DNA of 64,000 nt. Source: an uncultured delta proteobacterium (lineage in GTDB: Bacteria > Desulfobacterota > Syntrophia > Syntrophales > Smithellaceae). The position numbers and the translations under genes were made by a program. The stretch's first letter is position 1, and each line of letters begins with the position of its first letter. This document shows positions 1 through 64,000 of this stretch, piece after piece. The notes under the pieces are model-generated. The model worked only from the letters and a program-made list of their open reading frames with translations, was not told where the DNA came from and did no database searches. The stretch is taken from the NCBI GenBank assembly GCA_963753975.1, contig CAVWEH010000005.1:512001-576000 (forward strand), in the 5' to 3' direction.

Positions 1-1474
1 CCGTGTGGCTGGCTGCTGCATGGGCGCCTGCTTCCGTACGCCCGCCTTTTAAAGCAATAATCGGTTTTTTTCTGCCAACTCGTTTTGCCGCTTCAAAAAA
101 TCTTCGGCCGTTTTTAATACTTTCTATATATAAAACTACCGTCTTGGTCAGTTCATCAACTTCAAATCCCTCCATAGCATCTTCAATTGTTATCATTGCT
201 TCATTGCCCGAACCGCCGAACGCGCGGATGCCAATCCCTTCCTTTTCAGCAAAAGCCAATAGCTGTGTTCCCAGATTACCTGATTGCGTGACCAAAATAG
301 TACTTCCCGCTTTTGGTCGCACATGTGTGCCTGTGCAATAAAGGGATATGTAGGGATTGCATATCCCCATTGTGTTGGGGCCGAGAATTAGAATTCCTGC
401 TTCCCTCGCCTGCCTTACCAACTCATCTTCCAGGGCTTTGCCTTCCGCACCTATTTCAGCAAAACCCGACGAGATAAGTAATACATTTTTTATTTTCTTT
501 ATCTTCAGTTCAGGTATTAAGGATAAGACTCTGCTTGCCGGAATTGTAATAACAGCAAGGTCAACCGGATCGGGTATTTCGGTTACAGATTTAAATACAT
601 GCCTTCCGATAATTTCTCCGCCTTTGGAATTCACCAAGTAGATTCTCCCTTGGTATTTTCCCGCGAGAACATTAGTGAACATTAATTGCCCCCATTTGCT
701 GATCTCTGCGGAAGCGCCAATAAATGCAATTGATTTCGGATAAAATAAATGTCCTATTGCCTTAGGTTCTATGGCAACAGGAGTTACTTTTTTATCGGGT
801 ACCTTCCCCAAAACTATAAGGGCGTCAACCGCCGTTACTTTGCCATCGGCAGTAACTAATAATGGATTAATATCAATTTCTCTTATTTCGGGTATCTCTG
901 TTCCAATTTTTGACAACCCCGCGATTGTTTTGATAAGCGCTTCTTTGTCCGCAGCTTTCTCCCCGCGAAACGCTCCCAGCAATTTTTGGGCATCTAATTC
1001 TCCGATCATTCTTCTTGCGTCATTTTCATCAAGAGGGGCAATGGAAAAAACAACGTCTCCGATTGCTTCGGTAAAAATTCCACCCAATCCGAACATCACC
1101 GTAGGACCAAACTGATCATCATGAAAAAGCCCTGCAACAAATTCTCTTTTACCCTTCAACATCGGTTGGATTAGGAAGCCTTCTAAATCACTTCCCGCCG
1201 CATCTTTTATATATAGCGCGGCAGCGTGCATATCTTCCTTATTCTTTAGGTTCAGCTTCACCAGGCCTCTTTCCGTTTTGTGTGTAAGACGAGAGCCTAA
1301 ACCTTTTAAAACAAGCGGATAACCTGTTTTTTCCGCCATGCTTTCTGCTTCTTCTATGGACTTAGCAATTTTTTCCTCCACAACCGGAACACCATATTTT
1401 TTTAACACTTCTTTAGCTTCCGCTTCTGTTAGCGTCGATCTTCCCTGGGACTTTGCTCTATTAATTATATCCAA
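1..1474 (-). CDS. ADP-forming acyl-CoA synthetase (ATP-grasp domain followed by CoA-binding domain), 3' part runs off the window
   Basis: Absent from the ORF track because it has no stop in the window. Manual translation from TTG at 1474 (RBS GGAGGG) gives MDIINRAKSQGRSTLTEAEAKEVLKKYGVPV...DDQFGPTVMFGLGG...EIDINPL...AFIGASA...ILGPNTMG. Confidence 0.85.
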   Translation of the reverse strand, partial: MDIINRAKSQGRSTLTEAEAKEVLKKYGVPVVEEKIAKSIEEAESMAEKTGYPLVLKGLGSRLTHKTERGLVKLNLKNKEDMHAAALYIKDAAGSDLEGFLIQPMLKGKREFVAGLFHDDQFGPTVMFGLGGIFTEAIGDVVFSIAPLDENDARRMIGELDAQKLLGAFRGEKAADKEALIKTIAGLSKIGTEIPEIREIDINPLLVTADGKVTAVDALIVLGKVPDKKVTPVAIEPKAIGHLFYPKSIAFIGASAEISKWGQLMFTNVLAGKYQGRIYLVNSKGGEIIGRHVFKSVTEIPDPVDLAVITIPASRVLSLIPELKIKKIKNVLLISSGFAEIGAEGKALEDELVRQAREAGILILGPNTMGICNPYISLYCTGTHVRPKAGSTILVTQSGNLGTQLLAFAEKEGIGIRAFGGSGNEAMITIEDAMEGFEVDELTKTVVLYIESIKNGRRFFEAAKRVGRKKPIIALKGGRTEAGAHAAASHT

Positions 1475-1670
1475 CTTCTTCCCTCCAAATAGACTGGTAA
1501 ACAGATTCCTTTGCAACGATATATTTAAATTATATTAATTATATTAGATGCTTATGCCATATACGGCTTGCCGCTCTGACTTCTAGTCATTAACACATGT
1601 TGCCTGATAATGCAACCATCTTCTTTCCGTGTCAATTTAATTTCCGTATTTACAAAACACATTTTTCTTC

Positions 1671-1699
1671 TTGACGAAACCATTTTGCACCAATACATT
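1671..1699 (+). promoter_or_regulatory. sigma70-type promoter candidate
   Basis: TTGACG-17 bp-TACATT upstream of 1774. Confidence 0.5.
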
Positions 1700-1773
1700 T
1701 ATATAGAAAAATAATTGTGCTTTTACTAAAAATATAAAAGGACATTTTCTGATTTCTTTATTGCGGATACTCT

Positions 1774-2283
1774 ATGGCTGAAGATGAAATCAAACAAATT
1801 ATGATTAACGGCCGTTTGGTTGGTATTCTCGGCTTAGAGGATTCAATAAAGAAAATAGCTAAAAACTATAAAGGTAAAAGCGATGAAGAAATCAAAAAAA
1901 ACTTGCTGCAAGAGATTTCCGCTGACAATTATGTGCCTACGGCTGCAATAGCTGCTTATGGGCAGGCACTTTTGCGCGAATTTAAGATAGCGCAAAGATT
2001 GCCTGTTGCTGAAGAAAATATGCCTGGACTTAATATAGCAGTTTTGGGGATGGGTTGCTCGCGCTGCAATCAATTGGAAGATGATGTCCGCAATTTACTT
2101 TCGGAAATGAAAATTGCCGCCAATCTGACTCATATTAGCGACTTTAAGGAAATAGCGCGTTATGGAGTCCTAGGTTCTCCGGCACTGGTAATAAATAATG
2201 AGGTCGTCTCCGCAGGCGAAATACCGCCCAAAAGCAAAATCCGTCAGTGGATAATCGATGCATGTAATCGACCGAATAAATAA
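1774..2283 (+). CDS. Small redox-active disulfide (thioredoxin-like, MTH895-type) protein with an N-terminal extra domain
   Basis: VLGMGCSRC and YGVLGSPALVIN motifs. Confidence 0.75.
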   Translation: MAEDEIKQIMINGRLVGILGLEDSIKKIAKNYKGKSDEEIKKNLLQEISADNYVPTAAIAAYGQALLREFKIAQRLPVAEENMPGLNIAVLGMGCSRCNQLEDDVRNLLSEMKIAANLTHISDFKEIARYGVLGSPALVINNEVVSAGEIPPKSKIRQWIIDACNRPNK

Positions 2284-2310
2284 TATTAAAATATTCTGCA
2301 TAATTTAAAA

Positions 2311-2814
2311 ATGACCCAAAATAATCTCTCGCCAAAACTTTATCCGGCTTTTCTCAAAGGCATTATTATCCTGGCAGTTGCTTTATTTATTGCCGTTATT
2401 TTTAACTTGATCCGGCCTGCCGCTATAAACATATTCGGTTTTTCCTCCGCAGCTTTAGTCAAGGAAGAGCAAGCTAAAATTCCCAAAATAACTCTTTCCA
2501 CAGCTTACAATCTGTATCTAAAAAATAAAGTTATATTTATTGACGCTCGCGATCCTCTGAGCTACGCAGATGGTCATATAATGGGAGCAATCAACATCTA
2601 TCCTGATGAAGCTGCACTCTACTCGGCCAACCTAAGAATTAAAGCCGATCAGGGTTTCATTTTTATAGCATACTGCGACGGCCCCCAATGCCCTTTGAGC
2701 AAAGAAACGGCGTACGCCTTATTGCTGAGGGGCATTCCCGATGTGAAGGTTTTTGTTAATGGATGGATTCTTTGGTTAAAGGCCGGTCATCCCGTCTCGA
2801 GGGGAAAGAAATGA
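2311..2814 (+). CDS. Membrane-anchored rhodanese-like domain protein
   Basis: N-terminal TM helix; FIDAR, GHIMGAINI, YCDGPQCPLS and GW motifs. Confidence 0.85.
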   Translation: MTQNNLSPKLYPAFLKGIIILAVALFIAVIFNLIRPAAINIFGFSSAALVKEEQAKIPKITLSTAYNLYLKNKVIFIDARDPLSYADGHIMGAINIYPDEAALYSANLRIKADQGFIFIAYCDGPQCPLSKETAYALLLRGIPDVKVFVNGWILWLKAGHPVSRGKK

Positions 2815-3260
2815 CATTAAAAAATCCCTCTCGGGCTTTCATCCCTGTATTTGCCCTGGTTTGCCGGTTGACTCTGGCAATTATCTTCTTTTATGCCGGC
2901 ATAGAAAAAATTATCGATCCCAGAGATTTTGCTATAGCTATTTATAACTATCAATTGCTTCCGGATCGCATTATCAATTTATCAGCGATATTTTTGCCGT
3001 GGCTGGAAGTTTTCATAGCGGCAAGTCTCGTCGGCGGAATTTATATACGAGGAGCCGCCTTATTATCCGCCTTATTGTTTCTCATATTCGCCGCGGCACT
3101 GACAATAAATTTAGTCAGGGGCCTGGATGTTTCCTGCGGCTGTTTTGGAGCGTCTTCGGGAAATATAAGTTGGCTTTATCTTGCGCGCGACCTTTCTCTT
3201 TTTTGTATGTCTGTCTTCGTTCTGATTTACGACCGCGGCTGGCGTTATTTTTTCGTTTAG
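2811..3260 (+). CDS. MauE/DoxX family membrane protein
   Basis: RLTLAIIFFYAGIEKI, LPWLE and SCGCFG motifs. The ATG at 2811 overlaps the upstream TGA. Confidence 0.85.
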   Translation: MTLKNPSRAFIPVFALVCRLTLAIIFFYAGIEKIIDPRDFAIAIYNYQLLPDRIINLSAIFLPWLEVFIAASLVGGIYIRGAALLSALLFLIFAAALTINLVRGLDVSCGCFGASSGNISWLYLARDLSLFCMSVFVLIYDRGWRYFFV

Positions 3261-3275
3261 CGCTCGCGCAAACTA

Positions 3276-4049
3276 TCACTTTTGGCAACCAGGGCAATAA
3301 AAAGTGCTTCGTCCTCCCTGTTTTATCCTGCGTACTGTGCCTCCGCAAGTCATACATTGTTTTCCTTCTTGCCCGTAAACTTTCAATTCGTGCTGATTCT
3401 CACCTTTGCGGCCATACAAATCCCGCCAATCGGAAATCGACGTTCCTCTCTTGCCAATCGCTTTTTGGAGCACTATTTTAGCTTGATGAAATATCTTTCT
3501 CCACTCCGCTTCTTTCAATGTCGCCGCTGCTCTTTCGGGATGGATGCGCGCCTCGTATAAAATCTCACAGGCGTAAATATTGCCGATGCCGCTTACGGCA
3601 TTTTGATCCATTATCAGAGACTTCACTTTCGTCCTACGGCTGCCGTGAGCACTGACAAAATTTTTAAGGTCAAAATCCCTAAATATTTCACTCCCGGCAG
3701 CGTTTTTCTCTTCCTGCGACACTCTGATTGTCGCAAAACGGCGTGGATCTACCAGAAATACATTTCCGTCAGCAAATGACATCCTCCAGCGGCTGTGCTT
3801 ACGCTTTGACGAAATCTTCTGCCATAAAAGCCTTCCGGTCATGCGCAAATGAATAAAGATGATATTTCCGTCATCAAGAATGACCGCAATCATTTTGCCT
3901 TTGCGCTCTACTGCGACTATTCTTCTTCCCTTAATACCCTTTATGCTCTTTAATTTATCATCGAACACTGCGGTGGATAAAATTTCTTTGCCGCAAATTT
4001 TCTTTTTCAGTTGCCGACACAATGTTTCTACTTCGGGTAATTCAGGCAT
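3276..4049 (-). CDS. mutM: Formamidopyrimidine-DNA glycosylase
   Basis: MPELPEVE N-terminus (start moved to 4049), HLRMTG, GIGNIYACE and a C-terminal Zn finger. Confidence 0.95.
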   Translation of the reverse strand: MPELPEVETLCRQLKKKICGKEILSTAVFDDKLKSIKGIKGRRIVAVERKGKMIAVILDDGNIIFIHLRMTGRLLWQKISSKRKHSRWRMSFADGNVFLVDPRRFATIRVSQEEKNAAGSEIFRDFDLKNFVSAHGSRRTKVKSLIMDQNAVSGIGNIYACEILYEARIHPERAAATLKEAEWRKIFHQAKIVLQKAIGKRGTSISDWRDLYGRKGENQHELKVYGQEGKQCMTCGGTVRRIKQGGRSTFYCPGCQK

Positions 4050-4356
4050 TTTTTCGCTCCATGGCTGCCGGGACACATTTATCTTCTGCTTTTATTGTTA
4101 CTAAAAATAATTTCTTTTGCCTACTTCTTTTTTCGGTTTAACAAGTACAGCAGAAAAACCATCTAAGAAATTTTTTGAGGCTTTATGGATTAGATTTACA
4201 TAATTGTTTGCGCGACACGAAAAATTTTCAATTGATGTTTGATCAAGAATACGAAAATTGAAAATTCGGCGAACAAAAAAGCAAAGGACGCGAGAGAAAT
4301 TTATTTTAGAGAAAAATTTCATCTGTAAAAAAAAAGTCGTTTTATGAAAAAAAGTG

Positions 4357-4384
4357 TTGACAAATTTTTTTCTACGCGTACATT
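4357..4384 (+). promoter_or_regulatory. sigma70-type promoter candidate for the kamA cluster
   Basis: TTGACA-16 bp-TACATT inside a very AT-rich leader. Confidence 0.45.
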
Positions 4385-4457
4385 CAAATTATAGATTTTT
4401 ATTTTTTACATATAAAAAAATTTTTGCGGAGGAAAAACCTCCAGAAGGAGTAATCAA

Positions 4458-5768
4458 ATGGAAAACGAGACCCTATTTAATGAGGAGGCGGAACCTCCTG
4501 GTCCAGCGACCGGTCTTGTTAAAGTTAAAAATGAAGTAATTGACTTTTTCTCGATAGACGCAAAAACTAACCAGCCATATCCGGCTAAACAAAAGTCTGA
4601 CAGGATTATATTCCCTTTCAAAGATTCGGCTCGTTCACGTCTTTTCCGCAAACGACATTACCCAGACATAACCCGCTTCGAATGGTTCGACTGGCATTGG
4701 CAGCTGCGCAATGCCATAAGAGACGTCGACACATTATCGCAAATTATAAACTTGTCCGATAATGAACGTCAGGCGATGATGCACCATGCGGGAGCCCTGC
4801 CGGTTTCCATTACCCCATACTACGCGAGTTTGCTCGATCCTTTCGATGCTTCGGCTCCGCTGCGCCGCTGCGTTGTCCCGGTAGTCGATGAATGCCTCCA
4901 TACCGCGGGCGAAGAAGAAGATCCCTTGAACGAGGATGCCGATTCCCCAGTTCCCGGGATTGTGCATCGTTATCCTGACCGCGCTCTATTTTTGGTAACT
5001 GATTCCTGCTCTACCTATTGCCGTTATTGCACGCGTTCCCGCATTATTGAACGCAGTAATCAGTCCTATGTCGATTTCGAAAAATGGGAGAAGGCTATAG
5101 AGTATATCGAAAGCAATCAAAACATCCGAGATGTTCTTCTCTCTGGCGGTGATCCTTTAACCTTGTCCGACAACAAGCTGGAATGGCTGTTGATGCGCTT
5201 GCACAAAATTCCTCATATTGAACTTTTGCGTATCGGAACAAAAGTACCGGTTGTTTTGCCGCAGAGAATAACTCCGGCTTTAAGCGCCATGCTGAAAAAA
5301 TACCATCCTCTATGGATAAGTATTCATATTGCTCATCCCGATGAACTGACGCCGGAAATGAGCGCCGCGTGCATTCGCTTGGCCGATGCCGGAATTCCAC
5401 TGGGCAGTCAGACCGTGCTGCTTTCCGGCATTAATGATAACGTCGCCACAATGATGAGGCTGGTACACGGTCAATTGCAAATCCGGGTTCGTCCCTACTA
5501 TCTCTACCAGTGCGATCCCATTCCCGGCTCCTCTCATTTCCGCACACCGGTTAGTAAAGGACTGGAAATCATTCAGGGGCTACGCGGATATACAACGGGA
5601 TATGCCGTGCCTACTTATGTTGTCGATGCTCCCGGCGGTGGCGGAAAAATCCCTTTGCTTCCTGAACATGCTGTAGGCTGGGAAAAAGGCGACTTGCTTT
5701 TGCGCAATTATGAAGGAAATATTTTCCGTTATCCCGATAATCACGCAGAGCAAAAAGATATACATTAA
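4458..5768 (+). CDS. kamA: KamA-family radical SAM/PLP enzyme (lysine 2,3-aminomutase-like)
   Basis: HRYPDR, CSTYCRYC, LLSGGDPL, YLYQCD and VVDAPGGGGK (PLP lysine). Confidence 0.85.
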   Translation: MENETLFNEEAEPPGPATGLVKVKNEVIDFFSIDAKTNQPYPAKQKSDRIIFPFKDSARSRLFRKRHYPDITRFEWFDWHWQLRNAIRDVDTLSQIINLSDNERQAMMHHAGALPVSITPYYASLLDPFDASAPLRRCVVPVVDECLHTAGEEEDPLNEDADSPVPGIVHRYPDRALFLVTDSCSTYCRYCTRSRIIERSNQSYVDFEKWEKAIEYIESNQNIRDVLLSGGDPLTLSDNKLEWLLMRLHKIPHIELLRIGTKVPVVLPQRITPALSAMLKKYHPLWISIHIAHPDELTPEMSAACIRLADAGIPLGSQTVLLSGINDNVATMMRLVHGQLQIRVRPYYLYQCDPIPGSSHFRTPVSKGLEIIQGLRGYTTGYAVPTYVVDAPGGGGKIPLLPEHAVGWEKGDLLLRNYEGNIFRYPDNHAEQKDIH

Positions 5769-5807
5769 AATATTAGTTAATTAAAAGCCGGGGGTAGATA
5801 GTTCTAT

Positions 5808-6806
5808 TTGATTATGGCTGTTAAAAAGTTGAAAGTTGGATTGACTTATGATCTGCGAGACGATTACCTAAAAGAAGGATACTCTCTTGAAGAAACAGCC
5901 GAATTTGATCTGCCCGATACTATTGACGCAATTGAAAAAGTCATTTTAGATAACGGTTACAAAGCCTGCCGAATCGGCAATATTAAAGCTTTGGTCCGCC
6001 ATCTTGCGGCAGGAGAACGTTGGGACATTGTTTTCAATATTGCCGAAGGTCTGCATGGTTTTGGCCGCGAGGCACAAGTTCCCGCCCTGTTAGACGCTTA
6101 CAAGATTCCCTATACTTTCTCCGACCCATTAGGACAGGCCATTACACTCCATAAAGGAATGACTAAAAATATCATTCGCGGCCTGGGAATTCCCACTCCT
6201 GACTTTGCCGTAGTTGGTAATGTCAAAGATATTGCCAGAGTCAACCTTCTTTATCCTCTTTTTGCCAAGCCGATAGCGGAAGGTACGGGTAAAGGCATAA
6301 CACCTATGTCGAAAATAAATAATCGGGAAGAACTACATCATGTTTGCCTGAACCTTTTACAAAACTTTAACCAACCGGTTCTTGTAGAAACTTATCTATC
6401 CGGCCGCGAATTTACAGTGGGTATACTAGGGACAGGTAAAGATGCCCGAGCCTTGGGTACGCTAGAGGTTATTCTCAAACCTATCGCGGAAAAAAATGCG
6501 TATTCTTATGAAAACAAGGAACACTATGATAAAGTGGTCCAATATGTTCTGGTTAATGATGATGAAGCCAAAAAAGCGATGGAAATATCACTTATGGCCT
6601 GGCAAGCTCTGGATTTAAAGGATGCCGGCCGTATTGACTTACGTTCTGACGCTCGCGGCATGCCTCATTTTATGGAAGTTAATCCTCTCGCCGGCTTAAA
6701 CCCCATACGTTCGGATTTGCCTATTTTGTGCACTCAATTAGGCATGAGCTATCATGAACTAATAAGTTCCATCATTGAATCGGCCATAAAGCGCGCTAAT
6801 AACTAA
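5808..6806 (+). CDS. D-Ala-D-Ala ligase-like ATP-grasp enzyme 1
   Basis: VFNIAEG, KPIAEGTGKGI, GREFTV, RIDLR and MEVNPLAGL. Atypical N-terminus (GLTYDLR). Confidence 0.85.
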   Translation: MIMAVKKLKVGLTYDLRDDYLKEGYSLEETAEFDLPDTIDAIEKVILDNGYKACRIGNIKALVRHLAAGERWDIVFNIAEGLHGFGREAQVPALLDAYKIPYTFSDPLGQAITLHKGMTKNIIRGLGIPTPDFAVVGNVKDIARVNLLYPLFAKPIAEGTGKGITPMSKINNREELHHVCLNLLQNFNQPVLVETYLSGREFTVGILGTGKDARALGTLEVILKPIAEKNAYSYENKEHYDKVVQYVLVNDDEAKKAMEISLMAWQALDLKDAGRIDLRSDARGMPHFMEVNPLAGLNPIRSDLPILCTQLGMSYHELISSIIESAIKRANN

Positions 6807-6846
6807 TCATCAATCCAGATTGGCTGAATATTCTTCATGAAAGATT

Positions 6847-7842
6847 ATGATGAAAAAAATACTAATTTTGCACAGTGATATTTCGCCGGATGCCACAGAG
6901 GATGAACTTGATTGTCTCAAACAAGCCGAGACAATTGAAGCAGCCTTGCGCCGTCTGGATTACGAGCCCACGCTTTTTCCTTTTGGCCTTGATTTAAACC
7001 AAACGATAAAAAAGCTGAAATTCTTAAAACCGCAAGTCGTTTTCAACATAGCGGAAACTTTGGCCGCCAAAGGCAGTTTAATTTATTTCGCTCCCGCTAT
7101 TCTCGATATTCTGCAGATTCCTTATACCGGTTGCGGCACGCAAGCCTTGTTCCAAACATCAAACAAACCCCTGGCCAAAAAAATCATGTATGATGCCCAT
7201 ATTGCCACTCCGGCCTGGGTAACGCAAGAAGAGTTCAGCTCTCAAACTGCTCCTGCTAATATATATTTAATCAAATCTTCATGGGAACACGCTTCTATCG
7301 GTTTGGATGAAAACTCCCTCATTCGTTATACGAATAATGAAAATCTTTTGAAGGAAATGATCCGCCGCAAAGAAAAACTCGGCGGTTCTTGTTATGCCGA
7401 AGCCTATATTGACGGGCGTGAATTCAGTATAGCCCTTATCTCCGCTCCATCCGGTGTGATGGTTTTGCCGGTAGCCGAGATGCTTTTTCGGGATTATGCT
7501 CCGGATAAACCAAAGCTTGTGGACTATAAAGCCAAATGGGTGGCGGATTCTTTTGAGTACAATAACACAATACAAAAATTTGATTTCAATGAAACCGATG
7601 CTAACCTTATATCGGCCATGCGTGAAATTGCGCTGCGTTGTTGGCATCTTTTCGGTTTGCGCGGATACGCGCGAGTCGATTTTCGCGTTGATAATAACGG
7701 CAAGCCATGGGTACTGGAAATCAATTCAAATCCTTGCTTGTCGACTGATGCCGGTTTCGCCGCTGCGCTGGAACAGGCAAAAATAAAATATCACGAAGCT
7801 ATCGAGCTCATTATCAACGATGCTTTGAAATCACGGGTATGA
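6847..7842 (+). CDS. D-Ala-D-Ala ligase-like ATP-grasp enzyme 2
   Basis: VFNIAE, PYTG, EAYIDGREF, GYARVDFR and LEINSNPCL. Confidence 0.85.
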   Translation: MMKKILILHSDISPDATEDELDCLKQAETIEAALRRLDYEPTLFPFGLDLNQTIKKLKFLKPQVVFNIAETLAAKGSLIYFAPAILDILQIPYTGCGTQALFQTSNKPLAKKIMYDAHIATPAWVTQEEFSSQTAPANIYLIKSSWEHASIGLDENSLIRYTNNENLLKEMIRRKEKLGGSCYAEAYIDGREFSIALISAPSGVMVLPVAEMLFRDYAPDKPKLVDYKAKWVADSFEYNNTIQKFDFNETDANLISAMREIALRCWHLFGLRGYARVDFRVDNNGKPWVLEINSNPCLSTDAGFAAALEQAKIKYHEAIELIINDALKSRV

Positions 7843-8112
7843 ACCCCAAGCAAGCTGTGGAGGTATTATACTCCTGCTTTATACGGGACAATTCGACCTG
7901 CAAGCTTCAGCAGTGACGTGACCCTTTAGGTTTTGCACTTTGTTTCTGAAACTTGGGTCTCACTACAATATAGCTCCACTTAGCTTCGCACGTGGGATAA
8001 TTCAACTTACAGATATTACTGCACTGCGTTTGTGGAGCACCTCTGTAAGGAGCCGAAAGCTATTTTCAAAGACACGACATCCCGTGATGGGATAATATCT
8101 GAGTTTCATTAG
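7830..8112. repeat. Modular non-coding repeat, family R1, copy A
   Basis: Shares blocks with 62912-63131 (tcacgggtatgaaccc; tgcactttgtttctgaa.c/ttgggtctca.ta; aattc.acttaca) and, inverted, with 33685-33847. Confidence 0.85.
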
Positions 8113-8160
8113 AATTGAAGTTTCACAAATGAAAAGGGAGCTAAATGCTCAAACACTTTT

Positions 8161-8649
8161 ATGGCTAATCTTCAAATAACATTCAGACAACAAATCAAAC
8201 AAACTGACGTCGAGGCAATTGAAAAGATTGTGAGCTCCAGCGGTTTCTTTTCTTCCGCGGAAATCGATATTGCGTTAGAATTAGCTGAGGAAAAATTAGC
8301 GGAAGGCACTGCCAGTTCTTACCAGTTTTTATTTGCCGAAGTCGAAAATATTGTCTGCGGTTATAGCTGTTTCGGCTTAATACCGATGACTTCCGCAAGC
8401 TACGATCTTTATTGGATCGCCGTAAATGAAAATATACGTGGCCAAAGTATAGGGAAAAAACTGCTGTCTAAATCTGAGGAAATTATCTTTAGTTTAGGCG
8501 GCAAACGTATTTATGTGGAGACATCTTCCCGCAATCAATATCGTCCAACACACAATTTTTATGAAAGTTGTGGCTATCGTAAGGAAGCAATTTTAAAAGA
8601 TTTCTACTCCCCGGGCGACAGTAAAATTATTTATTCCAAAGAGCTCTAA
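8161..8649 (+). CDS. GNAT family N-acetyltransferase
   Basis: YDLYWIAV...RGQSIGKKLL, IYVETS and FYESCGY. Confidence 0.9.
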   Translation: MANLQITFRQQIKQTDVEAIEKIVSSSGFFSSAEIDIALELAEEKLAEGTASSYQFLFAEVENIVCGYSCFGLIPMTSASYDLYWIAVNENIRGQSIGKKLLSKSEEIIFSLGGKRIYVETSSRNQYRPTHNFYESCGYRKEAILKDFYSPGDSKIIYSKEL

Positions 8650-8752
8650 AACCATTTAGCCGTCATGTTAAACAGCTTGCATTTTCCCCAATAATTAGCT
8701 AGAGGACTGCCTGAATTATTATCGCGAATTAAATTCTGAGGAGGAATCTTTC

Positions 8753-9373
8753 ATGCGTTTGTTTCCCAAAACGGAGAATTTTTTCGAATATTTCGAAGAG
8801 CTGGCCGGGAAAATCGAGGAAGGCGGTAATCTTTTTCTGGAAATGGCTCAAACTCGTGATTATTCCGACGTGAGAGTTGCCAAGCTTAAGGAAATTGAGC
8901 ACGAAGCGGACGGCATTACCCATAAGACATACGAAAAAATGCATAAGACATTTCTCACGCCAATAGATCGTGAGGATATTTACGCGCTTGTTAATAAAAT
9001 GGATAGTATTATGGATGTTATTGAAGCCACTGCTATCCGCATTCATCTCTATAATGTTAAAAAACCGGCTGATGAAATCATCAAACAGGCACAAATCCTG
9101 AATGATGCGATAAAAAAAATCAAAAGCATTGTCCACGCAATGCGCAACATGAAGAACTCTGCAATGATCCTTAACCACTGCGTGGAAATTAATACCCTGG
9201 AAAACGCCGGCGATGTTGTTTTAAGAACTATAATGGCCAATCTTTTTGAAAACGAGAAAGATGCTATTGAGCTTATAAAATGGAAAGATATTTTTCAACT
9301 TCTGGAAGAAGCAATAGACGTATGCGAGGATGTTTCCAATATCGTAGAAGGGATTGTCCTGAAACATGCTTGA
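8753..9373 (+). CDS. DUF47 / PhoU-like Pit accessory protein
   Basis: EHEADGI, FLTPIDREDI and ENAGD motifs; overlaps the pit gene. Confidence 0.9.
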   Translation: MRLFPKTENFFEYFEELAGKIEEGGNLFLEMAQTRDYSDVRVAKLKEIEHEADGITHKTYEKMHKTFLTPIDREDIYALVNKMDSIMDVIEATAIRIHLYNVKKPADEIIKQAQILNDAIKKIKSIVHAMRNMKNSAMILNHCVEINTLENAGDVVLRTIMANLFENEKDAIELIKWKDIFQLLEEAIDVCEDVSNIVEGIVLKHA

Positions 9374-10367
9374 TTCTCTGGGTTTTGTTATATTTCTTGT
9401 TTTCATTGCCTTGGTTTTTGATTTTCTCAACGGGTTTCATGATTCCGCCAATTCCATATCCACCGTTGTTTCCACCCGTGTTCTTTCTCCGAAATTTGCC
9501 GTCCTTTGGGCGGCATTCTTTAACTTTATCGCCGCTTTCTTCATTGGAACGGAAGTTGCCAATACTGTCGGTCGCGGCATTATTCATACAGACATTGTGA
9601 ATAATTCATTAATTCTCGCAGCTTTGGGGGGAGCCATAATTTGGAACATCGCCACATGGTACTACGGACTCCCCAGCAGTTCCTCCCACGCCTTGATCGG
9701 CGGACTAATCGGAGCTGCAGTTGCCAAAGCTGGGACCAGCACATTGGTCTGGTCTGGTATCATCAAAACAACCGCCTTCATTGTTCTCTCACCAACTATC
9801 GGTTTGGTCTTAGGCTATATTTTTATGATTATTTCCCTAAACCTAAATCAAAACTCGAACATCGCTCGATCAGATAAGCTTTATCGAAAGCTACAGCTTA
9901 TTTCTTCGGCCATATACTCCACAGGACACGGTATGAACGATGCACAAAAAACCATGGGAATTATTGCTATGGCCCTTTATAGCAAGGGACTTTTGGGTGC
10001 TACCTTTTCTATTCCTTTTTGGATTATTATTGCGTGTTATAGTGTTATTGCCTTGGGAACAATGTTTGGCGGCTGGCGCATCGTTAAAACCATGGGTACC
10101 AAAATCACCAAACTCCGTCCCATCGGCGGGTTCAGCGCTGAAGCTGCTGCTGCCTGTTCCATTATTGGCGCCTCTATCGCCGGAATACCGGTCAGCACAA
10201 CACACACGATTACTGGTGCCATAGTTGGCGTCGGCGCCACCACAAGACTTACCGCCGTGCGCTGGGGTGTTGCCGGTAATATTATTTGGGCCTGGATTTT
10301 AACCATCCCTGTTACCGCATTAATTTCCGCTATTATTTATCTTGCTTTAAAACATTTTTCCAGTTAA
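9366..10367 (+). CDS. pit: Inorganic phosphate transporter (Pit family)
   Basis: NGFHDSANSI, GLPSSSSHALIGG, GHGMNDAQKTMG and PVSTTH. Confidence 0.93.
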   Translation: MLDSLGFVIFLVFIALVFDFLNGFHDSANSISTVVSTRVLSPKFAVLWAAFFNFIAAFFIGTEVANTVGRGIIHTDIVNNSLILAALGGAIIWNIATWYYGLPSSSSHALIGGLIGAAVAKAGTSTLVWSGIIKTTAFIVLSPTIGLVLGYIFMIISLNLNQNSNIARSDKLYRKLQLISSAIYSTGHGMNDAQKTMGIIAMALYSKGLLGATFSIPFWIIIACYSVIALGTMFGGWRIVKTMGTKITKLRPIGGFSAEAAAACSIIGASIAGIPVSTTHTITGAIVGVGATTRLTAVRWGVAGNIIWAWILTIPVTALISAIIYLALKHFSS

Positions 10368-10395
10368 CATTCCATAAACCTTCACTAATTAAAGA

Positions 10396-11889
10396 TTGAA
10401 TATGAACATTTTAATGATTTATCCTCGCTATCCGGTTACTTTCTGGAGCTTTAAATATATTCTTAAGTATATATCCAAAAAAGCCGCTTTCCCGCCTCTC
10501 GGCTTACTTACCGTCGGAGCTATGCTGCCGAAAGAATGGAATCTGCGATTAGTCGATCTGAACATTCAAAAGCCCAAGCAAAAGGATTTAGAATGGGCGG
10601 ATTACGTGATGATCAGCGCGATGCTGGTGCAAAAAGATTCGGTCAGGGAAATCCTCGAAAATTGTAAAGAACTGAAGAAAAAGGTTATTGCCGGAGGTCC
10701 ACTGTTCACCGGCAAGCCGGAAACTTATGCCGATCTTGTCGACCATCTGATTCTAAATGAAGCAGAGTGTACACTACCTCAATTTTTGGCTGACCTGGAA
10801 AAGGGCATTCCCAAAAAACTTTACCGCTCCGATAGTTTTCCCCCTTTGCATATTACGCCACTACCGCGCTGGGATCTGGTAAAAATAAAACACTACGCTA
10901 CTTTGATGATCCAGTTTTCCCGTGGCTGTCCTTTTAACTGTGAGTTTTGCGATGTTACAACCTTATTCGGTCATAACCCGCGTACAAAAACTGAAAGGCA
11001 GTTCTTGCAAGAATTGCAAACCATTTACGATACAGGCTGGCGGGGAGCTCTATTTATTGTCGATGACAACTTCATCGGTAACAAAAAAGCTATTAAAGCA
11101 ATGCTGCCTCAGGTAATTGAATGGATGAAAGCCCGGAGATATCCTTTTGAGATGCTTACCGAAACATCCATTAATATCGCCGATGACGACGAGCTGATTC
11201 AACTTATGACGGAAGCCGGTTTTCAAAGCATATTCATCGGTCTGGAAACACCCAATGAAGAAAGCTTAAAGGAATGTTCCAAAAATCAAAACTGCGAACG
11301 TGATATGACCGCGGCTATTAAGAAATTGCAGGCCGCGGGACTGCAAGTTTTTGGCGGCTATATTGTTGGCTTCGATCATGATGATGAAAGTATTTTTGCG
11401 CGGCAGATTAAGTTTATCCAGGAAACAGGCGTCGTTACCGCTATGGTGGGCTTATTAAACGCTTTACCCAACACAAAATTATGGCACCGTCTAAAAAAAG
11501 AAAATCGCCTCGCGGACGTTTGTTCGGGAGACAATACCGATGGCTCTCTTAATTTTATTCCCCGCATGGACAAAGCGAAACTCATTGCGGGCTATAACAA
11601 AATCGTGAAGACCATTTACAGTCCTCGCCATTACTATCAACGCGTCAATGAATTTCTTAAAACCTACAAACCCCAACCATTTGCAAGAGCAAATAAATAT
11701 TCCTGGATACGTTTAAAAGCGTTAATGCGATCCGTTTTTTTTATCGGTATTTTAGGCAACGGCGTCTCGCAGTGGTACTATTGGAAACTTATGTTGAAAG
11801 CGCTAATTATTTACCGCAAGTCTTTTGCCGAAGCTATGACGCTCATGGTCTATGGTTACCACTTCCGTAAAATAGCCAAAAAATTATAA
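10396..11889 (+). CDS. B12-binding radical SAM protein (DUF4070-type C-terminus)
   Basis: PPLGLLTV B12 domain, RGCPFNCEFC, VDDNFIG and IVGFDHD. Confidence 0.85.
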   Translation: MNMNILMIYPRYPVTFWSFKYILKYISKKAAFPPLGLLTVGAMLPKEWNLRLVDLNIQKPKQKDLEWADYVMISAMLVQKDSVREILENCKELKKKVIAGGPLFTGKPETYADLVDHLILNEAECTLPQFLADLEKGIPKKLYRSDSFPPLHITPLPRWDLVKIKHYATLMIQFSRGCPFNCEFCDVTTLFGHNPRTKTERQFLQELQTIYDTGWRGALFIVDDNFIGNKKAIKAMLPQVIEWMKARRYPFEMLTETSINIADDDELIQLMTEAGFQSIFIGLETPNEESLKECSKNQNCERDMTAAIKKLQAAGLQVFGGYIVGFDHDDESIFARQIKFIQETGVVTAMVGLLNALPNTKLWHRLKKENRLADVCSGDNTDGSLNFIPRMDKAKLIAGYNKIVKTIYSPRHYYQRVNEFLKTYKPQPFARANKYSWIRLKALMRSVFFIGILGNGVSQWYYWKLMLKALIIYRKSFAEAMTLMVYGYHFRKIAKKL

Positions 11890-11918
11890 TTTTTTAACAA
11901 ACAGGTGGATTCAATTAC

Positions 11919-13184
11919 ATGGCGGAAAAGCTGTTGCCTTTTACAAAAAAACAAGTCGAAAAAATCATCGAAAAATATCCCACGCCCTTTCACATTTATG
12001 ACGAGAAGGCTATTCGCCAAAACGCACGTGATTTTAAAAAAACTTTTTCCTGGAATGAAGGATTTAAAGAGTTTTTTGCTGTCAAGGCCACGCCTAATCC
12101 CTATTTGATGAAAATCATGCAAAAGGAAGGTTTTGGTGCCGATTGCAGCTCGCTTGCAGAATTGATTTTGGCCCAAAAAACGGGTATCACCGGTGAAGAA
12201 ATTATGTTTTCTTCCAATGATACGCCCGCGGTTGAATTCGTCAAGGCTCGGGAGTTAAACGCGACGATTAATTTGGATGATATTATCCACATTCCTTATT
12301 TGGAAAAATATGCCGGACTGCCGGAACTGATTTGCTTTCGCTATAATCCCGGTCCTCTAAAGAAGGGTAATATTATTATCGGCCATCCCGAAGAAGCTAA
12401 ATTTGGCTTTACCCGCGAGCAGCTCTTTGAAGGTTACAAAATATGTAAGGCAAAAGGAATTAAACGTTTTGGCATTCATACGATGGTTGCTTCCAACGAA
12501 TTGGATGCCGCTTATTTTGTGGAAACAGCGGAAATTTTGTTTCAGCTTGTTGCTGACATTTCCCGGCAATTAAAAATCTGTTTTGAGTTTGTAAATTTGG
12601 GTGGAGGCGTGGGAATTCCCTATCGCCCGGAACAGCAGCGTATCGATCTTGCCGCAATAAACCGTGGCGTCAAAGAAAAATATGAAAAAATTATTGTTGC
12701 CCATCGCCTCGCGCCGATTAAAATCTTTACAGAATGCGGCCGTTATATTACCGGTCCCTATGGTTATCTTGTTTCCCGTGTCCTGCATATTAAGGATACC
12801 TATAAGAAATTCGCCGGCCTGGACGCCAGTATGGCGAACTTAATGCGTCCGGCACTTTACGGCGCGTATCATCATATCACGGTCATGGGCAAAGAAAAAC
12901 AACCGCAAAATATTCTTTATGATGTTACAGGTTCGCTTTGTGAAAACAACGATAAATTTGCCATCGACCGTCCTCTACCCAAACTGGAAAACGGGGATAT
13001 TATCGTCATTCACGATGCCGGTGCGCACGGCTTTGCTATGGGCTCCAATTATAACGGGAAACTCCGGTCCGCAGAGTTACTTTTAAGAGAAAACGGCGAA
13101 GTCGTGCAAATTCGACGCGCTGAAACCATCAACGATTATCTTGCTACCTTAGACTTTGGCGGTTTAAATAACTTTGCAGTGTAA
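11919..13184 (+). CDS. lysA: Diaminopimelate decarboxylase
   Basis: YPTP, FAVKA, NLGGG, ECGRY, GSLCENND, GAHG and SNYN. Confidence 0.9.
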   Translation: MAEKLLPFTKKQVEKIIEKYPTPFHIYDEKAIRQNARDFKKTFSWNEGFKEFFAVKATPNPYLMKIMQKEGFGADCSSLAELILAQKTGITGEEIMFSSNDTPAVEFVKARELNATINLDDIIHIPYLEKYAGLPELICFRYNPGPLKKGNIIIGHPEEAKFGFTREQLFEGYKICKAKGIKRFGIHTMVASNELDAAYFVETAEILFQLVADISRQLKICFEFVNLGGGVGIPYRPEQQRIDLAAINRGVKEKYEKIIVAHRLAPIKIFTECGRYITGPYGYLVSRVLHIKDTYKKFAGLDASMANLMRPALYGAYHHITVMGKEKQPQNILYDVTGSLCENNDKFAIDRPLPKLENGDIIVIHDAGAHGFAMGSNYNGKLRSAELLLRENGEVVQIRRAETINDYLATLDFGGLNNFAV

Positions 13185-13203
13185 TATTAAGTTCAAAGTC
13201 GTT

Positions 13204-13666
13204 TCATGAAATGTTAGATTTTTTGCCGGATATTTTTTCAATTCTGATGTCAATAGCAAAAACCTTCTTCAGCATTTTTTCGTTATAAGAAAAAGAGCTT
13301 CTGCCGGCGTATTTTTCCATAAGTAAATCCAAAGCTTTCTTTTTTTCGTTGGATTTCTCGATAAAAAAACTTCGCCAAAACCGATTACAGATAAATATTT
13401 CATACTCCAAAAACAAGGTTCTTTACCTTTTATAATCTCTGCGCTCACATCCATCTCGAAACATACTCTGTTATTTTTCCGGAGAACATCGATTTTCTTT
13501 CCTTCCATAGCTGAATAAAAATAAAGATGCTTTTCGTGGAGGGCAAATTGACCGGAACAATATAAGAACTGTAGCCATCAACCAAAGCGATCCGACAGAT
13601 TTTTGCTCTTTGCATGATCGCAACGATTTCCTGATTTTCTTTGATCTCTTTTTCTGCTCCGCGCAT
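13204..13666 (-). pseudogene. Pyridoxamine 5'-phosphate oxidase / NimA-like flavin-binding protein with two frameshifts
   Basis: Three overlapping ORF fragments join into one domain: MRGAEKEI..YIVPVN / LYF..EGKKID...NNRVCFE..SVIGFG / EKKKALDLLMEKY...ISGK. Confidence 0.8.
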
Positions 13667-13774
13667 ATTTCCTCCTTATAATGAAAATATTCACAAGAAA
13701 TCTTGCTATATTACCGCTGGTTATGATAAAAAAAGGATATAACTTTTTAAGTGCAACCTTAAAAAGGAGACTGC

Positions 13775-15112
13775 ATGAAGAAATTTAAAAAGTCGATAAT
13801 TTCTGATTTTCGTCTTGGTATTGCTCTTACGCTCGCCGCATTATTAGTCTTCTTTTTCTTTGGGGCACGCCTGGAAAGACTGGAATACGGCCTATATGAT
13901 ATAAGTGCCCGTCTTCGCGTAAAACCTTTTGTCGCACCAGTTTCAGTAATTGCTATTGATGAACAAAGTATTGCCAATTTTGGACGATGGCCCTGGCCGC
14001 GATCCTATATTGCCTTTATGATCGATCTTTTGGATTCTTATGAAGCTAAGGTAATTGGACTGGATATCATGTATTCGGAAAAGGATCTAAATCATGGTCT
14101 CCTGGAAGTACTTAACATCATCAGCACCATTGAAAACAATCCTCAATATTCCCAAAAAAACATGAGCACTATCGTTCTATTGGCGGCATTAAAAGATGCG
14201 GAAAAGCGTCTCGACAATGACTCTATTCTGTCCGATTCAATCGCTGTGAGCAAAAAGATTGTCCTGCCTTTGTTCTTCAATCTGGGAAGTCCTATCGACA
14301 AGTCTTCTACCAGTGGACCTGATTACATCGAAAATAATTCGCTTCCTTCCGGGTTTTTTCTTAACGGCATAACTTCCCGTGAAATGGTTACACCAATTAA
14401 TCTCTTTGCCAAAGACGCGCTGGGATTGGGGCACATTAACATCATCCCCGATAGAGACGGTATCATCCGCAGTGAACCTCCGTTCATCAATTTTAAAGAC
14501 AGGCTTTTCCCTTCCTTTGCGCTACAACTTACGTTAAAGTATCTGGATTTGAATTTGAAAGATTTGCAATTGGGCAAGCAATTGAAATTTGACAGCAAAA
14601 TAATCCCTATATATGACAACAATAAGATGCTCATCGACTTTACGCGCGGGGTTCCTTACTATTCGTTTTTCGACGTCATCAATAAAAAGATTCCTCCTGA
14701 AGCATTTAAGGATAAGATTGTAATTATTGCGCCAAGTACCGCCGGATTAGGAGTAATGCATACTACACCTATAGCTTTCAATGTTCCACAGGCAAAAATC
14801 GTCGCTAACGCCATTGACAACATGATCAACAACGATCATATTTTGCGGCCAACATGGGCATTGTGTCTTGAATTATTGATGATTTTCTTCTTCGGCCTTT
14901 ACATCGCCTTAATTATACCGCAACTAAAAGTGTCTATTGGCGTCATTATATCTTTAGCGCTTCTAGTATTGTGGCTGACAACCGGCGTTTATCTCTTTAT
15001 GGTTCACGGCTATTGGATAAAATCCATTTACCCCGCTCTTTTGCTGATAGTCGGCCATATTGCCGTGATATCCAAAAGATATCTACTTGCCAACATTAAA
15101 AGAGCACATTGA
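13775..15112 (+). CDS. CHASE2 sensor-domain membrane protein with no cytoplasmic output domain
   Basis: IAIDEQSI..FGRWPWPRS, IGLDI, PDRDGIIR, FKDKIVII and three C-terminal TM helices, then a stop. Confidence 0.85.
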   Translation: MKKFKKSIISDFRLGIALTLAALLVFFFFGARLERLEYGLYDISARLRVKPFVAPVSVIAIDEQSIANFGRWPWPRSYIAFMIDLLDSYEAKVIGLDIMYSEKDLNHGLLEVLNIISTIENNPQYSQKNMSTIVLLAALKDAEKRLDNDSILSDSIAVSKKIVLPLFFNLGSPIDKSSTSGPDYIENNSLPSGFFLNGITSREMVTPINLFAKDALGLGHINIIPDRDGIIRSEPPFINFKDRLFPSFALQLTLKYLDLNLKDLQLGKQLKFDSKIIPIYDNNKMLIDFTRGVPYYSFFDVINKKIPPEAFKDKIVIIAPSTAGLGVMHTTPIAFNVPQAKIVANAIDNMINNDHILRPTWALCLELLMIFFFGLYIALIIPQLKVSIGVIISLALLVLWLTTGVYLFMVHGYWIKSIYPALLLIVGHIAVISKRYLLANIKRAH

Positions 15113-15218
15113 TGCGGACAGTGTTGAATTTAACGAAATACCGAAACAAGATAGCAAACAGGTAAAAAATTAACGGATGCTTTAATAGCCTCCTTAAATT
15201 AAATTTACTTCAAAGAAG

Positions 15219-16040
15219 GTGACTGGCTGGATGAGATTGCATAAATTGAATTTAACCGCCGCCGGCAGAACCGATCAAGGACTGGTTCGTTCAAATAACG
15301 AAGATAATTACTATGTGGACATTAAAGCCGGACTTCTGATTGTAGCTGATGGAATGGGCGGTCATTCTGCGGGAGAAATAGCCAGTAAAATAGCCGTTAA
15401 TGTCATTAGCGATTATTTTCAACGAGAAAATAAGTTTACCGGCAATTATGATCACCCGTACAGTCCGGCAACAAATAAACTTAATTCCGCGTTGCGTTTG
15501 GCCAATTTAGCTGTCTTTGAAGCAGGGCAAAGTTCTCCTCAATTGAAGGGGATGGGAACGACTATTGCCGCAACGCTAATGATCGGCAACAAACTCAGCA
15601 TCGCCCATATTGGTGACAGCCGCGTTTATTTAATCAGATCGAACAATATCGAACAGTTGACCGATGACCATTCGATCGTCAATGAACAATTTAGACGTGA
15701 TATAATCACTAAAGAAGAAGCGGCAAACTCCAACATTAAAAATTTACTCACTAAAGCTCTGGGAATCAGCCCGGAAGCGGAAGCAGAATTAAATGAACTT
15801 ACCTTATTTGGTGATGATATACTACTTTTGTGTAGCGATGGTCTGAACACTATGCTAACTGATGAATCAATACTGAAAATAATATCTTTGGCGAAACGAC
15901 CCGGTGACGCCTGCGAACTTTTGATTGACGCAGCTAACGAAAAAGGCGGTAAAGATAATATTACTGTGATTGTAGGTTATATTAAAAAGAAAAAACGCTA
16001 TCCGGCATTTAATAAATTTACAGGATCTCTTAGGAGGTAA
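15219..16040 (+). CDS. PP2C-type Ser/Thr phosphatase (Stp1/PrpC family)
   Basis: TDQGLVRSNNED, VADGMGGH, GMGTT, HIGDSR, LCSDGL and DNIT. Confidence 0.93.
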   Translation: MTGWMRLHKLNLTAAGRTDQGLVRSNNEDNYYVDIKAGLLIVADGMGGHSAGEIASKIAVNVISDYFQRENKFTGNYDHPYSPATNKLNSALRLANLAVFEAGQSSPQLKGMGTTIAATLMIGNKLSIAHIGDSRVYLIRSNNIEQLTDDHSIVNEQFRRDIITKEEAANSNIKNLLTKALGISPEAEAELNELTLFGDDILLLCSDGLNTMLTDESILKIISLAKRPGDACELLIDAANEKGGKDNITVIVGYIKKKKRYPAFNKFTGSLRR

Positions 16041-16043
16041 TGT

Positions 16044-16799
16044 ATGACAAGAATATTATTAAAATACAAAAAAAATGTAATTAAAGATATTATCATGGAG
16101 AAAAAATTGCTAACTATCGGCAGGAAATCGGACAATGATATTTTTATCGATAATCAGGCCGTCTCCGGACATCACGCTGTGATAAAAATTGAAGGCGATG
16201 GTCTGTTTATCGAAGATTTAAACAGCCTTAACGGCACATTCTTAGAAGGCGATGGTCTGTTTATCGAAGATTTAAACAGCCTTAACGGCACATTCTTAAA
16301 CGGCCAAAAGGTATCTAAAGGCCAACTTTACAATGGTGATGTCATTTTAATTGGCGTATATACATTAGAGGTTATTTCTGACAAAATAAGAGGAAAAGAT
16401 AAAAGGAGTTTTACTATTCGCGGTCACTCCATGGAAGAAACCGTCGTTATAGCTCCGGATGATAAAAAGAAGATATTGATCTCTGCCGATAAAAGCGTAC
16501 AAGATCCGCTGGGAGGATTCATCGTCATTGAAGGATCAACTGATAGTAAAGAGTACCAATTTAAAGATAGAGTCTCAGCAATCGGCAAACAAAATGGTTC
16601 GGCGATAAAACTTAAAGGTCTTTTTGCACCCAAAGTAGCCGCGTTGGTCAACCGCCGCAAAGAAGGTTATTTTATTACACCATCAAACAACAAGGAATTG
16701 AAAATAAACGGCAAAGAAATTGACCACCGCTATGATTTAAAAGACGGTGATATTGTGGAAGTGGCCAAGCTTAAATTACAATTTTATCTTAAAGAGTAA
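16044..16799 (+). CDS. FHA domain protein (two FHA-like regions)
   Basis: IGRKSDNDI, VSGHHA, DLNSLNGTFLNG and LYNGDVI. Confidence 0.9.
   Translation: MTRILLKYKKNVIKDIIMEKKLLTIGRKSDNDIFIDNQAVSGHHAVIKIEGDGLFIEDLNSLNGTFLEGDGLFIEDLNSLNGTFLNGQKVSKGQLYNGDVILIGVYTLEVISDKIRGKDKRSFTIRGHSMEETVVIAPDDKKKILISADKSVQDPLGGFIVIEGSTDSKEYQFKDRVSAIGKQNGSAIKLKGLFAPKVAALVNRRKEGYFITPSNNKELKINGKEIDHRYDLKDGDIVEVAKLKLQFYLKE
16191..16298 (+). repeat. Perfect in-frame 54-bp tandem duplication inside the FHA gene
   Basis: gaaggcgatggtctgtttatcgaagatttaaacagccttaacggcacattctta x2. Confidence 0.97.
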
Positions 16800-16821
16800 A
16801 AGACCCTTTACAAGAGAATCC

Positions 16822-17628
16822 ATGAATACAATAGCAAATCGTCCCATAGGTGTCTTTGATTCGGGTATCGGCGGCCTGACCGTCGTTCGCGCCCTGATGG
16901 AATGCCTGCCTTTTGAAAATATTATTTACTTTGGCGATACTGCGCGCGTTCCTTATGGAATAAAGTCCGTTGAGACCATCAATCGCTACGCTGCGCAAAT
17001 CACCGAATTTCTCCTCAAGAAGGATGTGAAATTATTGATAGTTGCGTGCAATACAATGGCGGCAGTAGCCTATAAGACGATAAAAGAGCTTTCCCACGTT
17101 CCGGTTCTCGAAGTGATCAAGGCCAGCGCCAAAAGCGCCGTCCAGGATACCCGCACGAAATCCATCGGCGTCATCGGCACCCCGGCAACCATCAACAGCA
17201 ATGCTTATGCCCGCGCTATCAATCTCCTAGACAGAGACGCAAAGATTTTTTCGCAGGCTTGCCCGCTTTTCGTGCCGCTCGTCGAGGAGGGTTGGTTTGA
17301 TCATCCGGCAACGCGGCTCATTGCCCAGGAATACTTAAAGCCGGTGGTTGCCGAAAAAGTCGACACGTTGGTTCTGGGCTGCACTCATTATCCGCTTTTA
17401 AGATCTCTACTACAAGATATTGTGGGACGGAAAGTGAAGCTTATTGACTCGGCCCAAGCAATGGCTGACATTGCTTCAGCTTTAATCGATAAACAAAACA
17501 TTGCGAACAAAGATTCCCATAAGCCCGATTATCTTTTCTGCGTCAGCGATGTTCCTTACCGTTTTCAAACAATCGGTGAACGCTTTCTGGGGCGCACGCT
17601 CGGCCGGGTGGAATTGGTAAGACTTTAA
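16822..17628 (+). CDS. murI: Glutamate racemase
   Basis: PIGVFDSGIGG, GDTARVPYG, ACNT and LGCTHYP; start moved to ATG 16822. Confidence 0.96.
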   Translation: MNTIANRPIGVFDSGIGGLTVVRALMECLPFENIIYFGDTARVPYGIKSVETINRYAAQITEFLLKKDVKLLIVACNTMAAVAYKTIKELSHVPVLEVIKASAKSAVQDTRTKSIGVIGTPATINSNAYARAINLLDRDAKIFSQACPLFVPLVEEGWFDHPATRLIAQEYLKPVVAEKVDTLVLGCTHYPLLRSLLQDIVGRKVKLIDSAQAMADIASALIDKQNIANKDSHKPDYLFCVSDVPYRFQTIGERFLGRTLGRVELVRL

Positions 17629-17680
17629 ATAACCTTTATTCCGCCTTTCGCTTTGTTCGAAATAAATTCAGGCGCGATTT

Positions 17681-19150
17681 ATGAAAATTATCCTGGCCGG
17701 TTACAATTTAGATTACGACCTCATCCGCGAGCTTAAGGATAAAAGCGCCTTAAAGCAAGACTTGACGCCGGAAACTATTTCGGCGGCCTATGCCCGCATC
17801 AGCCGCAGTCCCAAGCCCGTCAACGAACTGCGGGAAATCGCCCGCGCCGAAGTCGACAAAGCGCGGCAGTCCAATCGCAATATCGTTTTTTCCATGGGGC
17901 ATAGTTCTGTCGCCGAACACGCTGTTTTCAATATCGACATTTTAGGTGTTTCCCGTCTTCTCGTCGAAGAAATCGAAAAATTCCGTCTATGTTCCTTTAC
18001 GGAAAAATCTCAGCGTTATGTTCTTTTTGACAAAGATTTTGTCGTCCCGGAAGAAATCAAACAATCCGGTTTCACTGATCTTTTCATCGGCACCATCAAA
18101 ATGCAAAATGACTATTACCATCAACTCTATGACCAATTAAAGCCTTACATTTTCTTAAAAAACAAGTCTCTGGCGGAAAATCCCACCAATCGTTCGCTTC
18201 TGGAAGGCTGGGCTAAAGAAGATGCCCGCTATGTGATAGCGCTGGCCACTGAAACTCAACTGGGTATGACAATCAATGCCCGCAATTTGGAACTTATGTT
18301 GCGGCGCTTGGCCGCGCTTCCTTTTACCGAAGCGCACGAATACAGCAAAAAATTGCACGCGGCGACTAAAGATATCGCTCCTTCTTTGATTCGTTATATT
18401 CATGCTAGCGATTACGATAGGCTAACCAGACCTAATTTACATAAACAGACTGAAACTTTCTCTGCACGATATAATAAAACAATAACCTCTAAACAATCCG
18501 GCGCCGCGTATTTGACTTTCTTTTCACCATCCGCCGATATAAAAGTCGCCACGTGTTTGCTTTTTTCTTCATCCAATTTAAATTATTCTCAATGTTTAAA
18601 CTGCGCAACCAGCATGTCACAAAAAGACCTTAAACTTTTGCTGAAAACGACTTTCGAATATCTTCAGTCTCATGACGCGGTGCTGAGGGAATTGGAAAAT
18701 GTCGATCTTCAATTTGAGCTTATAGTAAGCGCCAGCTGCTTCGCTCAATTGAAAAGGCACCGTACGGCCACAATAATAGCTCAAGACTATCATCCGCAAT
18801 TAGGCGTAACAATTCCTCCTTCCATTCGGGCAATCGGTGAGCAAAAGAATTTCATGGCAATTATGCGCCATACACAAAACGCTTACGAGCAAATTAAGAA
18901 AAAAGCGCCCCTCGCCGCCGCTTATATTCTCACTAACGCGCACCGCAGACGAGTTTTGATGAAATTCAATGCCCGCGAATTATATCATTTGGCACGCCTA
19001 CGTGCCGATCGACACGCGCAATGGGATATTCATGAATTGACGGAAGAGATGCTCAAGCGAGCAAAAAAAGTTATGCCCCTTACGCTTATGATGGCCTGTG
19101 GCAAAGACAATTTTGCAAAACTCTACGAAAAGACTTTTACGCGCATTTGA
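17681..19150 (+). CDS. thyX: FAD-dependent thymidylate synthase, tandem two-domain form
   Basis: GHSSVAEH, EKSQRY, EDARY and NARNL; second half has QLKRHR, NARELYH and RADRHAQWDI. Confidence 0.85.
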   Translation: MKIILAGYNLDYDLIRELKDKSALKQDLTPETISAAYARISRSPKPVNELREIARAEVDKARQSNRNIVFSMGHSSVAEHAVFNIDILGVSRLLVEEIEKFRLCSFTEKSQRYVLFDKDFVVPEEIKQSGFTDLFIGTIKMQNDYYHQLYDQLKPYIFLKNKSLAENPTNRSLLEGWAKEDARYVIALATETQLGMTINARNLELMLRRLAALPFTEAHEYSKKLHAATKDIAPSLIRYIHASDYDRLTRPNLHKQTETFSARYNKTITSKQSGAAYLTFFSPSADIKVATCLLFSSSNLNYSQCLNCATSMSQKDLKLLLKTTFEYLQSHDAVLRELENVDLQFELIVSASCFAQLKRHRTATIIAQDYHPQLGVTIPPSIRAIGEQKNFMAIMRHTQNAYEQIKKKAPLAAAYILTNAHRRRVLMKFNARELYHLARLRADRHAQWDIHELTEEMLKRAKKVMPLTLMMACGKDNFAKLYEKTFTRI

Positions 19151-19180
19151 AGATATTTTACCCTAACAAAACAAGATCAC

Positions 19181-20626
19181 ATGACAGATAAAAGACATTT
19201 TTATATCCTTCTTGCCACCACTTTAAGTTCGTTTCTGACACCGTTTATGGGATCGGCCGTAAATGTCGCCCTACCCAATATGGCTAAAGACTTATCTATG
19301 ACGGCTCTTTCCTTGAGTTGGGTAGCTACATCTTTCCTCCTGGCTGCGGCGATCACGCTTGTTCCTTTGGGACGATTAGCTGATATTTATGGTCGCAAAA
19401 GAATTTTTCTTTACGGCGCTATAATTTTCACGCTTGCTTCCTTCCTTTGTATATGGTCTCCGACTCAGTCTTTTTTGATTTTTGCCCGCGTTATTCAAGG
19501 CATTGGCGGCGCGATGATTTTCGGCACTGGTACAGCAATGCTGATTTCCGCATACCCTATCGGAGAAAGAGGCAAAATATTAGGAATCAATCTCGCTGGA
19601 GTTTATACCGGGCTGACCATTGGCCCTTTTATCGGCGGCCTCTTGACTGAGCATTTAGGGTGGAGATACATTTTCCTTTTCACGGTCATTTTGGGCATAG
19701 TTATTATTGCCATCGTCGCCGGCCTCATTAAGGAAGAATGGTCGGAAGCCAAAGATGAGCATTTTGATATTACCGGTTCTTTGCTTTACGCGGTTGCTCT
19801 TTTTGCCATCATGTATGGATTTTCTTTACTCCCGGCATGGAGGGCCGGGTTTCTCATAGGGTTAGGTGTATTTTGTCTTTTTTTCTTTATCCGGCAACAA
19901 TTAACAAGGCCTTTCCCTCTGCTCGATATCCGTCTGTTTCTCGATAATAAAGTTTTTGCTTTTTCCAATTTGGCCGCACTCATTAATTACTGCGCGACAT
20001 TCGCGGTGACTTTTTTGCTGAGCCTCTATTTGCAGCATATTAAAATGCTGACACCCTCTCAGACGGGAATCATTCTCGTTGCCGAACCAGTGGTGCAGGC
20101 CTTTTTCTCCCCTTTCGCCGGAAGGCTTTCCGATCGTTTTGAACCGCAGATTATCGCCTCCATCGGTATGGCTTTGAATGTTATCGGCTTGATTCCGCTT
20201 ATTTTTATTCATGCCGATACTGCGACTTCCTATATTATATCTTGTTTAGTCTTGCTGGGAATCGGCTTCGCTCTCTTTTCTTCTCCCAATGTCAACGCCA
20301 CGATGAGTGCTGTCGGCAATAAATTCTTCGGCGTTGCTTCGGCAACACTCGCCACTATGCGGCTTACCGGTCAAATGTTCAGCATGGGCATAACAATGCT
20401 GGTCTTCGCCGTTATTTTAGGAAATAATCCTATTTCACAAGATGGAGGTACGCTTCTTTTAAAAAGTGTTCAGGTCATATTCTTTCTACTGGCTGTCATT
20501 TGTTTCGGCGGAATATTTGCTTCCGCAGCCCGCGGCAAGGTTCATCGATACCGCGGGAGGTCGCGTTATTATAGGGAGCCTCCTGCTCCTTCCGGAGGTG
20601 GCTCCACTGAAAATAAATTTAATTAG
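19181..20626 (+). CDS. MFS transporter (DHA2-like, 14 TM)
   Basis: NVALP, GRLADIYGRKR and GPFIGG. Confidence 0.9.
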   Translation: MTDKRHFYILLATTLSSFLTPFMGSAVNVALPNMAKDLSMTALSLSWVATSFLLAAAITLVPLGRLADIYGRKRIFLYGAIIFTLASFLCIWSPTQSFLIFARVIQGIGGAMIFGTGTAMLISAYPIGERGKILGINLAGVYTGLTIGPFIGGLLTEHLGWRYIFLFTVILGIVIIAIVAGLIKEEWSEAKDEHFDITGSLLYAVALFAIMYGFSLLPAWRAGFLIGLGVFCLFFFIRQQLTRPFPLLDIRLFLDNKVFAFSNLAALINYCATFAVTFLLSLYLQHIKMLTPSQTGIILVAEPVVQAFFSPFAGRLSDRFEPQIIASIGMALNVIGLIPLIFIHADTATSYIISCLVLLGIGFALFSSPNVNATMSAVGNKFFGVASATLATMRLTGQMFSMGITMLVFAVILGNNPISQDGGTLLLKSVQVIFFLLAVICFGGIFASAARGKVHRYRGRSRYYREPPAPSGGGSTENKFN

Positions 20627-21365
20627 TTTTGCTATCGGGTTTTCCGCCGGGATATTCGGCGGTCTTGTCGGTCTGGGCGGTGGATTGATTATGATTCCTT
20701 TGATGGTTGGAGTTTTGAAGTTAACCCAGCACAAGGCTCACGGTACTAGTTTGGTGGCGCTGGTTTTTACGGGAATCGGCGGAGCAATAACCTATGCCTT
20801 AAATGGAGCGATTGATATTAGGGCAGCTGTGCTTTTAACTCTAACAGCAGTATTCACCGCACCATTAGGCGCGCGTTATGCACATGCTCTTGCGGAATGG
20901 AAGTTAAAAAAGACTTTTGGAGCATTTTTGATTTTTTGTTCGGTCCTTTTGCTTTTAAAACCATATTTAATAAATTTCATCAGCCCTCTTCCTGATTTCA
21001 CGAAAATAATCGTATTTTTAATAACCGGTGTTTTTACCGGATTTCTTTCGGGAATGATGGGAGTTGGCGGTGGAACGATAATGGTTCCCGTAATGGTTCT
21101 TTTGACCGGGTTTACCCAGCATATAGCGCAAGGAACATCGCTTTTAGTCATGGTTCCCACTGGTGGTATAGGCGCCTTCACCCATTGGAAGCTGGGGAAT
21201 GTTAAAGCAGAAATTCTTTATGGTCTCGTACCGGGTATCCTTCTCGGCACATATTTAGGAGGGAATCTGGCCAATATAATCTCCGACAATACGTTGCGTC
21301 TGATGTTCGCTGTAATAATAATTTTCCTGGGTTTCCGATATTTTACAACTTCATCTCCAGAGTAA
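20598..21365 (+). CDS. TauE/SafE family sulfite-exporter-like protein (start uncertain)
   Basis: Two repeats, GGLVGLGGG..AHGTSL and SGMMGVGGG..AQGTSL. In-frame GTG at 20598 or CTG at 20607. Confidence 0.85.
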   Translation: MAPLKINLISFAIGFSAGIFGGLVGLGGGLIMIPLMVGVLKLTQHKAHGTSLVALVFTGIGGAITYALNGAIDIRAAVLLTLTAVFTAPLGARYAHALAEWKLKKTFGAFLIFCSVLLLLKPYLINFISPLPDFTKIIVFLITGVFTGFLSGMMGVGGGTIMVPVMVLLTGFTQHIAQGTSLLVMVPTGGIGAFTHWKLGNVKAEILYGLVPGILLGTYLGGNLANIISDNTLRLMFAVIIIFLGFRYFTTSSPE

Positions 21366-21384
21366 AGGATGTAAAGATAAAACC

Positions 21385-21885
21385 ATGATTCGTAAATGTG
21401 ATCAAAAAGATTTTGAAGAAATACTGGAAATCATCACCGATGCAGCACAAGCTTACAAAGGAGTAATTCCGGCTGATCGGTGGCATGAACCATACATGTC
21501 TCGCCGGCAACTGCAAAAGGAAATTCATGCGGGTGTCAGCTTCTGGGCATTGGAAGAAAAAGATAGATTGATCGGCGTGATGGGAATTCAGGATAAAGGG
21601 GAAGTTACCCTTATCCGTCATGCCTACGTTCGATCACATCTGCGAAATCACGGAGCAGGTTCCCGACTTCTGCGGTTTCTCGAATCGATCACAGAAAAGC
21701 CGATTCTGATCGGTACATGGGCAGATGCAATTTGGGCACTGTCTTTTTACCAGAAGAACGGCTACCGGCTCGTTTCAATAGACGAAAAAAACCGTTTGCT
21801 TAAAAAGTATTGGAGCATCCCCGGACGCCAGATCGAAACTTCCGTAGTTCTGGCCGGAACAAAATGGAAAAAACAAAATGTTTAA
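21385..21885 (+). CDS. GNAT family N-acetyltransferase
   Basis: LIRHAYV...RNHGAGSRLL and FYQKNGY. Confidence 0.85.
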   Translation: MIRKCDQKDFEEILEIITDAAQAYKGVIPADRWHEPYMSRRQLQKEIHAGVSFWALEEKDRLIGVMGIQDKGEVTLIRHAYVRSHLRNHGAGSRLLRFLESITEKPILIGTWADAIWALSFYQKNGYRLVSIDEKNRLLKKYWSIPGRQIETSVVLAGTKWKKQNV

Positions 21886-21996
21886 TTTCAATAGATTGAC
21901 TAAGCATTTATTTCCGCCCGAACGATTTTCTATGGCATTCTTTACCCTGAGCCCCCGGAATGCCTGACTCTGCGGTCATAAGCTAAAAGAAAAAAA

Positions 21997-22025
21997 TTGA
22001 CACGCATGTCTCTTCTTCATATACT
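21997..22025 (+). promoter_or_regulatory. Strong sigma70-type promoter
   Basis: TTGACA-17 bp-TATACT with an upstream A-tract. Confidence 0.75.
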
Positions 22026-22108
22026 CCGTCTACTTTAAAAAGTTGGTCTCTTAAAATATCAAAACCGCTACTTAAAAAAGCAATAATTATTAATTCAGGA
22101 GGATAAAC

Positions 22109-23332
22109 ATGTTAAAAACCAGACTAACTCAGCTACTCGGAATCAAGCATCCGATTATTCAGGCCGGCATGGGCCCTTTCAGCAATAACAACCTTTGCGT
22201 GGCGGCGGCCAATGCCGGAGTTTTGGGGCTGCTTTCCACCAGCGGTCTTTTCAATAAACATGACCAGCCCTGGGTTTACAACGCCTTTTGCGATACCGGC
22301 GAGGCAAATCGTGATGACGATATGGCCAAGGTATTGGAAACGGTGCTGAAGCGCACCCACCGTCTTGTCAAAGACAAAGGCGGCGTTTTCGGCCCCAATG
22401 TGATGGTCTCCGCGGAACTCAAAGACAAAGCAAACATCATGATTGAAACCGCCATCAAAGCGCGGGAGCAAAATCCCGAAATGAAAAAAACCCTTAAAGT
22501 TATGTATACCTCCGCCGGTGACCCGATGGGCTGGGGAGACAAAATTAAGGGGGCAGGATTTATTTGGATTCATATCATCCCTTCCGTCCGAGCCGCTATG
22601 CGCTGCAAAAAAGCGGGTGTTGACGTGATTGTCGCCTCCGGCCATGAAGGGGGATTCCATACGCACTGGGAACCGCTGCATTCCATGGTGCTGTTTCCCG
22701 CCGTGGTCGAAGCCGTATCCGATGAAAAAACACTTGTGGTTGGTGGCGGAGGAATCTCCGACGGCAAAACGGTGGCCGCCACTCTGGCTTTAGGCTGCGA
22801 TGGCGTGCTAATGGGAACCCGCTTCCTTGCAACGCAGGAAAGCGATTTTCCTCCGCTCTGGAAGCAATCAGTTGTGGACGCCCAGGACCGTGGCACCCTG
22901 GTAGCCCGTGGTTATGTGGGCCCGGCGCGCTGGTTGAGAAATCCCCGCAGTGAAGAACACGCGGCAAACACTCTGAAAAAGTCGCCCGGAGTGTTCCTCG
23001 GCACACCGGACAGCTATACGACCATGGAAGATACGTCGCTGATTGATTATGAAAACGAGTCCATCAAGGCTGTCTTCGAGGGGGACAAGGCAAAGGCCAT
23101 GATGGCCGCCGGCGAGTGCGCGCAGAGAATTAATGATATGCCCACGGTCAAAGAATTGGTAGACCGGATCGTTAAAGACGCGACCGAGATCGCGAAAAAT
23201 ATGTGCAAAAACGTGCCGGCTGAGAAATCAAAGGGCAAGGTCACTGCCAAAGTCAAGAAGGCGAAACCAAAAAAGGCAAAGGCCAAGAAAACTGCATCCA
23301 AAAAGACGAAGTCGCGATCCAAAAAACGCTAA
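22109..23332 (+). CDS. Nitronate monooxygenase / enoyl-ACP reductase II (FabK) family flavoprotein with a Lys-rich C-terminal tail
   Basis: LLGIKHPIIQAGMG, GHEGGFH, GGGISDG and VLMGTRF. Confidence 0.85.
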   Translation: MLKTRLTQLLGIKHPIIQAGMGPFSNNNLCVAAANAGVLGLLSTSGLFNKHDQPWVYNAFCDTGEANRDDDMAKVLETVLKRTHRLVKDKGGVFGPNVMVSAELKDKANIMIETAIKAREQNPEMKKTLKVMYTSAGDPMGWGDKIKGAGFIWIHIIPSVRAAMRCKKAGVDVIVASGHEGGFHTHWEPLHSMVLFPAVVEAVSDEKTLVVGGGGISDGKTVAATLALGCDGVLMGTRFLATQESDFPPLWKQSVVDAQDRGTLVARGYVGPARWLRNPRSEEHAANTLKKSPGVFLGTPDSYTTMEDTSLIDYENESIKAVFEGDKAKAMMAAGECAQRINDMPTVKELVDRIVKDATEIAKNMCKNVPAEKSKGKVTAKVKKAKPKKAKAKKTASKKTKSRSKKR

Positions 23333-23399
23333 CAAGGCTCTGCCGCCGACGTAGTTGCAAGAAAAGATAGCGATCTTTCCGCAATAAGATCGAGGATAT

Positions 23400-23864
23400 G
23401 TGGCGCAAATTTACCGCTATGAATTGACGGTGCCTCAGGAGGCCCTGGATCAAAATGGTCACGTAAATAATGTCGAGTATTTGCGTTGGATACTCGATGC
23501 AGCAGTGGCTCACTCTGACTTTCAGGGATGCACTCAGGCTACACAGGAGGCCGGTGCTACCTGGGTTGTGCGAGCGCATCGGATCGAGTATTTAATTCCA
23601 GCCTATGCCGGAGAGCATGTCTGTGTTTTGACATGGGTTTCCAATTTTCGCCGGGTGCAATCTCTACGAAAATACAAGGTTATTCGACTTGAAGATAATG
23701 CTCTGCTTGCCGAAGGCGAAACTGACTGGGTTTTCATAAATGCCGCGAGCGGTCAATTGCGTTCCATTCCTAAAAATATAATGGCGACATTTGAATTATT
23801 ACCGGAAGATAAAGAAAAAGAAGTGCTTGCTCAAATTCATAAAGCAAGCAACCGTAGAAAATAA
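23400..23864 (+). CDS. Acyl-CoA thioesterase (4HBT/hotdog fold)
   Basis: LDQNGHVNNVEYLRW and IEYLIPA. Confidence 0.88.
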   Translation: MAQIYRYELTVPQEALDQNGHVNNVEYLRWILDAAVAHSDFQGCTQATQEAGATWVVRAHRIEYLIPAYAGEHVCVLTWVSNFRRVQSLRKYKVIRLEDNALLAEGETDWVFINAASGQLRSIPKNIMATFELLPEDKEKEVLAQIHKASNRRK

Positions 23865-24027
23865 TTATGTAAAAAGTGTTTTTTTTATTTTCACAAATAA
23901 TATATTTAAAAATAAAATAAACTGTTGAATTTGAGGGAAAATCGTCCTATACTGACAGTCATAATTTAAAGGTTTTATCTAAATTTATAAAAGTAAAAAA
24001 TCAAGCCACATTTATTAAGGAGGATTT

Positions 24028-25902
24028 ATGTCGTTAAACTCATTAGTTGACTCAAGAGATGTGAGATTTGTTCTTTTTGAAATGCTGGAACTGGAGAAAT
24101 TGAACCGCTTCGAAGGATTCAAGGAATTTGACAGGAGCATGTATGAAGATACGCTGGAACTGGCCGAAAAAATAGCTATCGATCAATTTTATTCATCCAA
24201 CGCCGACGGCGACAAGACAGGATTGAAATTCGATGCCAAGACTCATGAAGTGAAGGTACCCGAATCGTTCCATAAAGGATTCAAGGCATACGTAGAGGCG
24301 GGGTTCCACAGCCTTGTCTTTTCGCAGGAAGAAGGCGGGATGGGCATGCCTTCCAGCATCTCTATGGCTGCCGCAGAATATTTTAATGCGGGCAATACAT
24401 CGTTGACCATGTATTGCGGCGCGATCACCGGAGCGGTAGCCATCATTGCGCCTTTCGCCTCCGAAGAAGTGAAAAAAATGTACCTTCCCAAATTGATATC
24501 CGGGGAGTGGGGTGGTACGATGTGCCTGACCGAATCGGGTGCAGGTTCGGACGTCGGAGCTCTTAAATCAAAAGCGGTGAAGCAAAAAGACGGCACGTAC
24601 CTCATTACCGGGCAGAAAATATTCATCAGCAACGGCGAACATGATTTAACCCCCAATATTATCCATCCCGTACTGGCTAGAATCGAGGGCGATCCCGAAG
24701 GAACAAAGGGTATTTCTATTTTCCTGGTGTCGAAATATCTCATTAACAAAGATGGATCACTCGGCGCACGAAATGATGTGTATTGTACAGGCGTCGAGCA
24801 TAAAATGGGGCTGAAAGGAAACGCCACATCATCGCTCAGTTTCGGTGATAACGGAAAATGCGTGGGCCATTTGCTGGGAAAAGAACGTGAAGGCATGAAG
24901 ATCATGTTTAGGCTCATGAATGCGGCACGCATTCATACAGGTGTTCAGGCTATGGGACAAGCCAGCGCCGGATACATGCACGCCTGCACTTATGCCCGAA
25001 ACCGCATTCAGAGTAAGCATATCACACAGATGCTTAATGACAAAGCTTCCGGCGTGCCGATCATCGAACATCCCGATGTGAAGAGGATGCTCATGTACAT
25101 GAAGAGTACAGTAGAGGGAATGCGGATGCTCTGTTTATTTCTCGCCTATCATGAAGACATTATGCATTCGTCCAAAGACCCGGCAGAATGCAAAGCAGCT
25201 ACGGGTATCGTCGAAATTCTAACCCCTATCGTTAAGGCCGGTATTTCCGACACCTCCTGGCTGATTACAGCCGAAGCGATGCAGGTTTACGGCGGATATG
25301 GTTACTGCTCGGAATATCCGGTCGAACAGTATGCCCGCGATACCAAGGTATTCTCTATTTATGAAGGAACCAATGCCATTCAGTCTCTTGATCTCCAGAT
25401 GCGTAAGATCCTCATGAATCCGGAGATGTATAATTACTCGCAGCTCAGAAAACGCATGAACGATGCGATTGCGAAGGCCAAGGGAGTGGTGGAAGATAAG
25501 TATATTACCCCGGTTGTTCGCGGACTGGCGAAACTCGACGAAGTCATTGAGATGATGAAAAAGCAGATGGGGGAAGGAAAGTTCATGGCGCTGGTGCTTA
25601 ACGCCACACCGCTGCAGCAGGCGATGTTCCCGCTGATCGTGGCCTGGTTGCATCTCTGGAGCCTGACGGTTACCATCCCCAAAATGAAAAAACTCATTGG
25701 CGAGGCAAAGGGCGAGGAAAGACAAAAAATAATTTCCGGAAATAACGAAGCGGCCTATTACAGCGGCCGGGTGCTGTCTTCCCAGTTCTTTATCGGGGCG
25801 GAATTCCCGAAGTATTTCGGGATGATCGAATGTATTATGAATAATGAGGGCGCCGCGATTAAATCCGTTGCGGAGAACTTTACCGGAATGCCGAAAGAAT
25901 AA
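24028..25902 (+). CDS. Acyl-CoA dehydrogenase (long, ~600 aa class)
   Basis: GTMCLTESGAGSD, GQKIFIS, EHKMG, QVYGGYGY and IYEGTNAIQ. Confidence 0.93.
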   Translation: MSLNSLVDSRDVRFVLFEMLELEKLNRFEGFKEFDRSMYEDTLELAEKIAIDQFYSSNADGDKTGLKFDAKTHEVKVPESFHKGFKAYVEAGFHSLVFSQEEGGMGMPSSISMAAAEYFNAGNTSLTMYCGAITGAVAIIAPFASEEVKKMYLPKLISGEWGGTMCLTESGAGSDVGALKSKAVKQKDGTYLITGQKIFISNGEHDLTPNIIHPVLARIEGDPEGTKGISIFLVSKYLINKDGSLGARNDVYCTGVEHKMGLKGNATSSLSFGDNGKCVGHLLGKEREGMKIMFRLMNAARIHTGVQAMGQASAGYMHACTYARNRIQSKHITQMLNDKASGVPIIEHPDVKRMLMYMKSTVEGMRMLCLFLAYHEDIMHSSKDPAECKAATGIVEILTPIVKAGISDTSWLITAEAMQVYGGYGYCSEYPVEQYARDTKVFSIYEGTNAIQSLDLQMRKILMNPEMYNYSQLRKRMNDAIAKAKGVVEDKYITPVVRGLAKLDEVIEMMKKQMGEGKFMALVLNATPLQQAMFPLIVAWLHLWSLTVTIPKMKKLIGEAKGEERQKIISGNNEAAYYSGRVLSSQFFIGAEFPKYFGMIECIMNNEGAAIKSVAENFTGMPKE

Positions 25903-25922
25903 GCAACATTATCTATCAGCTC

Positions 25923-25965
25923 AAAAGGGGGCTGGCTTGTTTTGAGCCAGCCCCCTTTCTTTTTT
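25923..25965 (+). terminator. Rho-independent terminator
   Basis: aaagggggctggct-loop-agccagccccctttctttttt. Confidence 0.85.
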
Positions 25966-26140
25966 CAAGAATTATTTGTTTATCATATCCAATATGGTCG
26001 TTGGCGGGCGGCTTCTTCTGCTTTACAAATTATGCCAAAAGAGCTACTAAATGGCCAAACCTATATATTAAATAGCGCGCAATATATTTGGCAGTCCTTT
26101 TTACATAAACGAGACAATAATTATTTAGAAAGGATTAGAT

Positions 26141-26566
26141 ATGGATAAAATCTATTATCGCCATCTAAAAAAATATAAGTACCAATCAATGCGTGAATAC
26201 AAATACCAGACTACCATCCATCTGAATCTCGATGTCAAAATCCAGGGTTTCATCTCTTTATCCTCTGCAGGCCTTTTGACCATCGCCAAGGGCTACGCCT
26301 GGGACGGTCCCAGCGGCCCCACAATCGACACAAAAACATTCATGAGAGGAAGTTTGGTGCACGATGCCTTATACCAGCTTATGCGGATGAAACTTCTTCC
26401 GATAACTTTCAAAGATTATGCCGATAGAACATTGCAGCAAATATGCAAAGAAGACGGCATGTGCGGATTCAGAGCCTGGTACATTTACTGGGGTGTAAGA
26501 CTTTTTGCCAGATCCGCCGCCACCAAACCGCAGGAGGGCGATACACAAATTATCGAAGCGCCTTAA
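26141..26566 (+). CDS. Hypothetical protein, DUF1353-like
   Basis: GYAWDGPS...SLVHDALY...AD...L...G......Y.GVR.F pattern. Confidence 0.6.
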   Translation: MDKIYYRHLKKYKYQSMREYKYQTTIHLNLDVKIQGFISLSSAGLLTIAKGYAWDGPSGPTIDTKTFMRGSLVHDALYQLMRMKLLPITFKDYADRTLQQICKEDGMCGFRAWYIYWGVRLFARSAATKPQEGDTQIIEAP

Positions 26567-26608
26567 ACGCTCATGCTAAGGAAACACTCCCTCAATTTAT
26601 ATAATCGA

Positions 26609-27610
26609 TTATTCTCTGATGCGCTTTTTCAGTTCTTTGATTAGTGTATTGAGGACGTCGCTGGCGTCGGCAACGATGGCGACATCGGCCATTTTCATCA
26701 TTGTCGCCTGAGGGTTTTTATTGATCGCGACAATAAAATCGGCTTCGCCCAGGCCTGCCGTATGCTGAATGGCGCCGCTGATACCAAAGGAAAAAAGTAT
26801 CTTCGGTTTGATGTGTTTGCCTGCCTGTCCCACCAGTTGCCCGTGGTCGGCCCAGCCGGCATAAACTACGGGCCTTGTGGCGCCGACACCGCCTTCCAAA
26901 AGCCTGGCCAGTTCATGAAGCCTATTAAAATTATTTTTATTACCCATGCCCCTGCCTCCGCAAACGATGACGGCGGCGCTTTCTATGGAGTGCTCTCTTT
27001 CTGCAGACCGCGCATACTCCACCAGACGAACACGCGGTTCGGGCAGATTATCCGGCAAAGGCAAACGCTCGACCAATGCCTTTCGTTCATAGTTGTGAGG
27101 TATTTCCTTGAAAGTTCCGGGACGCACAGTGGCCATCTGGGGACGATGTCGTTCAGTAATGATTTCCGCCAGCATGTTGCCGCCGAAAGAAGGCGCTATT
27201 TGCAGTAATAATCCTTCATCCGTGATATCCAGTCCCACACAATCCGCGGATAATCCTGTTTTCAGACGCTTGGCCAGTCTTGGTGCAAATTCGCGGCCAA
27301 AATCCGTGGCGCCGATCAGGATAATCTCCGGGTCTCTTTCCTTGGCCAACTTTTCGATGATCGCCAAATATCTTTCCGTGCTGTAACTCTTCAAGAGAGG
27401 ATGATCTATTGCCAGAATTCTATCCGCTCCATGCGCCGTGTATTCCATGATATATTCTTCTATCTCATGACCAAAGACCAAAGCACAAACCTCCGCTTTG
27501 ATTGTGTGGGCAAGATCCATCGCTTTGGAAATCAACTGCAAAGTTACACGGTTTTGATAATAGTTGCGGTAATCGCCGAAAACCCAGATGCTTTTTTTCT
27601 TACTCTTCAT
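26609..27610 (-). CDS. etfA: Electron transfer flavoprotein alpha subunit
   Basis: TGLSADC, PQMATVRPG, GGRG, VGQAGK, GISGAIQH and AINKNP. Confidence 0.93.
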   Translation of the reverse strand: MKSKKKSIWVFGDYRNYYQNRVTLQLISKAMDLAHTIKAEVCALVFGHEIEEYIMEYTAHGADRILAIDHPLLKSYSTERYLAIIEKLAKERDPEIILIGATDFGREFAPRLAKRLKTGLSADCVGLDITDEGLLLQIAPSFGGNMLAEIITERHRPQMATVRPGTFKEIPHNYERKALVERLPLPDNLPEPRVRLVEYARSAEREHSIESAAVIVCGGRGMGNKNNFNRLHELARLLEGGVGATRPVVYAGWADHGQLVGQAGKHIKPKILFSFGISGAIQHTAGLGEADFIVAINKNPQATMMKMADVAIVADASDVLNTLIKELKKRIRE

Positions 27611-28436
27611 TAGTATGTTTATTGTCCTCTATGGATTTACCTATAGCCGTACCGATTTTTCTTTGATATTTATTGAGAAATTCCGTAACTACGGTGGCCG
27701 CCGTTCCTTGCAAAAGCACGTTTTCTTTCTCGGCCTTCCTTAAGAAAACTTTGCGCACCTTGGTGCGGGAACCCTGCTTTTCCATTACTGAAGCGTTTAT
27801 GCCAAGACTTCCGGCATCAAGAATAATAATGCTATTTTCGTTAAACGAATTTTCCAACCCCACAAGCTTCGTGTAGCGTGGTTCGTAATTTTCCATAGAG
27901 ACGGTTACCAGCGCCGGAAACTCCATTTCCAACGTTTCACGGAAATTATCTACCAGCCTGCGGACGCACAACGTCCGGCCGTTAATTTCCAGTTTCTCGA
28001 TATACGCCGCGGCGGGTAAATCCAATTTTTCGGCTAACTGCGGGCCGACCTGTGCCGTCTCACTGTCCGAGGTATAAGCACCGCAAAGAAGAAGATCAAA
28101 TTTCGGACACTCCTTTTTTATTGCTTCAGCCAAAATCCAAGAAGTAGCAAAAGTGTCGGAGCCTGCTAAAAGCCTATCGCAAATAAGGATAGCACGATCC
28201 GCGCCCAAGGCTAGCGCTTCGCGCAGAACTTCCTGCGCAGCCGAAGGCCCCATGGTTATCACAGTAATATTCGCCGAATATTTTTCCTTTATTTGCAATG
28301 CGGCTTCCAAGGCGTGCTTGCAGGCCGGGTTCATCATACCGGCTGCCAGATCGCGCCGCAACGTGCCGGTTTTTTCATCCCACGGCAGTTCCGTCACCAT
28401 AGGAACTTGTTTTAGGCAAACTACCAGATTCAACAT
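27600..28436 (-). CDS. etfB: Electron transfer flavoprotein beta subunit
   Basis: VCLKQVP, MNP, TMGP, AGSDTFATS and DSETAQVGP. Confidence 0.93.
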   Translation of the reverse strand: MLNLVVCLKQVPMVTELPWDEKTGTLRRDLAAGMMNPACKHALEAALQIKEKYSANITVITMGPSAAQEVLREALALGADRAILICDRLLAGSDTFATSWILAEAIKKECPKFDLLLCGAYTSDSETAQVGPQLAEKLDLPAAAYIEKLEINGRTLCVRRLVDNFRETLEMEFPALVTVSMENYEPRYTKLVGLENSFNENSIIILDAGSLGINASVMEKQGSRTKVRKVFLRKAEKENVLLQGTAATVVTEFLNKYQRKIGTAIGKSIEDNKHTNEE

Positions 28437-28442
28437 ATTTCC

Positions 28443-29594
28443 CTATAAGATCATTTGAGACAGCACTGAACGCGCAATGACTATGCGTTGAATTTCACTG
28501 GTGCCTTCATAAATTTCCGTCACCTTAGCGTCACGAAAATATCTTTCCACATCGTATTCTTTGCTGTATCCGTAACCGCCATGAATTTGCACGGCCAGCG
28601 ACGTGATTTTAGACGCAACCTGACTGCAGTAAAGCTTGGCCATGGCCGCTTCACAACCGAAGGGCGAGCCTTCGTCTTTCAGGGAACAAGCACGGTACAA
28701 AAGCAGGCGCGCCGCAGCTTGCTCTGTGGCCATATCGGCAATGTAATTTTGAATTGTTTGCAATGAGGCAATCGGCTTTTTAAATTGCTGCCTTTCTTTC
28801 GCATATTTCACCGCTGCTTCATAGGCTCCCTGCGCAATACCTAACGCTTGAGCCGCCACACCTATGCGGCCGTTATCCAGCGTTGTCAGACCTATTTTCA
28901 TTCCGTCGCCCAGTTTTCCCAGAAGATTCTTTTCCGGCACGCGGCAATCTTCCAAAAATAGTGAGGAAACGGGATTGGCGCGCATGCCGCAAAGATCTTC
29001 CAACTCACCGCGCAAAAAACCGGGAAAGCCGCTCTCCACAATAAACACACTGCTTTGCAGACGTGTTTGATCGGCATTGGTAAGAGCAAAAATTAAGGAT
29101 AGATCGCAAATTCCGCCGTTGGTGACAAATATTTTCGTTCCGTTTAAGATATATTCATGGCCGTTTTTTACCGCTGTCATTTCCACACTTCCCGCGTCGG
29201 AACCGGCGTTGGCTTCAGTCAAACCGAAAGCGCCAATAATTTCACCGCTGGCCAGTTTGGGCAGATAAATATTTTTCTGTTCCGGCGACGCGAATTGGAG
29301 AAACGGATAGATGGCCACGCCGTTGTGCACCGTAACGCATACGCCTACCGCGGCACAAACGCGGGAGATTTCCTCCACAACTATAGCCGCACTTATGGAA
29401 TCCAGTGCCGCTCCACCGAATTCCTTGGGCACTTGCAGGCCGAAATAATTAAGCGCTTTCATTTTTTCAATAACGTCGTGCGGAAATGTGGCATTGCGGT
29501 CTATTTCCGCAGCAATAGGGGCAAGTTCGGTTTCCGCAAAATGCCTCACAGAATTGCGGATAAGTCTATGTTTCATGCAAGGATTGAATTGCAA
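28443..29594 (-). CDS. Short-chain (butyryl-CoA-type) acyl-CoA dehydrogenase
   Basis: FGLTEANAGSD, LNGTKIFVTNG, QIHGGYGY and IYEGTSEIQR. Start placed at TTG 29594 after AGGAG. Confidence 0.9.
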   Translation of the reverse strand: MQFNPCMKHRLIRNSVRHFAETELAPIAAEIDRNATFPHDVIEKMKALNYFGLQVPKEFGGAALDSISAAIVVEEISRVCAAVGVCVTVHNGVAIYPFLQFASPEQKNIYLPKLASGEIIGAFGLTEANAGSDAGSVEMTAVKNGHEYILNGTKIFVTNGGICDLSLIFALTNADQTRLQSSVFIVESGFPGFLRGELEDLCGMRANPVSSLFLEDCRVPEKNLLGKLGDGMKIGLTTLDNGRIGVAAQALGIAQGAYEAAVKYAKERQQFKKPIASLQTIQNYIADMATEQAAARLLLYRACSLKDEGSPFGCEAAMAKLYCSQVASKITSLAVQIHGGYGYSKEYDVERYFRDAKVTEIYEGTSEIQRIVIARSVLSQMIL

Positions 29595-29875
29595 CTTACA
29601 TCTCCTGATCAAAGCGGTATTTTTTGCACAAATAACTTAAAAAAACTGTAAAATCAAGAAAATGAAACAAAAAACTTTTTCTGGAATATCAAACTAACGA
29701 CCTGTAAAATTACACTATACTTAAAATGATTATATCAACAAAGAATAATTTCAATAAAATACGTATTTTCTTGTTTTCACTGATTTTATTATTTACCGAT
29801 GTGTCGTCGCTCATGAGCTGTTCTTTTATACCGATAATTCTCGACCTGGCATCCGAGTAGACAATCCATTAATCT

Positions 29876-30199
29876 TTAAACGTTTTCTTTCAATCGAATT
29901 TCAGCCGCTTTTTCCGTATTTAAATAATACCGGCCTTGAAAAGTTTTACATACTATTCCGCTTAAAAGAAGCATCTCTAACGCTTTAGGGCGATAATCAC
30001 GATAGCCTACTTTGAAATAACTGATTTTATCGTAAGGTAAATCAACGGCGGCTACGGCATTTATCGCTCCTCTATCTTCCAACTCCTTCATAATTGTCAG
30101 ACATATTTGCTTTGTCCACCAGCCGGTGCCCAACATTGCCAGAAGATACACAACCAGCAGAGCGAAAATACCGATAATTATTTGCATTGATTCCGGCAT
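29876..30199 (-). CDS. Hypothetical membrane-anchored protein
   Basis: N-terminal TM helix; isolated ORF in an intergenic gap. Confidence 0.6.
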   Translation of the reverse strand: MPESMQIIIGIFALLVVYLLAMLGTGWWTKQICLTIMKELEDRGAINAVAAVDLPYDKISYFKVGYRDYRPKALEMLLLSGIVCKTFQGRYYLNTEKAAEIRLKENV

Positions 30200-30398
30200 G
30201 AATTATATATACCTAATAAGAATTTTGTTAATTCTTAAACAATTTATTTTAATTGAGCAAGGATTTAATTGACTTATTTCTATTTCTCATCAGCCTCTCC
30301 GAATCTTATGGATATAATCATGATATATTGCTTTTTTACTTATAATTGTTATTATAATGGCTATGAAATAGGAATTTCTGAAAAGAAAGGGGCGGAAT

Positions 30399-31097
30399 AT
30401 GAAAAAAAACAAAATGCTGAAGAAAAAGAAACCCTTAAAGAAAACTAAAAAAGTTAAAGCTTTAAAAAAGGCCAAGGTTCCCCAAAAAGTCAAAGCACCA
30501 AAAAAAGCGGCTGTAAAAAAAGCAAAGGCGCTCCTAAAGGCGCCTGTGAAAAAAGTCAAGGCACCGAAAAAAACAAGGTTCGTTAAAAAGGCCGCGGCTC
30601 CGCAAAGGCCTGTTGCGAAAAAAGCTCCTGTTCCGGCAACCCCGGCCATACAAGATTTGCAAAAGCAAAAGGTTAAATTTACATTGCATCCATATCAATA
30701 CGAAGAACCAGGCGGCACAAAACAATCGGCAAGCAAATTGGGTGTTGACGAGCATATCATCATTAAAACGTTGATTATGGAAGATGAAAATGGAAAACCG
30801 CTGATTATTTTGATGCACGGCGATAAAGAAGTTGCCACAGATGCACTGGCGACTATTATCGGCGCACAAGCGGTTTCTCCGTGTAAACCGGAAATCGCTA
30901 AAGGACATACGGGGTATCAAGTAGGGGGGACTTCGCCTTTCGGAATAAAGAAAGTAATTCCTGTTTTCATGGAAAGAACTATAGCCGATTTGTCCAATAT
31001 TTATATTAACGCGGGACAGCGCGGTCTTTTGGCACAAATGTCTCCCTTTGATCTTATTAACATGCTTAAGCCGTTTATGGTCAGTGTCGCCAGATGA
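30399..31097 (+). CDS. ybaK: YbaK/EbsC aminoacyl-tRNA deacylase with a histone H1-like K/A/P-rich N-terminal extension
   Basis: IIKTLI, TGYQVGGTSPFG and INAGQRG; the first ~78 aa are K/A/P/V rich. Confidence 0.85.
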   Translation: MKKNKMLKKKKPLKKTKKVKALKKAKVPQKVKAPKKAAVKKAKALLKAPVKKVKAPKKTRFVKKAAAPQRPVAKKAPVPATPAIQDLQKQKVKFTLHPYQYEEPGGTKQSASKLGVDEHIIIKTLIMEDENGKPLIILMHGDKEVATDALATIIGAQAVSPCKPEIAKGHTGYQVGGTSPFGIKKVIPVFMERTIADLSNIYINAGQRGLLAQMSPFDLINMLKPFMVSVAR

Positions 31098-31149
31098 TTC
31101 ATGTCTTGCCGATAAAAATACTATGATGGTAATTTAAGGTAACGCCAGT

Positions 31150-31707
31150 ATGCCGGAAAGCGTAATAATCCGCTGTCTAAATTGCGGAACGAAAAATCGC
31201 ATACCCAAAAAAAAATTCCAGGGTAGGTCTGTCTGCGGCAAATGCGCCGCGCCATTGGATGATTTGATTATCCGCTGTCTCAAATGCGGCACCAAAAATA
31301 GAATGCCCGAAGATCGCCTCAATCAAAAGCCTCTTTGCGGCAAATGCGGAGAACCGCTGGTGAGCACCCAACAAAAAACCAAACCTTTAGAGGTAACGGA
31401 TAACACATTTGCCCGTGAAGTTTTGGCTTCCGACACGTCGGTTCTTGTCGATTGCTGGGCGCCCTGGTGCGGCCCCTGCAAGCAATTATCGCCGATAATC
31501 GATGAGCTCGCCTCCGATTATGCCAACGGCATAAAAGTAACCAAACTGAATGTCGATGAAAATCCGCTCACCGCTTCGCAATATGGAATCCATAGTATTC
31601 CGACGATGCTTTTTTTTAAAGAAGGCAAGCTGGTGCAACGTCTGACCGGAGCGCTCCCGAAAGAAGAAATCGAAAAAAATTTATTATCTATAATCAAAAC
31701 CAACTGA
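31150..31707 (+). CDS. Thioredoxin (TrxC-like) with two N-terminal zinc ribbons
   Basis: WCGPC; CxxCGTKNR..CGKC occurs twice. Confidence 0.9.
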   Translation: MPESVIIRCLNCGTKNRIPKKKFQGRSVCGKCAAPLDDLIIRCLKCGTKNRMPEDRLNQKPLCGKCGEPLVSTQQKTKPLEVTDNTFAREVLASDTSVLVDCWAPWCGPCKQLSPIIDELASDYANGIKVTKLNVDENPLTASQYGIHSIPTMLFFKEGKLVQRLTGALPKEEIEKNLLSIIKTN

Positions 31708-31724
31708 ATCCAGGCCAAACATTC

Positions 31725-32264
31725 ATGAAAAAAACCAAGGCGAATTTGAAGTACCAGTGTAAGATTTTCGACGTTTGGGAAGAAGAAGTCCTCTTGCCTA
31801 ATGGAAAATCAATCAAACAAAACTGGATTGACCATAAGCCTACTGTTGCTATTGTTGCCTTCAACGGCAAAAATGAAATACTCTTAATCAAACAATACCG
31901 CCTTGCCTTAAAAAAGCATCTTTTGGAAATTCCGGCCGGTTCGCTCCATAAGCTGGAAGAATCACCTATCGCCTGTGCTCAAAGGAAACTGGCCGAAGAA
32001 ACGGGCTTTAAAGCCGCGAGCCTTATTAAGCTCTACGAAGGGTACCTGCTTCCGGGATACTGCAACGAATATATGCATTTTTTTCTTGCCCAGGATCTTT
32101 TTTACGAACCTCTTCCTCCCGACGAAGACGAATTTATCGAAATCGTTCCTACCAAATTTTCTCATGTTCAAGAATTGCTTAAAAATGGTGAAATAATTGA
32201 CGCTAAAACGGCTTTAGGGATTATCTTAGCCGGTAACTTTCTTCAACAAGAACAAGTTGCTTGA
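31725..32264 (+). CDS. NUDIX hydrolase (ADP-ribose pyrophosphatase-like)
   Basis: QYR, LEIPAG...RKLAEETG, PG, DEDEFIE and DAKT. Confidence 0.85.
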   Translation: MKKTKANLKYQCKIFDVWEEEVLLPNGKSIKQNWIDHKPTVAIVAFNGKNEILLIKQYRLALKKHLLEIPAGSLHKLEESPIACAQRKLAEETGFKAASLIKLYEGYLLPGYCNEYMHFFLAQDLFYEPLPPDEDEFIEIVPTKFSHVQELLKNGEIIDAKTALGIILAGNFLQQEQVA

Positions 32265-32324
32265 AAAGTAAAGCAGTCCTTTAAAATGTCTTTTTGACGG
32301 CGCTCTTTTATCCTTTAAAGCTCC

Positions 32325-32353
32325 TTGCCAGAGGTGCAAAGTTTTGTTAGACT
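32325..32353 (+). promoter_or_regulatory. sigma70-type promoter candidate
   Basis: TTGCCA-17 bp-TAGACT upstream of paaK. Confidence 0.5.
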
Positions 32354-32385
32354 TTCTTACAAGCGAATAAAAGGGAGGCACCATC

Positions 32386-33684
32386 ATGATCTATAACGAA
32401 GAGTTTGAAACCCTGCCCCGCGAAGCGCTAAAAGCTCTGCAATTAAAAAGGCTCCAGCAGGCTTTACAGCGAGTTTATCACACCGTGGGATTCTATAAAA
32501 AATCCCTGGATGCCACCAAAATCAAACCTGACGATATCAAATCCATTGCCGACATGAAAAAGCTTCCCTTTATCACCAGACAGGATTTGCGTGATAATTA
32601 CCCCTTCGGCTTATTTTCGGTGCCGATGAGCAGCATTGTCCGGCTGCACGCTTCTTCCGGCACCAGCGGCAAATCCACTGTCTTCGGCTATACCAAACGC
32701 GACATCGAAACGTGGTCTGATCTCGTTGCGCGCTCACTTGTCGCCGCGGGATTAACGAAAAATGACATCATCCATAACGCCTTCGGATATGGATTATTTA
32801 CCGGTGGTTTGGGGTTGCATTACGGCGCGGAAAAGATCGGCGCGAGTGTTATTCCCATGTCCGGAGGAAACGCAAAAAGGCAAATCATGATTTTGCAGGA
32901 TTTCGGGCCGACTGTTATTTGCTGTACGCCTTCCTACGCATTGCATCTGGCCGAAGAGGGCAAAACCCTGGGCGTCGATATGAAATCGCTAAAATTGCGT
33001 GTGGGTATATTCGGAGCTGAACCGTGGAACAAAGCGATATGCGACGAAATTGAAAAGACTTTCGGGATAACAGCGCTGGATCTTTTTGGTCTATCGGAAG
33101 TTATCGGCCCGGGCATGGCGATGGAATGTCTGGAAGGCCGTAATGGAATGCATATTTTTGAAGACCATTTTATTGTCGAAACGATCAATCCCCAGACCGG
33201 CGAAGTTCTGCCTGAGGGATCTGAGGGAGAACTTGTTTTTACAACTCTGACGAAAGAAGCAAATCCGCTCATCCGCTACCGCTCCGGCGATGTATCACGC
33301 CTGATAACGGAGCCGTGCCGCTGCGGCCGCAGTCACATCAAAATGGAAAGAGTCCTAAAAAGAAGCGATGACATGCTGAATATCCGCGGTGTCAATATTT
33401 TCCCAACACAGGTCGAAGCTATTTTAGTCGATATCGAGGGATTGAAACCCAGTTACCAAATCATTGTTGATAAAGTCGGAGCGTTGGACTCTCTGGAGCT
33501 GCATGTTGAGGCCAGCGACAAGATATTCAGCAATTCCGGAAGTGTCAAAGAATTGCAGAAGATTGAACAAAGAATTGTCAAAGACATGAAGGATTATCTG
33601 GGCATTGCTCCGCGCGTAAAGCTCGTCGAGCCCAATACTCTGCAAAAGACAAGTCCGAAGGTTATTGATAAACGCCGCTTTTGA
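32386..33684 (+). CDS. paaK: Phenylacetate-CoA ligase family protein
   Basis: [33 protein letters not shown] and RGVNIFP. Confidence 0.88.
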
Positions 33685-33847
33685 TAGTGAAACTCGCTGA
33701 CTATAGGAAGCCTTAGTTGTAATGAGATCCAAGCTTCAGAAACAAAGTGAATAACCTAACGGTCATCTACGGCTGAAGTTTGTTGATCGAATTATCCAAT
33801 AGCCAGGGGTTATTGGAAACTATCCCACTTACGAAGCAAAGTGGGAT
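33685..33847. repeat. Modular non-coding repeat, family R1, copy C (inverted relative to A and B)
   Basis: taatgagatccaagcttcagaaacaaagtg is the reverse complement of the block at 7934-7965 and 63063-63094; it also shares the atcccactt..cgaagc..aagtggga hairpin and the tgaaactc end. Confidence 0.85.
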
Positions 33848-33877
33848 CATGATTATTGAAGGACGAAGGGGGGTTAT

Positions 33878-34309
33878 ATGAAAGTAGAACAAATATCTGT
33901 TTTTCTGGAAAATAAACCCGGTACGCTGGAAAAAGCGACGCGCGTGCTTAAAGACGCCGACATCAATATCCGCACCCTGTCTCTGGCCGAAACGGCGGAT
34001 TTCGGTATCTTGCGCTTGATTGTCAATAACGTGGAAAAAGCCAATAAGGTTCTTAAGGATAGCGGATTTCAGGTCAGCAAAACCCCTGTTGTCGCCGTGG
34101 AAGTTCCCGACAAACCGGGCGGCCTGCACAGTATTATGGAAGTTGTCTCCAAGGAAGGTATCAACGTCGAATACCTTTACGCCTTTGTCGAAAAAAGCGG
34201 GCAGAACGCCGTTATTATCTTCCGCTTTGACAATCCGGAAAAGGCGATTGAAGTACTGACAAAAAATTCGTTCAACGTCATTCCCGGGGCTAAATTATAT
34301 CAGTTCTAG
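33878..34309 (+). CDS. ACT domain protein (PaaK-associated)
   Basis: QISVFLENKPG, DFGILRLIV, DKPGGL and INVEYLYAF. Confidence 0.9.
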   Translation: MKVEQISVFLENKPGTLEKATRVLKDADINIRTLSLAETADFGILRLIVNNVEKANKVLKDSGFQVSKTPVVAVEVPDKPGGLHSIMEVVSKEGINVEYLYAFVEKSGQNAVIIFRFDNPEKAIEVLTKNSFNVIPGAKLYQF

Positions 34310-34340
34310 TCACGCGATTATTGAAAAGCAATAAGACACT

Positions 34341-35114
34341 ATGGCTGAATCCTTAAAACAATCCATCAAGAAATTTTTGCGCCCGCAGGTTGACGCAGTC
34401 GGCTTTGCGGATGTCAAGCGCTTTGCCGATGCTCCCGAAGCTCATCACCCCGCACGCGTTTGCTCCGATGCCAAAACCGTGATCGTTATCGGCATAACCG
34501 TCCCGCAGGGAATGTTGCGCTCGCCCAATTATAATCTCTATGCCGTGCACAGAACCTATCACAGCGCTTACACGCGCCTCGATCACATATCACTCGCACT
34601 CAGCAGCTTCATAGAGGCCAAAAGCGGCCACCTGGCGCTTCCGATTCCCAGCTACGCTCCTGTTGTTGTTCATCAATTCGAGCCGTGGGGTATTATGTCG
34701 TTAAAGCATGCGGCCGTAAAAGCTGGTTTAGGACGATTCGGCCGCTCCGGACAAGTTTATCATCCCAAGTACGGCTCGCTATTGAGGCTTGCCGCTGTTG
34801 TCACGAGCGCCTCAATCTCTGCCGATGCGCTGGCGGCTGAAGATATACCCTGTCCGCCTAATTGCTCTGCGTGCATGAAAGTCTGCCCTTCCAAAGCTTT
34901 TGATGAAACCGGCAGATTCAACAAAATGACCTGCCTTGCCCACTCCGTAAAACACGCCATCTATCCCCTCGCGCTGAACACCGAAGCTGGCCTCAAAAAA
35001 ATCGAACGCGTCATCAACACCGCCGGACACAATTACTGGATTGATTGCGATGAATGCGTGAAGGTATGTCCGCTGAATAAGAAGAAGGAGAATATTAGGA
35101 AGTATTCGCATTAA
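34341..35114 (+). CDS. Epoxyqueuosine reductase-like 4Fe-4S protein
   Basis: SLKHAAVKAGLG, HPKYG, CxxxCxxCxxxCP and CxxCxxxCP. Confidence 0.75.
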   Translation: MAESLKQSIKKFLRPQVDAVGFADVKRFADAPEAHHPARVCSDAKTVIVIGITVPQGMLRSPNYNLYAVHRTYHSAYTRLDHISLALSSFIEAKSGHLALPIPSYAPVVVHQFEPWGIMSLKHAAVKAGLGRFGRSGQVYHPKYGSLLRLAAVVTSASISADALAAEDIPCPPNCSACMKVCPSKAFDETGRFNKMTCLAHSVKHAIYPLALNTEAGLKKIERVINTAGHNYWIDCDECVKVCPLNKKKENIRKYSH

Positions 35115-35177
35115 AAAAGTGAGTTCCAGCGTGAGGGTTTATGCCGTAAATTTGCGGTGTTTGCTATATTAACATAG

Positions 35178-35199
35178 ATATGTATAAACAATGTTCGGC
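35178..35199 (+). other. attI-like / cassette entry recombination site
   Basis: gatatgtataaacaatG|TTCGGC. GTTCGGC is the exact complement of R'' (GCCGAAC) at the end of the first cassette. Confidence 0.65.
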
Positions 35200-35211
35200 A
35201 GGAGTTACGAG

Positions 35212-35658
35212 ATGACAAAACCAAAACAGATTCTACGATGGCTCGCAGTGATACCCGGCGCGGTGCTTGGCGTAGTCATCGTAATGTTTCCGGTGCACTG
35301 GCTTGCCATGTACATTCACCACTTTGGAGCTGGCGAACCAATAATCACCGACGAGCAAGGCAGGGGACTACTCCAGTCTATGCCACTTGAGTCCCTTGAA
35401 AGATTCGGCGACGCGTTGTTCGTAGCTGGCATACTCGTAGGTGTCGGCGCCTTCATAGCTCCACGGTTCCATTTCGCTACAGCCATAGTGCTCACAGTGC
35501 TGCTTATCGGCTCAATGTCGTGGGTATTCGTGCACGCCATTTCCATGGGCATGCAGATCGAGGACTCCCCTGTCCGTATGCTCATCACTGTCATGCTCTG
35601 GTTGGTGAGCACTTTTTTATGCACGCGGGCTCGACAAAGTAGCCGAACAATAGCCTGA
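35212..35658 (+). CDS. Integron cassette 1: hypothetical membrane protein
   Basis: Four hydrophobic segments; GGAG RBS just inside the cassette boundary; 3' end runs into attC. Confidence 0.7.
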   Translation: MTKPKQILRWLAVIPGAVLGVVIVMFPVHWLAMYIHHFGAGEPIITDEQGRGLLQSMPLESLERFGDALFVAGILVGVGAFIAPRFHFATAIVLTVLLIGSMSWVFVHAISMGMQIEDSPVRMLITVMLWLVSTFLCTRARQSSRTIA

Positions 35659-35700
35659 ACGCGATGGTCTAAAGTCTGCGCGTTAGGCTCATCGTTAGAC
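35642..35700 (+). mobile_element. attC site (59 bp)
   Basis: R'' GCCGAAC; L'' agcct(G)aacgcg pairs with L' cgcgttaggct with one extrahelical G; R' GTTAGAC. Confidence 0.9.
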
Positions 35701-35711
35701 CTGAAGAGGAA

Positions 35712-36236
35712 TTGATGAACGAAGCCAGTCTCTCAATGATGAGAAATCACGAAATCTTCAGCCTTTTTGCTGAAATCATCGAGGAACTCAGCCGCAGAGG
35801 GGTGACGCGAAGCAAGAACAATCCTGTTGGCGACTATGCCGAGCATCTTGTGTGTAAAGCCTTCGCGCTGACTCCGGCAGAGAAATCAACAAAGGGGTAC
35901 GACGCTACAGATAGCGCTGGAAAGAAATATGAAATCAAAGCCAGACGCAAGGGCACCCGAAGCAATCCCACCCGCTTCAGCGCGATTCGCGATCTTCAGC
36001 ACCGGCAGTTTGATTTTCTCGTAGCCGTTCTATTCTCTCAGGAATTCACCGTCATGCGCGCGGCACTCATCCCCTACGATCTCATTCTAAAGCTCACTTT
36101 TCGTCAAGAACATGTGAACGGCTGGATTCTGCCCGTTCGCGACAGCGTCTGGGCAGCTAATGGCGTGGTGGACGTCACCGCAAAACTAAAAAAAATACAA
36201 AAAAAAGATGAGCGTCCAACGATTACATCAAACTGA
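35712..36236 (+). CDS. Integron cassette 2: PD-(D/E)XK nuclease-like protein
   Basis: GDYAE...KGYDA...YEIKAR pattern; lies between two attC sites. Confidence 0.65.
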   Translation: MMNEASLSMMRNHEIFSLFAEIIEELSRRGVTRSKNNPVGDYAEHLVCKAFALTPAEKSTKGYDATDSAGKKYEIKARRKGTRSNPTRFSAIRDLQHRQFDFLVAVLFSQEFTVMRAALIPYDLILKLTFRQEHVNGWILPVRDSVWAANGVVDVTAKLKKIQKKDERPTITSN

Positions 36237-36302
36237 TGTGGAATAGCCGCGTCAGGTTAATGCACTGGTGATTTCCCGCGCAGATTATACGAATCGTTGG
36301 AC
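36214..36302 (+). mobile_element. attC site (89 bp)
   Basis: GTCCAACgatt...aatcGTTGGAC perfect 11-bp terminal stem with an imperfect inner stem. Confidence 0.85.
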
Positions 36303-36318
36303 CAAAGGAATTTAACGA

Positions 36319-36927
36319 ATGTCAATATCTTTGGATGAATTTGTAAGTGGGTACGGGGAATTCCAACGACGTGAACGACGAGACGCAATGTACAAAACTG
36401 CCATTTTTCTCGTAAATCACTTTTGGGGCAAGCCAGCAGACATGGCTGATGGTATGGGAGTCCTTCTCCTTACATGGAACCAAGCCTTCTATCGGTATGG
36501 CCCCTTTGATTTCGATAAACTTGAACAAGCTATTGAGTCCAACTTTACTGTAATTGATGGTTTTCATAACAGAAACATTTTGACACTCAGCGCTTCTGAC
36601 GAACTCGCTATCAAGGATTTGTTTGATGAGTTTCTTGACGCCTTGCAGATTGCTGACGGTAAGATGAGGGGCAAAAAAAGTCCTGTTGCTGTGGCAAAGG
36701 CATTGCACCTTCTAGGCCCGGCTTTCTTCACGTTGTGGGACGATAAGATAGCACGGGCATACGATTCTTATTACAAAACCCACCCTGCTGATAGCTACCT
36801 CTCCTTCTCCTACAAGATACAGAACCTAGCCCAACAGATTGGATCACAGGCTTCGATTGGTGGGAAGACTCTCTTGAAGCTCATAGATGAATACAATTAT
36901 GCCAAACACACAAAAGGCTGGATATGA
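36319..36927 (+). CDS. Integron cassette 3: hypothetical protein
   Basis: AAGGA RBS after GTTGGAC; AKALHLLGPAFFTLWD motif; stop just before a degenerate attC. Confidence 0.75.
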   Translation: MSISLDEFVSGYGEFQRRERRDAMYKTAIFLVNHFWGKPADMADGMGVLLLTWNQAFYRYGPFDFDKLEQAIESNFTVIDGFHNRNILTLSASDELAIKDLFDEFLDALQIADGKMRGKKSPVAVAKALHLLGPAFFTLWDDKIARAYDSYYKTHPADSYLSFSYKIQNLAQQIGSQASIGGKTLLKLIDEYNYAKHTKGWI

Positions 36928-36930
36928 ATC

Positions 36931-36985
36931 GTCCACCGAGGCGTTCTATCGGATCGCTTACGCTTTGGTGAATTCGCCGATAGGA
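36931..36985 (+). mobile_element. Degenerate attC site
   Basis: GTCCACC (one change from GTCCAAC) ... gttctatcgg/ttggtgaat ... G|ATAGGA. Confidence 0.6.
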
Positions 36986-36992
36986 ATACTTC

Positions 36993-37328
36993 TTACTTGT
37001 GCTTCCCTCTCGGTTTCCCACACTCTTTACATTTTCCATCCGGACCAATAATGCCGATACAGGCCTCGTCGCTGCACAACACTCGCTTTTCCCAATCTTC
37101 GTCGGATTCTGTTTCTATTGAAGGAAATGGCTCTTGCTTCTTTATCTTCGCCTTTTTGGCGCTCCTCGTGCTGACTCCCGACGGAAGTTTGCCTTCATAC
37201 GGTTTCCCGCATTCCTTGCATTTGCCGTCAGTGCCAATGGTGCCAATACAGCTTTCATCTCTGCATAGGATTCTTTTTTCCCAATCTTCATTTTCATCAA
37301 AAATTAGTTCCGTCATGTCCGTCTCCAA
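36993..37328 (-). CDS. Small Cys-rich protein with a duplicated 4-Cys motif
   Basis: EDWEKR.LC.DE.CIG.IG.DGKCKECGKP occurs twice. Confidence 0.8.
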   Translation of the reverse strand: METDMTELIFDENEDWEKRILCRDESCIGTIGTDGKCKECGKPYEGKLPSGVSTRSAKKAKIKKQEPFPSIETESDEDWEKRVLCSDEACIGIIGPDGKCKECGKPRGKHK

Positions 37329-37437
37329 AGATTATTAATGACGCTACTTATAACAGCGTCACAATTTTTTCCAGATAGAAAACACTATAAGATTTCTCGC
37401 TGCGCTCGAAATGACAGAGAGGAGGGTTCTTAAATGT

Positions 37438-37644
37438 TATTGCCAAGACGCATGGAAGCTAACGCCTATTTGCGTCGCTTCCCGGTAAGGTAAAGTCTAC
37501 TTTTATTGCGTGTCCTTCGGTTACGCACCCGGTCAAAAGGATACCGAGGCGGCAAGGAGGAGGCTCCGCAGGCGTATTACTAATACGTTGAGGAAGCCGA
37601 CAACGCTGCCAACAAAGGTAGCCAAATGAAGGCGGTCTTGGCAG
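37438..37644. repeat. MITE-like element, family R2, copy 1
   Basis: Terminal inverted repeat tgccaagac...gtcttggca with internal hairpins; 37541-37621 matches the reverse complement of 39104-39185. Confidence 0.8.
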
Positions 37645-39099
37645 TCAGCCTTTTATGCAGGCTATTGATTTTAAGCGTGCTACTTTCTTCGCCAGGCCCG
37701 CATCATGAACAACCTGCACGACATCCTGCAAATTCTTATAAGCTTCCGGGATTTCTTCTTCCAGGGTTCCCTTGCTGCCGGCCATGACCAAAACTCCCTG
37801 TTGGGCCAGTTCCTTCGCAATAGACCGGCCGCGACTGGCTTTGACCGCCTGATGCCGGCTCATCACCCGCCCCGCGCCATGGCAGGCGCTGCCGAATGTC
37901 TCTTCCATCGCTTTTTCCTGACCCACCAATACGTAAGATCCGTGTCCCATATCACCCGGAATAAGCACCGGCTGACCAACGCTTTTATAACGCTCAGCCA
38001 GAGCATCATGGCCGGCGGGAAACGCTCGCGTTGCGCCCTTGCGGTGGACACAAAGTTTTTTCATTTTTCCCTGAATTTTAAAATCCTCTATTTTAGCGAT
38101 GTTATGACAAACATCATAAACCAAATGCATTCCCAATTCCCGCGGGGCCATCCCGAGTGTTTTTTCGAATATCTCCCGCGTACGGTGCATCAGCAGCTGC
38201 CTGTTCGCCCAGGCGTAATTAGCCCCGCACGCCATCGCGGCAAGATAATTTTGTGCACGTGTTGTATTCAGATACGCGCAGGCGAGTTGCCTGTCGGGAA
38301 GCTCGATTTTTGTTTCCTGCATGTGTTTAACCATCAGCGCCAGATAATCATCGCAAATCTGATAACCCAGACCGCGCGAGCCGCTGTGAATCATGACAGC
38401 AATCTGCCCTTTACGCAAACCGAATGCCTGTGCCGCTTTTTCGTCAAATATTTCCTGAACAACTTCAATTTCCAGAAAATGATTGCCGGAACCTAATGTG
38501 CCTAATTGCTGCTTTCCTCTCTCCAGCGCGCGAGCGGACACATGATCCGAGTCAGCTCCGACCATTGCACCGCCATCTTCCGTTGCTTCCAAATCTTCCG
38601 CCAGGCCGAAACCGGTCTTAACGACCCACTTAGCGCCTTCCTCCAAAACCCTTTTTTCGTCTTTCCCCGATAGTTTGACCTGGCCTGTGGAGCCGACACC
38701 GGAGGGGATATGGTGAAATAATGCCGTCGTCAAGTCGCTGATTTTTTCTTTAATGTCGCCTAAAGATAAATTGGTCGCCACCAGACGGCAGCCGCAATTG
38801 ATATCGTAGCCCACTCCTCCCGGAGAAACAATGCCTTCCGTGAGATCAAAGGCTGCGACTCCGCCGATGGGGAAGCCATAACCCCAATGGACATCCGGCA
38901 TAGCCAGCGAATAATTAACAATGCCGGGCAAATGCGCGACATTGGCCACCTGTTTGACGCTTTCATCGTTCTTTAGGATCTGATATATTTTTTCATTGGC
39001 ATAAATAATCCCCGGCACTTTCATTTTTCCCGTTTGAGGCAAAAGCCAGCGATTATCATCTAGGCGTTCAAGCTTTATTTCAGGCCAAGGTGCATTCAT
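37645..39099 (-). CDS. rtcB: RNA 3'-phosphate/5'-OH ligase RtcB (archaeal-type clade)
   Basis: MPDVHWGYGFPIGGV, GYDINCG, GSGNHF, HSGSRG, YDVCHN, HRKGAT and CHGAGR. Confidence 0.96.
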   Translation of the reverse strand: MNAPWPEIKLERLDDNRWLLPQTGKMKVPGIIYANEKIYQILKNDESVKQVANVAHLPGIVNYSLAMPDVHWGYGFPIGGVAAFDLTEGIVSPGGVGYDINCGCRLVATNLSLGDIKEKISDLTTALFHHIPSGVGSTGQVKLSGKDEKRVLEEGAKWVVKTGFGLAEDLEATEDGGAMVGADSDHVSARALERGKQQLGTLGSGNHFLEIEVVQEIFDEKAAQAFGLRKGQIAVMIHSGSRGLGYQICDDYLALMVKHMQETKIELPDRQLACAYLNTTRAQNYLAAMACGANYAWANRQLLMHRTREIFEKTLGMAPRELGMHLVYDVCHNIAKIEDFKIQGKMKKLCVHRKGATRAFPAGHDALAERYKSVGQPVLIPGDMGHGSYVLVGQEKAMEETFGSACHGAGRVMSRHQAVKASRGRSIAKELAQQGVLVMAGSKGTLEEEIPEAYKNLQDVVQVVHDAGLAKKVARLKSIACIKG

Positions 39100-39209
39100 T
39101 CGTCTACCTTTGTTGGCTGCGTCATCGCCTTCTTCAACGTATCAAAATATACGTCTTCGTCGTCTCTTCCTTGCCGTCGCGGTATACTGTTGACTGCATC
39201 TTGGCAATA
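39084..39209. repeat. MITE-like element, family R2, copy 2 (inverted, internally deleted)
   Basis: ctacctttgttggc...gcggtat...gcatcttggcaata is the reverse complement of copy 1; overlaps the rtcB start codon. Confidence 0.8.
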
Positions 39210-39228
39210 TTTTGATGGAATCCTGTTC

Positions 39229-39645
39229 TCAGACATCGAAAATCACCTTTGCCCTCCAGCCTTCAGCTGCCTTTCTAATGCTTAAATCATGATAGGTCAC
39301 GGCTTTTATTTCTTTCCTTAACTGATGCTTATGCGGATTATACGGCTCTCCCCGCAGCTGCGCAACTATTTGCGTGTCGGACAATTCTAAAAGTTTACAC
39401 TTCTTAACGAGCCATCTTTCCCCGTTAAATAAATAGAGGGCTTCCCGCAGAAAGTTAACCAGAAGGTCTTCTATGTCCGTACCTTTAGCCGCTATAACTT
39501 TTTCGTTAACATTATTCACGCCCGTAAGATCAACAATTAAATCGAAGAGCGCATCAACAGCATTTGCAAAAAGCTCTTTTTTTGCTTTGCCCCATACCTC
39601 GATACCGATGTCGGCAGTATGATTAAGAAGTTTATAGTGCTTCAT
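39229..39645 (-). CDS. Archease
   Basis: HTADIG, EIKAVTYH and C-terminal FDV; adjacent to rtcB. Confidence 0.93.
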   Translation of the reverse strand: MKHYKLLNHTADIGIEVWGKAKKELFANAVDALFDLIVDLTGVNNVNEKVIAAKGTDIEDLLVNFLREALYLFNGERWLVKKCKLLELSDTQIVAQLRGEPYNPHKHQLRKEIKAVTYHDLSIRKAAEGWRAKVIFDV

Positions 39646-39693
39646 AAGCTAACTATAATTAAATCGAAGGCCAAAAACAAGCTTTGCCGACTT

Positions 39694-39733
39694 CAAAAAA
39701 AAGCCCCTTACCGTGGCAGTAAAGAGCTTTTTT
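39694..39733 (-). terminator. Bidirectional-type terminator after gyrA
   Basis: aaaaaaagc..ttac..gtaa..gcttttttt imperfect hairpin. Confidence 0.6.
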
Positions 39734-39767
39734 AAAAAACGTTTTTATTTACCGACTAATGCCGCTA

Positions 39768-42242
39768 TTATTCATCGTTTTCATCATCGCCAATTGACCC
39801 GTTAACTTCATCTTCCGCCGTCGTGCGGGCAACGCCGACAAGTTTTTCTTTCGCTTCCAGATCGATGAGCTTCACGCCCTGGGTTACCCGGTGATTGACC
39901 GGTATTTCTCCTACTTTCATCCGGATGACTTTACCGCCATCGCTGATAAGCATAATGTGTTCATCGCCTGCCACCTGCAAGACGCCGGAGACATTCCCGA
40001 CTTTGGGTACGATTTTCAAATTAATCGTTCCTTTTCCGCCGCGGCTTTGCAAACGGTATTCCTCAATCGGAGTACATTTTCCAAAGCCTTTTTCGGAAAC
40101 CGTCAGTACAAACGTATCTTTTGCCGGTATATCCACGCCGATGACGGCGTCATCTTTTTTACCCAGATTAATGCCGCGCACGCCTTTCGCCGTCCTCCCC
40201 ATATCACGCACATTATCTTCTTTAAAACGAATGGCCATGCCTCGCCGCGTTGCTAAAAATATATCCTGTTTTCCGGTGGTTAGTTTAACATCAACCAGTT
40301 CGTCACCTTTTTCGATCGAAATGGCAATAATGCCCCCGGAGCGCGGGTTGGAATAAGCGGCTAACTCCGTCTTTTTAATGGTTCCTTTTTTCGTCACCAT
40401 CACCACGTATTTATTGTCAGCAAATTCCCGCACGGGCAGTGTCGCGCTCACGCGTTCACCCGGCCCCAAGTTCACTAAATTGACGATGGCTTTACCTTTG
40501 GCGGCTCGTCCGGCTTGGGGTATTTGATACACTTTCAGCCAGTGTACCTTGCCGGTCGAGGTAAAAATAAGGAGATAGTGATGGGTTGAAGCGATAAAGA
40601 TTTTTTCCACAAAATCCTCTTCTTTCGTCCCCATGCCCATTTTGCCGCGTCCGCCGCGGTGCTGGCTTTTGTAAAGGCTTGCCGCATTCCGCTTGATATA
40701 ACCCGAATGCGTAATGGTCACGACCATATCTTCTTCGACAATCATATCTTCGATATCAATATCCTCGGTACCAGCAACGATTTCGGTACGTCGTTCATCA
40801 CCATAGCGTTCTTTTATTTCGTTTAGTTCGTCGATAATAACCTGCAGGACTTTTTGCTCATCAGCCAAAATTGCTTCGAGTTTGGCCATTAAAACCTTCA
40901 CCTCCGCGTATTCTTCGTCAATTTTCGCCCGCTCCAGTCCGGTCAGGCGCTGCAACCTCATTTCCAGGATTGCTTTAGCCTGGATTTCAGACAGCTTAAA
41001 TTTCTCGCATAATTTTACCGTTGCTTCCTGAGGATTTTTAGACGCTTTAATCAAGGTCACAATAGCGTCGATATTTTTCAGCGCGATGATCAAGCCTTCC
41101 AAAATATGCGCCCGTTCTTTGGCGCGGGCGAGATCGAACCTGGTGCGTCGCACGACAACTTCCCTGCGGAAGGCAATGAATTTTTCTATTATCTCCTTTA
41201 GATTTAATACCTGAGGACGGCCGTCCGTTATCGCCAGCATAATAATGCCAAATGAGCTTTCCATTTGCGTAAACTTGTAGAGCTGATTGAGAATAATCGC
41301 GGAATTCTCGTCGCGTTTTAGATCAATGACGATGCGGATGCCTTCGCGGTCCGATTCGTCGCGCAGATCGGCAATGCCGGCTATTTTTTTATCCCGCACC
41401 AACTCCGATATTTTTTCGATCAGCGTGGCCTTATTGACTTGATAAGGTATTTCCGTGATGACAATTGTTTCTTTGTCATTGCGGGCGTTTTTCTCAATGA
41501 TCGCCCGTGCCCGCGTTTTAATTATGCCGCGGCCGGTTTTATATGCCGAAAGGATCCCTTCACGGCCGTTAATAAAACCCGCTGTAGGAAAGTCCGGTCC
41601 GGGAATATGGCGCATTAATTTTTCCACGGTGATCTGCGGATTCTTGATACAGGCGATGGTACCGTTTATTATTTCCGTCAAATTATGGGGCGGAATATTT
41701 GTGGCCATGCCCACGGCAATGCCGGAAGAACCGTTCAACAACAGCAACGGTATCCGTGTAGCCAAAAGCGACGGTTCCTGTAGAGATTCGTCATAGTTGG
41801 GCACATAATCAACGGTTTCCTTCTCCAGATCAGCAAGAACTTCTTCAGCAATACGCGCCAGTCGTATTTCCGTGTAACGCATAGCGGCGGGAGGATCACC
41901 GTCAATGGATCCAAAGTTTCCCTGTCCGTCAATCAGCATGTAGCGCAAAGAAAAATCCTGCGCCATACGCACCAGCGTGTCATAAACCGCCACATCGCCG
42001 TGTGGATGATATTTGCCGATGATATCACCGACAATTCGGGCGGACTTTTTATAAGCCTTATTATACCGGTTGCCCATCTCATACATGGAAAACAAAACCC
42101 GCCTGTGAACCGGTTTGAGGCCGTCGCGGACATCGGGAATAGCCCTCCCGATAATTACGCTCATGGCGTAATCCATGTACGATTTTTTCATTTCATCTTC
42201 TATATTCACCAGAGTCGGCTTGTGGTGGATATCTTTTTCCAT
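39768..42242 (-). CDS. gyrA: DNA gyrase subunit A
   Basis: DGLKPVHRR, HPHGD, AAMRYTE and GyrA-box QHRGGRG. Confidence 0.98.
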   Translation of the reverse strand: MEKDIHHKPTLVNIEDEMKKSYMDYAMSVIIGRAIPDVRDGLKPVHRRVLFSMYEMGNRYNKAYKKSARIVGDIIGKYHPHGDVAVYDTLVRMAQDFSLRYMLIDGQGNFGSIDGDPPAAMRYTEIRLARIAEEVLADLEKETVDYVPNYDESLQEPSLLATRIPLLLLNGSSGIAVGMATNIPPHNLTEIINGTIACIKNPQITVEKLMRHIPGPDFPTAGFINGREGILSAYKTGRGIIKTRARAIIEKNARNDKETIVITEIPYQVNKATLIEKISELVRDKKIAGIADLRDESDREGIRIVIDLKRDENSAIILNQLYKFTQMESSFGIIMLAITDGRPQVLNLKEIIEKFIAFRREVVVRRTRFDLARAKERAHILEGLIIALKNIDAIVTLIKASKNPQEATVKLCEKFKLSEIQAKAILEMRLQRLTGLERAKIDEEYAEVKVLMAKLEAILADEQKVLQVIIDELNEIKERYGDERRTEIVAGTEDIDIEDMIVEEDMVVTITHSGYIKRNAASLYKSQHRGGRGKMGMGTKEEDFVEKIFIASTHHYLLIFTSTGKVHWLKVYQIPQAGRAAKGKAIVNLVNLGPGERVSATLPVREFADNKYVVMVTKKGTIKKTELAAYSNPRSGGIIAISIEKGDELVDVKLTTGKQDIFLATRRGMAIRFKEDNVRDMGRTAKGVRGINLGKKDDAVIGVDIPAKDTFVLTVSEKGFGKCTPIEEYRLQSRGGKGTINLKIVPKVGNVSGVLQVAGDEHIMLISDGGKVIRMKVGEIPVNHRVTQGVKLIDLEAKEKLVGVARTTAEDEVNGSIGDDENDE

Positions 42243-42311
42243 TTTACTTCATCCTCTCTAAACGTAAGCGGTTATTTAACGGCTTATTCATCGTGTATTT
42301 GATAGTCGGAT

Positions 42312-45855
<3,544 letters not shown>

Positions 45856-46033
45856 TCCTTCCCCCTTGTTTTATATTATTTAATATTATCTTTTCTTATA
45901 TATTAATAATTAGTATTAGTAATAAGACCTGTGTATATGTTAGTAAATGAAAATTTTATAATAAAGACAATAATATATAAAATAATCGCTTGTTTATAAA
46001 TTGCTCTTAGAAACTTTATGTTTTGTGGATTAA
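45856..46033. other. Replication origin oriC (unwinding region between dnaA and dnaN)
   Basis: Minus strand reads TTACTAACA-TATACACAG-GTC-TTATTACTAATACTA-AT-rich tract: tandem DnaA boxes, GC cluster, DnaA-trios and DUE. Further boxes at ~45990 and ~46025. Confidence 0.85.
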
Positions 46034-47368
46034 AACATCTTCAATATCCCGAACTACATTTTTCAACTTAGAATCAACTTCAATTTTATTTAAAATTTTA
46101 TTTGTTGCATAAATTACAGTCGAATGATCTCTATTGCCGATTTTTTGACCGATATCCGGAAACGAAGCATTGGTTAATTTTCTGGATAAAAACATGGCAA
46201 TCTGTCGCGCAAAAACAAGATTTTTATTTTTATTATGGGCTTTTATATCGGATATTTTCACGTTTAATTTTCCGGCAACTACTTTAATTATCTCTTCAAT
46301 ACTTACTTCTTCGTTTCCCTTGCGCTGAACTACGTTTTTTAGCACTTCCTTTACTAAATCCAAGTCAATTTCTCTGCCTGTTAAAGAAGAATAAGCGCTT
46401 ATTCTAACCAGGAACCCTTCCAATTCGCGAATGTTGGATTCTACATGAGAGGCGATATATTGAGCGACCGTGTTCGGCAAAGTAATTTGACTCTCCTGCA
46501 TTTTTTTTTCGATGATGGCAATTTTTGTTTCTATTTCCGGAGGCTGAATATCAGCGATCAATCCCCACTCAAAACGAGAACGCAGTCGTCCTTCCAGGTT
46601 CGGTATATCTTTAGGAAATTTATCGCTGGTGACTACTATTTGTTTTCCCGAGTCATGCAGTGTATTGAAAGTATGAAAAAATTCTTCTTGGGTTCTTTCT
46701 TTTCCCGCTAAAAAATGGATGTCATCAATTAGTAGGCAACTGATATTACGGTATTTTTCCCTGAATTTGGGCATCCGGTCATAGCGAATGGAATTAATCA
46801 TTTCATTCATAAATTCCTCTGCTGATACATACATAACATTTAGTTCCGGGTGGGCGGTAGTCGTTAGAAGACCAGTCGCATTAAGTAAATGTGTCTTTCC
46901 TAAGCCTGATCCGCCGTAAATGAATAAAGGATTGTAATTTTTGGCCGGTTGTTTGGCTACGGCAATGGAAGCGGCGTGGGCAAACTGATTACAGGGGCCC
47001 ACTACAAATCTGTCAAAGGTATAGTTATTATTTAAAAAAGAATAATTTTTTCCTTTACTTGCCATTGAAGAGGAAGCGCTTTTCGTACGTATAGGAGACA
47101 TAGACACAGAATCCGGACTTTTTTCTTTACTCTTAGAGAGGATAAACTCAATATCAACATCAATACCTATAACATGTTGCAATGATTGTTTAATCGTAGA
47201 AAAATAATTATCCAAAAGCCAATCTTTAAAAAATTTATTGGGCACCATTAATTGTACGCACTCGTCTTCCATGGCAACTATTTTAATCGGTTTTATCCAC
47301 GTATCAAAATTTTGCTTGCTCAGCTTTTCCTGAATGATTTTAGCCGTTTTGTCCCAAACTGCTTCCAC
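46016..47368 (-). CDS. dnaA: Chromosomal replication initiator
   Basis: YTFDRFV, YNPLFIYGGSGLGKTHL, LLIDDI, RELEG and RDHSTV. Confidence 0.98.
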   Translation of the reverse strand: MEAVWDKTAKIIQEKLSKQNFDTWIKPIKIVAMEDECVQLMVPNKFFKDWLLDNYFSTIKQSLQHVIGIDVDIEFILSKSKEKSPDSVSMSPIRTKSASSSMASKGKNYSFLNNNYTFDRFVVGPCNQFAHAASIAVAKQPAKNYNPLFIYGGSGLGKTHLLNATGLLTTTAHPELNVMYVSAEEFMNEMINSIRYDRMPKFREKYRNISCLLIDDIHFLAGKERTQEEFFHTFNTLHDSGKQIVVTSDKFPKDIPNLEGRLRSRFEWGLIADIQPPEIETKIAIIEKKMQESQITLPNTVAQYIASHVESNIRELEGFLVRISAYSSLTGREIDLDLVKEVLKNVVQRKGNEEVSIEEIIKVVAGKLNVKISDIKAHNKNKNLVFARQIAMFLSRKLTNASFPDIGQKIGNRDHSTVIYATNKILNKIEVDSKLKNVVRDIEDVLIHKT

Positions 47369-47380
47369 TATAACAATCCT

Positions 47381-47412
47381 TTATAAACATATTTATCAAC
47401 AACTGTTGATAA
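47381..47412. promoter_or_regulatory. DnaA-box cluster upstream of dnaA
   Basis: TTATAAACA at 47381, TTATCAACA at 47393 and inverted TGTTGATAA at 47404. Confidence 0.7.
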
Positions 47413-47429
47413 GCATTGAAAATTTTACG

Positions 47430-48284
47430 TTATTTCAAATCATCGAGAATTAAACCCGAAAGACGGTTCAATTCATCCATAGAAGAATAGCGAATTTCAA
47501 TTGCACCTTTTTTTGCTATACCTTTGATTTGTACCTTTGCTATTAATTTTGCGGTCATTGCCTTTTCCAGGTCGGCCAAAAAGCGGTCTTTAGCAACTGG
47601 TTTCTTGCTTACCGACTGTTTTTTTATGTTTTGTATCAATCGTTCTGTTTCCCGAACATTTAATTCCTTCTTTAAGATTATCTGCAGCGCCGCAATTTGC
47701 TCTTCGGTTGAGTTACAAGCCAGCAAACAGCGGGCGTGACCTGCCGAAATCTTTTTTTCCACCAGAGCGGCTTTTATTTTAGCCGGCAATCTTAAAAGCC
47801 GGATGATATTGGTAATCGTCGAGCGATCCTTGCCCACACGAAATGAAATCTCCTCTTGAGAAAGATTGAATCTTTCGTTTAAAGTTATATAGGCCGCCGC
47901 TTCTTCCAGAGGATTTAATTCTTCCCTCTGGATATTTTCGATCAGCGACATCTCCGCTGCCTGCATATCCGTCGCTTCGCGAATAACAATAGGCACATCT
48001 TTCAGGCCAGCGGCCTGAGCCGCGCGCCAGCGGCGCTCGCCGGCGATGATTTCATATCCTTTGTCTAATTTGCGGACAATAATCGGCTGTATAATACCGC
48101 TGCTTTTGATGGAAGCAACGAGCTGCTTCTGATTATCATCCTTGAAATTTTTGCGGGGTTGATAACGGTTGGGCTGCAATTCCTCAATACCGCAGGTAAA
48201 AGCAGGAGTTTTTTTATCCAGGTCATTCAATAGATCCGGAAAAATGGCACCAAGCCCTTTACCCAGCGCGTTTTTTTGTGCCAT
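47430..48284 (-). CDS. parB: Chromosome partitioning protein ParB
   Basis: ALGKGL, QPR, IIAGERRWRA and ENIQREELNPLEEA. Confidence 0.96.
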   Translation of the reverse strand: MAQKNALGKGLGAIFPDLLNDLDKKTPAFTCGIEELQPNRYQPRKNFKDDNQKQLVASIKSSGIIQPIIVRKLDKGYEIIAGERRWRAAQAAGLKDVPIVIREATDMQAAEMSLIENIQREELNPLEEAAAYITLNERFNLSQEEISFRVGKDRSTITNIIRLLRLPAKIKAALVEKKISAGHARCLLACNSTEEQIAALQIILKKELNVRETERLIQNIKKQSVSKKPVAKDRFLADLEKAMTAKLIAKVQIKGIAKKGAIEIRYSSMDELNRLSGLILDDLK

Positions 48285-49052
48285 TTACATTCCTCCCTGA
48301 ATTATTTCTTGAGCCAATTCCATATAGGCCACGGCTCCGCGCGATTTAATATCGTAAAGAATAATGGGTAACCCGTGACTCGGACTTTCTGAAAGCCGGA
48401 CATTCCTCGGAATGATTGTTTTAAAAACTTTGTCCCCAAAATGTTTTTTTACATCTTCGGTGACACGATGCGAAAGCAAATTTCGCGGGTCGAACATCGT
48501 CAGCAGAATTCCACCCAAGGCCAAATCCGGATTTAGCCGCGCCTTAACCAACTTAACCGTGTTTAGTAAATACCCCAGTCCTTCCATGGCGAAATATTCA
48601 CACTGTAAAGGAACAATCAAGAAATCGGCAGAGACAAGAGCATTGACCGTCATAAAACCCAGCGAAGGCGGACAGTCAATCAATATGAAATCGTACTGCC
48701 GTTCCATGGATTTTAGTAAATGGCGTAAACGTTTTTCCCGGTCTTCGAGATTAACAAACTCTACCTCCACACCGATTAAATCCTGGTTGGCGGGAATTAT
48801 ATCCAAGTGAGGTATTGCCGTTTGCAGAATAACTCTTTCCAATGGCGCATTGCCGATCATGGCATGATACAAATTGGCTTCTTGAAAAGAGCTACTTTCT
48901 ATGCCCATGCCGCTTGTCGAATTGCCCTGAGAATCGCCGTCAATCAATAAAGTTTTTTTTTCAGCAGCGGCCAGGGATGAAGACAAATTAATTGCGGTAG
49001 TTGTTTTGCCGACCCCCCCTTTTTGATTGGCTATACATATGATTTTATTCAT
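48285..49052 (-). CDS. parA: Chromosome partitioning ATPase ParA/Soj
   Basis: NQKGGVGKTTT, DCPPSLG and PRNVRLSESPSHG. Confidence 0.96.
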   Translation of the reverse strand: MNKIICIANQKGGVGKTTTAINLSSSLAAAEKKTLLIDGDSQGNSTSGMGIESSSFQEANLYHAMIGNAPLERVILQTAIPHLDIIPANQDLIGVEVEFVNLEDREKRLRHLLKSMERQYDFILIDCPPSLGFMTVNALVSADFLIVPLQCEYFAMEGLGYLLNTVKLVKARLNPDLALGGILLTMFDPRNLLSHRVTEDVKKHFGDKVFKTIIPRNVRLSESPSHGLPIILYDIKSRGAVAYMELAQEIIQGGM

Positions 49053-49124
49053 TTTTATATTTGATGTCTTCCCGGAAATTCTTTGGAAAAAACTGCCGTA
49101 AGAACTAGCATAAAAAAGATGTTT

Positions 49125-49805
49125 TTAGAAGGCTTTTTTATCTTTTTTTATCTTTTTTCCGACGATAATTTTATGCTGACTATCCCGCAGGGGAGAAATT
49201 ATATCATACTGAAATAATTCGTCAAAATAAGATGCTGTGGCGCTTTTAACACAGGTTAAAAATTCATTGTCGATGTCGGGGCCTTTTAAAGCGATCAATA
49301 TACCTTGCGGCACAAGAAAAAAAGCGCCCAGCGTTAGAAATTCAGGAAGTTTAAAAACGGCACGGGAAATAACTATATCAAAAAAATCTTTCCATATATT
49401 ATTTTTTATTAAGTTTTCAGCGCGTTCATGAAGAACGACCGTTTCGGTGAGGTTTAAGAGACGGATAATATGTTTTAAAAAGGAACTTTTTTTGCGATTG
49501 CTTTCCACTAAATAAAGCTGCAAATTAGGCCTAGCAATCTTTAAAGGAATACTTGGAAATCCGGCGCCGCTTCCTATATCGATTATCCGGGCTCTGTGGT
49601 TATCAATAAATTGCAAAGCTGTAAGCGAATCCAGAAAGTGGCGGCTGACAATATCTTTAGAGGATTTCTCCGATATCAAATTCTTTTTGGCGTTCCACAG
49701 CAGCAATTCCCGCTGATAAATATTAAATTGCTCTAATTGAATATTACTCAAGGGAATTCTCATTTCCTGCGCGACCTGACCGAGTAAAATTATTTCCTTT
49801 TCCAT
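49125..49805 (-). CDS. rsmG: 16S rRNA m7G527 methyltransferase
   Basis: HFLDSL, DIGSGAGFPS, SRA and LKG; start moved to ATG 49805. Confidence 0.92.
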   Translation of the reverse strand: MEKEIILLGQVAQEMRIPLSNIQLEQFNIYQRELLLWNAKKNLISEKSSKDIVSRHFLDSLTALQFIDNHRARIIDIGSGAGFPSIPLKIARPNLQLYLVESNRKKSSFLKHIIRLLNLTETVVLHERAENLIKNNIWKDFFDIVISRAVFKLPEFLTLGAFFLVPQGILIALKGPDIDNEFLTCVKSATASYFDELFQYDIISPLRDSQHKIIVGKKIKKDKKAF

Positions 49806-49933
49806 GGGCGGTAAATAACAAAAAGACCATATAACGGCAAACAATATTTGTTATTATTGATCCCGTAGCGGGAGCTCTCGGGATAGCGCAGTATGCCGGA
49901 ATATGATACAGATATTGTTACGGGAGGGAAGAA

Positions 49934-50671
49934 GTGAGGTCGCAGACGAATATGAAGAATATAAGCATCGTTTTGCAGAAGCCCAAATATGCGGGTAATG
50001 TCGGCTCTATTGCCCGCGTGGCTAAAAATATGGGTATTGGCAGCATCATCATTGTGGGCGCGACCGATATGGATAAAGACGAGATGCGGAAAAGATCAAC
50101 GCATTTGGCCGTTAATGTCCTGGATAAGATACAATATTTTCAGGATGTCGGCACGGCCCTGGAAAAATTCGGATACATTGTGGGGACAACGGCGCGCCAG
50201 GGTTCTGCCCGCGGACCATTTATTACACCGCGTGTTATTGCCGAAAAAATCGTGGACATCGCCCGCAAGAATAAGGTCGCTCTGCTTTTCGGCCCCGAAG
50301 ATACGGGCCTTTCCAATGATGAATTGCGCTATTGTCATGCTGTGGTAAGCATTCCGACAGCACGGGAACTCAAATCCATCAATCTTTCCCATGCGGTGAT
50401 GATTGTCTGCTACGAAATATTTACCGCTTCGCGGCCGATTATCGAAGAAGCAACGTCTAAATTAGCGCTGTCTTCAGAGCTCGAAGGGATGTACGGACAA
50501 ATAAAAACTCTGCTTGCCGAAATCGGGTTTTTAAATCCGGAAAATCCTGATTACTGGATGATGCATTTGCGCCGCTTTTTTACCCGGTCAGGTCTTTTAT
50601 CGCGGGAAGTAAAAATAATTCGGGGTATTTGCCGGCAGTTGAAATGGTATGCCCACTACAAAAAAACTTGA
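49934..50671 (+). CDS. TrmJ/LasT SPOUT RNA methyltransferase
   Basis: GNVGSIARVAKNMG, LFGPEDTGL and SINLSHAV. Confidence 0.9.
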   Translation: MRSQTNMKNISIVLQKPKYAGNVGSIARVAKNMGIGSIIIVGATDMDKDEMRKRSTHLAVNVLDKIQYFQDVGTALEKFGYIVGTTARQGSARGPFITPRVIAEKIVDIARKNKVALLFGPEDTGLSNDELRYCHAVVSIPTARELKSINLSHAVMIVCYEIFTASRPIIEEATSKLALSSELEGMYGQIKTLLAEIGFLNPENPDYWMMHLRRFFTRSGLLSREVKIIRGICRQLKWYAHYKKT

Positions 50672-50766
50672 CTTTAGGGGATAGTTCTCATAGGGATTGC
50701 GCATATTAAATTGTGTAGCAATATTTTCCCGGCTTTAAATTGAATACTTTTGGAGGTTTGCAGAAC

Positions 50767-51924
50767 ATGAATAAAATATTTTCATTTACGGGCGCGAAAA
50801 AAATTGTTTTTGGCACAGGATCATTATCGACTCTGGCCTCTCACATTAAAGAACTAAACGCGAAAAAACCTTTCGTGGTAATCGATAAAAATCTTTCCCA
50901 GGCAGGTTTCCCGGACAAACTCGCCAATATTCTTAATCCTCAAGGCATCAAATTTACAGTCTATGATAAGACCGAGCCGGAGCCCAGAATTGAATTGGCG
51001 GATGAAGGCGCGGCCGCAGCAATCAAAAATCAAAGTGATATTATCATCGGCATTGGCGGCGGAAGCGCCATGGATGTCGCCAAGGCGATCGCGGTTTTGG
51101 CTACCAACAAAGGAAGCGCCGTTGATTATTTGGGATTGAACAAAGTTCCGCAGCCGGGTTTGCCGAAAATAATGATTCCTACTACCGCCGGAACCGGCAG
51201 TGAAGTCACCTTTACCGCTGTTTTTGTGCGGAAAAAGCTGCAGAAGAAGGAAGGGATGAACAGCCCTCATCTTTATCCGGAGCTAGCGCTTTTGGATCCG
51301 GAATTAACGCTCAGTTTGCCGCCTGCGCCTACGGCGCAAACGGGTCTCGATGCGTTATGCCACGCCATCGAATCTTATACGTCCGTAAATGCTTCGCCCA
51401 TGAGCGAGCTTATTTCTCTGCAGGCGATTATTCTCATTGCCGAAAATTTGCGTACCTGCGTACATGACGGGAAGAATTTAGCCGCACGCGAAAAGATGCT
51501 TCTGGGAAGTCTTTATGCGGGAATAGGTTTGGCCAATGCCGGTGTAACTGCGGTGCATTCGCTTTCGTATCCGCTAGGCGGTAAATACGGGGTCACGCAT
51601 GGACTCGCCAATACGATGATGCTGATTGCAGTCATGAGCTTTAATCTGCCCGCCGCGCTGGATAAATTTACCGATATCGCGGAAGCGATGGGAGAATGCG
51701 TTGACGGTCTTCCGGTCCGCGAGGCCGCGTATTTGGCCCTCGAAGCTGCCGAGGCGTTAATTGAGGATTGCGGCATTCACAGCACGCTTACCGAATTCGG
51801 CATCAAAGAAACGGATTTTCCGGCGCTAGCCGATGTCGCTATGTCTGTGGCGCGACCGCTGGAAAATAATCCGCGTAAAGTAACCAAAGACGACGCGATC
51901 GCAATGTATGCGCAGGCTTTTTAA
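50767..51924 (+). CDS. Iron-containing alcohol dehydrogenase family protein (KdnB-like by context)
   Basis: GGGSAMD, PTTAGTGSE, DALCHAIE and H...HG metal ligands. Confidence 0.88.
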   Translation: MNKIFSFTGAKKIVFGTGSLSTLASHIKELNAKKPFVVIDKNLSQAGFPDKLANILNPQGIKFTVYDKTEPEPRIELADEGAAAAIKNQSDIIIGIGGGSAMDVAKAIAVLATNKGSAVDYLGLNKVPQPGLPKIMIPTTAGTGSEVTFTAVFVRKKLQKKEGMNSPHLYPELALLDPELTLSLPPAPTAQTGLDALCHAIESYTSVNASPMSELISLQAIILIAENLRTCVHDGKNLAAREKMLLGSLYAGIGLANAGVTAVHSLSYPLGGKYGVTHGLANTMMLIAVMSFNLPAALDKFTDIAEAMGECVDGLPVREAAYLALEAAEALIEDCGIHSTLTEFGIKETDFPALADVAMSVARPLENNPRKVTKDDAIAMYAQAF

Positions 51925-51960
51925 GTTATAAGAATATATAATAGGGAGGCAAAAATAAAA

Positions 51961-53163
51961 ATGGCTGGTGCAGAATTAATCGGCAAAGAAGAAATCAAGG
52001 AAGTAATGGATGTGCTCCAAACCGGCATCCTAATGCGTTACGGATTCGATAAGGAAAGAAAAGGTATTTTTAAGGTTCGGGAGTTTGAGGAAGCGTTTGC
52101 CAAATATTGTCAAGCCCAATACGCTTTGGGCGTAACTTCCGGTTCATCAGCGTTGAAAATCGCCCTGACAGCGCTGGATGTGGGCCCCGGTGATGACGTC
52201 CTTGTGCCCGCCTTTACTTTTTTAGCCACCTATGAAGCGGTAATGGAAGTGGGCGCTATTCCCATAATGGTTGATATCGACGATACGCTTAACCTCGATC
52301 CGCAGGAAATCGAAAAGAAAAAGACCCCCTATACTAAGGCTGTAATTCCCGTGCATATGTGTGGTTCGGCGGCCAATATCGATAAAATCATGGAAGTAGC
52401 GCGCAAAAATAAGTTGCTGGTGTTGGAAGATAACGCTCAGGGTTGTGGGGCAGGCTTCAAAGGCAAAAAACTGGGATCTTTCGGCGATATGGGCTGCTTT
52501 AGCTTTGACTATGTAAAAACAGTGACCACCGGCGAAGGCGGCATGGTCATCACCAACAGCCTCGATTTGTATCACCGGGCGGAATGGTATCACGATCACG
52601 GCCACGATCATAATCCCAAAGTCAGCCGCGCGCTGGAAGGAAGAACCATTCTGGGTTTCAACTATCGGATGAACGAATTGCAGGGAGCATTAGGATTAGC
52701 ACAACTAAGAAAACTCGATTATATTGTGGGTGAGCAAAAAAAGAATAAAAAAATTATTAAAGACGCTTTGGCGCAGGTTCCGGGTGTGAAATTCAGAAAC
52801 CTTCCCGATCCGGAGGGAGATTCCGCCACGTTTTTAGCCTTTAATTTGCCGGATGAAAATCAGGCGCAAAAGTTTCAAAACCTGCTGGCCGCCGAAGGTG
52901 TAGATACAGTTTGCTACAAGAGAAATCTGTGGCATTACGTTCCCAATTGGGAACACTTCCTGGCGCGCTCGACTGCCAACTCTAAGAAATATCCGTTTAC
53001 CGATCTTACCTATAAAGGCAAAATAGGCTACTCGCGCGAGAGCATTCCACAAGCGGAAGACATTTTGGGCCGAACGCTCGTAATAGGCATATCCATCAAG
53101 ATGAGTCCGGAAAAACTTAATCAAATCAAGAAAGGGATTGAACAGGCAGTTAAGAATTTCTAA
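51961..53163 (+). CDS. DegT/DnrJ aminotransferase, KdnA-like (8-amino-Kdo transaminase)
   Basis: VHMCGS, SFDYVKTVTTGEGG, DHGHDH, LGLAQLRKLD, PDPEGDSA and WHY..NW.H match recalled KdnA features. Confidence 0.8.
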   Translation: MAGAELIGKEEIKEVMDVLQTGILMRYGFDKERKGIFKVREFEEAFAKYCQAQYALGVTSGSSALKIALTALDVGPGDDVLVPAFTFLATYEAVMEVGAIPIMVDIDDTLNLDPQEIEKKKTPYTKAVIPVHMCGSAANIDKIMEVARKNKLLVLEDNAQGCGAGFKGKKLGSFGDMGCFSFDYVKTVTTGEGGMVITNSLDLYHRAEWYHDHGHDHNPKVSRALEGRTILGFNYRMNELQGALGLAQLRKLDYIVGEQKKNKKIIKDALAQVPGVKFRNLPDPEGDSATFLAFNLPDENQAQKFQNLLAAEGVDTVCYKRNLWHYVPNWEHFLARSTANSKKYPFTDLTYKGKIGYSRESIPQAEDILGRTLVIGISIKMSPEKLNQIKKGIEQAVKNF

Positions 53164-53167
53164 TAGG

Positions 53168-53218
53168 ACTGAATTTAGGAACAAAAAAAGCTGCGATTAG
53201 TAATAGCGCGGCTTTTTT
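53168..53218 (+). terminator. Terminator; copy 1 of a ~50-bp direct repeat
   Basis: aaaaaagctgcg..cgcggctttttt; near-identical to 60567-60619. Confidence 0.85.
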
Positions 53219-53354
53219 GTTGAGATTTATTGTATTCGAAAATCAACTTTTATCTTGTTTATTTCAATAGATTGCCGCTTTGTACGGCCAAAGTGCTTCA
53301 TTGACACACAGGGAATTTCTTCCTATACTTTCTTCGGATGATGAGGATATTGGA

Positions 53355-54815
53355 TTGAAACTTGCAGCCAAACTCGTGACAATAATTGTTTTAGGTATAA
53401 TCGTTATCTTGGCCATTGACGGTTATTTTACGGTACGACGCGACATAGATATCCTTCAGGCAAACATGAAGCGGGACGCCCAGTTAATGGGGCACGCTTT
53501 GAAGGATTTGGTAGCCGACGTGTGGCTGAAAAGCGGCCGACAGCGTGCCCTTCAGCTCATTGAACAGGCAAATAAGGAAGAGTATCTGGTAAATATACGC
53601 TGGGTTAGGCTGAACGCGCCGCCGAATGACCCTTACAGTCCGCGAGCGTCTCGAGAAAAACTTGTTGCTGTCGCACAAGGGAAAGAAGACTCCTTTAGAG
53701 AAAGAGACAATAAGGGGAATGTATATCTTTACACTTATGTTCCTCTGAAGATTAACCGGGATAAATCGGGAGCCCTGGAACTTTCCCAGTCTCTGTCCCG
53801 CCTGGATGAATATACTCACAATGCCATCGTCAGAATATTTGTACTGGCAGCTATTCTGTTATTTTTAAGCGTTATAGCTGTGTTGTCCCTTGGTTTCGGT
53901 ATGATTGGGCGGCCCCTTCATCGTCTGGTCGAGAAAATACGGCGCATAGGAGAAGGTGATCTATCGGAACCATTGCATCTTCGCGGAGGTGGTGAATTTT
54001 CCCAGTTGGCGATGGCGCTGAATACAATGTGCAAACAACTGGATGATGCCCGGGAAAAAGTTCGCAATGAGACTACTGCCCGGATTGCCGCTATAGAACA
54101 ATTGCGTCATGCCGACCGACTAAAAACAATCGGTGCACTGGCCTCCGGTTTAGCCCACGAACTTGGCACGCCCTTGAATGTCGTTTCCGGCAGGGCAGGC
54201 CTTATTGCTGCAAGAGGCCTGTCGGAAACGGAGGTCTTGGAAAGCGCAACTATCATCAGAACGCAGTCTGAACGCATGACGGCGATCATACGGCAACTTC
54301 TCAACTTTGCTCGCCGCCAATCACCTAAAAAAACTATAGTTGATCTGCGGCAGACAGTACACCAAACCATAAGCCTTATGACCCCGCTTGCCCAGAAACA
54401 AAAAGTGAAGTTGTGTTTTGCTGGTGAGGATGTCGCGGCCATGGCCAAGGTTGATGCCGGACAGATTCAGCAGGTTCTGACAAACCTTATCGTCAATGCC
54501 CTGCAGGCTACGCTTCAAGAGGGCAATGTCGAAGTGGGTATTCGTCCTGAATATGCCCAACCTCCGGAAGGAACCAAAGATGCTGTAAAAGAGTATCTCT
54601 GTGTCTATGTTCTGGACGGAGGTGAAGGAATCCCAGAAGATAATATACAACATCTCTTCGAACCTTTTTTTACGACCAAAAAAACCGCCAATGGCACCGG
54701 ACTCGGCCTTTCGATTGCTTACGGCATCATTCAAGAACATGGCGGCTGGATAGAAGTTAAGAGTAAACCGGGGCAAGGCAGTTGTTTCTCCGTCTATTTA
54801 CCGAGGGAGGTTTGA
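53355..54815 (+). CDS. HAMP-domain sensor histidine kinase (NtrB-like)
   Basis: Two TMs, HAMP, LAHELGTPL, NLIVNA, DGGEGI, FEPFFTTK and GTGLGL; start probably TTG 53355. Confidence 0.93.
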   Translation: MKLAAKLVTIIVLGIIVILAIDGYFTVRRDIDILQANMKRDAQLMGHALKDLVADVWLKSGRQRALQLIEQANKEEYLVNIRWVRLNAPPNDPYSPRASREKLVAVAQGKEDSFRERDNKGNVYLYTYVPLKINRDKSGALELSQSLSRLDEYTHNAIVRIFVLAAILLFLSVIAVLSLGFGMIGRPLHRLVEKIRRIGEGDLSEPLHLRGGGEFSQLAMALNTMCKQLDDAREKVRNETTARIAAIEQLRHADRLKTIGALASGLAHELGTPLNVVSGRAGLIAARGLSETEVLESATIIRTQSERMTAIIRQLLNFARRQSPKKTIVDLRQTVHQTISLMTPLAQKQKVKLCFAGEDVAAMAKVDAGQIQQVLTNLIVNALQATLQEGNVEVGIRPEYAQPPEGTKDAVKEYLCVYVLDGGEGIPEDNIQHLFEPFFTTKKTANGTGLGLSIAYGIIQEHGGWIEVKSKPGQGSCFSVYLPREV

Positions 54816-54818
54816 AGC

Positions 54819-56189
54819 ATGAGTGGACACATTCTTGTTGTTGATGATGATCAAAGCATGTGTGAGCTGATCGAGGCGGATTTAAGGCACCGCGGTTTTC
54901 AGATATCCTGGTACACCTCCGCAGATAAGGCGTTCCGGGTATTGCAGGATAAGGAATTCGACGTAGTGTTGACCGATCTGCAGATGCCGGACATGGGCGG
55001 AATTGACCTTTGTGACCGTATAGTATCGAACAGGCCCGATATACCCGTCATCGTAATTACGGCATTCGGCAGCCTGGAAACAGCAATCGGAGCGATGCGC
55101 GCAGGAGCGTACGATTTTGTCACAAAGCCATTCGATATGAATATACTGGCTCTCACTCTGGAGCGTGCCCTAAAACACCATTCTCTGCAGGAGAAGGTTA
55201 AAATTCTGAGCGAAGTTGTAGAGCGCACTAAAAATTATGATGAACTGCTCGGGGCGAGCATGCCGATGCAAAATATCTATAATCAACTTTCACGAATAGC
55301 CGATTCCGAATCAACGGTTTTAATTACCGGCGAAAGCGGTACAGGCAAGGAACTTATTGCCAGGGTTTTACACCGGCAAAGCAAACGGAAATCCGGCCCC
55401 TTTGTTGCGATCAATTGTGCGGCATTAACCGAGACACTTTTAGAAAGTGAACTTTTTGGTCATACACGCGGCGCGTTCACCGATGCCCGATCGGCCCGCA
55501 AAGGTCTTTTTCTCCAGGCTGACGGAGGAACACTGCTTCTGGATGAAATCGGCGACTTTCCGTTAACCTTGCAACCCAAGCTTCTTCGCGCATTGGAAGA
55601 ACGTGCTCTTCGTCCGGTCGGGGGGGATATGGAAGTTCCTTTTGATGTAAGAGTAATCGCCACGACGAATCGTGATCTGGAATCAGCCGTAGAAAACAAA
55701 TTGTTTCGCGAAGACCTCTTCTTTCGTATCAACGTTATACAGGTTGAACTGCCTCCTCTTAGTGCGCGGGGAACGGATATTCTGCTCCTGGCGCAGCATT
55801 TCATAGAACAGTTTGCAATGCGGATCGGCAAACAGGTATCGGGTCTATCCAATGCCGTAGCCGAGAAGCTTCTTGATTATGCATGGCCGGGGAACGTACG
55901 AGAATTGAGAAATGCCATCGAACGCGCTGTGGCATTGACACAATATGAAAAACTCGTTGTCGAGGATCTACCGGAGAAAATTCGTTCGTATCGCGGTACG
56001 GATATGATTATCAGCAGTAACGCTGCCGAACTTGTTTCCATGGAAGAAGCAGAGCGGCGTTATATACTTCATGTTCTGAAGGCCGTTGGCGGTAACAAAA
56101 CTCACGCTGCGCGATTGCTGGGTTTCGATCGGAAAACTTTATATCGCAAATTGCAATGTTATGGAGCAATCGGCGACGATAAGGTATAA
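54819..56189 (+). CDS. sigma54-dependent response regulator (NtrC family)
   Basis: REC domain, GESGTGKE, GAFTDA, WPGNVREL and C-terminal HTH. Confidence 0.95.
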   Translation: MSGHILVVDDDQSMCELIEADLRHRGFQISWYTSADKAFRVLQDKEFDVVLTDLQMPDMGGIDLCDRIVSNRPDIPVIVITAFGSLETAIGAMRAGAYDFVTKPFDMNILALTLERALKHHSLQEKVKILSEVVERTKNYDELLGASMPMQNIYNQLSRIADSESTVLITGESGTGKELIARVLHRQSKRKSGPFVAINCAALTETLLESELFGHTRGAFTDARSARKGLFLQADGGTLLLDEIGDFPLTLQPKLLRALEERALRPVGGDMEVPFDVRVIATTNRDLESAVENKLFREDLFFRINVIQVELPPLSARGTDILLLAQHFIEQFAMRIGKQVSGLSNAVAEKLLDYAWPGNVRELRNAIERAVALTQYEKLVVEDLPEKIRSYRGTDMIISSNAAELVSMEEAERRYILHVLKAVGGNKTHAARLLGFDRKTLYRKLQCYGAIGDDKV

Positions 56190-56334
56190 TATTCACGAAT
56201 TCTTAAATAACCTTGTTAATGAGGAAACAGCAATTGCTCGCGGAAACAACAATCACCATATTATAGCAACGTAGCGGGGTTGCTTGCGGCAAACCTGCTT
56301 TATACCGCAGATGTAGTGGACGGCGGGAACCAAA

Positions 56335-56367
56335 GGGGCATTTGTCTACGGTGCGGCATTATGTCTC
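56335..56367 (+). promoter_or_regulatory. Candidate enhancer-binding-protein sites (tandem)
   Basis: ggggcatttgtcta / gcggcattatgtctc, about 125-155 bp upstream of the sigma54 promoter. Confidence 0.45.
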
Positions 56368-56489
56368 TTAAAAGCTGTCCTGCTGGAAGTGCTTATTCGG
56401 GGTTCAAGAAAGCTTTATTTCGTCTTTCCTGCTTTGTATGTATTCATTATCCTTGCAGATTTTAAAATTCAAATCATTTTGCCTTCCCG

Positions 56490-56506
56490 TTGGCATTCTC
56501 TTTGCT
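56490..56506 (+). promoter_or_regulatory. sigma54 (-24/-12) promoter
   Basis: tTGGCAttctctTTGCt with GG and GC exactly 12 bp apart. Confidence 0.75.
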
Positions 56507-56566
56507 TCTTAATCTCTATAAATTAAGTAAGAAATAAAAAAGAGTCGGTTAAACAAATAATTAATT

Positions 56567-57067
56567 TTGTTCCGCGTGACAAAGCGGCAGAAATTAAAAT
56601 TAAGGAAAGAAAATATGGCAGAGATGAAAACCCGTAAGGGAACAAAAAATCAATTATTGAGTAAAGTTTCTTTAAAAAAGAAAATCCCACGGATTCTATT
56701 GGCGGAAGATAATCATGACATGCGCAAGCTCCTGGCGATGTCACTGCGCAAAAACGGCTATGAGGTTGCCGAATTTGCCGATGGTCCCAGTATGCTTGAC
56801 CACTATTTTTCCGTTTCTTCTATCCAAAAAGGGGCGGCTTTCGATTTAGTCATCTCCGATGTCAGAATGCCCGGCCTTACCGGTATAGAGATTGTTGAAG
56901 GCATGTATGATCACAAAGGATTTCCTCCGGTAGTTTTGATTACGGCATTTGGTGATGAAGACACACATGCACAAGCGCAGCGCCTTGGGGTTGTAGCTAT
57001 GTTTGATAAGCCTTTTGATATCGACGACCTGATTGCCAAGGTGCAAGAAATAGTGCCTTCTTACTAG
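56567..57067 (+). CDS. Stand-alone response regulator receiver protein (start uncertain)
   Basis: ILLAED, SDVRMPG, ITAFG and KPF. Confidence 0.88.
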   Translation: MFRVTKRQKLKLRKENMAEMKTRKGTKNQLLSKVSLKKKIPRILLAEDNHDMRKLLAMSLRKNGYEVAEFADGPSMLDHYFSVSSIQKGAAFDLVISDVRMPGLTGIEIVEGMYDHKGFPPVVLITAFGDEDTHAQAQRLGVVAMFDKPFDIDDLIAKVQEIVPSY

Positions 57068-57160
57068 TTGTTCCTGTAAATAAGTTGCACGGCTGAATGC
57101 GCTTAGGGATTTTTTGTTTATCGTGCGGTAGAAGGGATAAAACTAAAAGGACAAAGTATA

Positions 57161-57964
57161 ATGAATAAGAAACATAATCTTGGAATTATAAATAAAATTA
57201 AAGTACCAATTCGACCGATAACGATAATCTATGTCTCTATCTTGGCGGCTCTCTATACACTAATTATTTGTACGCCATACCTGATATCCAATGCGACTTT
57301 GCTGAAAAGCCATATCTTCGTCGGGGAAGAATTTGTTGAAGGATTATTGATAAGCGTGCTTCTGGCCATTAGTCTTTTTGTTTTGTCCCGCTACAGAAAA
57401 ATACTTGATAGGTACCGCAGCCAGATTAAAGAATTGGCGATTAAAAAAACAGATGTAGAAAACAAATTGAACGATGCCTTCAAGTATATTGGCGCTGTGA
57501 ATGTCCAGGTTAAGGAAGTTCAATCCTGGTTTTCATCAATCGAAAAATACCCAAAGGATAAGAAAGACTTTAAAAATAGTTTAAATATCTTGGCGCAAAA
57601 GGTTTTATGTGTGGCAAACGCAGAATGGGTCATATTTAGAATCATTAATGTAGATAGTCTCAGAACGTTGCGGGAGTATAGCGGAACAAGGGGGGAAGTT
57701 GTTTTGCTGAAACATAATATTAGCAATAGCTCTATCGTTAATAATGAATCTATAGACAAATGCAGTATTGTAAGCTCTGAGCAGAAAAATTTAACTATTA
57801 AAGTGTTTTGTATCATCCCATCCGAAGCACTGACAGAAACGCAGAAAACTCTTATCAAGACTATCGTCGGCTCATTGGAAATGCTTTTCATTGTTTTTAC
57901 ATCACAATACTTCCGCAAGAGTTATTTCAAGCCAGAGGTTTTCAATCATGCCGGATCGATGTAA
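57161..57964 (+). CDS. Hypothetical membrane protein (two TM + coiled coil)
   Basis: AAAGGA RBS; 267 aa, AT-rich. Confidence 0.7.
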   Translation: MNKKHNLGIINKIKVPIRPITIIYVSILAALYTLIICTPYLISNATLLKSHIFVGEEFVEGLLISVLLAISLFVLSRYRKILDRYRSQIKELAIKKTDVENKLNDAFKYIGAVNVQVKEVQSWFSSIEKYPKDKKDFKNSLNILAQKVLCVANAEWVIFRIINVDSLRTLREYSGTRGEVVLLKHNISNSSIVNNESIDKCSIVSSEQKNLTIKVFCIIPSEALTETQKTLIKTIVGSLEMLFIVFTSQYFRKSYFKPEVFNHAGSM

Positions 57965-58033
57965 GTATTTTAGTTATTAAGATAGATGAAATTCATTAGT
58001 TGATGAAATTCAGTAGTTAAGGGAGATATTATC

Positions 58034-59467
58034 ATGGAAAGAAAAAATTTAAGAATTGTTTTAGCCACATTATTCGTATCAATTTTGGTTGTAGCTTCGA
58101 GTTTTATCATCGCCTCATATGGCAACGGTGTTGAAGACGCCGGCGCCATCGTTGGTTTCCCTCAGTCTTTTGCTCAACTTGCCAAACAAGTCACGCCTGC
58201 AGTCGTTAACATCAGTACAACAGCGACTGTCATGGTTCCTGGGAATCCTTTCAAGCAATTTTTTGGTCAACATAATGACCCATTTGAAGATTTCTACGGG
58301 CAATTTTTTGATAATGTTCCAGACAGCAAAATGAAGCAGCAAAGTCTTGGTTCGGGATTCATCGTTGATAAAGAGGGCAACATCATAACCAACAATCATG
58401 TCGTTTCCGGTGCTGATAAAATCGTCGTTAAACTTTCCAATGGTAAAGAATACACAGCAAAGGTAATTGGAAGAGATAGTAAAACGGATTTGGCGCTAAT
58501 CAAAATTTCACCATTTTTTAAAGATATGCCTGCCCTTCCCCTTGGTGATTCCGACAGCATGCGGGTGGGAGACTGGGTGCTGGCCGTAGGAAATCCTTTT
58601 GGTCTGGAGCATACGGTGACACAGGGCATTATCAGCGCATCCGGAAGGGTCATTGGTTCCGGTCCTTATGACAACTTTCTTCAAACCGATGCGCCTATCA
58701 ATCCGGGCAACAGCGGAGGGCCCTTGGTCAATTTGAAAGGAGAGGTGATAGGGATCAACACAGCTATTATTGCATCAGGACAAGGTATCGGATTTGCAAT
58801 TCCCAGCAACACAGCAAAGACAGTCATTGCCCAGCTCAGAGATAAAGGCAAAGTGGTCAGGGGATGGATAGGGGTGTCCATTCAGTCGGTAACCCCTTCT
58901 CTTGCGCCCGCTTTTGGACTCGAAAAACCGGTAGGAGCTCTTGTTGCCGAAGTCGTTCCCGGCGGACCTGCTGAAAAGGGCGGTGTTAAGCAGGGAGATG
59001 TTATAACCTTTTTTGACGGAAAAGACGTGAAATCTTCGTCGGATCTTCCCTGGCTTGTTGCTGAAACGCCTGTGGGCAAGACAGTTGAAGTGAAAGTGTT
59101 GCGTCAGGGCAAAGAGGTGGATCTCAAGGTGACAGTGGAAGAGATGACGGAACAGAGGGTTGCCTCGCAGATGGAGAAACCTCGCCATGATTATGGCCTT
59201 GCCGTTGATAATATAAAGCCTCAATGGAGAAAGAAATTTGCGATCACAGTGCCTTCAGGAGTTGTTGTAACAGATGTGGTATCGGGGAGTCCGGGGGATG
59301 ACGCAGGAATACAGACCGGAGATGTAATCCGGGAAGTGAATAAGAAACCTGTCAAAGATTTAAGTGATTACCGGAAAGAAATAGAAAAAGCGGGGCCTGA
59401 TAAGAGTGTTCTCTTCTTGCTTAATCGGGGCGATCAGGCCTTCTATGTTTCGATCAAGGTGTCGTAA
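58034..59467 (+). CDS. HtrA/DegP-DegQ serine endoprotease
   Basis: GSGFI, TNNHVV, TDLALI, INPGNSGGPL and two PDZ domains. Confidence 0.95.
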   Translation: MERKNLRIVLATLFVSILVVASSFIIASYGNGVEDAGAIVGFPQSFAQLAKQVTPAVVNISTTATVMVPGNPFKQFFGQHNDPFEDFYGQFFDNVPDSKMKQQSLGSGFIVDKEGNIITNNHVVSGADKIVVKLSNGKEYTAKVIGRDSKTDLALIKISPFFKDMPALPLGDSDSMRVGDWVLAVGNPFGLEHTVTQGIISASGRVIGSGPYDNFLQTDAPINPGNSGGPLVNLKGEVIGINTAIIASGQGIGFAIPSNTAKTVIAQLRDKGKVVRGWIGVSIQSVTPSLAPAFGLEKPVGALVAEVVPGGPAEKGGVKQGDVITFFDGKDVKSSSDLPWLVAETPVGKTVEVKVLRQGKEVDLKVTVEEMTEQRVASQMEKPRHDYGLAVDNIKPQWRKKFAITVPSGVVVTDVVSGSPGDDAGIQTGDVIREVNKKPVKDLSDYRKEIEKAGPDKSVLFLLNRGDQAFYVSIKVS

Positions 59468-59542
59468 ATCTTAACGGGTCTTGACAAGAGGAGACCCTTA
59501 ATAAATGCACACAATTTATAAATTTAAAGAAAGGAGAAAAGT

Positions 59543-60091
59543 GTGAAAAGAATAAATTTGTTTTTTGTAGTGATTATTGCTATGCTTAGCACAATTTTCA
59601 TTCTGCTTGCGGGGTGCGCGAAGAAGGAACTGGTAAGCGAAAGTTCAGAGCAGCCGCAAAATGAAATGAAACAAGAAGCGGCAAAACCCAATGTTCCGGT
59701 AACTGAAGAAAAAGCAGTACAACCGGCGAGCGAAAGCGGACAAAAAATTGCGGCAACCGCGGAATTAAAAGACATCCATTTTGATTTTGATAAGTATAAC
59801 CTGCGACCGGAAGATAGAGCAATTTTAAGCACCCATGCCGACTGGCTGCTGAAAAATGCCGACTATAAAGTAAAGATAGAAGGCAACTGTGATGAAAGAG
59901 GAACGGAAGAATATAATATGGCGCTGGGTCAGAGAAGAGCGGATGAGGCTAAAGAATATCTTCTTAATATGGGTATTGCCAAAAAAAGAATTTCCACCAT
60001 TAGTTACGGCAAGGACAGACCTTTAGATCCCGGCCATGATGAAGAAGCGTGGGCAAAAAACAGAAGGGATGATTTTGTACTGAGCAAGTAA
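59543..60091 (+). CDS. pal: Peptidoglycan-associated lipoprotein
   Basis: LAGC lipobox, HFDFD, EGNCDERGTEEYNMALG and KNRR. Confidence 0.92.
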   Translation: MKRINLFFVVIIAMLSTIFILLAGCAKKELVSESSEQPQNEMKQEAAKPNVPVTEEKAVQPASESGQKIAATAELKDIHFDFDKYNLRPEDRAILSTHADWLLKNADYKVKIEGNCDERGTEEYNMALGQRRADEAKEYLLNMGIAKKRISTISYGKDRPLDPGHDEEAWAKNRRDDFVLSK

Positions 60092-60105
60092 AAGATTAAA
60101 TCGAG

Positions 60106-60148
60106 TGCGTCATCTGCAAATACCAAAAAAGCATTTGCAGATGACGCA
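60106..60148. terminator. Perfect 16-bp inverted repeat after pal
   Basis: tgcgtcatctgcaaat-11 nt-atttgcagatgacgca; no adjacent U-tract. Confidence 0.55.
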
Positions 60149-60186
60149 TAAAGCAGAACCAAACTTTTTATTGGAAAATTCAATAA

Positions 60187-60552
60187 ATGAACTTCAATGA
60201 TGCATCATTATATGTGCTTTTAGGCTTACTCGCCGGATTTTTAAGTGGTCTGATCGGTATCGGCGGCGGAACGATCATCGTACCGGTTTTAGTTCTTTAT
60301 TTTGGTCTTTCACAGAAACTTGCCCAGGGAACCACTTTGGCCATGCTCATACCGCCTGTTGGTATTTTAGCGGCGTGGACATATTATAAGCAAGGCTATG
60401 TTGATTTTTCCATTGCCTTACTGATTTGCCTCGGTTTCATTTTTGGCGGTTTGATCGGAGCTAAACTAGCCACGGGCTTGTCCAACATAATGCTGGAAAA
60501 GATATTTGGCGTCGCCTTACTTATTATTGCGATAAAAATGATTTTTGCGTAG
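60187..60552 (+). CDS. Half-size TauE/SafE family protein
   Basis: Single repeat SGLIGIGGG..AQGTTL. Confidence 0.85.
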   Translation: MNFNDASLYVLLGLLAGFLSGLIGIGGGTIIVPVLVLYFGLSQKLAQGTTLAMLIPPVGILAAWTYYKQGYVDFSIALLICLGFIFGGLIGAKLATGLSNIMLEKIFGVALLIIAIKMIFA

Positions 60553-60566
60553 CCAAGCAACTGAAA

Positions 60567-60619
60567 ACTGTATTTAGGAACAGAAAAAAGCCGCGTTTAG
60601 TAATGTAAGCGCGGCTTTT
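60567..60619 (+). terminator. Terminator; copy 2 of the ~50-bp direct repeat
   Basis: actgtatttaggaacagaaaaaagccgcg..cgcggctttt. Confidence 0.85.
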
Positions 60620-60650
60620 ATTTTGGATTGGAATAAGTGTAACGAATGGG

Positions 60651-61847
60651 TTAGATTCTTGCATTGCTGTCACCCGGGGAAATAGCCCGATTGACTGCCG
60701 GAATGCGCCTAATAGCGGCTGTTATGCTCCAGCTTAACGCCAGCGTTCCAATAAATACAATGGTACCTTTCTCTATAGCGGTAAACGTTGTATTAAGAAG
60801 AGCATATTGCAGCCAAATTACGAATACATAATGAATAAGATATATCCCATATGCGTTATTGTGCAGGCTATCGAACACTCTTCTGCGTTTGTTTGCAAAA
60901 CGAAGAAATAGAGAGAGAAAGAAAAGTCCGCTGGCAGCACAGGATAGAATAAAGGCGAAGCCGTAGAGAACTTGCCATGTAGACGATGCAGGGAAGGCAT
61001 AAAATTTTCCGAAGGCAATAATATCGAACAAATAAAATATCAGTGCTGCGACAAACCAGACTGGCCAACGCTTCACCAGCAGGCCATCCCGGGCGAGTAA
61101 ACTTTGATTGATGCCGTAAGCACCAACAGCGAGACCAGCGATGAAGTAGATTGCATACAAGAGCACGCGGCTGGTTTGGACCTGAAAGGGACCAAAACTG
61201 GCCCAGTGATGGTAGCCGAAACTGAACAACATCGGGAAATAGGCGATAGCAGATACAGCCACCAGGACACAAAAAAACAACAGTGGACGCCGCAATGACC
61301 ACAAGAATCTCTTTCCAAGGGCATCGCCCCATCCGGAAATAAACTTTCGCAACAGCACTACAATAAAATTGAACAACAGTAACAAAGACAAAAACCAAAA
61401 AGGGCCACTTGGCCAATAATCAAGAGATATCCATTGCTCCCAGAAGGCGAGAAAACTCGGATCGGCGCCTGTTATCCGATAGGATGGATAGTAGGCAAGA
61501 GGTATCAGGAAAATTACAACTATGGCAAAGGGCAACCCCAGACGCAGACAGCGGTCACGCAGGAATTTGCGATTTCCTTTTCGGGTGAGGCTCGGCCAGA
61601 CAAACAAGCCTGATATGAAAAACAACAGAGCCATGAAAAATTGAGCATTGAATTCGGTGAAGAGATTGAACCCTAACCACCGCTGAGAGTCGATGATCGG
61701 CAAGGCGGCCCAGATATAAGGTTTAGCGGCGAAGGTAGCAGAAGGAGAAGGTATGGAAACCATATACGCCAAGGCTGAATGGTATGCCAGCACCAGTAAG
61801 ATAACGAAAGCCTGCAGATAACCGAGTGCCACATTGTGTTTCTTCAT
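60651..61847 (-). CDS. Acyltransferase family 3 (OpgC/MdoC-like) membrane protein
   Basis: FFMALLFFISG, FLRDRCLRLGLP, GPFWFL and YGIYLIH. Confidence 0.85.
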   Translation of the reverse strand: MKKHNVALGYLQAFVILLVLAYHSALAYMVSIPSPSATFAAKPYIWAALPIIDSQRWLGFNLFTEFNAQFFMALLFFISGLFVWPSLTRKGNRKFLRDRCLRLGLPFAIVVIFLIPLAYYPSYRITGADPSFLAFWEQWISLDYWPSGPFWFLSLLLLFNFIVVLLRKFISGWGDALGKRFLWSLRRPLLFFCVLVAVSAIAYFPMLFSFGYHHWASFGPFQVQTSRVLLYAIYFIAGLAVGAYGINQSLLARDGLLVKRWPVWFVAALIFYLFDIIAFGKFYAFPASSTWQVLYGFAFILSCAASGLFFLSLFLRFANKRRRVFDSLHNNAYGIYLIHYVFVIWLQYALLNTTFTAIEKGTIVFIGTLALSWSITAAIRRIPAVNRAISPGDSNARI

Positions 61848-61938
61848 TATTTTGAGCTCCCGTCAGCAGGATATTATGCTAAGTTAATTTAAAATCACAA
61901 ATCAACAAGGCCTACAGCTTTTATTTTGGATTGAAATA

Positions 61939-61994
61939 GTGTAACGAATAATCACCGATGATTGTAAGCCGTCCGGTGGATGTCTTGGTCAGGA
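61939..61994 (-). mobile_element. attC site (minus strand, R'' degenerate)
   Basis: Minus strand: TCCTGAC caaga cat(C)caccgg...tcggtgat tattc GTTACAC. Confidence 0.7.
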
Positions 61995-62025
61995 AACACC
62001 ATGGCATATTCATTTTTGCATCATT

Positions 62026-62553
62026 TTAGCTGTCAAGGAGCATATCTAGTCTTTTTTCACATTCGTCTAAAATTATCATGGTTTCGTTTGCGGAAGCCAG
62101 AAATTCTTCAAAAGTTATCACTCCCGAAGTCACTGCATTGGTAAAAATAGAAGCAGCTTGTCTTTGTTTTAATTTAACTTCTAAATATCTTTTATATGAT
62201 AGTATTGCTTCTGATAAACGTTTTGGGTTGCCAATAAATCGCTCCCGCAATCTTATGAATTTTTCATTGACTTTTTGCCCATGGGTTTTCGATGCTTTGG
62301 CTTCAGCAATGCGTTCTTTTAATTCACTTTCACTACTATGATCTCTAAAAAATCCATCTTCGGATTCCCATTTCTTTAGATTCTCAACTGCCAATTCAAT
62401 ATCTTTATCTAACATTACTTGTAGCTTATCGTATTTTGATTGAATATCACTAATCAACTTAGCAACAAAGAATGGACGATAAATATATAGGCCGATTTTT
62501 AGTAGAAAATATATAACGATTCCTGAAAGAACAATGATTAAAACGAGGTTCAA
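62026..62553 (-). CDS. Cassette-like hypothetical protein (N-terminal TM + coiled coil)
   Basis: GGGGGA RBS; lies between G|TTAGAA (62593-62599) and the attC at 61939-61994. Confidence 0.7.
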   Translation of the reverse strand: MNLVLIIVLSGIVIYFLLKIGLYIYRPFFVAKLISDIQSKYDKLQVMLDKDIELAVENLKKWESEDGFFRDHSSESELKERIAEAKASKTHGQKVNEKFIRLRERFIGNPKRLSEAILSYKRYLEVKLKQRQAASIFTNAVTSGVITFEEFLASANETMIILDECEKRLDMLLDS

Positions 62554-62592
62554 ATTGTCCCCCTAATCATATTTGGTAATAAGAAATCTACT

Positions 62593-62655
62593 TTCTAACA
62601 ACGTTTATATGTATCTTATATCACGGGCATGAAACTTGTCATCAGCAACATACTG
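62593..62655 (-). repeat. attI-like motif plus truncated R1 copy D
   Basis: Minus strand gatacatataaacgttG|TTAGAA; homologous to 62894-62948. Confidence 0.7.
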
Positions 62656-62657
62656 GA

Positions 62658-62855
62658 CTAGATGGACATTTTCTTTGGATAGCGCCCGTTATCATCGAGT
62701 TCAGATACATCTATTTCTTTAGCCGTATCCATAAGCGGGGTGCAGCCAAATCTTTTGATGGTTTCAAGAGTTGCCATACGCTTAGAACGAATTATTTGAT
62801 CGGTGACTATATGATAGCCTGTGAAATAATACACAATTATTTTTGACATAATCAA
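62658..62855 (-). CDS. Small hypothetical protein
   Basis: 65 aa ORF between two direct-repeat sites. Confidence 0.55.
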   Translation of the reverse strand: MIMSKIIVYYFTGYHIVTDQIIRSKRMATLETIKRFGCTPLMDTAKEIDVSELDDNGRYPKKMSI

Positions 62856-62893
62856 ATTTCTTTATTTACTACCCTTTGTTGCAAACTGGCGTA

Positions 62894-63131
62894 TTCTAAC
62901 AATGTTCATCTGTATCACGGGTATGAACCCTGATTCAGCAGCACGCTGCAGGGTATCATACTCGTGCTTATGCGGGATCAATTCCACTTGCGCTTCAAAC
63001 TTCGCTTTGTTCGTTTTACCACGGCGCTATGCGCCTAGTATAATTCGTCCAGCAAACTTCAGTGCACTTTGTTTCTGAAGTTTGGGTCTCATTATCAGCA
63101 AGTGTCATTAATTCGACTTACAAATTCCACT
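62894..63131. repeat. attI-like motif plus R1 copy B
   Basis: Minus strand gatacagatgaacattG|TTAGAA next to the cacgggtatga/tcatactcgtg hairpin and the blocks shared with 7830-8011. Confidence 0.85.
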
Positions 63132-63473
63132 TTAGCTGGTGGCTGCCTCACCAACCAGCAAACTTGCCACGCCGCCACCGAAGATTTCAAATAAATGAAG
63201 GCACGTCTTGCTCCAGGCATCGAGAGCAGGGATGGTTGCAGACGAAATGGCAGACCAGATGCCCAGGCCGCCGATTAGAGCTAGTATCACCACCGCCACT
63301 GCCAGCCGGCCCCATGAAAACTTGGTCTTTGATGTTTGTTTTTCTACCTGCGCGGCCATTGCCGACGCCTGCTGATCTAAATTCTTTACTTTGTTCGGTT
63401 GGGTCTTGAGAGCTGTTTTTAGAGCGGACTTAAACGCCGGGGTACCGACTGTGGTCTTAAAAAATACTCCCAT
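63132..63473 (-). CDS. Hypothetical two-TM protein
   Basis: GGAGG RBS; two hydrophobic helices. Confidence 0.65.
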   Translation of the reverse strand: MGVFFKTTVGTPAFKSALKTALKTQPNKVKNLDQQASAMAAQVEKQTSKTKFSWGRLAVAVVILALIGGLGIWSAISSATIPALDAWSKTCLHLFEIFGGGVASLLVGEAATS

Positions 63474-63786
63474 AACTTACCTCCCTTTTTGCACGAGTTA
63501 TTTTATCTAATTATCACGTTACTGAAAGTATAGGTAACGGTTCTATTTTATGTTCGCTGGCTTGATGAGTATTTTCTTTAACGAGAGATTTAATTTCAGC
63601 AAAGACAAAAACCGCTGAAATTATAAGGATCAAACAAACAGAATAAGCTAAATATTTTTTCATAATCAGCCTCTGTAGTTTTTGTAAATATAAAAGAAAA
63701 CGTATCCAGTGTCAAGGGAATGAAAAAGATAATTTCTATAGTTAAATTAAATGTTTTGCGGCTGTGTTTTCTGCACATACATCCAC

Positions 63787-63815
63787 TTGACACACAAAAC
63801 CCTTGTTCATATACT
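63787..63815 (+). promoter_or_regulatory. Strong sigma70-type promoter
   Basis: TTGACA-17 bp-TATACT. Confidence 0.75.
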
Positions 63816-63913
63816 CTTTATGCATGGACACATGAACAACAGGCTCTCAAAAATGAGCAATGAACTTAGTTATCTTTAATATTATAAGAATTAATAATAA
63901 GGATTGGTGATTG

Positions 63914-64000
63914 ATGGGAAAAGTGCTCTTGCTTTTGTTTCTAATCTTGTTTGCCGGCAGGTTTACCTGGCGTTATGTTTTACAGCACATCAATATCCGG
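63914..64000 (+). CDS. 5' end of a membrane protein running off the window
   Basis: MGKVLLLLFLILFAGRFTWRYVLQHINIR; open to the window end, downstream of the promoter. Confidence 0.55.
   Translation, partial: MGKVLLLLFLILFAGRFTWRYVLQHINIR

Follow-up and report, generated by a model that had tools for sequence, protein, structure and literature searches.

Ligases of the D-Ala-D-Ala ligase (Ddl) fold usually join amino acids, and in the biosynthesis of blasticidin S (BlsG/BlsI) an ATP-grasp ligase attaches a beta-amino acid from a KamA-type enzyme to an amine. A lysine 2,3-aminomutase sharing an operon with a GNAT acetyltransferase is known from the AblAB system (excerpts of PMC1224877 and PMC3543383), while in the EpmA/EpmB system, as outlined in an excerpt of PMC12856214, an aminomutase supplies beta-lysine for an amide with an amine. 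Here we analysed a DNA stretch of 64,000 nt (henceforth the window), in which four co-oriented + strand open reading frames (4458-8649) encode a KamA-family radical SAM/PLP 2,3-aminomutase, two Ddl-fold ligases (ligase 1 and ligase 2) and a GNAT, an arrangement noticed in a preliminary description and borne out by our ORF calls and our profile and PDB matches. We found no paper on this four-gene module: PMC11201294 mentions ablAB only, and the excerpts of PMC12361552, on a phage inserted into kamA of B. subtilis, and of PMC8836040, on the phosphatase Dde_3047, are irrelevant to it. The best explanation, to which we give a probability of about 0.4, is that the operon makes a reversibly acetylated beta-lysyl-polyamine amide.

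The grouping of the four genes is more than chance, since the other three recur around ligase 1: of the 39 GTDB loci that were retrieved with ligase 1 as seed and have flanks of 3 kb or more on both sides, 34 contain KamA, 33 ligase 2 and 31 GNAT, and without the Smithella-like loci the counts were 18, 17 and 15 out of 23, respectively. A check of co-occurrence across phyla showed that the module recurs in several of them. Its parts also occur as natural fusions, which together with the synteny upholds the earlier proposal of a linked, uncharacterised pathway. Specifically, ligase 1 is fused to ligase 2 in 18 of 150 representatives, KamA-ligase 1 and ligase 1-KamA fusions account for 37 and 4, respectively, of the 120 matches listed for the fusion query, and ligase 2 is fused to GNAT in three loci (L049, L151 and L161). 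GNAT accompanies and fuses with ligase 2 even where KamA is missing, and ligase 1 stands alone in some loci of planctomycetes, Elusimicrobia and Streptomyces. Of the 301 genomes sampled from the host's phylum, 53 carry a close ligase 2 (the number being 125 at E 1e-40), and 69 of 251 from a second phylum carry a ligase 1 relative; plasmids gave no ligase 1 match at E 1e-30. The module shares with the blasticidin S pathway the pairing of an aminomutase with an ATP-grasp ligase; unlike that pathway it is compact and common in anaerobes, and we saw no recurring nucleoside, NRPS, resistance or export genes near it.

Ligase 1 (5808..6806, + strand, 332 aa; the likelier start is the ATG at 5814) and ligase 2 (6847..7842, + strand, 331 aa) are both ATP-grasp amide ligases of the Ddl fold. 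Each matches the Dala_Dala_lig_C domain, and the top fold matches of both predicted models (pLDDT 91.8 for ligase 1 and 92.2 for ligase 2) are all Ddl. They share with the D-Ala-D-Ala and Van ligases the fold (TM about 0.75 to DdlB) and the ATP/Mg and acyl-phosphate residues (two Lys, Glu, R-x-D and E-x-N): ligase 1 retains K116, K154, E194, R275, D277, E290, N292, G296 and S302, and ligase 2 retains K107, K143, E185, R276, D278, E291 and N293. By contrast, they are only 19-26% identical to those enzymes, are kept as two paired or fused paralogs (about 26% identical to each other), and fall under all cut-offs (124 and 91 bits for ligases 1 and 2 vs. 245.65 for TIGR01205; 154 and 109 bits vs. 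243 for PRK01372), whereas the canonical ddl found elsewhere in the host genome scores 368. Since the positions of DdlB His63, Ser150, Tyr216, Ser281 and Leu282 are also affected, the two proteins are, as previously suggested, not canonical Ddl enzymes. Glu stands at the His63 position in both (E80 in ligase 1). Ligase 1 further has E238 at Tyr216 and D303 at Leu282; its Ser302 is found in 119 and its Asp303 in 107 of 131 relatives, the latter changing to Cys in a subclade linked to polyamine genes. The 1IOV alignment places Ala149, Trp231, Cys, Ala302 and Gly303 of ligase 2 at DdlB Ser150, Tyr216, Gly276, Ser281 and Leu282, and the Ser281-Leu282 pair is replaced by Ala/Ser/Gly-Gly throughout the ligase 2 family. 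We take the serine at the Ser281 position of Ddl to be the residue that binds the acceptor carboxylate, and because it is lost the acceptor of ligase 2 would be carboxylate-free. A predicted complex of the two ligases scored 0.01 and so speaks neither for nor against an interaction.

The linkage to polyamine genes was observed in 40 loci hand-picked from the host's phylum, the second 20 of which came from a score range already showing it. In 10 of the 40 (6 families), the gene preceding ligase 1 is a co-oriented pyruvoyl arginine decarboxylase, and the same 10 loci also carry an agmatinase and/or a deoxyhypusine/homospermidine-synthase-like gene; in an eleventh (L152; total 11/40) the polyamine genes precede KamA. 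The decarboxylase is separated from ligase 1 by 21-30 bp in L144, L146, L171 and L175; in some other loci the distance is several hundred bp, or a single small gene intervenes. Several of the polyamine-linked loci also have a PmtA-like methyltransferase after GNAT. Given that the linkage is confined to one ligase 1 subclade, it may reflect one or two events only; within the window's own ligase 1 subclade it occurs in L091 only, on the opposite strand. Homologs of the three polyamine genes are all encoded in the window's genome. A separate KamA (52-55% identity) is encoded elsewhere in 7 of 8 polyamine-linked genomes checked, and the remaining one (G266, 94% complete) had no KamA match. The second accessory is a GNAT-deacetylase fusion, found in 5 of 23 GTDB and 7 of 23 metagenome non-Smithella loci (12/46). 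The four best bacterial PDB matches of its deacetylase domain are acetylpolyamine amidohydrolases (9GKZ, 6PHR, 3MEN and 3Q9B; E 1e-68 to 1e-57); unlike these it is fused behind a GNAT domain. It is absent from the window, and the best match in the window's genome reaches 30% only.

In the pathway that we favour, the aminomutase would convert L-lysine to beta-lysine, a step well supported by homology (see below). Ligase 1 would convert the carboxylate of beta-lysine to an acyl phosphate and couple it to an amino-acid acceptor, which in the window's clade is probably basic and held by Ser302/Asp303, and ligase 2 would cap the product with a carboxylate-free amine, e.g., putrescine or homospermidine; this order of the ligases is a guess. 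GNAT would then N-acetylate a free amine, a reaction that the fused GNAT/acetylpolyamine-amidohydrolase, where present, would reverse, and acetylation would control the charge of a small cationic amide. The product's likely role is that of a polyamine-like stress or nucleic-acid-binding solute. Several observations count against this pathway: the confinement of the polyamine-gene linkage to one ligase 1 subclade, its single, opposite-strand occurrence in the subclade of the window, the choice of the second 20 loci, the lack of a close amidohydrolase accessory in the window's genome, the change of Asp303 to Cys in the polyamine-linked subclade, the G266 genome without a KamA match and the loci with ligase 1 alone.

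Alternatively, the ligases may make a beta-lysine di- or tripeptide with amino acids only (e.g., beta-Lys oligomers), which GNAT acetylates into a solute, a scenario that we regard as credible but somewhat unlikely. It would agree with the usual activity of the fold and with the retention of Ser302 and Asp303 in ligase 1, and an acetylated beta-lysine oligomer could also suit an acetylpolyamine-type hydrolase; the altered Ser281-Leu282 pair of the ligase 2 family and the operonic polyamine-synthesis genes of one subclade argue against it. The acetylated di- or tripeptide envisaged in the preliminary description is thus a possible product, but, as far as sequence features can tell, the accessory genes and the acceptor site of ligase 2 make an amine or polyamine the likelier acceptor.

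Codons 12-14 of the aminomutase gene, GAA CCT CCT (4491..4499, + strand), encode a Glu-Pro-Pro motif that is a candidate translational control site, through which the ribosome may tune the pathway. Within the variable and acidic N-tail of the enzyme the motif was found in 35 of 42 dereplicated relatives (vs. 2.9 in shuffles), always in frame, and its first Pro codon is CCT in 31 of 37 cases (vs. 6.9 expected). An in-frame Pro-Pro near the start with CCU first bears the sequence marks of an EF-P-dependent diproline pause or a CCU-C +1 slip site, a slippery codon context that is selected against in E. coli (PMC8129111). In the favoured pathway the site probably limits aminomutase synthesis, via ribosome pausing or non-productive +1 slippage; a productive frameshift product was rejected, as the +1/-1 frames after the site are variable in length, mostly short and unconserved. 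An RNA hairpin remains the alternative reading, given that the CCUCC of the site can pair with GGAGG just upstream (4482-4488). Of the stand-alone enzymes 61 of 78 retain the motif, vs. 16 of 32 KamA-ligase fusions that could be scored, and where the Glu changes Pro-Pro often stays; both observations weaken the idea that the tail docks KamA on ligase 1. None of 16 cassette KamA genes located after the ligases has Glu-Pro-Pro (L168, an unrelated 39% paralog, being left out), 4 of them having another Pro-Pro with CCT first, and of the 7 separate KamA proteins in polyamine-linked genomes 4 keep it. The element is small and directly testable with a reporter.

It is also conceivable, though rather unlikely, that a macromolecule is modified, i.e., that a protein lysine (such as that of EF-P), a lipid or a cell-wall precursor is beta-lysylated and acetylated. 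A protein lysine would fit a carboxylate-free acceptor, an acetylase paired with a deacetylase is typical of protein switches, the PmtA-like methyltransferase would be in keeping with such a target, and the diproline site would link expression to EF-P-type rescue. Set against this, the genome has, besides its canonical ddl, a separate epmB-efp-epmA locus (contig C4), where a KamA paralog adjoins efp and epmA. EpmA itself is a LysRS paralog, unlike the ATP-grasp ligases of the module. An EpmA-like gene scored above cut-off in 120 of 301 genomes overall and in 29 of the 53 that have a close ligase 2 (counted by hand); as the two systems co-occur, the cassette does not appear to replace EpmA. Moreover, among the loci fetched for this comparison efp lies near the ligases in 2 related ones only, with another gene between, and the neighbour families present in at least 3 loci included neither mur nor other wall genes (9 of 47 families were scanned against Pfam, the rest being judged by first residues or earlier scans).

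With regard to the substrate, gene 1 (4458..5768, + strand, 436 aa) probably converts L-lysine to beta-lysine, judging from its conserved residues and profile scores. It belongs to the KamA family (TIGR00238, 354 bits vs. a cut-off of 199), and its sole PDB match is the C. subterminale lysine 2,3-aminomutase 2A5H (E 1.7e-132). In the printed alignment, C125/C129/C132, R134, D293, D330 and K337 of 2A5H are all kept, as C184/C188/C191 (the radical SAM CxxxCxxC), R193, D353, D390 and K397 (the PLP lysine in GGGK); R134, D293 and D330 are presumably substrate contacts. CxxxCxxCxR and QCD are retained in 42/42 dereplicated relatives and VD.P.GGGK in 40/42. The best model, AblA (TIGR03820), reached 488.3 bits, below its cut-off of 525.4, the match covering 4-362 of 417 model positions; gene 1 lacks the C-terminal part of the model, its end corresponding to about residue 376 of 416 in 2A5H. 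The models of glutamate 2,3-aminomutase (TIGR04368, 418.7 bits vs. 650), arginine 2,3-aminomutase (TIGR04468, 393.2 bits vs. 600) and EpmB (TIGR03821, 257 bits vs. 369) also fell short of their cut-offs. The retained active site and this ranking agree with the basic substrate proposed earlier and make lysine the likeliest. The same logic with arginine or ornithine, giving a beta-arginyl or beta-ornithyl amide, seems improbable: in its favour, the AblA score is below cut-off, the D293/D330 pair indicates only a basic side chain (the genome's EpmB-type paralog keeps both and so the pair is not lysine-specific), and arginine decarboxylase and agmatinase adjoin some copies, but the lysine model scored 95 bits above the arginine one, the active-site stretch is close to 2A5H, and the cassette-linked KamA of a relative (L145) passes the AblA cut-off at 531 bits.

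GNAT (8161..8649, + strand, 162 aa) has 2R7H as its best PDB match (E 2.5e-38) and only close solved relative, itself unassayed, and among its acidic and aromatic residues D16, E34, D82, W85 and D153 are invariant. The AblB model TIGR03827 had no match in GNAT or anywhere in the 95%-complete genome, while M. acetivorans and B. subtilis controls matched, and the module is thus not AblAB, as the preliminary description had held; its C-terminally shorter aminomutase and its two core ligases also set it apart. It is accordingly very improbable that KamA and GNAT make N-epsilon-acetyl-beta-lysine with the ligases as unrelated passengers or spare Ddl, a route documented within the host's phylum in Pelobacter carbinolicus (excerpt of PMC3543383), given the missing TIGR03827 match, the association of GNAT with ligase 2 where KamA is missing, the KamA-ligase fusions and the changed Ser150/Tyr216 positions. 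As for lysine fermentation (kamDE, beta-lysine 5,6-aminomutase), PF09043 was unmatched in the genome but equally unmatched in control genomes.

The product's identity would reveal a new fate of beta-lysine in anaerobes, two new amide-ligase specificities and possibly a new polyamine conjugate; current database labels are wrong, in that the ligases, which are common, are called D-Ala-D-Ala ligases and the GNAT a 'D-alanine N-acetyltransferase'. A bolder and doubtful extension is that beta-lysyl-polyamine amides constitute a widespread, undescribed polyamine class, made by a Ddl-derived ligase pair, switched by acetylation and its reversal, deacetylation, and feedback-controlled by a conserved pair of slippery diproline codons where the aminomutase gene starts. 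If true, this would be a bacterial counterpart of the polyamine-sensitive ribosome stalling or frameshifting known from eukaryotes.

lysA, which we rejected as a pathway member, starts at 11919, 3.3 kb downstream, and was found in 0/23 non-Smithella GTDB loci and 0/23 more distant metagenome loci with flanks; its adjacency is local synteny only. PiT, DUF47 and a B12 radical SAM gene were likewise rejected as members (PiT/DUF47 in 2/23 loci outside the Smithella-like ones). Upstream, the best + strand match to a sigma-70-type promoter (TTGACA, 16 nt, TACATT; 4357..4384; 10/12) is a lead only, since the region holds 9 such matches vs. 9.7 in shuffles; both promoter and terminator counts there are at chance level. 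At 4428..4450 (+ strand) a small GGAGG/CCTCC hairpin, which forms when 4390-4530 is folded (z -3.0), is followed by a Shine-Dalgarno-like AAGGAG; an Rfam search of 4000-8800 gave no match. A DUF486 remnant considered for the 318-bp gap 5' of GNAT had no match. This gap contains a multicopy intergenic repeat of about 300 bp (approximately 7827..8134, with no strand assigned), a feature that the preliminary description had missed; absent from the three closest relatives (L001, L002 and L022), it is a strain-specific insertion outside the conserved module, and pieces of it match 61 places in the genome.

The four co-oriented open reading frames named in the preliminary description are present where it had placed them, all on the + strand, and encode a KamA-family aminomutase, two ligases (ligase 1 and ligase 2) and a GNAT. 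Family membership, residue patterns, synteny, gene fusions and a conserved motif are directly established for this module, which is real, widespread and built from known enzyme folds, putatively amide-forming as judged from its sequences, and apparently uncharacterised. Its closest relatives (90–92% identical in ligase 1) belong to records whose titles give Smithellaceae or delta proteobacterium. A single-protein scan identified 59 GTDB loci, in records titled Syntrophales, Spirochaetales, Bacteroidales, Gammaproteobacteria, Lentisphaerales, planctomycetes and others; among the 39 flanked by 3 kb, KamA occurred in 34, ligase 2 in 33 and GNAT in 31, and ligase 1 stood alone, as an exception to the module, in 5 of the 23 non-Smithella loci (those outside the Smithella-like set). 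KamA (24), ligase 1 (26) and GNAT (23) likewise recurred among 28 flanked metagenome loci, themselves drawn from the 80 best-scoring ligase 2 matches out of at least 596. Within the host's phylum (301 genomes), the ligase 2 profile matched 125 at E 1e-40 and 53 better than 1e-90, and 69 of 251 genomes from the phylum of a Bacteroidales-titled locus (L040) matched ligase 1 at 1e-60; 20 regions from the latter phylum had the order ligase 1–ligase 2–GNAT–KamA (9), a ligase then KamA (4) or a lone ligase (7). Fusions joined ligase 1 to ligase 2 in 18 of 150 representatives, ligase 2 to GNAT in three loci and, among the 120 matches listed for a fusion query, KamA to ligase 1 in 37 and ligase 1 to KamA in 4.

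Both ligases contain a Ddl C-terminal domain with scores far below the Ddl cut-offs, and their predicted models (pLDDT 92) have Ddl structures as best structural matches; a canonical ddl (368 bits) lies elsewhere in the 95%-complete host genome. The ATP-binding lysines, R-x-D and E-x-N are retained in both. In alignments at ~20–25% identity, read with the presumed residue roles of E. coli DdlB, the His63 position is Glu in both ligases (126 of 131 ligase 1 relatives), which would suit a donor carrying an extra amine. The same alignments suggest that ligase 1, with the Ser281 equivalent retained in 119 of the 131 relatives and Asp at the Leu282 position in 107 (Cys in one subclade), has an amino acid as acceptor, basic in this clade, and that ligase 2, with Ala149, Trp231, Cys297, Ala302 and Gly303 at Ser150, Tyr216, Gly276, Ser281 and Leu282, has an acceptor without a carboxylate. 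In a tree of 156 ligases retained from 337 on dereplication, the ligase 1 types clustered separately from those of ligase 2, and each group had characteristic motifs; deep nodes were weakly supported.

Related ligases also occur in other settings. A third, stand-alone ligase-2-like paralog lies in the host genome beside a CoA-transferase/GNAT fusion (L060:4966-6015, contig C2), with similar paralogs in other genomes of the family, and a ligase-2-like gene belongs to a different cluster (L159:1496-6844), together with genes for a glutathione-synthetase-like ligase, a protein bearing a QEGLA motif and a Peptidase_Mx-like neighbour. One Streptomyces cluster combines P450s and a halogenase-like gene with a lone ligase 1 relative (43%; L056:6001-6999), possibly recruited to a secondary metabolite. 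In the 980-aa P0101, a leucine-rich-repeat protein that looks eukaryotic is fused to a ligase 1 domain.

Leads towards polyamines came from gene neighbourhoods. A GNAT-deacetylase fusion, whose best PDB matches are acetylpolyamine amidohydrolases, is part of the operon or adjoins it in 12 of 46 flanked non-Smithella loci and 4 of 40 loci of the host's phylum; the host genome itself has no close amidohydrolase accessory. In 10 of these 40 loci (hand-picked from 150 matches listed, the second 20 once the pattern had been noticed), which span six families, ligase 1 has a gene for pyruvoyl arginine decarboxylase as its nearest recognised upstream neighbour on that strand, accompanied by agmatinase and/or a deoxyhypusine/homospermidine-synthase-like gene, and in an eleventh polyamine genes precede KamA. 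Given this selection, and since the polyamine-linked loci all fall within one ligase 1 subclade of the tree, the linkage may represent one or two events. Seven of eight polyamine-linked genomes checked have a KamA 52–55% identical elsewhere, and one has none; the three polyamine genes are all present, unlinked, in the host genome.

We tentatively favour a beta-lysyl-polyamine amide as the product (probability roughly 0.4). The aminomutase would turn lysine into beta-lysine; two amide bonds would then be formed at the expense of ATP, with an amino acid as acceptor in one case and a carboxylate-free amine in the other, and the product would be N-acetylated, reversibly in loci having the hydrolase; the first gene may be under translational control. 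A peptide made only of amino acids is the strongest competitor, if an unlikely one, and modification of a macromolecule is less likely still.

The beta-lysine step is predicted from gene 1, which exceeded the KamA-family cut-off (TIGR00238, 354 versus 199 bits). Its top model was lysine 2,3-aminomutase at 488 bits, below that model's cut-off of 525, followed by glutamate (419), arginine (393) and EpmB (257 bits). As had been claimed, the substrate and PLP residues are kept: aligned with 2A5H, its sole PDB sequence match, the enzyme retains the three cluster cysteines, R134, D293, D330 and K337, whose functions are presumed. A basic substrate other than lysine is improbable. Plain AblAB, the osmolyte route treated in PMC1224877, PMC3543383 and PMC11201294, is hardly credible; a profile search with positive controls gave no AblB match anywhere in the 95%-complete genome. 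A PF09043 search for lysine 5,6-aminomutase matched neither this genome nor any of the control genomes.

The host's KamA paralog adjoins efp and epmA. A role for the cassette as an EpmA substitute was not supported because, by hand count, among the 53 genomes carrying a close ligase 2 an EpmA-like gene co-occurs in 29 (28 over the cut-off), versus 120 of 301 overall. The suggestion that lysA, 3.3 kb downstream, belongs to the pathway did not hold: it lies behind the cassette in 15 of 39 flanked GTDB loci and in 0 of 23 outside the Smithella-like set, so its adjacency is local synteny. Elsewhere, a tandem second KamA copy (L038:2917-4455) has Glu at the D330 position, lacks Glu-Pro-Pro and possibly acts on another substrate; in three loci (L186, L187, L189) an unlinked KamA follows a small protein with a MerR-like start (first residues only), and the ligases of these genomes, located elsewhere, come after polyamine genes.

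After dereplication at 80%, 35 of 42 KamA enzymes share a Glu-Pro-Pro, often at codons 11–14, in an N-tail that is otherwise unalignable; 2000 shuffles gave a mean of 2.9 and a maximum of 10. CCT encodes the first Pro in 31 of 37 cases versus 6.9 ± 2.3 predicted from the codon usage of the respective genes (background at Glu-Pro-Pro: 8/35 in the genome, 7/38 in other genes of the loci), the second codon being mixed; a later locus set had CCT first in 10 of 15. GARCCTCC words within 390 nt upstream of the core were in the KamA frame in 32 of 32 cases. The motif appears in loci that have KamA in first position or by itself (Glu-Pro-Pro in 8 of 14 'first' loci and Asp-Pro-Pro in one) and in 0 of 16 loci with KamA behind the ligases. 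Krafczyk et al. (PMC8129111) report that CCC/U-C drives slippage by +1, that E. coli selects against it in pairs of prolines, and that slow pairs are favoured close to starts; on this basis a candidate site of ribosome pausing or slippage is the likeliest interpretation. The rival is an RNA hairpin pairing GGAGG with CCTCC: GGAGG lies upstream in 12 of 29 (null 4.8 ± 1.7, 0/1000 recodings; inflated by related sequences), but the looser GGAG/GAGG count was not enriched (17 versus 14.9) and predicted partners vary. Four ligase-then-KamA loci (L218–L221) have Pro-Pro near the start, with CCT first in 4/4, perhaps a convergent form of the signal.

Among solved structures the GNAT has a single close relative, 2R7H, entered in the PDB as a putative D-alanine N-acetyltransferase. 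Full-text searches of open literature for this protein, the module or its chemistry brought up no paper about the operon, as judged from listings and the openings of abstracts; a description may exist in subscription journals, supplements or fitness databases. Before the GNAT, a ~300-bp intergenic repeat (7827-8134), resembling a MITE/REP-type composite with pieces matching 61 places in the 2.4-Mb genome, is missing from the three closest relatives; it took the place of ligase 2's native stop region and may influence read-through to the GNAT. A small DUF486 (DMT_6) membrane protein encoded within or directly after the operon in several Smithella loci and one Rikenella locus (e.g. L007:8020-8367, L052:3511-3876) may export the product. 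Between KamA and ligase 1, some loci encode a CxxCxxCC zinc/iron-chelating protein (L048:5508-6026, L106:4359-4919; family in 5 loci), which a Cys-rich domain fused to one ligase 1 relative (P0015) resembles.
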